Origin: Eledone cirrhosa
Lineage: Eukaryota
Assembly (NCBI GenBank): GCA_964016885.1
Contig: OZ024743.1
Location: 324,756,001-324,820,000 of the forward strand
Length of the DNA stretch: 64,000 nucleotides
Reading direction: 5' to 3'
Positions 1-64,000 of this stretch are shown here, piece by piece. Positions within the stretch are counted from its first letter, which is position 1. Every line of letters begins with the position of its first letter. The translations under genes were made by a program, and so were the position numbers. Below the pieces are notes generated by a model. It did not search any database. It worked only from the letters and a program-made list of their open reading frames with translations, and had not been told where the DNA came from.

Positions 1-3000
1 CCCTGTTTCTCCTTCTAAAGTGATACTTAAAGAAGGGAATCAATTGTTGTCCGGAGAGAAAGGCATCTGTCCCCAGTCCTCTCAACCTCGTCCACCATAT
101 AACTTCTTTCACCATAGCCACCGTACAGAGGAAAACCGCCTCTCTTTCGTTTTTGAAAGAGTCTGGCGGTTTGATACTTACTATGGACTCGGCAGTCAAC
201 TGGATTTGTCCCATACGCGACAGCAGTTGTCTTGCATAGTTCCACAGGTCGGTTACGCCAGAGCAGTGTCCAATTGCGTGCAGGACGGTTTCAATGTCCT
301 GCGCACATCTTGGACACGTCCTCTTGGAAGGATCCCTGCCGGGACGTCCGTGCCTGTAGATCTTGTCACGAACCGGTAGAGCTCCTCGGTAGCACTGCCA
401 GGCCAGAGACCTCTGGAAGTTATCCATAGGCCCTAGACGGAAAGTCCTCCCTAACAGACTGGTCAGTTCGTCTTCCTCGGTGCCTAGAGTTTCCCCGAAA
501 ACGTCGTCGCACTGATCCTCCACTAATCCCCTATAGAATGTCGAAGTGGAGTCTCCGCTGATTGTCGTTTCCGCTCGGTAAAGGGCTGTGAGCGCCTGAA
601 GGCACTTGAGGTGCCAGGCACCCATTTTCGGTCTTCGCTTGACCCAGGTCTGCAGCTCTGTTAGTGAGACGAGTTGTGGAAAAGCTTGTCTCACAAACGA
701 CAGCCACACCAGTTCACCGGTCAGAAATACCTGGAGATGGCGTAGCCTCAGCGCGTGTTTGCACATCATCAGTCACGACATGCCCAGCCCTCCGTTAGAA
801 GGATGTTGACAGCAGATGGATCTCCTCGCCAATGGAGCTTGTTTCTTCTAGAGGAACTTGAAAAGTAGGCGTTCCATTTTGGTAAGTTATTCGCGGGGGC
901 AAGGCACGACTGTCAAGTGGTAGTAGATGACGGACGCTATGTAAGTGTTTGCCACCTCCGCTCGACCTTTCAAAGAGAGTTTGCACTCAGCCCACTTCTG
1001 GGTGAGTGCAAACACCTTCGCCGTGACCTCATTCCAGTTCTTGTCCACCTGAAGGTCTGGACCAAACCAGAACCCGAGCAATTTCACCGGTCCTTCCGTC
1101 CAACGTCCAACGACACTGTCAGAAGGCATGGGTTTGCCTCTCCATGTGCCGAGTTGCAAACCGACAGACTTGTTTGGGTTTAGTCTTGCTCCTGTCAACG
1201 TTTCGTATTCCTGTAATAGGTTTCCGATTACCTGATTTCCGAGGTTTTCGACACCATTACGGTTATGTCGTCGGCATAGGCCGACGCTGCTTTCCGCAGT
1301 CCTTGTTCTATCGGGATGCCCTGCAACAGCTCCAACTTCCGCAGTAACAGCTCGAGAGTCAGTACATACAGAATAGAGGAGAGAGGGCATCCCTGACGGA
1401 TGGAACGCATGATTTGGAATGGCTCTGATAGGCAGCCATTCACATTGACTGCCGAGCAGATGCTAGTGTGCATGGCAGCGATCCAGCCTCTGAAGACGGG
1501 ACCGAAGCCGGCCTTAGACTGATCTAAATTTATCAGAGCCCCACCGAAGCCAGGTTTACACCCAACCCTCTCTATGATGTATCGCATGAGGTGGAGGTTG
1601 TCGTGTGTGGACCTGGTCGGGATTGCATACGTTTGGACTTCCGCTACCAGGTTCTCGACGACAAGCGCAAGCCTTGCTGCTAACACCTTGGCCAAAATCT
1701 TTAACTCTGTGTTGAGCAGAGTTATGGGCCTGAAATTGCTTAACTCATCCCCCTTGTTCTCATCTTTCCTTATCAGCGTTACTACGCCTCTGCCTACAGA
1801 ACTGGGAATCCTCCCGTTCTGCTGCCAGTTGCAGTAGACCGCTTCGAGGACGCTAGAGAACAAGTCTGGCATGCCTAAGTAAAACTCATAGGGTAGACCA
1901 TCTAAACCGGGTGATTTGCGTTTCCCGCAGCGGCCTAGGGCATCTTCTATTTCGCCTGCTGTGATCGGCCTTTCGCAGCTCTCTGCATCCGTTCTCGAGA
2001 GTCGTGGTATGCCGTCGAGGTAGGAGCTGAAGTCCATCACCTCGCTCGATGTACCCCTTTGCCCGAACAGTTGTGCAAAATGCTTCCTCTGCCACTCGGG
2101 ACCAGCTAACAGCTTTGCCTCCCTCGTTTATTAGAGCACGTGTTCTACTTCTAACAATACAACCTTCGTGTTTCTCGTTGAAGCACTGGTCTAGTGCCGT
2201 TCTCGCCGCTAGCACGTCAGCTGTACTGCCATTCCTAAGTGCCTCTTCTATTTTAGCTAGCAGTTCCTTTTCAGTTTTGTTTTTTTCTAAAGCTACTTCC
2301 TTGCTAAATGCTATCGATTCTATTCTAATTGCTCTCTTGAGAGAGCTCCACTACCTGTTGTTGACGATCGCCCCCGTCAACTGACACTTAACTAAGGTGC
2401 TAATCCATTTACTCTAGGCCTTACGCGCCGAAAGCGACATGTTTAGCTTCCAGTATCCGGGTCCCTGTCTATGTGTTTTATCAAGGTTGACTACGCAGGT
2501 GACTAATTTGTGGTCTGAATAGGCAAACATGTGCATTTGTGGACAGCTTAATGTTTCCTTATCATTCTGTCTAATTAAAAATCTATCTAAATACGATCTA
2601 GAAGACCCAGTGCGGTTGCTCCACGTCCAGTGGTGCACTTGAGAAGTCTAGTCGATATCTATCAGCCAGTTGGAATTGGCTATGTGATTTTTGAGGCTAT
2701 TACACACCCCTCTATTATCACAAGCTCCTACATAGTCCTAACGTGCGTCTAAGATGCCATTCCAGTCCCCCGCTAACACTAAGGAGCGGGACGTTCCCAG
2801 GAATGGCTCCAGACGCTTGAAGAACTCTGGTCGCGATGTCCCAGTCGGGGTATATACGGCCACCAGTCTGAAAGTTCCACCTTCACTACCATTCGCTTCC
2901 AGGACCACCAGGCTGCCCTCCGGATCCAAGTGAATCATCTGTATTTTGAGATCCAAGTTTTTTCGAAATAGAACAGCAACTCCCCTCCACTTCTTGGCTG

Positions 3001-3720
3001 ACAGAGGGATGCGTAGATCTCAAAATCATCGAACATGGGGGGTTAGCTGCTGCTTGTCGTGAATCCTGGACTCGGTGGTGGCTATCACATCTATACAATG
3101 TGACCCGAGATCATTTAAAAGCTGGCCCTGTTTCCAGGACATGCCCAGGCCACGTACATTCAAACACCCAGCTTGTATAGTCGCCATGTTGGTGAAGAAG
3201 AGTTAAGGAGAGAAAAGGCAGGAACACTTACCTTTTCGTTTCCTGGAGGTCGGGTTGTTCGATCGCCATGTCCAGATTGGTGGTGTTTGGGGAGGGAGGG
3301 AATCCTTTTAGCAGGACACAGTTAAGGGGCTTTTGGCAAGGGGGGGGGGGCACATCATGTGGGAAGTTCTCTTTTAAAGTTTCATACTGTAGGGTTGTTA
3401 CCCTGATAAGTTTGAGGTTTGGGGTGGGTCGTTGGTGGGAAAGGTTTTCCCTTCCGTTTGTATTGTGGGGCCCTTTTGGACAGTTTCCGCCAGTTCTTTG
3501 TTTCTTGTTTTTATGTATGTGTAATATGTTTTGTTTTTTATGTGTACTGTTTCTGTTTGTAGTTTTCTTTTTGTGGTTGGGGTTTGTGATTGTGGTGGTG
3601 TGGGTGTTTGTTTTGTTGGTGAAGTGTTTGGTTGTGTTGGTGGTGATTGTGTTGTTGGTGTGTTTGTCGTTTGTGGCGGTGTGTTTATGGTGGGGTTGGG
3701 TGTGTGCGTCTTTTCTGTAG
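1..3720 (-). mobile_element. Degenerate L1/Tx1-clade LINE (copy A): ORF1 C-terminal part plus fragmented ORF2 (APE-RT-zinc finger); 3' end runs off the window
   Basis: ORF pieces carry APE motifs (FRLVAVY, AGDWNG, SYLDRF, SDHK) and RT motifs (KSPGLDGLPYEFY, NFRPITLLN, RQGCPLS, AYADD). ORF2 ATG at about 3187, ORF1 stop at 3228-3230. Multiple frameshifts and small deletions. Confidence 0.93.
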
Positions 3721-4358
3721 TCGATAGATAGATAGGTAGATAGATATGTTACTTTATTAGCCACAGGGGCACAAAAGAAGGGGACAAATACAAAGGGGGA
3801 AGTTTACATACAATAAAAACGTGTAAAATGTTATCACAAATGCAATTTAAAAAATTAGTCGATTTTCCAAATAGGGGGAGACAGTTCATATGGGTAACAC
3901 ATACCCCCGAAAATATCTGCAACCCTCATCTCCAGGAGTACGAAGAGTTTGTACTCCTTTCCTCTCCTTCTCCTTTTCCTCAACCTACAGGCTGATATAG
4001 AGAGAAGACCCATTCACTCGGGCCATTCTCGCCACTTTCACCCACCTTTCATACAACTTGCTGGGGTACACAGCACCTCTCTCTCCATCCTGATTCTTCT
4101 TCCAAAGTGGTATTTGAAAAAACGAATGAGTTGTTGGCCGGAGAGAAAGGTGTCTGACCTCAGCCCTTTCAACCTTGTCCACCATACAACCTCTTTCGCC
4201 ATAGCTATCACACAAAGGAAAACCGCCTCTCCTTCGTTTTTGAAGGAGGGTGGCGGTTTGATCATGACAATGGACTCGGTGGTCAACCGGATTGGTCCCA
4301 CCCGCGACAATAGTCGTTCTACATAGCCCCACAGGTCAGTGACGCCCGGGCAGTGTAT
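3721..4358 (-). mobile_element. 5'-truncated 3' fragment of a related Tx1-like LINE with (TCTA)n tail
   Basis: Encodes the ORF2 C-terminus (HCPGVTDLW...KEVVWWTRLKGL), homologous to copies A, B and C. AATAAA is followed by TCTA repeats at 3722-3760 on the minus strand. Confidence 0.9.
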
Positions 4359-4421
<63 letters not shown>

Positions 4422-4656
4422 TTCTTTATTTGCCACAAGGGCGCACAAGAAAAGGGGACAATACAAAGACATGCCGGGGATTTTACATACAGTCGTGTAA
4501 AAAATATAAAAACAAACAATTACAACAATCGAAATCCCCAATGGGGAGGGGGGGGGCCACAAATGGGCTGTTTAATACCCCGTAGATAGAACAACCGTCA
4601 ACTCCAGGAGCGTGCTGTGCAAGTGCTCCTTTCTTCCTTTTGCTCTCCTCTTCAAC

Positions 4657-7293
4657 CTACAGGCTTATAAACAGAGAAGGCCAAATCACTCGGGTCATTT
4701 TCGCTTCATTGACCCACCTTTCAGTAAATTTACTGGGGTGCAGTGCCTCTATCGCCACTCTGATTCTCCTTCTAAAGTGATACTTAAAGAAGGGAATCAA
4801 TTGTTGTCCCGAGAGAAAGGCATCTGTCCTCAGTCCTCTCAACCTCGTCCACCATATAACTTCTTTCACCATAGCCACCGTACAGAGGAAAACCGCCTCT
4901 CTTTCGTTTTTGAAAGAGGCTGGCGGTTTGATACTTACTATGGACTCGGCAGTCAACTGGAATTGTCCCATACGCGACAGCAGTTGTCTTGCATAGTTCC
5001 ACAGGTCGGTTACGCCAGAGCAGTGTCCAATTGCGTGCAGGACGGTTTCAATGTCCTGCGCACATCTTGGACACGTCCTCTTGGAAGGATCCCTGCCGGG
5101 ACGTCCGTGCCTGTAGATCTTGTCACGAACCGGTAGAGCTCCTCGGTAGCACTGCCAGGCCAGGGACAACTGGAAGTTGTCCATAGGTCCCGGGTGGAAA
5201 GTCCTACCAAACAGGCTGGTGAGTTCATCGTCTTCGACGCCCAGAGTCTCTCCGAGCACGTCGTTGCCCTTGTAACGTACAATCCCTCTATAGAATGTCG
5301 AAGTGGAGTCTCCACTGATTGCTGTACCCACTTGCCAGAGGACTGTGAGCAACTGAGCGCTTCAATGTGCCAGGCGCCCATCATTTTCGGTTTTTTCTTG
5401 ACCCTCGCGCAGATGCTGGTGTGCATCGCCTCGATCCAGCCTCTGAACACGGGACCGAAACCGGCCGCCTTGAGAACCGCTTCAAAGTATCGATGGTCGA
5501 CCGTATCGAATGCCTTAGAATGATCCTAATTGATCAGAGCCCCACTGAAACCGGGTTTACTACCCACCATCTCTATGATGTATCGCATGAGGTGGAGGTT
5601 GTCGTGTATGGACCTGGTCGGGATTGCACACGTTTGCGCTTTCCCTACCAGATTCTCGACGACAAGCGCTAATCTCGTCGCTAGCACCTTGGCCAAAATC
5701 TTTAACTCTGTGTTGAGCAGAGTTATGGGCCTGAAGTTGTTTAGTTCGTCCTCCTTGTTCTCGTCTTTCCTGATCAGCGTTACTACGCCCTTGCCTGCAG
5801 AACTGGGAATTCTCCCGTTCTGCTGCCAATTGCAGTAGTCGGCTTCGAGGATGCCAGAGAACAAGTCTGGCATGCCTATGTAAAACTCATAGGGTAGACC
5901 ATCTAGACCGGGTGACTTGGGTTTACCGCAGCAGCCCAGAACGTCCCGTATCTCAGTGTCCGTGATCGGTCTTTCGCAGAACTCGGCGTCCGTGTTCGAG
6001 AGACGCGGCAGGCCGTCGAGGTATGAACTAAAGTCCATTGCCCCGTTCGGCTCACCATCGTTCTGCTCAAACAATTGCGCAAAGTGCTGCTGAAAGGCCG
6101 CGCACATTTGCTTGAGGTCAAGTAGCACGCGTCCGTTTTGGTCTTTCAAAGACCGAATCATGGACTTGTTGCCACTTTTTGCTTCCCCCACTCGGGCCCA
6201 GCTGACAGCTTTCGCTCCTTCGTTTCCTAGAGCACGTGTTTTGCTTCTGACCACGCAGCCTTCGTATTTCGCATCGAAGAACTGGTCCAGTGCCGTTCTC
6301 GATGCTAACACTCTAGTCGCATTGCCACTTCTAAGTGCCTCCTCTACCTTGGCTACTAGTTCTCTTTCTATTCTGTTTTTCTCTAAGGCTAACTCTCTGC
6401 TATACCCTATCGATTCTATTCTAATTGCTTTCTTGAGAGAGTACCACCATCTATTGTTGACGATGGCTCCCGTTAACTGTTGCTTGACTAGTCTATTTAT
6501 CCGTTCACTGTAAGCTTTACGTGCCGGCAACGACACGTTCAGCTTCCAGTATCCGGGTCCCTGTCTATGTGTTCTATCACGGTTGACTAAGCAGACGACT
6601 AATTTGTGATGTGAATAGGTAACCATGAGCATTCGTGGACAGCTTAACATCTCCTTGTCCCTTTCTCTAATGAAGAAGCTATCTAAATACGATCTAGATG
6701 TCCCGCTGCGGTTTGCCCACGTCCACTGTGGTGATGTAGGGAAATCCAGTCGATACCTATCGGCCAGTTGGAATTGGCCGATTAAAGTTTTGAGGCTGTT
6801 GCACCCCGCTCTACTGGGACATGCTCCCACATAGTTCCATTGTGCATCTAGGATACCATTCCAGTCCCCCATTAAAAGTAAGGAGCGAGACGTTCCCAGA
6901 AAAGACTCTAGACACTTAAAGAAGTCTGGCCGTGATTGCGATTGCCCGGTCGGGGCATAAACGGCCACCAGTCTGAAGGCTCCACCTCCAATACTGTTCA
7001 CGTCTAGGACTATCAGGTCTAGCCTCCGGGTCCAAGTGTACTTGTTGTACTTCGACGTCCAGGTTCTTCCGAAACATGACAGCCACTCCACCCTCACCTC
7101 CTGGCTGACAGAGAGATGCGTAGATCTCAAATTCGTCGAAGATGGGGCCTAGTTGCTGCCTGTTGTGGATCCTGGACTCGGTGATGGCTATCACATCCAT
7201 ACCGTGTGACCTAAGGTCGTTTAAAAGTTGGCCCTGTTTCCAGGGCATCCCTAGGCCACGCACATTCACGGTTCCAACTCGTAAGCTAGCCAT
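4657..7293 (-). pseudogene. ORF2 of LINE copy B (APE plus partial RT plus C-terminal zinc finger); RT catalytic core deleted at about 5405
   Basis: Starts MASLRVGTVNVRGL; GDWNG and NFRPITLLN present; CPRC...ETVLHA...C at the end. QG-LS and YADD motifs are absent across the junction near 5405. Confidence 0.9.
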
Positions 7294-7334
7294 GTTGGTG
7301 GAGAAGAGTTGGCGAAAAAGGGCGAAAGGTGCAC

Positions 7335-9226
7335 TTACCTTTTCGTTTCTTGGAGATCGGGTTGTTCAATCTCCATTTGGGTGCTGGATGGGGTGTTAGG
7401 TGGGGTGGGGAAACATTTTAACAGGACGCGGTTGAAAGGTTTCTGGCAGGGGTTGCCCACGTCCTGTGAAAATTTATTGTTTAGGTCATTATAGGTTTCC
7501 ATAGAAACCCTTATAAGTTTAAGGTGTGGAGACTATTCTGCCTTGACGAAAGTTTTGCCCTCCGTCTCCACCTTGGGGTTTGGGGAGATGACCTCCATCA
7601 AATTCTTGTTGTTTGTGTTGATGTATGCGTATTGTTGTTTGTTTTTGTTGTGTTGTTTTAGTTTGTTGTTCGTCCGGGAGTTTTCTTTTTATGGTGGGTG
7701 CTTGTGTTTGGGGTGGTGTTGGTGTTGGTTTTGCTGATAGGGGGATGTTTGACTGTGGTGTTGTTTGTGTTGTTGTTTGTGTCTGTGGTTGTGTGTTGGT
7801 GTTGGTGATTGGAGTTTTGTGGGTTTTGTGGTGTCTCTTTTTTTGTTTTTTAGATTTCCGCGGCTCTACCTCTTCTTCACTTGAAGGAGAAGCAGCTTCA
7901 TCCGTCGATAAATAATCATCGTCAGGTGTGTGGGGTAGGGGTATGTTGTGTGGTGGTGGTGTTTCGGTGTGTGTGTTTGTGGTAGTGTTTGATGGAGTGG
8001 GATGGGGTGGGGCTGTGTTCTTCAGGGGTGTTGTCTCAGTTTTTTCTGTTGTTGTTGGTTGAGTGTCTGTTTGTTTTGGTGTGGTTGCTCGTTTTGTCTG
8101 TCGTTGTACTTGTGGTAGTGGTGGTTGTTTTGGTGTTGGTGTTGGTAATAGTGTTTTTTTAATGTTGTTGTGTGTTTGTGGACAAGAGGCTTTTAGGTGT
8201 GCTGTGCTACCACAGCGAAAGCAATGAAATGTTTGTCCTTCTACCGAAATGTTTATTTTGTTGTTATCATCGATGACGACTCTTTCGGGTATTTTGGAGA
8301 TTCTCTCCGGTTTCATTTGCAACAGAATCTCCAAATCAGTACCCGCCCACCTTTGTCGAATAGATTTTCGTATCGAAAGAATCATATCAGTGTCTGGTTC
8401 TACGAAGCCAGCCAAGATCCACCAGATGTTAATGTTTGGGGGTATATATATATTTTTTTGTGTCCTTTTTCCCATGTATGTAGGGAAAATGGTGAATGCT
8501 TTTGACACCATTGGTGTCACAGAATGTTTTGGGGCGAGTGCCTCGCTTTTAAACAGTACGGAAACACTTCCGTACTGTTTTCCGCGCTGGAGAAAATCGA
8601 TATTTGCTAGAATTTCCTTGAAAGTAGCTTCTATATCTGCTTGGCAAACAAATGTCGGCTTTCTTGTGGAATTTGACAGTCCTAAAGGTGACTGATCTGC
8701 GAATTGTGTCTTCATTTATTTCAAGGGGTGAGTTAATTCTAAACCCACCTAATTCTTCGAAAGTTACAAATTTTCTCCCTTGCTGGAGCATATCTCTTGC
8801 ATTGGAGATATCAAGATTTATAAAATCTTGTTTTTTGTTCACTGTTTCAGCGAAAGACATTTTCTTTTTTTGTGTGGTGTTGCTGTTGTTGTTGTTGTTA
8901 TCGTTGTTAGCCTCGGTGTTGGAAATCTCAGTTCCTTGACGAGGTGAAACATTATGTGTAGATGTATCTGTGGAGTTGTTGATGTCTTTTTCATGTGTAT
9001 GTATGTTAATAGATTTAATTTCTTTGTTTTCATGTAGGTTAGTGTTATTTTTCTCCGCTTCGACGGTAGAAATTGTACAATTTTTGAGTGGTAAAATTTT
9101 TTCCTCTTTGTTGACAGTCGTATCTATGACGACGTCCATAGTAGCAGAAGCAGATATAACGTTAATATCTGCCTCTTTCTCTCTCTTTTCTCTATTGACG
9201 TTCTCCAGCGTTCTTGTGTTGTTCAA
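7335..9226 (-). pseudogene. ORF1 of LINE copy B (gag-like, CCHC zinc knuckle, Thr/Pro-rich tail), frameshifted
   Basis: Frames 8549-9226 and 7519-8715. Knuckle CFRCGSTAHLKASC aligns with CFHCGSKTHLRAFC in copy C ORF1. Confidence 0.85.
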
Positions 9227-9610
9227 GTTATTTAGTTTATAAAATTTGATATTTTAAAACAATTTTAAATAAAATAAAATGTTCGCCCCTAAAGGGACGA
9301 AAAATGGGATTACCACCCAGCTGACAATTCAGCTTGGGGGTTAATCTACAAAATAATATGTTTTTTCAAACAATTTGTTCTGTTTTTCGTATATAAATTT
9401 AGAAAAAATCTTACCGGCGATGTTTCACGCGTCAGACAGAAAGATAGATAGATAGGAGCTCGTTATCGTGAGTAACCATCTCAGTCCCGATCGAAGAGCA
9501 GCCTGTATATATCAGCTTACGATCTTCAATCTGTCGGGCAATAGATCCTGGGTCTAAGGTTGACTTCACTAGGCTGCTGCTGGAGAATACCGCTGCGGAT
9601 CACATTTCTT

Positions 9611-9822
9611 TAATAATTGTTTCTACTTGAGGCACAAGGTCAGCAATTTGGGGGAAAAGGAAAATCGATTAAATCGACCCCAGTGCGCTACTGGTGCTTT
9701 ATTTATCGACCCCGTAAGGATGAAAGACAAAGTTAACCTCGGTGGGATCTGAACTCAGAGCGTAAAAGGCCGTAATTCTATGCTGCGAAGAATGTTGTCC
9801 GACGGTCTACCGATACTGCCAT
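9611..9822 (-). mobile_element. tRNA-derived SINE (octopus OR-like, Meta-domain type)
   Basis: Minus strand has a B-box-like GAGTTCAGATCC, then the TTTCATCCTTACGGGGTCGATAAAT core and CCTTGTGCC...GAAACAATTATT end, shared by more than ten copies in the window. Confidence 0.8.
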
Positions 9823-10332
9823 GTACAGAGATAAGTACACCAAGTCTCCTATCAACAACATGGTTGGGTTTCTGAAATCACGTATTTAACTGAAACAATG
9901 TTAAATGTAACCGAGATTTCACTGACCTTCTGTAAATCTCTTTAAGACAACTAATTTAATTTTAGTGCAACACTTTTCCTCCTTTTTTTTCTGACCACAG
10001 ATAGCAATGGTGTACACTGCACGTTTTACATTCATTGATCTTTGGCTGAAATACAATTAGAATAAGTTTCTAAATGAATCTTTGAAGGGAGTCAACCAAA
10101 CAACGAATAATAACAAAGAAATATGGCGCCTAAGTCGGTCACTCACAAAGCAAACCATTATCTTAGGCTCGAAGTATTTTATATTATCGTATATATATAT
10201 ATTTTTTCTCCCTAAACGACGTTAATTGGGGAGTTGGAAACACACACACACACGCGCACACATATATATATATATGTATAAATAACAGGTCCATTCACGT
10301 TGACATCTCTTACACATATATTAACCTCGAAG

Positions 10333-10388
<56 letters not shown>

Positions 10389-10413
10389 CAAGTCCATTCA
10401 TGTTGACATCTCT

Positions 10414-10495
<82 letters not shown>

Positions 10496-10567
10496 AGCCC
10501 TCTGCCACTCATATCGGATTTGTTTATCGTTAATTCGTGAGCTGATTTTCCGATACTCGATTATTCT

Positions 10568-10638
<71 letters not shown>

Positions 10639-10747
10639 TGCGACAGTAAACGAAAAAGAAAAAACAACGTGGAAGCGAAGAGGCAGTACAAATGTTAATA
10701 TTAGTTTCACGCTTGAATAACAGGTCCATTCATGTTGACATTCTTAC

Positions 10748-10824
<77 letters not shown>

Positions 10825-10826
<2 letters not shown>

Positions 10827-11048
10827 AGATGTCAACATAAATTAACATGTTATTTTTATCTAAAGACATTTGTTTCCAATTCCACCCCGCCCATCCCTTC
10901 AATCTATCTTATTTTTCATTCATTCTTTTGATGAAGGACTAGCGTCCGAAACGTTAAGACTCTCTTCCTGCTATATCAAGCGTTAACCTAATATATTCCT
11001 TCCATATACTGTACCGATTGTGTTGTTATTTCTGTTTACTTTTTTCGT
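10825..11048 (+). mobile_element. Short (about 220 bp) hammerhead-containing repeat, family H1, copy 1
   Basis: Homologous to 26046-26262 (-), 45972-46192 (+) and internally deleted 28534-28649 (-). Inverted 5' fragments at 10282-10312, 10384-10416 and 10716-10748. Confidence 0.8.
10924..10959 (+). ncRNA. Minimal type I hammerhead ribozyme motif (C3-to-T variant)
   Basis: TCTT-TTGATGA-A-GGAC tagc GTCC-GAAA-CG-TT-AAGA. Stems I and II pair; stem III is palindromic (AACGTT). Confidence 0.7.
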
Positions 11049-11085
11049 ACATACATACATACACACACACACATTTAATTAGACA

Positions 11086-11993
11086 GTGAACAACACAAAC
11101 TATAACTACTCCATTACCAAAGGTTTCTGGATCCCAGACAATAATAATATATGCCTGGATCGGTCGTCAGAGGGGGAGAAGGGAGATCGAGACAGAGGGT
11201 CTGAGCGGGGAGGGCGGCAGGTGGTGTGTTTATGTAGGTGTGCGTGTGTGTGTGGATGTGAATGTGAGAGTTTGGGGAAGAACGAGGGTCCATGTTCGGG
11301 TAATAGGGAAACATGTGTGTACATGGGGTGGGGTGAAGTCAGTGTGTGTATGCGTATGGATGGAGAGGGGTCAGAGGGGATGGGGGAGAGGGGGCGTGTG
11401 GAGTCTGAGTGTGTGTATGTGAGGAGACGCACATGTGTGTGCGTTTGTGTGGTGTGGATGTATGGTTGCGTGATGTGAAAATAGTGTAAGTGTTTGTGTA
11501 TGTGTGTGTTCCTGGATGTTTTTCCGCAGAGTGTAGGAACGGATGTTAAAAATTCCGAGTATAGCAGGGTGGATGCCTGGAGCGGTGGACCAGTGGTGTA
11601 GAATCCTTGGTCTGGTATTGAGGAAGTAGAGAGTTGTGGGGTGCGTGCGCAGCAGGAAGTGGTCAGTGGGTCAAGGCAGGGCGAAAGATGTGGGATGGAG
11701 GAGGGAGGTAGCAGTAGGAAGGTGACAAGAAGACAGTGTAGAGAGGAGGCAGACGGACAGGTGTTAGAGATGGTCTGTATGTGGTGTGGAATGTGTGTAT
11801 GTGTGTGGAGGTACGGTGGACAGGGGAGGGGATGGGTATGTGTGAAAGGTTGAGGGAGCGGGTGGTGGTGTGGGGAGTTTGTGTGTATATTAGTGGAGGT
11901 GTTAGTGGGATGTATGGTGTGTGTGGGGGGGGGGGTAGTGCGGGAAGAGAGAGAGAAGGTGCTGGGGACAGTATGAGGGAGTGTAATGTACTG

Positions 11994-12024
<31 letters not shown>

Positions 12025-12720
12025 TGGATATGAGTCTGTGTGTGTGTGGTAGAGTGGGTGTTAGTATTATTGGTGGTGGGGTGGGGGTGTTGAATGCGGG
12101 TGTGTGAAGTGTGGGTTAATGGTGGTAGTGTGGGTGTGGAGTGGATGGTGTATCGGTGCGTACGTGGGTGTGGGTGAGTGTGTGTGTGACGGTATGTGTT
12201 TGTGTGTGTGTGGTGAGGGGGAAGGCGGGTTGGGGGATGTTTAGTATTATTAGTTGTGGGGTGGGCCAAGGGCAGGTGGCTGGAAGTGGAGGGGATGGTG
12301 AAACTTGGGAGTGTTTTAGTGGTGTTAATGGTGGGTGTAGAGGAGGGGAACGGTCGAAGGCTAAAGGAAGAGAGGGGGGTTTATGCCGGGGGGGGGGGGG
12401 TCTGTAGGGTGAAGATGGTGTGTTGTTCGACCGTAAGGCGGGTGGCGGGGGTCCCATGGCATTGGATCAGGCCACAGACGGTGAAGTGATGGGTGGAATG
12501 TCCAGGGGAACCGAAGTGGCGGTTGATGGGGGAGCGGAGGTTGCGCGCGCGTTTGAAGGAGAGGGGGGGTGGGGAGAGGAAGATGGGGGGCTGAAGGGGT
12601 CGGACTGGAGGCGTCAGAAGAGGGGAAGGATGGTGTGGTGGGGGGTAGGGTGGAGGGGGGGGGGGGGGCTCTCCAGATGAAATGGCTGACCAGAGACAGG
12701 GCCTGAGTCTCGAAGTCAGC
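11086..12720. repeat. GT/G-rich low-complexity tract
   Basis: Degenerate (GT)n and G-runs; the ORFs here are His/Thr/Pro-biased artefacts. Confidence 0.7.
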
Positions 12721-13283
12721 ATCTCGGCTGCAGATATATACATATATATATATATATATAGTGAAGAGACTCACGAAACACGTTTAAATTGTTGGACAAA
12801 TGTCCGGGAACCTAAAGTGACGAGAGACAGGGGAATTGTCTGCGAGTCGAATGCCACTCGGCGAAACAATTTGCTAACAGGCGCCCCACCCCATTTTTCA
12901 GAATTAAAGGGCGAGTTGTGAACCCAGTGGTCACGGAAGTTAAGAACACGCTTGAAGGAAGGGAGAGTGGGTTGGTTAAAAGGGTGAGTGGTTCAATGTA
13001 ATCGGAGAAGGCGGTGCATATGATTTTATAACGGAAAGGCTAAATATACGGGTAGTAGACAGAGCCATTTGTATGTACATTAACCTGAAGATAGCAAATA
13101 CTGTTGTTCTATTTGGATGCTATTTTTAGTGGCGGTGTAGACAACACGTCTATGTTTACTTCCGCTTTTGCTACGGACTGGTTCAAGTATAGGTCAAATT
13201 TTGGCCTCATTCGATCCTGTACTAGCTAGCAGATGGCAATACATTTTGCCGTTCCTGGGACTTTTTGTCCTAGGAAAGGAAAA

Positions 13284-13366
13284 TGATCTCTGATGAACTT
13301 CACTTTTCCATTGGAGGTCCCTTGGATTTCCAATGTTTTGTGAAGCGAAACCGATCGGTAAAAGCA
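13284..13366 (+). ncRNA. Type I hammerhead motif with extended stem II
   Basis: CTGATGA at 13290-13296; stem II CTTCAC/GTGAAG plus CATTGGA/TCCAATG; GAAA at 13347-13350; palindromic stem III ACCGATCGGT; GTA triplet. Stem I is only partly paired. Confidence 0.65.
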
Positions 13367-13553
13367 CTGGAGTGGGTAAATATTTAAATTATATTTTTTA
13401 ATTTATTTTAAAAAATTGTTTGAATTTTGCTTGTTATGCTTATCTCAATATTATAGTTCTGGTATGTCAAATTAATACCATTGAACAACCCTGTATCATA
13501 GACAACCTATATATTTCCAGGGGTACTTAGTACCCGTGGGCATATTAACTTCA

Positions 13554-13605
<52 letters not shown>

Positions 13606-13859
13606 CAGCGAGAATCGTATTTCGGCTGGTAGAAAATGCGAAACGAAACGCAAAATCATAGAAATGCTGGCAAGCGCTCCAATAGTTAAAAAAACTAGAC
13701 CTAAACAATAAGTTAAAACGCCATACAAACTGAAAAAGTGGTTAAGAAGGCATTAACCACCTAAGCCAAAAAACAAATCAAGCTAAACAGGTCAAACAAA
13801 ATAAATGATAAAAACCGACCTGGACTCAAATGGAATTGGTGGCAAAATCCAAATGTAGG

Positions 13860-13950
13860 GTTTCTATGACACCTAAATGAATAATACTGTCTGCTTAAAA
13901 TTATAAGCTTTCACCATAAAGATCGAACAAGGAATACCACGTTATCAACA
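13860..13950 (+). pseudogene. Possible relic of a Penelope-like GIY-YIG endonuclease region
   Basis: Hand translation with a frameshift gives NYK-SFHHKDRTRNTTLS, resembling the NH..SF......T.LS segment of PLE endonucleases. Confidence 0.3.
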
Positions 13951-14184
13951 GGTAATTTAGCTCTGTAACCAATTTTGCGAGTGACGCAGAAGTTAGTAAA
14001 CGCACATGCGTAAGTCATATAAATAAATATATATAATTCTTATGGTTTATGTGAAGTGTGCAAGAGGAAAAAAATCAAAAACTACACATCTGTATATTTT
14101 AGCCTGAACTGATCATAAAAGTCAATTTACCTTCCTTCTCATAAATCCTGAATAAAATGATTTACTTAGTTACTCCCGCTCCCT

Positions 14185-14253
<69 letters not shown>

Positions 14254-14327
14254 TATCCCTCGCACCCTTCTTTTTTGTCGGTCTGTCTATCTCTCTGTTT
14301 GACACACACACACACTCTCTCTCTCTC

Positions 14328-14386
<59 letters not shown>

Positions 14387-14488
14387 ATTTATCCATTTAT
14401 CTACCAATCTATTTGTCTCTCTTCCCGCTCTCTTTTTGTACATTTATATATCACTGTTTGTTGCTATCTCTCTCTGTCTATCTCTTTC

Positions 14489-14558
<70 letters not shown>

Positions 14559-14926
14559 TGTCAAGCTACTCTCTACTTACCACGATGATCTACACATACC
14601 TAAATACTCCTCGAAATGTTAATGATTATATGAAGATAGTAAACATGTTATGTCACTAACAAACTCTCTCTCTCTCTCTCTCTCTATCTATCTCTCTCCT
14701 CCTCCTCCTCCTCTCTCTCTCCCTCTCTCATCTGTGACAAGAGATGGTGCAGTTTATGAGAAAAGAGGTAGTAAAATATGGCAAAATGGAACACATTACC
14801 CAAAAAACTAAAGGATTCACCCGTCCCTTACCAAATATTTCTGGGAATATAATCAAGGTTTGGTTCACTTACGAAACATTGGGAAAGTTGAGATTTGAAA
14901 ATATAGTCGCTAGAATGCAGATAACT

Positions 14927-15322
14927 ATAATAATTGTTTCTACATTTGACACAAGGCCAGCAATTTGAAGGAAAGTGCGTGACTGGTACTTTATTTATCG
15001 ACCCCGTAAGGATAAAAAGCAAAGCTACCCTCGGCGGCATTTGAACTCAGATCGTAAAGGGTCATAACTCTATGCCGCTAAGCATGTTGTCCGATGCTCT
15101 ACCGATTCTGCCAATCCACCGGCCTCAGATAACTATAATTGTTTCTATTTTTGGCACAAGGCCAGCAATTATTCCAGTGCATTACTGGTACTTTATTTTA
15201 TTGACCCCGTAAGGATGAAAGGCAAAGTTAACCTCGGCAGGATTTGAACTCAGACCATAAAGGACGTAACTCTCTGCTGGAAAGCATGGCGTCCGACCCT
15301 CTACCGATACTGTCAATCCATC
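14927..15322 (-). mobile_element. Two tandem OR-like/Meta SINE copies (14927-15126 and 15136-15322)
   Basis: Same B-box, core and 3' end as the 9611 copy; the second copy lacks the central GTCGAT hairpin segment. Confidence 0.8.
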
Positions 15323-15736
15323 AACTATAATAATAGTTGACAACTATGAATAATAGTTGAATAAATGGGGTAAAGAAACCCAGTAAACTGGACAAAAAGG
15401 TATCATCTACATGGTGGAGACTATTTTAATTTTAATTTTCTAGGAATGTATCTTAGAGTATCGTGTAAGGAAGAAAGTAGAGAGCGGGAGAATGGTGAAG
15501 AGAGAGGGAGAGAGGAGGGAAGAGAACGATAAATAGTCCGAAAAAAGGGAGGAAAGAGAAAGATAAATAGTCGGAGAGAGAAAAAGTGAGAAGAGAAAGA
15601 GGAGAGAAAGGAAAAGATAAATAATCAGTGAGAAAGGAGAAGAAAAAGATAAATAATCAGAGACAAGAAGAGAGAGAGGAGGGAGTAAAAGTGTGAGGGA
15701 GTAAGAGAGAGGGGGTGAGGGAGTAAGAGAGAGGGG

Positions 15737-15821
<85 letters not shown>

Positions 15822-16057
15822 AGCATATAGAAGTAAGCAGTCGAAGGTGGTATAAGTAAAACAATAATAGAGTTATTTCACCGTCTGATGAGACAACAGC
15901 TCCTGTATCCGAAGAGGAGTACAGTAACACCTTCAGCACAGATCTGTGTTTATCAAACATTACTCTGTAGTTCATAGACATTTTAAAGTAGTGAGTCCAA
16001 CTATTACAACTTATTAAGGGGCTGTGAACAAGGATTAGCGAAAAAAAATGTAGACAC

Positions 16058-16410
16058 AGCAGGGTTTAATGGTTAAGATGTTCTCTTCTAATCCAAGGGT
16101 CCCAGTTTCGATCCCTCTGCGTGACATCTTCAGAAAATGTCATTTACATTAACTTCGAGTAAACCCAAACCTTATGAGTGAAATTGAGTTGACAGAAGCT
16201 GTTTGGAGACCCGTTGACTTGTGTGTACCTACAGTCCAAAGGGCCAGATGTGTCACACTTTGTGTCACGCTGAATGAAACTGGTAAATATGTTATGGTTA
16301 CACGTGTCTGTGGAATGCTCACCTACTTGCATGTTAATTTCGCAAACAAGATGCTTCGGTGATCAAACAACTGGAACAATCTTCGTTGAAGACGAAGGAG
16401 ATTCATTCGA
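16058..16410 (+). mobile_element. Older tRNA-derived SINE (second family)
   Basis: A/B-box-like head (TTTAATGGTTAAG...GTTTCGATCC); 3' body shared with 33412-33695, 33915-34245 and 53170-53250. Confidence 0.6.
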
Positions 16411-16484
16411 ATGAAAGAAATCTGTACATGACGTTTTCGCTCAACATGAGAGGAAATGCAGTCAAACAGTGAGTCATGGTGGTT

Positions 16485-16690
16485 TTAGATTTAGACACAA
16501 GCCCAATAATTTTGGGGGTGGGGTGGGGTCGATTAAATCGATCCTAGTCGGTTACTGGTACTTTATTTCATCGATCCCGTAAGGATGAAAAGCAAAGCTA
16601 ACCTCGGCGGTATTTCAACTCAGGACATAAAGAGACGTAACTCTATGCTGCAAAAGATGTCCACCGATCCACCGATACTGCCATTCCATT
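16485..16690 (-). mobile_element. OR-like/Meta SINE
   Basis: Shares the core and head of the 9611 copy. Confidence 0.75.
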
Positions 16691-16951
16691 GCCATAACGG
16701 TGAGATACAGTATAAATGAAAGACTAACTGGACATGCCAGTGGCACAGTTTGTTGCTATAGCAAGCTTCAGCCCCCTCTCTACTTGAAAAACCGTCTCTA
16801 AACATCTAAACACACATAGAACAAACAAACCACAACGCTTCTACCGACCACAACGATGGATCTCAGTCGGTTTTAACGATGAATGTTTCAATCGTTTGAT
16901 CGATGGAATAATCTATTCATGAAATTAACACAGAGAATTATGGGGAAGGTT

Positions 16952-17520
16952 AGTGGCACAGGGGCACAGTGGTACTGTGACACAGTGGAACAGTAACACA
17001 GGGACGCAGTTACACAGTGGCACAGTGGAATAGTGGCACCGTGGCACAGTGTTACCATGACAGTGGAATGGAGGCACAGTGGGTCAGTGGCGCCATGATA
17101 TAGTGTCACAGTGACACAGTGGTACAGTGGCACAGTGGCTCAGTGGAGCAAAGGCACAATGAAACCATGACACCATGACACAGTGGCACAATGGCACAGT
17201 GGAACAGTGGCACAGTGGCACAGTGACACAGTGGAACAGTGGGACAGTGGTACAGTGGCACAGTGGCACAGCAAACAGTGGCACAGTGGAACAGTGACAC
17301 AGTGACACAGTACCATTGTAGCACAGTGGCACAGTGACACAGTGGCACTGTGGCACAATGGAACAGTGGCACAGTGACACAGTGGCACAGTGGAACAGTG
17401 GCACAAAGGCACTATGGCAGAATGACACAGTGGCACAGTAACAGAGTAACACAGTGACACAGTGACACAGTAACACAATGACACAGTGACACAGTGGCAC
17501 TGTGACACAGTGAACAGTGA
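16952..17520. repeat. Minisatellite, 8-bp unit CACAGTGR
   Basis: Tandem cacagtgg, cacagtga and aacagtgg units read directly from the sequence. Confidence 0.92.
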
Positions 17521-17877
17521 TACCCAACGATAGGCACCTGTCAATTGTTGACATCACTTTGGTCGCTCTCAGAAGACATACGTCGATCGGTTAACAGATG
17601 ACATTGTATGTTACCAAGGTTACCAGACGAAATGGAAAATCGAGATGAATGCAGAATCAGTGTCATGCAACCTGATGGCGGTGGCGTTGATGATGCTGTT
17701 GATGACGACGACGACGATAATGATGACGACGACGATGATGATGATGAGGATGAACACGACGACGATGTGATGATGATGATGATGATCGGCGAGGGGGGGG
17801 TTACAGTGTTTACTAAAAATATGATAGTACAATAAAGTTTAACTAAAAACAAGTCTCACCAATTCCATTATTATATA

Positions 17878-18192
17878 ACGGCTTAGTGGTTAGAGTGTGG
17901 GGCTTACAATCGGGAGGTTGTGAGTTCGATTCTCGAACCGGACTTTGCATTCTTGAGCAAGATACTTTATTTCACGTTGCTACAGTTCACTCAGCTGTAG
18001 AAATGAGTTGCGACGTCACCGGTGCCAAACGGTGTCGGCATTTGCCTTTTACTTAGACAAGATCTGGGGCGCGGAGAGGGTAGACTGGTATGCATGGGCG
18101 ACTGCTGATCTTCCACAAACAACCTTGCCCGGACTTGCGCCTCATCAAGGAACTTTCCTATGGTCATTCGTGACCGAAGAGGGTCTTTACCC
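17878..18192 (+). mobile_element. tRNA-derived SINE with CORE-like domain (octopus OK-like)
   Basis: GGCTTAGTGGTTAG A-box, GAGTTCGATTC B-box, CTTGAGCAAGATACTTTA CORE-like segment; ends GGGTCTTTACCC. Confidence 0.7.
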
Positions 18193-19489
18193 ATGTCTAT
18201 AGTGGCCTAGACATACGAAATGTCAACGGAGTGAAAGTTGTAAATTTTTTATTAAAAAAGAAATACTTTTAAATTATAACTTCGTCAAACAAAGCACTAC
18301 AAAGGGAATTTTACAGAAAACAAACTCTCGTGGGACGACCACGTGATTAAAGTAAATATAAATAATTACCATGATTTCGCGGTTATTTCTATAACTCTAA
18401 TTTCACGCTAAATAGTTTTACGGCTCCTGTGATAAACACATGCCACAGGTAAACTTCAAAGGAGCGTTATTAAAACAATGGAATGAACATCAGTTTGTTT
18501 TCAAGATGAATGTTCCGGTTGTTAAATCAACAGAACCGCCTGCGAAGTAGCTGAGCATTCTACAGACAGGTATATCCATAACAATGAGATTCAGCGCAAC
18601 CCAGTGTGTGACACACCTGGACCTTTGAATTCCAGGTAAAGTCCATCGGTGTCTGAGATGGGGTGAGCTGGCCTGCTGGTCTACTAAATGTCTCAAATAG
18701 GTTGTGTCTATCATCTCTGCCGGCCAAACTCCCTCCCATGCGTCCCTGTCACGGCACTGGCTCCACCAAATTGGGTTGGGTGTGAAAGCAAGAGCTCGGC
18801 GTTATAACCGATGTACTGCTTGGATTACACTAACCTAAAGTACATATACTTGCAGCTGGGCATCGCTTGTGAAACCAATCGCCTGAAGTAACTCCATTGA
18901 AATGAACTTACACCGTGAATTCCTTCAATGGAGCCGGCTCAACCCACCCAGGCTGTACGCCACCACAAGTACAAGTAAATAAGTAGAGTCTATCAGACAA
19001 GTTTTCAAATAATTTTCATCTCGCCAATTTCAATCCTGGGGCATCAATCGATATCCGAGGCTATGGTATATGATGTTTGTCCAAGATGACAGGGCTAAGT
19101 GATCTCTTTAAATATTCGGTCATTTCTAACACAAATGAAACTCATTTATTTAAATGTTGGATGTGGAAAACATTCAATAAATGTTACTATAAATGACGAA
19201 CAGGGGTAATAGATTAGTAGAATGATAAGGGCAACAGGTTACTGGTGTGGTAGCAGTGTTTAGTTTCAATGCTATACTGTAACTATAGAATATATAGTTT
19301 CACTTATATAATTGTTTTACTGTTCTCATTCATTAGACTGCGGTCATCCTGGAGCACCACCTTAAAAGGATTGGGTCGATCATATTACTTTCGTCCAACC
19401 GGAAAGATACACCCTCTCGACCTTCTCTCTCTTGATAGAGCACATCATCCAGGATGTAACAGTTGAAAGGAAAGGAGATGCACCACCGT

Positions 19490-19617
19490 TGGACTGGTAC
19501 TTTATTTATCGACTCCGTACGGATGAAAGAAAAGCAAAGTAAACGACGGCGGGTTTTGAACTCAGAGTGCAGAGTTCCAGAACAAATACCGAACACTCTA
19601 CCGACTCTGACAAATCG
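19490..19617 (-). mobile_element. Partial, diverged OR-like/Meta SINE
   Basis: CTGGTACTTTATTTATCGAC...GGATGAAAG...TTGAACTCAGA as in the other copies. Confidence 0.65.
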
Positions 19618-19735
19618 ACTAAGTTGTTAGTAATAATAGATATACAAACTTATAGAGGGTGTTCGGACACTGATGAGGTCTCAACACAGGGTCACAACTA
19701 ATTCAACTAATCCATCATTTCTATTCACGAAGATA

Positions 19736-20890
19736 TATATATAGACAAGGTGTTTACATCTGTCTATATATGGTATTGTATATATAGACAAGGTGTTTAC
19801 ACCTGTCTATATATGATATTGTATATATAGACAGGGTGTTTACACCTGTGTATATATGATATTGTATATATAGACAATGTGTTTACATCTGTGTATATAT
19901 GGTATTGTATATATAGACAAGGTGTTTACATCTGTGTATATATGATATTGTATATATAGACAAGGTGTTTACACCTGTCTATATATGATATTGTATATAT
20001 AGACAAGGTGTTTACATCTGTGTATATATGATATTGTATATATAGACAATGTGTTTACACCTGTCTATATATGATATTGTATATATAGACAAGGTGTTTA
20101 CACCTGTGTATATATGGTATTGTATATATAGACAAGGTGTTTACATCTGTGTATATATGATATTGTATATATAGACATGGTGTTTACACCTGTCTATATA
20201 TGATATTGTATATATAGACAAGGTGTTTACACCTGTCTATATATGGTATTGAATATATAGACAAGGTGTTTACACCTGTGTATATATGGTATTGTATATA
20301 TATACAAGGTGTTTACATCTGTCTATATATGGTATTGTATATATAGACAAGGTGTTTACACCTGTGTATATATGGTATTGTATATATAGACAAGGTGTTT
20401 ACACCTGTGTATATATGATATTGTATATATAGACAAGGTGTTTACATCTGTGTATATATGGTATTGTATATATAGACAAGGTGTTTACATCTGTGTATAT
20501 ATGATATTGTATATATAGACAAGGTGTTTACACCTGTGTATATATGATATTGTATATATAGACAAGGTGTTTACACCTGTGTATATATGGTATTGTATAT
20601 ATAGACAAGGTGTTTACATCTGTGTATATATGGTATTGTATATATAGACAAGGTGTTTACATCAGTCTATATATGGTATTGTATATATAGACAAGGTGTT
20701 TACACCTGTCTAAATATGGTATTGTATATATAGACAAGGTGTTTACATCTGTGTATATATGGTATTGTATATATAGACAAGGTGTTTACATCTGTCTATA
20801 TATGATATTGTATATAGAGAGAGATGTTTACATCTGTTTATACATGATATTGTAAATATAGTCACGCTGTTTACATTTGTCTATATATTT
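19736..20890. repeat. 43-bp tandem minisatellite, about 27 units, each unit an imperfect palindrome
   Basis: Unit TAGACAAGGTGTTTACAYCTGTSTATATATGRTATTGTATATA; GACAAGG recurs at 19744 and 19787. Confidence 0.95.
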
Positions 20891-21191
20891 GGCATTAGCT
20901 AAAAACATCCCTAGACATATCCTGCAGTACAGCATAGAATCGTTAGAGCGCCAGAAAGTGTTTACCAATGTTTAGTTACGGTCCCTTACATTCTGAGTTC
21001 AAAACTCGCCAAAGTGGAGGTGGCTGACTATTCTACGGATACGTGAAACCATAATGTAATTCTCAGGGAGATTCAATGTAACATAGTGTGTGACATAGTT
21101 GGACTTTTCAAATATTCTCCAAGTACCGTTCGCTGTCCGACAGGTTTGGCACATACTCATACATACATAGATACATACATACATACATACA

Positions 21192-21385
21192 TTGGCAGTG
21201 GAGATTCTAGTGTCCTTGGCCCTAGGGCTACCTCCTTACTTACCACCATAGGCACTGAGCTGGCCAGCCGCAGGTGTGAGCTTCGCGAGATGGAATGGCT
21301 CTTCCAGCGCATCTCCTTACCATCCTCCTGGGAAACTCCTTCTCCGTTCTGTCCGCCGGGGCTGTGGGGCGGCTACCACGTGAGA
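21192..21385 (+). pseudogene. 3' fragment of a CRE-clade non-LTR retrotransposon (restriction-like endonuclease C-terminus)
   Basis: Translates to VLGPRATSLLTTIGTELASRRCELREMEWLFQRISL then, after a frameshift, ILLGN. This matches the G..GP.A..L...IG...FQR.S..I..GN pattern of CRE elements. Confidence 0.7.
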
Positions 21386-21765
21386 CCCCATTTTCTCACA
21401 ATACAGAGAGATGGAGAGGGTGAGAGAGATGGAGGCGATGACAGTGGGAATTCGGTTCTTCCGTGTTCTCCCCTCTTCTTTCCCTCATCCCCCACCCCAC
21501 ACATATCTCCCTTTTTCTCGCTCTCCCTCTCTCTGCTAGCTCCTCTATCCAGTCACCGCTACTGTACATTGTTCTTAGTTTTGACGTTGTCACCAATCGA
21601 CTCTTTGACTTCCAAAAATGTTCTTGTCTTACCATCTCCAGAGTAGAGCTCTCCATACTCCATCAACTCCGTTGTCATGACGACTTAGTCCTGATGTTTG
21701 TTTGTTTGTTTGTCTGTGTTTGTGAAGGGATTTATGTCTTTATTTACAGAAATATTTATACCTAA

Positions 21766-22013
21766 CAATAATGATTTCTGATTTAGGCACAAGGTCAGCA
21801 ATTTTGAGGGTGGAGAAAGTCGATTCAATCGAACCTAGTGCATTACTGCTGCTTTATTTTATCGACCCTATAAGGATGACAGACAGAGCTAACCTCGGCG
21901 GGATTTGATTTGAACCCAGAACGTAAAGGGCCGTAACTCTATGCTGCGAAGCATGTTGTCCGACGCTCTACCGATACTGCCAATCCTCTACCGATACTGC
22001 CAAAACTCCGCCC
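21766..22013 (-). mobile_element. Full-length OR-like/Meta SINE with a duplicated A-box segment
   Basis: Family core present; CTCTACCGATACTGCCAA occurs twice at about 21966-22003. Confidence 0.8.
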
Positions 22014-22338
22014 TAAACAACAATGAAATGAAGAATAGACGAAAAAAGAAAAGGAAATAAAATGAAAGAAGAAACTAAACAGAGAAAGGAAAGGGAACAA
22101 TGGAGGGGACGACAAACTCTACACCCCAGTCTGAGTGGTATCTCTCAACTACGTCCTGTAGGCTATCAATCTGGCTAATAATGGTGACGTACTGGGTCGT
22201 ATGGTGGAGCGGCCTCTACAGTGAGGAAGTCAATAGCCTATTGTTTTAACTACTGCTGCCGTCTAATCTCATCCCATCTACCATCGTCAGGTGTCAACCA
22301 CCCTACACGAACTGAAGGACTCCTGTCTTCTCTGTACT

Positions 22339-22434
22339 ATCATCATCATCAGCATCATCATCATCACCACCATCATCACCATCATCACCATCGCCACCAT
22401 CATCACCATCATCACCATCATCACCATCATCACC

Positions 22435-22489
<55 letters not shown>

Positions 22490-22741
22490 CTATCATCATC
22501 ACCATCATCATCATCATCACTATCATCACCATCGCCAGCATCATCACCATCATCACTATCATCACCATCGCCACCATCAGCACCATCATCACTGTCATCA
22601 CCATCGTCGCTATCATCATCATCATCACCACCATCACCATCATCATCACCATCGTCGTTATCATCACCATCATCACCATCATCACCATTGTCACTGCCAT
22701 CATCACCACCATCATCATCATCTACATGATTATTATCATCA
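22339..22741. repeat. (CAT/CAC)n trinucleotide repeat
   Basis: Read directly; gives poly-His and poly-Asp artefact ORFs. Confidence 0.95.
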
Positions 22742-22867
22742 AGTAGTTTCCCTTTGAAGTGTATTGTATGTAACCGCCGAGGTACTGTGCGGGATGAGAT
22801 AACGACAGATGAACAAACATTGGATAACATAACGAGATTTTGAAATACTGGAATATAGATAAGCTAA

Positions 22868-23319
22868 ATGTATGTATGTATGTATGTATGTATGTATGTA
22901 TGTATGTATGTATGTATGTATGTATGTATGTGTGTGTGTATGTATGTGTGTGTGTATGTGTGTATGTATGTGTGTATGTATGTATGTATGTATGTATGTA
23001 GGTAGGTAGGTATGTATGTATGTATGTATGTGTGTGTGTATGTATGTGTGTGTGTATGTGTGTATGTATGTGTGTATGTATGTATGTATGTATGTAGGTA
23101 GGTAGGTATGTATGTATGTGTGTATGTAGGTACGAATGTATGTATGTGTGTATGTGTGTATGTATGTATGTATGTATGTATATATGTATGTATGTAGGTA
23201 GGTAGGTATGTATGTATGTGTGTATGTAGGTACGAATGTATGTATGTGTGTATGTGTGTATGTATGTATGTATGTATGTATGTATGTATGTATGTATGTA
23301 TGTATGTATGTATGTATGT
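22868..23319. repeat. Compound (TATG)n microsatellite (also at 23925-24410, 30575-30800 and 31188-31462)
   Basis: Read directly from the sequence. Confidence 0.95.
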
Positions 23320-23925
23320 CAGGTCACCAGTTGGTGCTACTGGTAACATGTATCCCAGTACAACCTGTCCCATGGTCGGGTCGTTGGCGACTAAACTGGC
23401 AACCCCACCAAGGTTTCTTGGTGAGGAGGGTGACTTTGGACATCCTGCAGGACTAAAAACAAAACCTGTCAAAGGGCAAAGGAGCTCTTAAGAGTCAATG
23501 GCCATCCAAAATCACCGGGAGAGATGACCCCTTAGCCTTTGTCACGGCAGAATTCTAGGAGAAGGAAAACTCTGATATAACACCTGCAACCCTGATGGTA
23601 TCCAATGATGTTGACTTGTTCTTCTTTTTGGTAAATATCATCTTGGTTAAGAGAGTGGGACTGGCTTTGTGCAGTGCCTTTGCTCACTATAAAAGCTTCA
23701 CAGCACAGGCATTGCTTTATATCTGGAGATCTCTCTGCTTGTCGTCACATGGTACCATGGGCCCAGCACTATGTGTCAATAATTGTCACAAGTGTAGTGT
23801 TTGTACCAGAGTTTTCAAGTCGCTGGCTGGACTAAAAAGTCACACTCGTTCAGCGCATCAGTAGGGGTTCTCCTACATGGATATAAAGTAGTGGCCGTAC
23901 TCGAAAACGAGTTGGCAGCCACCAT
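23320..23925 (+). mobile_element. Non-autonomous RTE-derived element (about 600 bp) in (TATG)n, longest copy
   Basis: Near-identical copies at 25415, 30805 and 46829. The 3' part encodes CSVCTRVFKSLAGLKSHTR, an RTE-type C-terminal C2H2 finger, followed by a stem-loop and (ATGT)n tail. Confidence 0.75.
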
Positions 23926-24407
23926 GTATATATGTATGTATGTATATATGTATGTATGTATGTGTGTATGTATGTATGTATGTATATATGTATGTATGTA
24001 TATATGTATGTATATATGTATGTATGTATGTGTGTATGTAGGTACGAATGTATGTATGTGTGTATGTGTGTATGTATGTATGTATGTATGTATGTATGTA
24101 TGTATGTATGTATGTAGGTAGGTAGGTAGGTATGTATGTATGTGTGTATGTAGGTACGAATGTGTGTATGTGTGTATGTATGTATGTATGTATGTATGTA
24201 TGTATGTATGTATGTATGTATGTATGCATGTATGTATGTACGTATGTATGAATGCGTGTATGTGTGTGTGTATGTATGTATGTATGTATGTATGTATGTA
24301 TGTATGTATGTGTGTGTGTATGTATGTAGGTACGTATGTATGTATGTATGTATGAGTGTAAGTATGTATGTAGGTATATATGTACAAATGTATGTATGTA
24401 TGTATGC

Positions 24408-24472
<65 letters not shown>

Positions 24473-24778
24473 ACCTGAGCCCCCCCCCCCCCCTTCCCTT
24501 GTTTGAAGAACTTTGTAACGCGAACTGGCGCGAAATTTATTATAATTATTGACCAACCAATCAAATTACTTCTCGAAAAACCTGGCATTTCGAGCCACTT
24601 TTTTTCCATATAAAACAAGTAACATTCAGTGACCAACCAGATGTGAGAAAAACCACAGACCCTCCATCTCAACTCTACTTTTGAAAAGCAGAAGAACTGT
24701 GAAACCGGTAAAGGAACCAAATATATATATATATGTTTAAATAAGACCCCAGTTGCATTTTCGATTTCATCTTTTTTT

Positions 24779-24842
<64 letters not shown>

Positions 24843-24851
<9 letters not shown>

Positions 24852-25090
24852 TATATATATAGTGTATTTTGCAATACACTGTATGCTTAATTAAAAGTAT
24901 TTCGAAGACCTTATGCTATTGTTTTAGACTAGTGACAGACTCACTTACTTTAATTTTCAGCAAACTGGGGGAGATAAAGCTGACAAGGCCTTGTTTCGCA
25001 TTTATTGATGCTTATCAAAGCCATCTTCGAAATGCTTTTAATTAAGCATACAGTGTATTGCAAAATACACTATATATACATTCATATATA
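24843..25090. repeat. Fold-back with about 66-bp arms; decayed hammerhead in the spacer (24978-25022, minus)
   Basis: Arms 24843-24908 and 25024-25090 are reverse complements. Minus-strand spacer reads GGCT-TTGATAA-GCAT caataa ATGC-GAAA-CAAGGCCTTG-TC-AGCT. Confidence 0.75.
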
Positions 25091-25307
25091 TATAGCTATT
25101 TCAGAGCACCAATTCTAATTTTCAATTTCTGCTTGACCGGCAACCGCTCTGTATAATCAGTTCCTGATTATTTACTAGAATTCTATAAGAATCAAACATC
25201 CATGATTTCAGCAAACAGGAGGAGTGTGTAAAGATAGAAGGCAGGGGCGGGAAGGCCACTAGAAATAGCAGCAGTTAAAACGACCAAAATGTTATCTCGA
25301 ATATATA

Positions 25308-25343
<36 letters not shown>

Positions 25344-25414
25344 TGTATGTATGTATGAATGTATGTATGTATGTATGTATGTATGTATGTATGTATGTAT
25401 GTATGTATGTATGT

Positions 25415-25997
25415 ACATGTATCCCAGTACAACCTGTCTCATGGTCGGGTCGTTGACAACTAAACTGGCAACCCCACCAAGGTTTCTTGGTGAGGAGGGT
25501 GACTTTGGACATCCTGCAGGACTAAAAACAAAACCTGTCAAAGGGCAAAGGAGCTCTTAAGAGTCAATGGCCATCCAAAATCACCGGGAGAGATGACCCC
25601 CTTAGCCTTTGTCACGGCAGAATTCTAGGAGAAGCAAAACTCTGATATAACACCTGCAACCCTGATGGTATTCAATGATGTTGACTTGTTCTTCTTTTTG
25701 GTAAATATCATCTTGGTTAAGAGAGTGGGACTGGCTTTGTGCAGTGCCTTTGCTCACTATAAAGGCTTCACCGCACAGGCATTGCTTTGTATCTGGAGAT
25801 CTCTCTGCACTTGTCGTCACATGGTACCATGGGCCCAGCACTATGTGTCAATATTTGTCACAAGTGTAGTGTTTGTACCAGAGTTTTCAAGTCGCTGGCT
25901 GGACTAAAAATTCACACTCGTTCAGCGCATCAGTAGGGGTTCTCCTACATGGGTATAAAGTAGTGGCCGTACTCGAAAACAAGTTGGCAGCCACCAT
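25415..25997 (+). mobile_element. Non-autonomous RTE-derived element, copy 2
   Basis: Near-identical to 23347-23925; flanked by (TATG)n. Confidence 0.8.
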
Positions 25998-26018
25998 GTA
26001 TGTATGTATGTTTGTATG

Positions 26019-26045
<27 letters not shown>

Positions 26046-26050
<5 letters not shown>

Positions 26051-26258
26051 AGGTAAACAGAAATAACAACACAATCGGTACAGTATATGGAAGGGATATA
26101 TTAGGTTAACGCTTGATATAGTAGGGAAAGGGTCTTAACGTTTCGGACGCTTGTCATTCATCAGAAGAAATAATGAGAAATAAGATAGATTGGGGGGACG
26201 GGCGGGTTGGAATTGGAAGAAAATGTCTTTAGATAAAAATAACAGGTCCATTCATGTT

Positions 26259-26262
<4 letters not shown>
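26046..26262 (-). mobile_element. Hammerhead repeat family H1, copy 2 (ribozyme motif 26133-26168)
   Basis: Minus strand reads TCTT-CTGATGA-A-TGAC aagc GTCC-GAAA-CG-TT-AAGA. Confidence 0.8.
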
Positions 26263-26294
<32 letters not shown>

Positions 26295-26502
26295 TACGCA
26301 CGTGTACATATCTACACGGCATATAAATATATACACACTATTGGATGGCCGTTAACTCTCCTGTGCACACACACACAAAACGTGCGCATGCAAACGTACA
26401 TTTGAATGTGCATGCTTATCTGTGTGTGCGTGTACGTGTGTACATGCGTATCTCTGTGTGTGTATGTGTGCATGCGTATCTGTGTGTGTGTGTGGATGCG
26501 TA

Positions 26503-26544
<42 letters not shown>

Positions 26545-26674
26545 TGTGTGTATCTATGAGTGTGTGCTTGCGTATCTCTGTGTGTGTGCATGCGTATCTG
26601 TGTGTGTGTGTGCATGTGTATCTGTGAGTGTGTGCTTGCGTATCTGTGTGTGTGTGTGTGTGTGTGCATGCGTA

Positions 26675-26741
<67 letters not shown>

Positions 26742-27604
26742 ATGTGTATCTGTGAGTGTGTGCTTGCGTATCTGTGTGTGTGTGTTGACTGATATTTGGA
26801 TACATTAGTCGATGTGTTTTTGTAGAAGATATGAACGAATCTCTTCAGGATAAAATTCTGAGTGCTCGTTATGTCGGCGTATCTTTCAAATATGTTCACA
26901 CAACACGTAAAGACTCTGTTGAGATAAACTAACGAACATTTCATGTCCTCTGATATATCTGATACTCTAGTTTCACACCTTTATTTATATAGCTTCTTAG
27001 CCTTATTCATTTTAGGAATGTTGTTGTTGTTGTTGTTGTGGTTATTTAGCCCAATGTCAGTTCCGATGAGGTAGGCCTATGATCAAAGCTATGTCAACCG
27101 TGATCGTCTCACCTTCTTTTCGGGAAGTTTATGCATAACTGCATTCTGTAATTGTGGATGCATCATTGGGTCTCGGGTTCGATCTCAATAGGTTATCGTA
27201 AATGACTCTTGTTCAAGATGCCTCACACTAGGATCTTTCCCGGGACCTAAAGATTGTGGAGCGAACTCTTTAGCCATCCTGTATCCCTGCATTCTACTAA
27301 TTACAAAAAGTTACACAAAATATTTGGGGGGGGGGGTTGGGGGGGGGGGGGGTATTAGTTCTATTTTAGTTACTACTGTACACCAATATATACTTTACAG
27401 ACTCGACCGCTGACAGAATATACATCCAATCTTGATATTTAGTTAGTTAGTTGCCTATTTTTTAAAATCATGTTATGTGTGTGTGGAAGCATTTCTGAAA
27501 TGGGGAAAGGGTGGTAATCAATTTAGTATTTAGTAGTAGTGATTAGTTTAGCTCTTTACACTTTAAAATTATCAAAAATCTTCAATACGCGATAAACATT
27601 ATTT

Positions 27605-28205
27605 GTACATAAATTGTAGTGATATCCAAAACACGCACTTGTACAAGGAACTCTCTTCCAATACCCCTCTCTATATCAATTAACACCAAACTCTCCCCTC
27701 TCTATATCTACTACACGGAACTCTCTTCCAATATATCAATTAATACGAAACTCTCCCCCTCTCTGTATCTACTACATGACACTCTCTTTCAATACCCCTC
27801 TCTATATCTATTAACACCAAACTCTCCCCCTCTCTATATCTACTACACGGAACTCTCTTCCAATGCCCCTTTATATATAAATTAACACCAAACTATCCCC
27901 CTCTCCATATCTATTACACAGAACTCTCTTCCAATCCCCCTTTCTATATTAGTAAACTCCAATCTCTTCCCCTTCTCTATATCTAATATACAACACACTC
28001 TCCCAACCTTCCTCTCTATATCAATTATCACCAAACACTCCCCCTCTCTTTATCTATATCTATTTCCCGCATCTATCTCTACATTAACATGTACTTAGAT
28101 TGTAGTGCATATACAAATAGTAGTGAGTTTGGGTAGTTTGGGGAGAAAAATTATTGGGGAAGGGGGTTTGTGTCCCCCCCCCCCCCCAATTCCACCACCC
28201 TTGGT
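27605..28205 (+). repeat. C-rich degenerate minisatellite-containing dispersed repeat (second copy at 44660-45453)
   Basis: Roughly 30-bp subunits such as CTCTCTATATCTACTACACGGAACTCTCTTCCAA; shared 3' part GGTAGTTTGGGGAGAAAA...CCCCCA.TTCCACCAC. Confidence 0.75.
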
Positions 28206-28490
28206 GTGTGTGTATGTGTGTGTGGTCACATCAAATTCTATGTGTACCTGTTATGGCTTAATTGTCATAAGTTATTGATTTGTCTTGTCTTTTACTCCAT
28301 GGACGGCGCTTTGCCTTGTGTCAGACGCTATGAACCGGGTGGAGCATCAATACCGTTGGTGGCGGTCGAAACTGCCAGGAGTCCATCTCGACGGCTGAAA
28401 ACGCTAGACTTTTGTCTTTCATTTGTATTTTTATTTTCAAAATGTTTTTTTTTTCGTTATGCCTTGTTTTCGTTCTTTGTCTTTTCTTTG

Positions 28491-28535
<45 letters not shown>

Positions 28536-28666
28536 AAAGGTAAACAGAAATAACAACACAATCGGTACAGCATATGGAAGGGATATATTAGGTTAACGCT
28601 TGATATAGCAGGAAGAGGGGATAGATTGAGGGGACGGGTGGGTTGGAAATATATATATATATATAC

Positions 28667-28904
28667 AATAATTACAACAGTGACATAAAGAGGTAATCAA
28701 GTTTCGTTGGGTTGTGGGCCCCAACTCATTCAGCCTGTCATGAGAAAAAATAAAACAAAAATGGCGCCCCATCTTTGTTTTTATTTTGTTTTTATTTTTG
28801 GTTTATTTTTATTTGTTTTTAATTTTCTCATGACAGGCTGATTGGATTGGGGCCCAGAACCCAACGAAACTTGAGTACCTGTTTATGTCACTGTTGTAAT
28901 TATT
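28667..28904. mobile_element. Head-to-head fold-back made of two hammerhead-bearing arms (28691-28738 minus; 28833-28882 plus)
   Basis: Consensus of the two arms: ACAGG-CTGAATGA-GTTGGG gcccagaa CCCAAC-GAAA-CT tg AG-TA-CCTGT. Confidence 0.8.
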
Positions 28905-29026
28905 TATACTAAACTCGTCCTATGGACTGAGTGCCCTTACTTTTGGATATTTCCACTTAACCTTTATTTCAGTATATATAAATATATATATACAAAGCTT
29001 TGGGGTTTCCTTTATATATATATATA

Positions 29027-30165
<1,139 letters not shown>

Positions 30166-30745
30166 ATATATATATATATACTCACACACACACACACAAA
30201 TATACGTGGTCCTTGCTAGAACATCATTCTAGGAAAAGGAAAGATTTGTTGTAAAACTAGCGACTCGATGGTGTTGGCCTGTTCTGCTTCGATAACTGTC
30301 GCCATTGTTCAGAGAGTAGGTTTGGTTCAGTGCAAGGCCTTTCTTCACTTCAGAAGGCTTCAAGTAACAGGCATCACTTGATCTAAAAGCCTTTTATGTG
30401 TGTTGAATGGGCATGGCTAGCCGCAGCCGAAAATGGTTTATTTATTTTTTTCACACTGAATCATGTGTATAGAGCAATATAAATGTTCGGCAGAGCTAAA
30501 ACGTTTGTTTATGCCACCCATGTGTGAGAAGAGGATCAAGTGATGGCAATTCTCGAAATCGAGATGCAGCCATTATGTATGTATGTAAGTATGTATGTAT
30601 GCATGTATGTATGTATGTATGTATGGATGTATGTATGTATGTATGTATGTAAGCATGTATGTATGTAGGTATGTATGTATGTATGTATGTATGTATGTAT
30701 GTATGTATGTATGTATGTATGTATGTATGTACATACATACATACA

Positions 30746-30779
<34 letters not shown>

Positions 30780-30804
30780 CATACATACATACATACATAC
30801 ATAT

Positions 30805-31187
30805 GTCAAGGCAGAATTCTAGGAGAAGGAAAACTCTGATATAACACTTGCAACCCTGATGGTATCCAATGATGTTGACTTGTTCTTCTTTTTGGTAAAT
30901 ATCATCTTGGTTAAGAGAGTGGGACTGGCTTTGTACAGTGCCTTTGCTCACTATAAAGGCTTCACGGCACAGGCATTGCTTTGTATCTGGAGATCTCTCT
31001 GCACTTGTCGTCACATGGTACCATGGGCCCAGCACTATGTGTCAATAATTGTCACAAGTGTAGTGTTTGTACCAGAGTTTTCAAGTCGCTGGCTGGACTA
31101 AAAAGTCACACTCGTTCAGCGCATCAGTAGAGGTTCTCCTACATGGGTATAAAGTAGTGGCCGTACTCGAAAAGTTGGCAGCCACCA
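30805..31187 (+). mobile_element. Non-autonomous RTE-derived element, 5'-truncated copy 3
   Basis: Near-identical to 23540-23925; (ATGT)n tail. Confidence 0.8.
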
Positions 31188-31385
31188 TGTATGTATGTAT
31201 GTATGTATGTATGTATGTATGTATGTATGTATGTATGAATGTATGTATGTATGTATGTATGAATGTATGTAAGTATGTATGTATGAATGTATGTATGAAT
31301 GTATGTATGTATGTAAGTATGTATGAATGTATGTATGTATATATGTATGTATGCATGTATGTAAGTATGTATGAATGTATGTATG

Positions 31386-31416
<31 letters not shown>

Positions 31417-31595
31417 GTAAGTATGTAAGTAAGTATGTATGTATGAATGTATGTATGTATGTTTGCGATTTATCTGGAGCGAAAGAAAATAAAATGGAGA
31501 AAAATAGCGATGGCGTTGGAGAAACAATAGATAAGAAGGGGGGAAAAATCAAGGAAAAATAAAAAAAAAGGAAAGAAAGAAAGATAGAAAGAAAA

Positions 31596-31635
<40 letters not shown>

Positions 31636-32119
31636 AATAAATAAAGAAAGAAAGAACGGTAATCTGACAAAAAACCGCCAGAAGAGAAATTTGGAGCAAG
31701 TTTTTCCGGCAGCAGATAATAATAAAAGTATGTAGAACAGACAGAGATGTAATAAGTATTTGGAACAAAAGAGGGGACTTCAGAGAAACAGAAAATACCA
31801 TGATAAATGGAACACCTCTACCCCACCTCTACCACCCTCACACACACCAAAAATAAAACAAAACAAGTATCAAAAACAAGCAAAACAACAACAAATATAA
31901 ACAGTGAAAGGATGTTTTTTTCATCATGAAATTTGCTGTTTTGTTCTAAAGTTGTTATTAGTGCTGGTGTTGTTGTTGCTGAAGTTATTGCATTCTGCTA
32001 TTTCTGTTGTTGTTGTTGTTGCTGTTTTTATTGTTGTTGTTGTAGTAGTTATTGTTTCTGCTGTTGGTGTTATTGATATTGTTATTGTTTTTGCACTTCT
32101 TCATTTTATTATTATCTTG

Positions 32120-32317
32120 GATTGGCAGTATCAGTAGAGGGTCGGACACCATGCTTTGCAGCATAGTTACGTCCCTTTACGATCTGAGTTCAAATCCCGT
32201 CGAGGTTAACTTTACCTTTCATCCTTACGGGGTCAATAAAATAAACTACCAGTAATGTACTGGTAAATTGCTGGCCTTGTGCCAAAAGTAGAAACAATTA
32301 TTATTATTATTATTATT
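32120..32317 (+). mobile_element. OR-like/Meta SINE (short subtype), followed by a (AGT/AGC)n tract to 32558
   Basis: GAGTTCAAATCC B-box, family core and (ATT)n tail. Confidence 0.8.
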
Positions 32318-32519
32318 AGTAGTAGTAGTAGTAGTAGTAGCAATAGTAGTAACATCAGCAATAGCAGTGGTAGTAGTAGTAGTAGTAGTAGTAGCATCAG
32401 CAGCAGTAGCAGCAACAGCACCACAACCACCAGTAGTAGTAGTAGTAGTAGTAGTAGCAGCAGTAGCAGCAGCAGCACCACCACCACCACCACCAGTAGT
32501 AGTAGTAGTAGTAGTAGTT

Positions 32520-32558
<39 letters not shown>

Positions 32559-32845
32559 TGCGCCATTGTAGTACCAATTTCAAATAATGATGAGTGAAAG
32601 GAATTTCATTTTGTTCTTGCCGCATCAACTTCCGGCTGTATTGTCCACCATATTTTTTATCAAATTGAAAGAAAAGTAAAAGCGATAGTTTCCCTTCATC
32701 GGCTAACTTAATCGCTTATTATGATCTTTATTGGTTTCTTACATCTATCGAACTCTACATATAAACATACACACACACAAACCCTTTCTCTCTCTCTCTC
32801 TTCCTCTTTCTCTCCTTTTTTATCTTATATATGCATATAAATATT

Positions 32846-32943
<98 letters not shown>

Positions 32944-32985
32944 CATATATAAATACACACACTCACACACACACACACACACATA

Positions 32986-33054
<69 letters not shown>

Positions 33055-33056
<2 letters not shown>

Positions 33057-33132
33057 GGATAATGAGGGACAGAGACCGCTGGAGAGAACTCGTCCATGGA
33101 TCTCGGGAATTTTACCCGCCTTAGATAGAGAG
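33055..33132 (+). mobile_element. Tiny 3' end of an RTE-clade LINE
   Basis: [11 protein letters not shown] matches the terminal DR..WR motif of RTE ORFs; followed by a short TAGA tail. Confidence 0.55.
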
Positions 33133-33411
33133 ATATTCAGCAACGTATCAGTAAAAAATGCATTTTATAACCAACATGCGACAAAGAATCCCGTTCATAT
33201 TAAAACCAGAGTTGCGTCCCTTATCATGACCACATATGCGAAACCAAGTATCGAGTCCGTTGTCATAGAAATGACTCATGGGGCACAAAGACAAAAATAC
33301 ACAACTCTAGCGCAAATGTAACCTTGGAAATGACACTCTGAAAAGCTAATCGTAACTGAAACAAGTCAGTACAAAAACAAATGAGATAACCGTGATTCTT
33401 TCTTCAAACCT

Positions 33412-34245
33412 CCAGTGGTTAGTTTGCTAGAATTGCGATCGTAAAGCCGTGAGTTCAATACTAAAACTGTTGTACCCTTAAGCAAGACACTATATTTTAC
33501 GTCTCTCCAGTCGTTGTGCTTGAAATTCCAAGGACCAGCCTTATTAAACACTGAGCCACGTTGAAAGTCCCTCAGAATTACGTTAATGACAACGTGTCTG
33601 TGGAATGGTCAGCCACGTGTACGCTAATTTCTTGGGCAGGTTCTTCCAGTGATAGAACAACTGGACATTCATCGTGGAAACCAACGTATGTTCAACAATT
33701 TACTAGAAGGAGGTTTGTTTTCCATATTTTTTATCGCTGAAAAATTTACGGCCGTGACCTGCAACTGAGTAGGACTTGGTAGAATGTACTGTGCTTTTGT
33801 TAAGTGTTTTAGGTACCCATGCAATCACGAACAAACGCAGACACCTTCCCGACTCTCTCGTTGCGGGACATGTTATAGCTTGAGTGTAAATATATTTAAA
33901 CTAAAACGACTTATAGCTTAAATAGTGAACGCAGTTCTCTCCCCAATCATTAGGCTCCGAATTCGATCCCACAGTGATATTTATCATTTACCATAGTTTT
34001 GGATCGACTCCTACCTTGTGAGTAGAATTGGGTAGACGGAAACTGTTTGGAAGCCTGTCAGATGGACTGTACCTGTAACTCAAACGACCAGCCTTGCCAT
34101 ACACTATCACGCTGAATTTCCCTGTGATTTACGTTGAGGGTACACGTCTTTGTGGAATGCTCAGCTACTTATACGTTAATTTCGTGAGCAAATGGTTCAG
34201 TTTATCGAACAACTGAAACATTCATCGTTGAAAGTGACGGAATTT
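33412..34245 (+). mobile_element. Two old tRNA-derived SINE copies (33412-33695 and 33915-34245)
   Basis: B-box-like GAGTTCAATAC and ATTCGATCC; CCCTTAAGCAAGACACT CORE-like motif in the first copy; 3' body shared with the 16058 copy. Confidence 0.6.
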
Positions 34246-34797
34246 CATCCCATAGGCTTAATAACTTGAATTGCTCCGATGTAACAATGGAGATTTTTTT
34301 TACCGTGAAGTTTTATGGAATTTTATTAGAATAGCCCAATATTCGACAGTATAATAGCAATTTTATTAATGTTAATTTTAACCATTAACGTCAGAACCGA
34401 AATAATTATAAAAGAAAATTTAAATAAGATTCCAACTATCGCCATTCCGGCTACAAAATGGCGTAGACCATATTAGTGAAGCATAATTGGCGCCGACTTT
34501 GATTTAGAAGTTTAAATGAATTAGCCTACTTAAAATAGATGATCATTTTTTCTTAATTTTGGGATAATATCTATTTGTTTTTCTTTAAACTTTTAAGACA
34601 AAATCTTTCTGGAAGAATTTCTACAAAGCAAATTGCTTCCAATTAATTGAACTGATGCCAAAACTGAGCAAATACTCACACATGTATATGTGAGTGTGTG
34701 CCTGTGTTTGAAGTGTGTGTGTGTGTATTTCCTTGTTTAAATATATGAATATATATAGAGAAGAGGGAGGAGGTTTATATATATATGTATGTATATA

Positions 34798-34894
<97 letters not shown>

Positions 34895-35840
34895 GTATAT
34901 ATATATATATAAAAGAAAACTTTCGCTCTACATGGCTGAATATAATAAATGTAATCTGAGTTTTTCGAATATTAATAATAACATTCGATTCGTTTGCAAT
35001 TATGCAAACAAGCCTCAATTTTATAGCCATGTCAGTAGAATGAACCCTTCATTCTTGTTCTTGTGTTGGCATGTGAACAGAACTGCAGACACTACTATTT
35101 CTGGGTATCACCCTTCATCAGTGCAGCTTACTGTGCACCTGCCAAACTGTCAGAGCTAGTAAAAATATATGCTATTTTCAAGTTCTGTTGCAAACGAAAC
35201 GAATTGCACAAGAGCAAGAATGAAGGGTTCATTCAGTACACATTGAGACATAACAAAACAGCGAGAGACAAGTTATGCCCTCGGGCAAATTACACAAATA
35301 TAGAGTGCGCAACGGCTTAGCCAAGGGAGAAAAAAATATATAGAAAGAAGAGAAATAGTAAAACAGAAGAGAATAATAAGGATTATAGTCCAATGTGCAG
35401 ACAAAGAAGAAGGACACTGAGGCGTAGAAAGGGTAAGGGAGGAATATATATATATGAGATGTTGAAATACAAATACAGATTCGCTACAATGATAATAGCG
35501 TTAGAAAATCGGGTAAATTGCCCATATAATCACTTATTTTCTGTCTTTAAGTGTATTTTAACAGATTGTCTTGCCTTGTCTTTTTCTCCACTGACAGCGC
35601 TTTCGTTTGTGTCAGACACTGTGACCCCAATGGACCAGCAGTAACGTTGAGGGGGCTCTAAACTGCCAGAAGTCTATCTCGACGGCTTAAGACCTTGGAA
35701 TTCTGTGTCTTTTGTTTGTATTTATTTTTTCAAAAAAGATTTTTTGAAGGTTTCCCCTTAAAATCTTTTTTTTTTTCGTTTTGCTTTGTTTTCGTTCGTT
35801 GTCTTCTCTTTGTTAATTTTCCTAAGTTTATATATATACA

Positions 35841-36281
35841 TAATAATATATGTAGTAATAAACACAGTAAATCGGGTGTCTAAAATTACTAGGGTTGAAA
35901 TACCACGTTGGTTTGAGAAATTTAACCAGAAGCAAACGGAAAATACAGAATTGTGTTTGTAACAGATAATCCGTGGGCATCATCAGCGAGAGAATTAGAT
36001 TAAATGTGACAAGTACCTAGCGCTAAAAGCCACACGAATGAACATTTCACCTAATCTAATTCTCTCGCTGATGATGCCCACGGATTATCTGTTACAAACA
36101 CAATTCTCAGGGCGAAACAGATTAAATATCTAATCTGTCCGGGAGGTGTAATAGTTATTGAGACGGTCTGTATATTTTCTGTATTTTCCGTTTGCTTCTG
36201 GTTAAATTTTTCAAACCAACGTGGTATTTCAACCCTCGTAATTTTAGACAAGATTTACTGTTTGTTACTACATATATTATT
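35841..36281. mobile_element. Head-to-head fold-back element carrying a complete hammerhead in the right arm
   Basis: Left arm 35841-36003 is the reverse complement of 36052-36281, with about 70 bp deleted. Confidence 0.85.
36061..36146 (+). ncRNA. Complete canonical type I hammerhead ribozyme; predicted cleavage after GUC at 36139
   Basis: Stem I TCTCTCG/CGGGAGG; CTGATGA 36068-36074; T; stem II GCCC/GGGC with a 30-nt loop; GAAA 36114-36117; stem III ACAGATTA/TAATCTGT; GTC triplet. Confidence 0.88.
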
Positions 36282-36284
36282 ATA

Positions 36285-36447
36285 TAATTGTTTCTACTTT
36301 TAGCACAAGGCCAGCAATTACCAGTGTATTACTGGTACTTTATTTTATCGACCCCGTAAGGATGAAAGGCAAAGTTAACCTCGGCGGGATTTGAACTCAA
36401 ATCTTCAAAGCATGGCGCCCGACCCTCTACCGATACTGCCAATCCAC
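36285..36447 (-). mobile_element. OR-like/Meta SINE (short subtype)
   Basis: Family core and B-box present. Confidence 0.8.
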
Positions 36448-36546
36448 ATTATATAATGCTCAGTATTTATACTTTGAGCTTGTTAATTACAGGGTATCAA
36501 TAAGATTTATTAACTCTGCTTTTTATTTGTATATATATATATATAT

Positions 36547-36665
36547 CTGATGATATGGAATCGATTGTGCATTGGATGTCGAATGTTCTACTAACTATAT
36601 AATATAGATGCAGCGAGATCTAGGCAAATTGATGTCTATTGAAACGTACGTTAGAACCGAATAAA
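36547..36665 (+). ncRNA. Hammerhead motif with very long stem II, followed by AATAAA
   Basis: CTGATGA 36547-36553; ATGGA/TCTAT and ATCGATT/AATTGAT pairings; GAAA 36641-36644; palindromic AACGTACGTT. The 5' strand of stem I is replaced by (TA)n. Confidence 0.6.
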
Positions 36666-36789
36666 TCTCTTTTACTGCATCTTTCTGTTCTTTTTGATTC
36701 TTTACATATATATATATATATATGCAGATATATATGCGTGTGTGTTTGATGCTGACATGTCACCAGGCTATGCTGTTCGGAGCGTGCCT

Positions 36790-38030
36790 TAGAACATTCT
36801 GGATGGACACCCTAATTTCCATGGGAACTTTTTGACCATTTTCTTTGGTAACTTTTGTTTTGTCTTTTTTTTTTTAATTAACCGAAGAAGAATGTTTCTC
36901 TTCAGGCCTTCCACCTGGTCCACCGCACAACCTCTTTCACCATACCCACCAGGCTTAGGATAACTGCTCACCCTTCTCTGTTAAAGGGAAGCGGTGAGGC
37001 TATCTTCACAATAAACTTTGTCGATAACTGGATCCGTCCTACACGCAACAACAATTTTTCCATGTATACACGGTCAGCTATACACGGGCATTGAACGAGT
37101 GCGTGTAGAACAGTTTCGTTGCTCTGTAAAGTTTATTCGAACCGGTAATGCCCTCAGATAGCACTGTCAAGCCAGAGGCTTCTGGAAATTATACATAGTC
37201 CTTGAATTAAAAGTCCTCCGGAACAGACCAGCCAGTTTGTTCTCGTCAACACACGAGTCCTCCCCGAAAACATCGTCACACTTTCCTGCTACTAATCCTA
37301 TATAGATTACAAATGTGAATATCCACTGATTGCAATGCCCCACTGGTAGAAGGCTGTAAACGCCTGACAACATTCTAGGGGCCAGTCATCCTGCCTTAGT
37401 CTTTTCTTCACTTATGACTGCAACTCCTCCAGGAAAATGAGCTACGGAAACGTGCCGAAATCTCTGCGTGGTGGGTTTCGGCAAGAGACCAATGGGACAC
37501 GGCCGTTCCACAAGAAGAAAAAGAGCAGACGCTTCAGTCTAGTCCCACGAAGACAAGGGCAAGGCTTGACGGTCAGCCGGTAAAGGATGACGAAGTCAAT
37601 GTAAGCATTCACCCCATTTTCCCGACCTTTCAAGGATAGCTTCCAATCGGCTCATTTTTTTAGTTAGGCCTGTCACAATGCTCGTAACTTCATTTCAGTT
37701 CCTGTTCTCCTAGAAGTCCAAACGGAACCACATCCCAAGTAGTTTAACCGGTCCTTGTGGCCACTACTCCAAAAATGTCTGACGGCATGAACTTGTATTT
37801 CCGGGTGCCGAGCCGCTATCCCACTGACTCGACCGGGTTCATATTTCCTCCTACCACCGCCTCATATTCCTTTTGGGACGTGTCAATCATCTCCAATTCC
37901 ATGGTGTCTGACACCATCACGTTAACGTCACCCGCGTATGCTGACACTGCTCTCCCGTGTTTCAGTTCGAAAGGGATGCTACTCAACAGCTCTGAGAGCC
38001 AACACATACAAAAGAGGCGAGAGAAGACAT
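36790..38030 (-). mobile_element. Old, highly degenerate Tx1-like LINE 3' portion
   Basis: AVSAYAGDVNVMVS...EYEAVVG and DDVFGE..VDENKLAGLFRRTF...NFQK match ORF2 of copies A, B and C. Confidence 0.85.
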
Positions 38031-39147
38031 TCCTGACGAATCGAGCGCTCGATACGAAACGGCTCGAGCCTCACTGTCGCATATACGACCCAGGGTCTCT
38101 CGAATTGATGGTTGGGAAGGAAGGGAAAACTATGAGTTATGGAATATCCTCAAATTTGCATTAGGAAACCGTGCACCAAGATATCAAATTATCCCAACCC
38201 TGAACCACGTGGAGCTGTGAAACTGTGACATGTAATAGAGAAATGAAATAATCCATATGATTCTTGTAGCTAGTTTATCTCCAAGTCAGCTTTTATTGAA
38301 GACACTTGAGGAAAAGAGTTCCAGTCATGACCATGCCTTCATTACTTCAGGTATAATCTATCCAGAACTACATTATACAACGTATCTTTCTAAGACAGCA
38401 AAGTGTGATATAAGATTTGGGTTGCTATTTCTAGCAAGTCAACTATCGTATAGAGCAAGTGAGTAAAACCTCTCGGTAGCAGGTAGAATTTCGTCAGTAT
38501 TAAAACTTAAAACCACTTTTTGACGAAGTTTTGTAAAACTCATATGAAAATATATATTTTAAGCTTTAAGAGCGAACCACTACTTCAGTATAATTTACTG
38601 TTACCTTATCGCTAGGGACATTAATCATAAGTCAGAATACGTAGGAATTAATGGCGTAATAACTTTATTCTAGACAATGAATAATTGTCTCTTCCCTGCC
38701 TCTTAAAATCATTTTTGTGGTCATTCATTTTGCTTTATTAGGTATTGTTATTAGTGGTGAACATTTAATGTGAATTGAAGTTTTGTCTATGTTGTCAGTT
38801 GTATCATCACAAATTAATTGTAATAATCTAGAATACTGGCAACATTTACGCTTCATTTATCTATTTTTATTAAAGATTTTAAATCAATATTATAATGTTA
38901 GAAGCAATAAAAGAAAAAGATGTGCCGGCGAAAGTTCTTTGTTCAATGAAAAATTGACAGATAACTATGTTTTCGTAGAGTTAAATAGAAAATGAGTGCA
39001 TTTTATCTATAACGACTCAGTTACAGCAGATAAAAAGTATAGTCTTCAACGGGACTAACTGACGATCGATAAGGAGGAATATGAAAAACTAAAAGCTAGC
39101 ACTTTTAAAAGAATTTTAAGGCAAACAAAAATCTGTTTTCAAAAGAC

Positions 39148-39777
39148 AATTGTTTTTAGGCTCACGGCTAGCAATATTTGGTGGGATGGGAAATTTGATT
39201 ATATAGATCCCAATACTTGACTGGCACTTTATTTTATACACCTCTGAAGGGTGAAATTCAAAGTTGACATCGACAGGATTTGAACTCAGAATGTGAATTA
39301 AATGCAGTAAAGGACTTTGCCTACCGTTCTTACAAATCTACCATCTTTCAAAAGCTATAATAATTCTTTCTAACTTTAGTATAAGGCTAGCAACTTGAGA
39401 AAAGAGGGACTTTATTTTATCGACATAGAAAAAATGAAAGGCAATGTTGACTTCAGCGGGATTTGAACTCAAAACGCAAAGAGCCAGAACAATACAACTA
39501 AACATTTGTCCGACGCTCTAACGAATCTACCAATCCACCACCTTTCAAAAACCGTTATAATGGTTTCTGATTTAAGCACAAGGCCAGCAATTTGAAGGGG
39601 AGGGGAAATTCGATTAAATCGATCCCAGTGCATGACTGGTGCTTTATTTATCGACCCCGTAAGGATGAAAGGCAAATCTAACCTCTGCGAGATTTGAACC
39701 CAGAACGTTAAGTGCCGTAACTTTATGCCGCAAAGCATAATGCCCAACGCTTTATCGACACTGCCAAGCCACCGCCC
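39148..39777 (-). mobile_element. Three tandem OR-like/Meta SINEs of different divergence
   Basis: GATTTGAAC(T/C)CA heads near 39280, 39462 and 39692, each with a family core. Confidence 0.75.
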
Positions 39778-40567
39778 TGATAATAAAAATACTTCTGTAA
39801 CATAAGCAAGTTATAAAGTAAGTGGACTAATTGTAAAGAAAATAAAACTACACTTTGAAAGGTGAGTTTATTAAATACAATGTATAAATGTGTATATAAT
39901 TACTGTTGCACGAATGTTAACACTATTTCTCTCTCTTCTACTCCGACTTCGTTTCTCTCACTATCTGTCCCGTGTCTTACCCTTCCGGGCGTTTAGTCCA
40001 TCCTTCGATCTTTTGTTTTTCAGCTTTGGTAGGTAGCTGACTACTTTTCTTCAACTCCCAACCCAAACACACCCACCTGACGCAATTTGGATTTTAACCC
40101 TTCATTCCTTCCAGTGTTAACATATTACACATTTTACTTGCTGAGTCCGTTGTTTAATTCAAATCGTAATGTTTTACGTATTTATCTGTTTGGTCGAAGG
40201 ACACACGCTCTGTCCATTTTTTGTTTTGTTATCCTCTCACATACATCTTAACAAAGAGAGTGGTTCTGCAGTCTGTTACGCAGACAGACATTGCAAGTGG
40301 AATACTACTTTAATGTTCGAAATTACACGCCAGCAATGTGGCTGACGGGGAAGAGATGTAGCTCTCTATTCGACTTATGTAACTGAAAAAATTCTGCTGA
40401 TATATAAATATATATAAATCTGTGAGCATGTGTGTGTGTGTGTGTGCATATATATGTGTGTGTTTGTGTGTGCATATATATATATGTGTGTGTGTGTGTG
40501 CATATATATATATGTGTGTGTGTGTGCATATATATTAGACACACGGTTTACTGTGTTTCTTACTGCA

Positions 40568-40607
<40 letters not shown>

Positions 40608-40609
<2 letters not shown>

Positions 40610-40896
40610 CGAAGGAATTGTGGTAAGGAACCAGATGGACCATAACGCACCAAAGTACTCAATACTTAGGGTAGTAGAGTGGGTAATAGGAACAAGTATG
40701 ACCCCGACGGCAGAGCTCAAGCCGTTTCGACGGCTAATTCTGGACTCCAGAATTCTGAGTCTAGAATTAGCCGTCGAAACTGCTTGAGCTCTGCCGTCGG
40801 GGTCATACTTGTTCCTATTACCCACTCTACTACCCTAAGTATTGAGTACTTTGGTGCGTTATAGTCCATCTGGTTCCTTACCACATTTCCTTCGTT
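40608..40896. repeat. Near-perfect spacerless 289-bp palindrome flanked by (TA)n
   Basis: Centre at GAATTC 40750-40755. A single-arm copy lies at 51563-51692 and a fragment at 48017-48042. Confidence 0.95.
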
Positions 40897-41286
40897 ATAT
40901 ATATATATATATATATACACTATGATGATGATGGTTGAAACTTGAAACTTGATTTCTAGTAATGCCATCGCTTGATATTTAAGCATGTGCATCACGGACG
41001 TGGCTCTTTAGTCCTGTGTATGAGTGTATGTGTGTGCGTGTGCGTAAGTGTGTGTGTGTATGTGTGTGTGTGTGTGTGTGTGTGTAAGCACTATGTTAGT
41101 CTTTTTTTTCTGTCCTGTACAGAATAAATTAATTTTGAAAAACCGCATTATTAAATATGTCGGTATGAGTTTGTATCAACACTCGTGAAAAATGTGGTTT
41201 TCATACATTTGTACATATTGATATATACATTACGAAACACACACACACACACACACACAAACACACATATTTATATATATATATAT

Positions 41287-41353
<67 letters not shown>

Positions 41354-41388
41354 AAAGAATAGAGGTGTAACACACAAGTTATTATATA

Positions 41389-42373
<985 letters not shown>

Positions 42374-42432
42374 ATACTTGGGGAGGGTCATATTGTTGTA
42401 ATAATATTGCCAGAATTAATAACAGAACACAC

Positions 42433-42463
<31 letters not shown>

Positions 42464-42899
42464 TCACACACACATACACACACACACTCACGCATTCATA
42501 CGATTGCCGGAAACTTCAAGGCATGGTGTCAAATAAAATCCTCTGTACAATATTCCTAAACATTCTGAAGATTACCACAGTAAAGTATATAAGGTCAGAA
42601 TATATTACGTGTGTTTAATACCTAGCTTTGAAGTTTTAAGCATTTTGTAGAATGGTATTTCTATATAATACCTGAGTATCTCATAATACTGGTCGCATAT
42701 ATATATTATGTCAGCGAGTGAATGTGTTTCGTAATATATATATATGTGTGTGTGTATGTGCGTGTGTCTGAGCGCGCCTATGTGTATGTGTGTATGTATA
42801 TTAGCAAAATTCAACTATTTCAATGCACGTTTTTGCCTATTAAAATATAATCTAGTTGGGCATATATGACCCCAGAGACAGAAAAAAGTAGACACCGTT

Positions 42900-42964
<65 letters not shown>

Positions 42965-42975
42965 TATACATATAC

Positions 42976-43054
<79 letters not shown>

Positions 43055-43097
43055 AAGAGAGAGAGAGAGGGAGAGATAGATAGATGGATAGATAGAT

Positions 43098-43169
<72 letters not shown>

Positions 43170-43387
43170 ATATATATTCAAGTTTCTGTGCAAACGAAAG
43201 AAAAGAGCAAATAACACATACTGTGGAAGTTGAGAATATTTTATTTAATCAGTTTTGCATTACGAAACGGTTTCATAGTTGTGAACATGACAAACTCTTT
43301 TGAATGTTATTTAATAACTAAGACATTTTGAAATGGAGAAGCTCATGAACTGGTATTTTAAGAACACGTGATGCTATATTTGCTACT

Positions 43388-44631
<1,244 letters not shown>

Positions 44632-44659
44632 TATATATATATATATATATATATATATC

Positions 44660-45453
44660 AATTACCACCAAACTATTCCCCTCTGTAATCTACCTTACAA
44701 CACTCCCTCTCAATCCTCTAACTTTATTCATTATCACTAAACTCTCTCAATCACCCTCTCTATATCAATTAACACCACACTCACCCCCTCTCTATATCTA
44801 CTACGCGGAACTCTCTTCCAAAACCCCTCTCTATATCTACTACACGGAACTTTCTTTCAATCCCCCTCTCTATATCAATTAACACCACACTCACTCCCTC
44901 TCTATATCTACTACACGGAACTCTCTTCCAAAACCCCTCTCTATATCTACTACACGGAACTTTCTTTCAATCCCCCTCTCTATATCAAATAACACCACAC
45001 TCACCTCCTCTCTATACCTACTACACGGCACTCTCTTCCATCCCCCCGCTATATATCAATAAACTCTATATCTGCCATACAACACTCTCTCTCATTCCCT
45101 CTCACTCTATCCATCACTACCAAACTCTCCCCCTCTCTATATCTATCAATTCCTATCTCTATCAATACTCTCACTCTATTCATTACCACTAAAACCCCCT
45201 CTCTCTCTCTCCATCAACAATACATCACTCTCTTCCAATTCCCCGCTCTATATCAATTAGCACTAAACTCTCTCCTTCTCTATATCTACCACCCGGAACT
45301 CTCTTTCAATTCCCCTCTATATATCTACATGTACATAAATAAATTGTATCGCATATACAAATAAATGTGTGTTTTGGTAGTTTGGGGAGAAAATATATAA
45401 TTATTGACGGGGCACAGGGCCCGCTGCGCCTCCCCCCAGTTCCACCACACCTG
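44660..45453 (+). repeat. C-rich minisatellite-containing dispersed repeat, copy 2
   Basis: Same subunits and 3' segment as 27605-28205. Confidence 0.75.
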
Positions 45454-45971
45454 TGTATATATATATATATATATACCGCCTTGGATCCTATTCCCCTCTT
45501 GGACTCAACTCACCCCCCCCCCATTTCTTTAATACCCCGTCCATTATCACACGCGCTTGTACATTCACCCCTAGATTCCTATCGCTCTCTCATGATCATA
45601 AACATCTCTTACAACTAATACAGACCGACTAAATATACACACTCCACTTTTCCCTTCACTGCTCTGTATACACATATACACACCCTTATATTAACATACT
45701 TTTGCTCGTAGTTTCGTACTTACATGCACACAAACTCTTTTACTTACATATACACAAACTCTTTTACTTACATATACACGCACACATTTCTTCTTAGCTT
45801 CGTACAAACGTATAACGCGCACACACACAGACACACACATGCTTACGCACGTGCACAAGTATAGCGCTTTTTACAAAAGGTTTTTTTTTCCATTTCAGGT
45901 AGACGCGCACTATCATCCACTTTTCTAAAAAAATAAATCATACACAAAACGGCAACATCAACAGTTTTCCA

Positions 45972-46192
45972 AGAGATGTCAACATGAATGGACCTGTTAT
46001 TTTTATCTAAAGACATTTTTTTCAATTACAACCCGCCCGTCCCCTCAATCTATCTTATTTCTCATTCTTTCTTCTGATGAAGGACTAACGTCCGAAACGT
46101 TAAAACCATCTTCCTGCTATTTCAAGCGTTAACCTAATATATTCCTTCCATATACTGTACCGATTGTGTTGTTATTTCTCTTTACCTTTTAC
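45972..46192 (+). mobile_element. Hammerhead repeat family H1, copy 3 (ribozyme motif 46070-46105)
   Basis: TCTT-CTGATGA-A-GGAC taac GTCC-GAAA-CG-TT-AAAA; core intact, one stem I mismatch. Confidence 0.82.
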
Positions 46193-46204
46193 ATACATAT
46201 ATAC

Positions 46205-46743
46205 GTGATGACTGCCCCCTCGTTATCGAGTATGGCCATTGCACGATATACCATTATTAATAATTATTAATTAATTCTATCGTGCAATGCCTGTGCGTGA
46301 AGATATTTTTTTTTTAGTGAGGAAAGACTGTGCACTGAGCCAATCCCACTCTCTGAGTGACAGTAGCTATAACCCGAAAAGAAGAAAAATCAATATCCTC
46401 GGTAACTACTGAGCTGCAGGCTTTATATCGGAGTTATCCCAGTTTCCTGAGTTGCCTTCTCCTAGAAGAATGCCCTGACAAAGGCCTGGGGTCCTTCACT
46501 CCCAGTGGTTTAACCGCGCGGTACATGTGTATATACATATTTACACACTTCTGGATAGCCGTTGACTCTTATGAGTTCTTCCGCCCTTTGTCAGGTTTTG
46601 ATTTTTGTCCTTCAGGGTGTCCAAATTCACCCTCTTCACCAAGTAAACTTGGTGGGGTTGCCGGCTTAGTCACCGACGATCCGACCATGCGACAGGTTGT
46701 ACTGGGTTACATGTTACCAGTAGCACTCAAGAGTGACCCGACA
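46205..46743 (-). mobile_element. Diverged relative of the RTE-derived non-autonomous family (shared 5' region, different 3' part)
   Basis: Minus strand GGGTCAC...GCTACTGGTAACATGTAACCCAGTACAACCTG...GAGTCAACGGCTATCC...TTCTAGGAGAAGG aligns with 23320-23590. Confidence 0.7.
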
Positions 46744-46828
46744 TATTCATACATACATACATATATATATATATGTGTGTATGTATATATATATATATAA
46801 ATACATATATATATACATATATACATAT

Positions 46829-47375
46829 ACATGTATCCCAGTACAGCCTGTCTCATGGTCGTTGGCGACTAAACTGGCAACCTCACCAAGGTTTCTTGGT
46901 GAGGAGGGTGACTTTGGACATCCTGCAGGACTAAAAACAAAACCTCTCAAAGGGAAAAGAAGCTCTTAAGAGTCAATGGCCATCCAAAATCACCGGGAGA
47001 GATGACCCCTTAGCCTTTGTCAAGGCAGAATTCTAGGAGAGGGAAAACTCTGATATAACACCTGCAACCCTGATGGTATCCAATGATGTTGACTTGTTCT
47101 TCTTTTTTGTAAATATCATCTTTTTGGTAAATATCATCTTTTTGGTAAATATCATCTTTTTGGTAAATATCTGGAGATTTCGCTGCACTTGTCGTCACAT
47201 AGTACCATGGGCCCAGCACTATGTATTAATAATTGTCACAAGTGTAGTGTTTGTACCAGAGTTTTCAAGTCGCTGGCTAGACTAAAAAGTCACACTCGTT
47301 CAGCGCATCGGTAGGGGTTCTCCTACATGGATATAAAGTAGTGGCCGTACTCGAAAACGAGTTGGCAGCCGCCAT
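46829..47375 (+). mobile_element. Non-autonomous RTE-derived element, copy 4, with an internal 18-bp tandem expansion
   Basis: Homologous to 23347-23925; TTTTTGGTAAATATCATC is repeated at 47103-47170. Confidence 0.8.
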
Positions 47376-47474
47376 GTATGTATATATATAAGGAAATCAC
47401 CAGGATTAAATTACATGAAATTATTTAATTGATTTACGAACGTTTCTATCAATACTGTGTTATCAGCTGATCTA

Positions 47475-47599
<125 letters not shown>

Positions 47600-47839
47600 G
47601 AGGTTATATTTAATTTGTTGGGATACAACAAGCTTAAAAATATTTTTATAACTGATATAAAGCACTCAACAAATTATTGGAGTAAATATACAATATATTA
47701 ACAAATGGAAACTATATTTATAAAACCATATTTATTTTATTATACATATTTCAAGGGCCACCAAGGCAAATTATGGTGCGCTTTCATCAGATAAAATACA
47801 ATACAGATTAGTTTTATAAATAAATATTGACATACCCTG

Positions 47840-47876
<37 letters not shown>

Positions 47877-47901
47877 TTGGTGGAACACTGGAAGGTAATA
47901 T

Positions 47902-47941
47902 CCGAGCTGAAGATCCGCGAAGGTGAAACAATTGTTCTCGG
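47902..47941 (+). ncRNA. Minimal type I hammerhead motif in a 90-bp island between (TA)n tracts
   Basis: CCGAG-CTGAAGA-T-CC gcgaa GG-T-GAAA-CAATTG-TT-CTCGG. Perfect stem I, palindromic stem III, weak stem II. Confidence 0.75.
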
Positions 47942-47965
47942 TATGGTGAACTGTTGTGTAACCAC

Positions 47966-48018
<53 letters not shown>

Positions 48019-48061
48019 TTCCTTACCACATTTCTTCCGTTATATATATATATATATATAT

Positions 48062-48230
48062 AGCTTTCACCGTATTTTTGACTAAAGAAATTTTAGGTAT
48101 GTAGTAAATGGACTGTTCATAACCAGATTCAGAAAGAGCCTTATTATAATATGCTGCATGGTTTATATATATCTCCTCATTTACTGATAGGATGGAGATC
48201 CTATACGAGATAGATTTGATTACTGCTCTG
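48062..48230 (-). pseudogene. Penelope-like element RT thumb-region fragment
   Basis: AVIKSISYRISILSVNEEIYINHAAYYNKALSESGYEQSIYY fits the PLE pattern I..R.S..S..EE.F......Y..AL..SGY. Confidence 0.7.
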
Positions 48231-48376
48231 ATGAACAGTCCATTTACTACATACCTAAATGCCACAGCAATTCACCACAACCATAATAAACTTAACACTA
48301 GAACTAGAAATACCTTAGCATATAGTCAGATTCGCCGGAATTTTAGCAGTAACAGCACTTATACAGGGAACCTTAA

Positions 48377-48583
48377 TGGTGGATTGGCGGTATCGGTAGA
48401 GGGTCGGACGCCATGCTTTCCAGCATAGTTACGTCCTTTACGATCTGAGTTCAAATCCCGCCGAGCTTGACTTTGCCTTTCATCCTTACAGGGTCGATAA
48501 AATAAAGTACCAGTAATGCACTGGGTAATTGCTGGCCTTGTGCCTAAAGTAGAAACAATTATTATTAATATTATTATTATTAT
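48377..48583 (+). mobile_element. OR-like/Meta SINE (short subtype)
   Basis: TGGCGGTATCGG A-box-like, GAGTTCAAATCC B-box, family core and (ATT)n tail. Confidence 0.82.
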
Positions 48584-48852
48584 TCTCTACATTACTTACA
48601 TCAAACTAAAATATGTTGACAATCTTTTAATAATGTCTTCCTTGTCAAATTTCTGGCCTTGTTTTGCTTAACTCATGAATATTTCCAGCTCTGAGCACCT
48701 AACCTCTGCATGAACCCAGCCACCTAGCTGCCTTCCACTGCATATTGCGCTTTGGCTTCTAACTAATTCACCAATCTCTCCTCTCCTATCTTCTCTCCTA
48801 TCTCCATCTCTTTCTTTAAGATTGGTTACTCTTGAACTGTGTATATATATAA

Positions 48853-48949
<97 letters not shown>

Positions 48950-48996
48950 ATATATATATATGTATATGTATGTGTATATATATATATATACGTATG

Positions 48997-49079
<83 letters not shown>

Positions 49080-49083
49080 GTGT

Positions 49084-49117
<34 letters not shown>

Positions 49118-49122
49118 ATATG

Positions 49123-49153
<31 letters not shown>

Positions 49154-49877
49154 CTGTTAGACACGCAGTGACTAACAACAGAATGTTTTAAGTCTGCATG
49201 TCTGACAATATATGCGTAGCTTGTGAATAAAATATTCAAGGGGTATTGCTGGCCGTGGCGATTCCTTCCAAACATATTTTGTAATGTATCGTCTTATTGG
49301 CTAATCAACCAACGAGATTAATTGTTGCTCAAAAGCGTTTTGTTTGCACTTTTATTTATCGTTTCGCTTTCGAATCTCTCTTCCGTATTTTGTCGTTTTA
49401 TCATCAAAATATTTTTCTCATTTTGGTAAGTTATATTGTTAATTTATATATGATTTTTTAAATTCATATTAACTATTTTTTTTTCAATTCGTTATAACAT
49501 GCTTATAATATCGGTTGTATCATATTTACTTGTATATATGTCCATATTATTGTTCGTTTTATGTTAGATTATTTTATTATTATTATGTTAGATTATTTTT
49601 TTAATTATTATGTTAGACTATTTGTATGTAATATTTAATTTTTATTAATTCAACTATAACAATTATTATGTAAAATATATTTATTTAATATTGATTGTTT
49701 TTGTAGCTGTTTATATTAAAAGTCTGAAAATATTTTTATACATCATACAATAATATTTATAAGATCATTTATAAAATAAAAATTATATAATCTAATTACA
49801 TAACAACGATACTTTATTATTAATATATATCATGTTTAACTAGAGTTATTACAAGCGTTGCCTTAAAAAAATATTAA

Positions 49878-50324
49878 ACTAGACCTGAAAAATGCGCAAG
49901 CTCAAAAGTGCCACAGAATGTTATAATAAACCTTCAAAAGTGTGGGACTAGATTTGTTGCTCAAAAATATTGTAATCATTATCTATCGTACACTCTGTGG
50001 CATCCTTTTATAAAAAAGAGACTCATAACGAACTCAAGACGACACGATAGTTATTTAAGTGAATTTATAATATAGAATGCGGTTTAAGTGCATTTCGTAT
50101 TAATCATTACTAAACATCTAATATGAGATATTGAACATTAGCTTAAATAATTATCGTGTCGTCTTGAGTTCGTTATGAGTCTCTTTTTTTATAAAAGGAT
50201 GCCACAGAGTGTACGATAAATAATGATTACAATATTTTTGAGCAACAACTCTAGTCCCACACTTTTGAAGGTTTATTATAACATTCTGTGGCTCTTTTGA
50301 GCTTGCGCATTTTTCAGGTCTAGT
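49878..50324. mobile_element. Fold-back/MITE-like element with about 182-bp arms and an 82-bp spacer
   Basis: ACTAGACCTG...TTTAAG (49878-50059) is mirrored by CTTAAA...CAGGTCTAGT (50142-50324). Confidence 0.85.
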
Positions 50325-50350
50325 ATATATATATGTTTATATATATATAC

Positions 50351-50389
<39 letters not shown>

Positions 50390-50519
50390 ACACATTTAAG
50401 TTAATTTGATCACCAATGGGTAGAACTGGTGGTTCTCATAGGCAAATCATGATGTAACAAATCAATCAAAACGGTCGTTTTATAAATACAATTATATATA
50501 TATATATATAAGTCTAAAA

Positions 50520-50778
50520 TCTGTCTTAAGCCAGAAGGCTCATTTGGCCGGTGCTTATCCCGGTTTCATGGCGTGAAGCGACTGAGAGTACAACACTCAC
50601 CCATAGACAAGACGCCAGTCCATCGCAGGGTCAAACCCCCTAGCTATTGCTGGTACTCATTTTCACGTATTCAACGTGAAATGAAATGTTTTTGCTAAAG
50701 AACACAACACGCAATCCAAGATTCGCACCCACGACATTATGTTCGTAAGTCCAATACCCTTACCACTAAGCCACGTGA
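50520..50778 (-). mobile_element. tRNA-derived SINE (third type)
   Basis: Minus strand GTGGCTTAGTGGTAAG A-box and GTGCGAATC B-box-like, then ATGAGTACCAGCAATAGC...TCGCTTCACGCCATGAAACCGGGATAAGC. Confidence 0.65.
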
Positions 50779-50792
50779 CTCCACACACACAC

Positions 50793-50928
<136 letters not shown>

Positions 50929-51108
50929 AGATAAGCAGAACAAGTAAAATTCAACCAATTTTTCAAAATAAATCAAAATTAATATACAATTAAAATTAAT
51001 CAAAATTAAAAAATATAATATAAATATTTACCTATTCAATATATATATATATAAATGTGTGTGTGTGTGTGTGTACATACATACATATACAGTACATATA
51101 TATATATA

Positions 51109-51482
51109 TGTAACGAAGGGTATTTTCATAAAGAACATGTTATAAAGAGTTACAACGGTTGAAAGTGTTTTTGGTGTTGCTTCATGAGGCTGGTGTAGTC
51201 TGAGACCAGGAGAGAGAGAGAGAGAGAGTAATGGTCTGTGGTTGTCTGTAGACCTCAGTGGCCTTTAGATAGCGGTAACTCTTTACATAGCTTGTCTATA
51301 GCGTACTGCTCCGATCTCTCTGTGTGTTAGACATGGGATGACACAGGCTTTTTATACCTGTCACTTTCTGTCTCCCGCCTCGAGGGATCGCCCATGCATG
51401 AACTTGTTCACGCCGAAAAGGATGGTGACCTATAATTTGACTTTTAGGTGTCACCCAGGGTTCAAGGCGTGGACAGACTTCG

Positions 51483-51487
<5 letters not shown>
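51109..51487 (-). mobile_element. Probable solo LTR (379 bp)
   Basis: TG...CA termini with short inverted repeat TGTAACGAAG / CTTCGCTACA; TATA-like GTATAAAAA on the minus strand near 51350; microsatellite flanks, no clear TSD. Confidence 0.6.
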
Positions 51488-51564
<77 letters not shown>

Positions 51565-52080
51565 CGAAGGAAGTGTGGTAAGGAACCAGATGGACCATAA
51601 CGCACCAGAGTACTCAATACTTAGGGTAGTAGTTGTGGGTAATAGGAACATTTTTAACCCCGACGGCAGAGCTCAAGCCGTTTCGACGGCTATTTTCCTA
51701 TATATATATATATATATTTAGTGATTTAATCCTGGTATGTATATAAGCATTTCTAACATTAATTTTTACCTAATTATGTATGGTTGACCGTATATTTAAT
51801 TCATTTCCACGTGCTGTTGAAATGTTGGGTAAATATTCTTTAACGGTCGGACGCGAAGACGCCGCTATGGCGTATTTCTTTACTGTTTCTTCATAGATGC
51901 CTTTTATTCTTATAGCCTGACCTAGTTGATTTTTTGTGTGATTAATTATGCTGATTGGGAGTAGAGATGGTGTATATATATTATCAAATAATTCTCTTTA
52001 CTTTATAGTATATATATATATATATATATATTATAGTGACGAAACATAAGTCAATTGCATGAATTCATAATCCTTTATTT

Positions 52081-52136
52081 ACTGCTATATATATTTCGCT
52101 GATAGCCATTGAATGGCTATTACCTCATCAGGCAGT
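52081..52136 (-). ncRNA. Type I hammerhead motif immediately followed by AATAAA
   Basis: Minus strand ACTGC-CTGATGA-GGTAATAGCCAT tca ATGGCTATCAGC-GAAA-TATATA-TA-GCAGT-AAATAAA. Perfect 5-bp stem I. Confidence 0.75.
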
Positions 52137-53689
52137 TAGTCAGTTCTTAGATATGCCAGCTCTGTGTTTTTGGTGTTGATGGTATCAGAGCCTTGGGACA
52201 TATCTATATTATATATATATACTTTGTTTTTGTATTTGTTTTGCAAAATTCTTGATGTGAAATTATTTGTTGAAACAGTTATTAGTATACATTGTGAGGG
52301 TCATGTAGCCATTAAAGGCACCCGTATAATTTGAGTTTCACTTCAGTTTCATTAATCGTCAAATAATTAATCCATTCCTTGGTTAGTTCAGTTACCGGAT
52401 AGTTATTTAATTATCAAAGCTCTTTCGTGGCACATTCTGTGGCCATCTCGATCACTATTCCCCTCGTCTTCATTTTGATTTTGTTTTATTTATTCCATCT
52501 TCTCTATCTGTGATGTGTGTGAGGGGTTGCGCATGCGTATGGGTGCTTATATGTGTTTTTCTCCGCGTGTGTTTGTGTCTGTATATGTCTTTGTATACTG
52601 TTACTTCCACAGGTTTATTTGTTTTATGTTTACATGTGTATGTGTGCGCATGTGTTTGTATATTTATATCTAGTTTCTATCTTAGGTTTGTATGTACGTG
52701 TATGCGTGTGTGTGTTTATCTTTATCTGCATATATGGAGTATTTGTGTATAGTCTGGTGTATCTCCCACTGGCCTTCGTGTATCTTTATTTATCTATGTC
52801 CATGTGTATGCACTTGTTCACATCTCTACGCATGTCCCTATTTCTTTCTCTTTGTCCATTCTTATGTGTGCTATTTTTTTCGCCTGTCACTAGGCAGTTA
52901 CTACTCTATTCCTGTTTTCTATTGAGGATGTATTTATGTCTGTTTGTTCAGTCCTGTGCATCTATTCACATGTCATAATATTTTTGTCATCAGTCACTAG
53001 ACTGAATCGTTGTTGCTATTCCATTTTTGCTTTCTATTGAGGGTGGGTTTAATTTCTGTTATATTGGTAGCTTCCTTAATCTGTCTGATCAGTGTCGGTT
53101 CTATGTGTAGATATTTTTACTTCGATGTTTTCTAGTGAGCCACCGTGTTCTAGTTCATCCTCCTTCACTGGAACATTAATTCTATGAACAAGCTGTTTCA
53201 TTGAACGAACTACTGGAATACTCATCGTTGAAACCGACGGAGGTCCATTCCGATATCGTATATGAGTGTGAGTCACAACAAATAAATTATTTATAAAATA
53301 AAATTAGATTTTTAAAAAACAAGTGTTCGTTTTCGATGAAATCAAATTATTTATTATATTCCGATTTAAATATAAAATAAAAAAGCATACAAAGTATATA
53401 AACTCTAAAATATGAAATATTTATTCCCAACCAGCATTTAATAATCAATGTTTCTGCATAATTATTTTCTAGCTTTTATTTTCCTAACTTTTTTAGTCCA
53501 GCTGTCAGCAAGTTTTTGTTATTGTTGCTTTTGTTGTTTATGTTGTTTTGTTGCTTTTGTTCTTTTTGTTGTTTTGTTGTTTTGCTGTTTTTGTTGTTTT
53601 CAATAATGCTGACTCTAATTTGTACCATTCGTCTTGAAGTAGCACGGATGAAATTATTGAACTCTACATCGATTTCATTTAATTATTTG

Positions 53690-53812
53690 TCATAATTTTC
53701 CAATAATATTATTCTGCTCTGGAGACGGTCCAGGACAAAATGAATATTTCAATTTCATTATCGTTGAGAAAATGTTTGACTAAATTGGCAGCAGAATGTG
53801 CCAGGACAGAAC
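53690..53812 (-). pseudogene. Tc1/mariner DDE transposase relic
   Basis: Hand translation AHSAANLVKHFLNDNEIEI, frameshift, then CPGPSPEQNNI; resembles H.A..VK.FL...I...WP..SPDLN.IEN. Confidence 0.5.
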
Positions 53813-54435
53813 ACGGAACCTTACCATATTGGAATATTACCAAAATTTTGCGGATAAACGTGATGGTTAATGAAAAGAAGACACCATGGAAAAATGTCTT
53901 TTATGTTGCTGCTGTTGTGTAGCCCCAGGTCAGCCTTAATCGACCAATTCTATAATTTAAGCCGATAACGTTAATGGATCGAAGGCCGTATCTAAGACTA
54001 CATTATCGAATATAAAAATAAATTACACATTAGCCTATGTAATCGCAGGTATACAAACAGACTGAATTGCAAGTCTGTTTAATCATAGTTGGTCTGGGAC
54101 AAAATAACAACAGCAATAACAGCAACAACAACTTAAAGTGTATGCAGGCCTCTACGCCGTCGCTTGACTTTTGAAAACTAGGAGCTAAATATCCTTAAAA
54201 ATGGAAATATATATTGATCAATATAGGTCTAGGTATACAGGAGGTCCAGGAAGGCCAAGGTTGGAAGGCTTTTATCACAGATATACGAAATCAGCGTAGA
54301 GCTAGGGCTAAATAACAGCAAGTTAATAAAGTAGCGGAAATAAAGTGTTGTGATGGTTATGCCATGCTTATCCCATCACATGTAACTTAAATGATGTGGA
54401 ACAGCTTCAAGTGGGAATTGAAACTAGACCCCATC

Positions 54436-54550
54436 CTTCTTCTTCTTCTTCTTCTTCTTCTTCTTCTTCTTCTTCTTCTTCTTCTTCTTCTTCTTCTTCT
54501 TCTTCTTCTTCTTCTTCTTCTTCTTCTTCTTCTTCTTCTTCTTCTTCTTC
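54436..54550. repeat. (CTT)n microsatellite
   Basis: Read directly from the sequence. Confidence 0.97.
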
Positions 54551-55004
54551 ATGTGTATGAGACTGTTGCTATCTCACGTTATTGTCGTTCGCCTGATCGA
54601 AATAGATATCAGTGATCAGTTTCCAGGTCCCACCGCGAGGATGTCGACAATTTGGACCCATCTCATCCATCTCTAACCAGAAGCTCCTATCTAGGAGACA
54701 TTATGCTGTAGCCGCCATATTTACACGTCAGCATAAATAGAAAATTAAAAGGAGAAACTGCTCTAGAAATAACGTTAAACCTTAAACATTCCTTTCTAAA
54801 TTAGTTAGACTCACAAAAATATTTGCCAATTGCTCTCACCCTGAAAATATAACTTCCAGCAATGTTCCTTCGTAATAAAATATGTAAATACACAAACATC
54901 CAGTCACGTATATTTCAGAAATACCTTTCTTATTGGCGAAAAAGGAGGGGTTTGAGAGATGAATAGGGAGTGTATTCTATTATTATTATTATTACTATTA
55001 TTAC

Positions 55005-55109
55005 TAATAATTGTTTCTACTTTAGGCACAAGGCCAGCAATTATCCCAGTACATAAAGTACCAGTGATGTACCGGGATAATTGCTGGCCTTGTGCCAAAA
55101 GTAGAAACA

Positions 55110-55172
<63 letters not shown>
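55005..55172. repeat. Head-to-head fold-back of two SINE 3' ends followed by (ATT)n
   Basis: TAATAATTGTTTCTACTTTAGGCACAAGGCCAGCAATTATCCCAGTACAT is mirrored across a 12-bp spacer. Confidence 0.85.
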
Positions 55173-55387
55173 GAATGCTATGGTTGACGGAGGCTCGGCT
55201 CTGTAAGGTATTGTAAATTTTGACCGCTATAACAATTGTAAATTGTTTAAAACTTTAACCAACTTGTAGACAAAAACACCCTCCTCCTCGTGAGAAGGGT
55301 CTTTCTGCCCGTTATTTGGCCCTTCGGGGTTAAATAACTGCTTATTGGGGTTTTGTGCCCAATATTTATTTTAAACAAAAAAACAAC

Positions 55388-57452
55388 ATGGCTACGAAAA
55401 AGAATTTTCATAGGTCACTCCCACTCATTCCGTCTTCTTCTTCCTCAATCCTCACTACAGCAGAGAGAAGATTGTCTCTCTCCCTCCCTTCTCTTTCGCA
55501 AGCGACGACAGAAAAGAAAAGTCTCGTGCAAAGCGTGCAAGATTTCTCCACGACGACGACGACAACGACGAAAAAGGTGTGCGGGAAATACGAAAACCCA
55601 TTTCATTCGTCTGACGTCAGGAATAATAGCAGTAGCAGCCGTAATAACAACAGCAACAGTGACAATGAAAACAACAGTAGCAGCCGCATCAGCAGCAGCA
55701 TAAACAACAACAGCATTAGCAGCAGCAGCAACAACAACAACCACAGCAACAGCGGCGGCGGCAGTAGTCGGAGTACCTGCATCAACAACAAAAGTAACAG
55801 CAGCTCTGACGACAACAACAACAACAACAGCAGCAAATAAAAACCAATCTCGTTTGCAGGTATCGCGAAGAACCTGGAAACCATCCTCATAAAAAATGAG
55901 GAATTAGAGGAAGCGAAGAAGATGGTGACAAAAACTGGACACCGAGCAATCTGCAAGGCAGCGGAAAAATTTTTCGAAACCCAACAGCACTGTACGGTCA
56001 CGTACCGTACAGTAAGTACAAAATCCCGTAGGGTTGAAAGAGCCACAGAGGCTCAAATACAAAAAGCCTTGGGGTCTATGTGGCAGCGGAAAACGCACAT
56101 CACCCGAGGCAAGAAATATGCCACCGTAGACGTACTTTTTGCCACACCCCAGGAGGCAAAGGCTCAATCCTTAGTGACCCTAAGGAGCGAGGAAATGGTG
56201 TTGGTGCCCTCCTACTGCGGGCAAAAAATTGTGAGGGTAAAACTGACCCACGTCCCCCCTGGGATGGCCCCTTCTTGGCTGGCCGCGTCTGTCCTCGTCG
56301 GAATCGAGGACAAAACAACTGTACTGCAAGTACAGAAAAAAGTAAGAGAAGATTGGGTCGGCACCTCCATTGAGATGTTAATCCAAACCAACCAGGAGTG
56401 CATCGAAGCTATCCCGGATGTGATAGACTTCGATAACGGCACTCAACTGCCCATAAGTGTTGAGGGCAAACGCCCGAAATGCTTTCACTGTGGATCGAAG
56501 ACTCACCTCAGGGCCTTCTGCAACGAGAAGACCCTGAGAAAGGAGAAAACCCCCCTCCTTCCGAAACCGGCTCCACCGCTACCAGCAACAGGACAAGCGG
56601 CAACCAGGAACGATAGGTCTGTGGCACCTATACCCACGCCACGGAAATCAAAAACAGCAGCAGCAGTGCAAGTATTAACAACAACAACAGCAATACCAAA
56701 TGCAGCTGCAACAGAGACTCCAGTACAAACATCACCAACAACATCAAGTGAAAGAGTGGAGCTGGTACTCCTCCCCGACCTCACAGAATCAGACATGGCG
56801 TGGGAGAGGGATGGCAAAAGGTCGTAAGAAGGCACAAACGCAGAAGCAGCGCATCGTCGCCTTTGAAAAGGGAGGAAAGAAATGAAAAAAGGGTAAAGTC
56901 TACTGCAAAGAGACTCACAGCAGCAACACCACCAACACCATCACCACCCACACTAGCACCACCATCACCACCGGCGACAACCCACCGCCAACAACACCTT
57001 CAACACCACCACCACAAGCACCAATATCGCAAACACAACAACAAAACACACACACCCAGCAACAACGACAAGAAAATAGCAGAACCACACCCCACCCCCA
57101 GAAAAACAAATGCACGGCGATAAATACACACAACAAGAAACTAATGACTTACATAATTGAACACACAGACATTTCACAACACGACTACATAATACCAGCA
57201 CCAATCAAAACGCCAACTAACATAAGACTGCTAAAAATAGCACAGAAACAATACACAAACATTAAAACGAAATTCCCCAACGCAGTTGGTGATTTCAGAG
57301 ACCTAGGAGGAACTATCAACCGAAGAGTATATTCGGACATACTCATAGAAGAGCCGACGACCAGCCGAAGGGACTATTCAACGGTCCCTTCACCAGACGA
57401 TCAAGTGAAAAGGGATGGAAAAACCACCCCTCCTCTACGAAAAGTACGGTAA
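55388..57452 (+). pseudogene. ORF1 of LINE copy C (Asn/Ser-rich N-terminus, CCHC knuckle); in-frame stop at 55838 and later frameshifts
   Basis: Frames 55355-55840 and 55922-56827 are in the same phase; CFHCGSKTHLRAFC; ends ...RKVR-stop at 57452. Confidence 0.85.
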
Positions 57453-57487
57453 GTGGTCTTTCCCATCTTTTCCACTCTATTTTAAAC

Positions 57488-60400
57488 ATGACCTCACTCA
57501 GAATAGGCAGCATAAATGCGCGTGGCTTGGGGTCGTCATGGAAGCAGGGTTCTCTGCTCAACGACCTCAGGTCACTAAACATAGATGTAGTGGCCATCAG
57601 CGAGACCAGAATCTCCGAAGCACGGGCCTTCGCACCGATCTTCGGCGGCTACGATGTGTACGCATCTCCCAGCCGTCCTGGATCGGGGGGGATGAGTTGC
57701 TGTGCTTTTTCGGAGAGGTTTGGATCTCGCCATACGGGCCATCTTCCTGGACCCAGAGGGTAAGTTGGTGGTGCTGGACGTGACCAGCGGAGACGGACAA
57801 GCTTTCAGGCTAGTGGCCGTCTATGCCCCGACAGGAGCAGGGCGGCCTGATTTCTTCCGGCGTCTGGAGACCTTTCTTGGAACGTCCCGATCTTTAGTGT
57901 TAGTGGGCGACTGGAACGGGATCTTAGATGCACGCTGGGACTGTGTGGGATTAGAAGATAGGGGTGGAGGGTTCAAGAGCCTCACCAACCTGCTCAGGCG
58001 TTTTTAACTGTCTGACAGGTAGCGATTGGATTTCCCGAATGTGCCAATGTGGACTTGGATAAATCGCATAGGGTCATCCAGATCATATCTAGATAGAGTA
58101 TTTTGTAGGGAAATAGATAGGTCTAGCATAGGCTGTCCACAATTCAAGATAGTCAGCTACACGGACCACAAATTCGTGATCTGTGTGCTTGACTTAGATA
58201 GGCTTCATAGACGAGGACCCGGCTACTGGAAGCTAAACGCGTCCTTACCAAGGCGCAAGGCCTACAGAGACCGGATTAGCGAACTAGTTAAGCGGGCGTT
58301 GACGGGGGCCATCGTCAACAACAAGTGGTGGTTTGCTCTGAAAAGAGCGATTAGAATAGAATCGATTAGGTTTAGTAAGGCTTTAGCAATAGAGAAAAAT
58401 AGAGCAGAGGGAGAACTAGTTAGAAAATTAGACGAGGCGCTTAGCAAAGGCATTGCGACCGACGTGCTTGCGGCGAAATTGGCCCTTGACCAATTCTTCA
58501 ATGCAAAGCACGAAGGCTGCGTTGTCAGAGCTAGGGTGCGTGCTCTCAGACACGAGGGGACGAAAGCCGTTCAATGGGCCCGAGTGGCGGAGGCGCGTCG
58601 TGGCAACAAAGCCACGATCCGGTCTTTGGTGGACCACGACGGGCGCATGCTACTCGATCCCGGGAAAATGTGTGAAGCTTTTCAGCGACACTTCACTCAG
58701 CTGTTCGGGGGTGGCGGTGGGCCGGGTCGAGGGATGGACTTTAGTGTCTACCTCGACGGACTGCCGCGGCTCTCGGCCACTGAGGCGGAGTGTTGCGAAA
58801 AGCCGATAACAGCCGCTGAAGTAAGGGAGGCAATGACTGGCTGCACAAGGGGTAAATCGCCTGGTTTGGATGGTCTGCCCTATGAACTTTACGTACAGAT
58901 GCCAGACTTGTTCGGAGACCTCTTGGCGGACGTCTACTGCAACTGGCAACAGAACGGGAGAATTCCTAGTTCTGTGGGCCGAGGAGCGGTGGCACTGCTG
59001 AGAAAGGATCCGAACAAGGGGGATAACATAGATAATTTCCGGCCCATAACTCTGCTAAACACAGAGTTCAAGATTTTGGCCAAGGTGCTAGCAAAGAGGT
59101 TGGCGCTTGTCGTTGGTGGTCTGGTGGGAGAGGCGCAGACATGCGCCATTCCCGACAGATCCATCCACGACAACCTCCACCTCATGCGATACATCGTAGA
59201 GAGGGTAGCTAGGGAACCTGGAACGGGTGGGTCCTTGATCAATTTAGATCAGTCGAAAGCTTTCGATAGGGTCGACCATCGTTACCTAGCGACAGTCCTG
59301 AGGGCGGCTGGCTTTTGGCCCGTCTTCAGAGGCTGGATCGCTGCCATGCACAGCGACATCTGCTCTGTGGTGAGAGTGAACGGTCACCTTTCGGAACCGT
59401 TCAACATCATGCGCTCGGTCCGCCAAGGATGTCCCCTCTCGTCCCTCTTGTACGTATTGACTCTCAAGCCATTACTGCACAAACTGGAGACGTTGAGGGG
59501 CGTCCCGCGCGAACTAGGATGCGGAAGATCCGTGTCAGCATATGCGGACGATGTCACCGTAGTGGTGTCGAACACCAAACACATCGAGGCGATCGGCACT
59601 ACACTAAGAGAATACGAAGCGGTGACAGGAGCAATGATCAACCAGGAAAAGTCAGTGGGCCTGCAGCTCGGCACATGGAGAGGCAGGTCCATGCCGTCCA
59701 ACAGCGTCGTCGGACGCTGGACGGACGGACCGGTTAAATTGCTAGGGGTCTGGTTTGATCCGGACCTCCAGACGGACAAAAAATGGGACGAGGGGACGAG
59801 CAGGGTGGCTTCTCTCACCCAGAAATGGGCGGAGAGGAAGCTATCCCTGAAAGGTCGAGCGGAGGTGGCTAACGCATACATCGCGTCTGTCATCTGCTAC
59901 CGCCTGACCGTCGTACCTTGTCCTAAGCCTCGCCTGACTGCGCTGGAGCGTTTGCTCTTTCACTTTTTGTGGAAGGGACGCGCTCCGATGGTCAGGCGGT
60001 CCATCTGTTGTCAACACCCGCTACGTGGAGGGCTGGGCATGCCGTGGCTGATGATGCGCAGGCACGCGCTCAGGCTACGACATCTCCACCTCTTCCTCGA
60101 CGGTGATCAGGTGTGGTCGCCGTTTGCTAGACACGTATTTCCCCAGCTCGTTTCCTTGACGGAGCTGCAGTCCTGGGTCAAGCGAAGACAGAGAGGGAGC
60201 GCCTGGAGACTGGAATGTCTTCAGGCGCTCACAGCCCTCGACCAATCGGGCAATGTGATCGGTGGAAAATCCACCTCGGCGTTCTATAGAGGATTAGTGG
60301 AGGGGAAGAGCGACGACGTACTTGGGGAAACTCTAGGCGTCGACGAAAATCAACTAGCCAATCTCTTCGGAAGAACTTTCGGGCCAGGGCCTATGGACAA

Positions 60401-60908
60401 CTTCCAGAAATCCCTGGCCTGGCAGTGCTACCGAGGAGCCTTGCCAGTTCGGGATAAACTCTACAGGCATGGAGGTGCCGTCAGCCGGGAATGTCCGAGA
60501 TGCGCGCAGGGCGACGAAACCGTCCTGCACGCACTCGTCCAGTATCCGAAAATTGCTGACTTGTGGGTTTATGTCGAACACCTGCTGTCGCGTTTAGGAC
60601 GGATCCGGCTATCATCTGAGTCCACCGTGAGGATTGCCCCGCCCTCCTCCTTTAGCCGGGAAGGGCAGGCAGTTTTTATCTGTCTGGTGGCCATGGCGAA
60701 AGAGATAGTATGGTGGACACGTTTGAAAGGGCTGAAGACGAGCACTTACCTCTTCGGTGATGCTCTGATTGACTTTTTCAAATTTCATTTGAAAAGGAAA
60801 ATCAGAGTAGAGAGGGAAGTGCTCTCTTCCCAGCATTTTGTTGAAAGATGGGTGAGAGAAGCAAGAATGGCCTGAGTGAATGGGCCTACTCTGAGTATAT
60901 ATCTGTAA
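57488..60908 (+). pseudogene. ORF2 of LINE copy C (APE endonuclease, reverse transcriptase, zinc finger); 949-aa open segment 58026-60875
   Basis: MTSLRIGSINARGL, VGDWNG, TDHK, LDQSKAFDRV, RQGCPLS, AYADD and CPRC. Frameshift near 57700; stops near 58005, 58020 and 60873. Confidence 0.95.
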
Positions 60909-61171
60909 GGTGGAAAACTGGGAGAGGGCACTTGCCTTGGTGGTCGGGGTCATTGTGGCCTTTTACTGGGCTTTCTCCACAAATGTCCCTCCGAAGTCTC
61001 CCCCCCCCCCCCTATTGGGGAATTTTTCATTGTTATTTTTTGTTACATCCTCTGTTTTTGTTTTTTACACGCAGAAATGCCCATTTGTACCGTCCTGTAT
61101 TATCCTGCACTGTCCTTAATGTCTACTTTATGTAAACCCTTGTGGTTAATAAAGAAATCATTATTATTATT

Positions 61172-63285
61172 GTTCTTTGAGTCTCAGTCATTGATGTTAG
61201 TTAACTGGAAAGTTTGTTGAAATGAATATCAAGCCACTACTTGCAGCCTCAGATATTCAGGACGTATCGGAGGGTTCTTGCTGTTCCCAGCAAGCATGCC
61301 TTTTGAGGTGTTCCAAAAAGCGGGGCGGGCCCAATTTTCTTTAACCATACCTGGAAACTTTTTAAGATAGTACCTAGTGCGCCTATGACAATCTGACACT
61401 TTGACTTCATGGCAGTTCCAAATCCTTTTTACCTCCCACTTTAAGTCCTGGTATCGGTTAATTTTCTCCCTCTCCTTCTCTTGCACTCTCGTGTCAAATG
61501 GGCAGGCTACATCCACAATCAGGCACGATCTTTTTTCCTTGTCCAAAACCACCAGGTCAGGTCTATTGTGTTCCAGTTTCTTGTCCGTCTGTATCCTAAA
61601 ATCCCACAGCACCTTCACCTGATCGTTTTGTATCCCCGACTCTGGCTTATGCTCATACCACTTCTCAGAATGTGGTAAATTGTTTACTTTGCATGGGTGC
61701 CAGTGGATCACCCTGTCCATCACATCATGTCTCCAGCCTTTATAGTGAGTCTGGGCTAGGTGTTTACACTCGGATACAATGTGAGCCACAGTCTCCTCTC
61801 TCTCGCCACAGATCCTACAAAGTGAGCTAGCCTCCTCCTTGTAAATATGTAAATATGGTGTTTCAACCACTTCGTTCTGAGGGCCTGCTCTTGCGCAGCC
61901 ATTAGCATTCCTTCTGTAGCCTTTTTAAGGTCTCCTCTTTTTAACCAGTTCCATGTCTGTGGATCTCTAAATTCAGTTTTCTCAAAGAAGGTACTATGAA
62001 GGGATTTTTCATGAAGGTTGCTCTTCCTCCTTGTTGTTATTTTCTCCTTGGACATCTCCTCGTCTATTGTCCTCTCCTTCAGTACAATTCTGAGCATTGG
62101 CTCCCTACTGTCAGTCACGTATTTGTGCAGGTTGTTTTTCTCCATCTGAACACAGTCCTCTATGCTGATAAGACCTCTTCCACCTTCAGATCTCTTTAAA
62201 TAGAGTCTATCGACATCACTCCTCTTGCGGAACATGTTGTAGACAGTCAATAGCTTCCTAGTCTTCCTATCCATTTCTTTTTGTTCAGCAACATTCCATT
62301 TCAGAATTCCCGCACTGTACCTAATAATAGACACAGCTCGGGAATTCACTGCACTTATGACATTCCTACTATTTAGATGTGATTTTAATACGCTCCTTGC
62401 TCTCCTAATGTACTCAGATCTTATCAATTCCTTCATTTTTTTTGTTCTTGATGTCATCTGCCTCCAGAACACCTAAATATTTGTATCCTTCTTCAGTGTC
62501 AAATTCCTTTATCATCTCACCTGTTGGTACCTGGATTCCGTTGCTTCTGCTCAATTTACCCCTCTTCATCACTAGGACTCCACACTTATTAATACCAAAT
62601 TGCATACATATATCATTGCTGAAAATACGGACAGTGTCAACAAGTACATCCAACTCATTCTCACTCTTCCCAAAGAGTTTAAGATCGTCCATGAAGAGAA
62701 GGTGGTTGATGATAAGCTCTCCTTTTCCCAACTTGTATCCTGCTCTCACTTTTCGCAGTATAATGGTCAGGGATATCAGGGCAATGACAAACAGAGGAGA
62801 CAAACTATCTCCCTGGAAGATACCTCTCTTGATCTTCACGCCTCCCAAGGATTCTCCAGCTGATGTTAACTCTGTTTTCCAGGACTTCATACTTTTGCTC
62901 AACAACTGTCTGATGTTATCTGCCACCTTGAAGATCTCTAGACTTTTGGTGATCCACGAATGAGGCACCATGTCGAATGCCTTTTTGTAGTCTATCCATC
63001 CCATGGCAAGATCAGTGTGTCTCCTCTTGCAAATCCTCATTACCATCTTATCAATAAGTAACTGGTCCTTTGTACCACGGGACTTCTTTCGGCATCCTTT
63101 CTGTTCGTCCGGTAACGAGTTGTTTGTGTGGAGGTGATGGTAGATTTCCTCAGACACAATGCTTGTCAACAGTTTCCACATTACGGACAGACATGTGATA
63201 GGTCTATAGTTGGTAACATCATTACCAGAACTGTAGTACCTTTTGTCAACCACTCTGGTACCTCACCCGACATCAAGCAATCATT
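61172..63285 (-). mobile_element. 5'-truncated R4/Dong-like non-LTR retrotransposon (RT, CCHC, restriction-like endonuclease), frameshifted
   Basis: NYRPITCL, WIDYKKAFD, GIFQGDSLSP, LFMDDLK, CRICGEREETVAHIVSEC, RPDLVV...IVDVACP, KINRYQDL. Flanked by (TAA)n on both sides. Confidence 0.9.
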
Positions 63286-63379
63286 GAATAATAATAATAA
63301 TAATTATTATTATTATTATTATTATTACAGTTGCATTTATCTTGCTTTATGTTCATACGAGTTATCACCAAGTCACAAC

Positions 63380-63645
63380 CAGTGACCTCAAGAGACAAAA
63401 ATGTCCGCCATGTTCAAGAAAGAACATACATACACACACATGCATCTTTAGGTGTTTAGACTTGTGATGTACTTATATTGAAAGAATCTTCCTTAGTATA
63501 TGGACAGTTCTCATTAGTACTATCTTTTGTATTTCTCCTATACGCGGGTTTCCTGGGATTTGCGATAAGTAATCATTAGACCCCTCAGGTATCATTCCTA
63601 GAGCGCCTACAACCACTGGTATTGTTTTAGTTCTCAATTTCCACA
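63380..63645 (-). mobile_element. 3' fragment of a second R4/Dong-like family
   Basis: Hand translation LWKLRTKTIPVVVGALGMIPEGSNDYLSQIPGNPRIGEIQKIVLMRTVHILRKILSI-stop, a typical R4-clade C-terminus; abuts (AGC)/(AGT)n. Confidence 0.8.
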
Positions 63646-63656
63646 GTAGCAACAGA

Positions 63657-63744
<88 letters not shown>

Positions 63745-64000
63745 ATAGTAGTAGTATTTTAGAAACTCCACTTTCCCAATATTGTCTTTGGTAAGTTTTA
63801 ACTCTTAATATCCTGTACCAGATGACATATTTTACAGTTTGTTTGAAATATTTTTATATTTTGTGGAAACACATAACTAACATCGCGCGAAATAAACTTT
63901 CACTTAATTAGATTGTAAGATTTCTAAAATTACAGCAGCAACGGTGTTGAAAGAGCAGTCTAGATAGTTATAGTGTATCCGCCGCCTTTTATGCGCTTTT

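Follow-up and report, generated by a model that had tools for sequence, protein, structure and literature searches.

The enzymes that move animal retrozymes have so far been argued for from co-occurrence and sequence likeness. Metazoan non-LTR retrozymes, as defined in the main text of Cervera and de la Pena (2020; PMC7229834), have units of ∼170–400 nt, and the main text of a more recent study presents retrozymes as non-autonomous Penelope derivatives, with pseudo-LTR homology in Xenopus (Li, Clavereau & Pollet, 2026; 10.64898/2026.07.22.740005). Among the hammerheads of Penelope pseudo-LTRs, dual motifs 100–700 bp apart on opposite strands are reported (Cervera & de la Pena, 2014; PMC4209133). 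Insertions of Penelope-like elements are described as including partial tandems and, next to the 5' end, a second copy that is inverted and 5'-truncated, with a bias towards microsatellites (Craig et al., 2021; PMC8557442); head-to-head is given as the most frequent arrangement of their copies, and microhomology deletions, which are common, and antisense small RNAs are also reported (Arkhipova et al., 2013; PMC3846280). In vitro, hammerhead cleavage is reported to be dispensable for insertion, with both strands cut and extended and AT-rich ATT sites preferred (Frangieh et al., 2024; PMC11167929).

The locus described here, in a 64-kb window of the Eledone cirrhosa genome (the whole stretch of 64,000 nucleotides that was analysed), is one insertion of a dispersed non-coding retrozyme family with a 463-nt unit. 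No description of such a family was found in the octopus, cephalopod and inverted-repeat retrozyme literature, the supplements of PMC7229834 and 10.64898/2026.07.22.740005 lying outside that scope. The setting is one of microsatellites and LINE-type reverse transcriptase (RT) remnants: LINE-type elements occupy 55841–60875 (plus strand), 5526–9253 (minus) and 61229–63262 (minus), with a 950-aa open RT frame at 58023–60875, and self-inverted stretches are present at 49864–50339 (88% over 488 nt) and 40587–40917 (97% over 332 nt).

A type I hammerhead ribozyme motif lies at 36061–36146 on the plus strand, with predicted cleavage after C36139. Sequence and pair list place the CUGAUGA core at 36068–36074, and the core set is complete (C3, U4, G5, A6, N7, G8 and A9; G12, A13 and A14; A15.1–U16.1; H17). 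Stem I, the open helix, has 7 bp (36061–36067/36140–36146), two of them G–U pairs; stem II is GCCC/GGGC (36076–36079/36110–36113) and closes a 30-nt loop II; GAAA is at 36114–36117, stem III has 8 bp (36117–36124/36131–36138) and the GUC site is 36137–36139. This agrees with the first-pass annotation, which had claimed every core nucleotide, the GUC site and these same lengths for stems I, II and III, and adds one extra U, at 36075 after A9, that was absent from its description. The same annotation expected a monomeric fold for 36061–36146. The active fold is indeed the predicted minimum-energy fold of 36050–36160 (z = -1.88; nine of 200 shuffles equally good), with pair probabilities of 0.84, 0.97 and 0.96 for the three helices; in longer arm-free contexts the predicted probability of stem I comes down to 0.11–0.59. 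A strict hammerhead descriptor matched the window once, at this motif, against a background mean of 0.017 matches per 64 kb in 60 block shuffles, and found no minus-strand ribozyme in the 64 kb. The Rfam hammerhead families gave no match to the motif at the gathering score or at E ≤ 10, the likely cause being the 30-nt loop II.

The ribozyme belongs to one of two element copies that face each other. Alignment with L003, a natural copy, resolves the minus strand from 36052 to 35840 as continuous unit sequence covering positions 97 to about 387, apart from one gap. On the plus strand, 36052–36529 corresponds to the unit from position 148 through to its end and carries an insert of 159 nt. Neither copy has unit positions 1–96. 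The inverted, minus-strand copy is made up of a 5' part at 36003–36052 (unit positions 97–147 by in-frame alignment with L003), a middle part at 35951–36002 that is antisense to the stem I 5' strand, CUGAUGA, the stem II 5' strand and loop II and is identical to the direct copy at 52 of 52 positions, and a 3' part at 35840–35950 (unit positions ∼273–387) that differs from 36177–36283 by three substitutions and two two-base indels. The direct copy, 5'-truncated at unit position 148, starts at the head-to-head junction with a 1-nt overlap and covers 36052–36288 (plus strand); the unit 3' segment follows at 36448–36529 (plus strand) and ends at TTTTATTTG, and a 31-nt pattern for this segment has 338 genome matches with ≤1 mismatch. 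Between the two stands an insertion at 36289–36447 with a 10-nt duplication, ATTATATAAT, which we take to be SINE-like and place on the minus strand from its AT-rich tail. The segment 36003–36051, which had been regarded as a spacer between the arms, adjoins the 5' side of the ribozyme in many other copies in the opposite orientation. Because it matches the upstream unit segment on the minus strand, the true arm is 35840–36052 and nothing separates the two copies. The supposed spacer is a piece of the element in reverse, and the locus therefore consists of two 5'-truncated copies set head to head within a (TA)n run.

The inverted arms match at 35947–36002/36052–36107 (100% over 56 nt) and 35877–35950/36177–36250 (97% over 74 nt), and pairing reaches 35840/36283. 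The antisense arm had been said to lack roughly 70 bp over GAAA and stem III. This loss is real: 73 nt, equivalent to 36104–36176, are missing from the upstream arm, and with them went the stem II 3' strand, GAAA, stem III, GUC and the stem I 3' strand. The gap is flanked by TTCT repeats, with the microhomology at 35947–35950 (minus strand), and the deletion is private to the locus, its junction having a single match in the whole genome with up to two mismatches allowed. An intron behind the gap was rejected, GT–AG ends being absent in any register on both strands. The copy pair sits inside the (TA)n tail of an older, unrelated dispersed repeat of ∼275 nt, recognized from genome matches at 35565–35828, and the target run survives on the left at 35829–35838 and on the right at 36530–36546; no classical target-site duplication is readable inside it at this locus. 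The host repeat gave 1985 candidates, and among the 40 scored the full-length matches have 77–83% identity; the repeat has fixed ends and a (TA)n tail. Its seven inspected 3' ends mostly run into AT/TA repeats, and no hammerhead core was seen in 13 aligned copies.

A search of the 3.0-Gb genome with 36003–36290 gave 1868 candidates; the long matches among the 40 scored have identities of 86–95%. An exact pattern for the ribozyme 3' half matched the genome 207 times and its reversed control not once. The unit length of 463 nt was read from a natural tandem, the GC content is 34–36%, no RT or GIY-YIG reading frame lies within the unit, and the reading frames over the window copy have no Pfam match. 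When 41 ends of the 3' segment were scored, 13 continued into the next unit, 20 ended in (TA)n and eight were other; at a second end site ∼70–80 nt earlier, 78 ends comprised 20 in (TA)n, 24 that run on, 13 that then meet a SINE tail and 21 others. The alignment contains two subfamilies that keep the core; N7 distinguishes them, as does the number of bases separating stem II from A9 (one or two, or three in L043). L032, L095, L125 and L126, on three contigs, have in common 2.6 kb that are 94% identical and enclose the same partial tandem of the retrozyme; the ribozyme therefore travels there inside a larger repeat. At 33 of 107 loci a SINE-like repeat has entered the unit at one and the same palindromic, AT-rich site, with 31 insertions in the same and five in the opposite orientation, and the varied far ends and both orientations point to independent insertions at a hot spot. 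The sequence of the insertion at the window locus recurs in 17 blastn pieces within the window and has very high depth in DNA contigs. Contigs assembled from two runs of a single sample fall short of spanning either junction of the locus.

Inverted arms were surveyed at ∼80 of the 207 ribozyme-pattern matches (contigs 1, 2 and part of 3), amounting to 73 sites, 70 of them independent. Removed before counting were L008 (a duplicate of L005), L095, L125 and L126 (flanks common with L032) and, as overlaps repeating earlier sites, L019, L031, L037, L052 and 16 loci of the 3'-segment search. An automatic rule found a head-to-head arm at 45 of the 70 independent sites, which is a lower bound, as the rule missed the arms of L030 and L022. 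Two full ribozyme spans on one strand occur at only four of the 70; head-to-tail units are in this way present in the family, and the window locus holds a single ribozyme. Among the 62 sites with a full-span ribozyme, 18 are armless, the arm misses the ribozyme at 26, both arms hold a full ribozyme at nine and the overlap is partial at nine. Full spans on both arms were seen at L043, L045, L092, L117, L023, L057, L097, L098 and L121; a transcript that enters such a site from either side would, by prediction, have its downstream ribozyme blocked. Skips of ≥25 nt within a copy were found at five of 107 loci; at two of the five, L014 and L159, core parts are lost as well. At L046 an inverted arm skips the entire ribozyme, as judged by eye. 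A comparison with other genomic copies, with and without the arm, had been suggested; it bears out the arm as a recurrent feature, but the exact deletion geometry occurs at this locus only.

The 107 loci contain 65 junctions, the 130 ends of which cover the whole unit with no fixed position. They are not enriched at the cleavage site (four of 130 at unit positions 235–242, with about two expected), and the junctions therefore hold no genomic trace of in vivo cleavage. This absence would fit the in vitro findings given in PMC11167929, which may also offer a route to two opposed copies.

In folding predictions the active fold costs 0–2 kcal/mol without the arm and 66–71 kcal/mol with it, the probability of stems I and II then being 0. 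The proposal that a read-through hairpin would sequester the ribozyme gains support from this RNA fold comparison. For its counterpart, that transcripts starting in the spacer would self-cleave, the prediction is divided: RNAs starting at 36004 pay only about 1 kcal/mol for the active fold, yet the probability of stem I is just 0.11–0.17 and the start would lie inside reversed element sequence. Folding of 71 sites gave 46 intact ribozymes at 40 sites. As short RNAs, 40 of the 46 take the active fold at a cost within 3 kcal/mol, and with 450 nt of upstream flank ten of the 46, at seven of the 40 sites including the window, are predicted to be blocked by 66–129 kcal/mol. A block at seven of 40 sites is thus a common outcome of insertion geometry, and the silencing at the window locus would be an accident of that geometry, common to about one-sixth of the sites with an intact ribozyme.

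Like the metazoan non-LTR retrozymes of PMC7229834, as described in its main text, the family has a short non-coding unit with a GC content below 45%, a type I hammerhead of canonical size, tandems and many dispersed copies, in a host genome that also holds coding Penelope-like elements. It departs from them in its unit length, which is above their ∼170–400 nt, in being mostly solo or partial-tandem and in its 30-nt loop II and 8-bp stem III; the families described from corals and mussels have more tandems, and the main text of PMC7229834 does not mention inverted copies. The retrozymes set out in the main text of 10.64898/2026.07.22.740005 resemble it in length (51–972 bp), in their many monomers and in the co-occurrence of coding Penelope-like elements. 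Pseudo-LTR homology of the kind given there for Xenopus was not found here, and the insertion geometry provides independent support. Under the rule of that study, that two units with ribozymes are needed, the window locus is not an active copy; with one ribozyme only there would be no release of a unit by double cleavage, and the copy is therefore likely to be a dead end.

The insertions agree with those described for Penelope-like elements (PMC8557442, PMC3846280) in 5' truncation, partial tandems, the inverted copy, a head-to-head junction with a small overlap, a microsatellite target and microhomology deletions. In contrast to those elements, the unit has no RT or GIY-YIG frame and no matching coding element appeared in 50 loci. 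As to the 30–40-bp tail on one end of Penelope-like insertions, two recurrent 3' ends ∼70–80 nt apart were observed in this family. A GIY-YIG search of the genome returned 10,596 candidates, of which 150 were scored and 50 loci read (two overlap). Both RT and, C-terminally, a GIY-YIG domain (each at E ≤ 0.001) were found in four of seven long frames tested, including that of L172, and two of the Penelope-like loci, L167 and L176, are themselves head-to-head inverted pairs. Penelope-like reading frames of up to 938 aa are seen at L162 (3809–6622, minus strand), L165, L166, L172, L176 and L177; in several of them the stop is followed, after ∼400 nt, by hammerhead-like motifs of minimal form. The 463-nt unit was found in none of the 50 loci by blastn, descriptor or covariance model, so the coding partner is one that we infer and did not find there.

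The observed family, unit length, tandem and inverted layouts, target and private deletion are, in our judgement, quite probably to be read as follows: two 5'-truncated copies of a 463-nt hammerhead repeat were laid head to head into a (TA)n run in one insertion by a Penelope-like RT with a GIY-YIG endonuclease acting in trans, and 73 nt were lost via TTCT. Transcripts of tandem source copies would be cleaved by their own hammerheads to give RNA of unit length, perhaps in circular form, which Penelope-like proteins would copy back in trans. The head-to-head pair was likely laid down in a single insertion, and the inverted copy likely lost its 73 nt afterwards, or during copying, through the TTCT microhomology. 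In plus-strand read-through RNA the arms are then predicted to pair as a hairpin of ∼160 bp, silencing the ribozyme.

The strongest competitor, which we nevertheless consider unlikely, takes the unit as the solo pseudo-LTR of a coding Penelope-like element missed by sampling, instead of a self-standing retrozyme. The insertion pattern is the same as that of coding elements, and with 10,596 candidates and 50 loci read, such an element could have been missed. The motif also resembles the pseudo-LTR hammerheads described in PMC4209133 in being type I, in its G10.1–C11.1 pair and in the extra, unpaired base between A9 and G10.1 that is typical of Penelope hammerheads. The animal motifs described there, however, are minimal forms in which helix III is small or absent and which perform poorly alone, while in the present motif helix III has 8 bp and a monomeric fold is predicted; the hammerhead-like motifs seen behind coding elements in this genome are likewise minimal and of other sequence. 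Against a pseudo-LTR stand, further, the tandems, in which the 3' end of the unit runs directly into its own 5' end, and the first 30 loci, which have no shared upstream extension.

Function was considered on two scales. On the broader, which we hold improbable, head-to-head insertion would be a family-wide fuse, with the ribozyme silenced in about one-sixth of intact copies, hairpins at most sites, copies tolerated in transcribed DNA and double-stranded RNA (dsRNA) fed against the family, while the arm at this locus would have been kept as a true read-through switch. On the narrower, the locus would be a selected cis-antisense off switch that protects long transcripts and lets those starting in the spacer cleave themselves, as the first-pass annotation had proposed; we think this very unlikely. 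The large predicted folding contrast speaks for it, as does the part of the arm facing the ribozyme, which is 100% complementary over 52–56 nt. The latter was rejected as a sign of selection, since such a run is within chance given the divergence of the distal arm (p = 0.08–0.19). An arm is usual among the independent sites, junctions have no fixed position, the deletion is private, the geometry is unrepeated among the sites and the supposed spacer is reversed element sequence, and a built-in switch finds no support in any of these. Nor is there a host exon among the 109 reading frames of the 9.3–55.3 kb interval, five of which have Pfam matches at E ≤ 0.01, all below the curated cut-offs. Two zinc-finger matches were rejected as a host gene, being copies of a repeat; four repeat copies, at 23236–23976, 25315–26048, 30804–31462 and 46761–47390, have an end that encodes a single C2H2-like finger and are likely the 3' ends of a LINE. 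A promoter scan was at chance level, the scan being bacterial and not meaningful for an animal genome, and a tRNA scan of the DNA gave no hits. With the arm at about two-thirds of sampled sites, it is likely a by-product of Penelope-type insertion and not an evolved switch; that any off-switch effect is incidental is the most likely reading.

Sequence variation bears on the ribozyme itself. Variants at the level of lineages are seen at N7 and at the extra base. They occupy none of 11 core columns and two of 36 stem columns, pairing being preserved in both cases, and three of 36 loop columns, so that loops vary about as little as stems; outside, the figure is 83 of 339 columns. This set is biased by the ribozyme-based search pattern. 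In 42 loci not chosen on the ribozyme, variants occupy four of 47 columns against 70 of 339 outside, a weak signal (Fisher p = 0.049). Across the alignment 98% of cells are paired; two-sided change is seen in one of 19 pairs, and the covariation score was reached by 48 of 500 shuffles and thus is not above them. Modest support follows from these comparisons of sequence for a ribozyme that may have been kept intact in the source lineages, and not at the window locus.

A chance slighter still than that of the selected off switch attaches to the hairpin as a source of dsRNA that silences the family, the inverted insertions being the host's handle on it. At 45 of 70 sites hairpins could form upon read-through, and antisense small RNAs from Penelope copies are described in a rotifer (PMC3846280), but such silencing would follow from the insertion pattern and gives no reason for this particular locus. 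Least credible of all is a DNA transposon of the miniature inverted-repeat kind, or a fold-back duplication of later date, in which a hammerhead was included by chance: the inverted arms are long and look terminal, but their ends differ between copies, a third of the sites are armless and direct tandems exist.

The preferred reading, an insertion laid down in trans by Penelope-like proteins, gives the family its wider interest. A non-coding family with a head-to-head copy at two-thirds of its sampled sites lends structural support to Penelope mobilization of retrozymes and provides a testable substrate for it. It would also supply an animal hammerhead of the monomer type whose loop II is unusually large.
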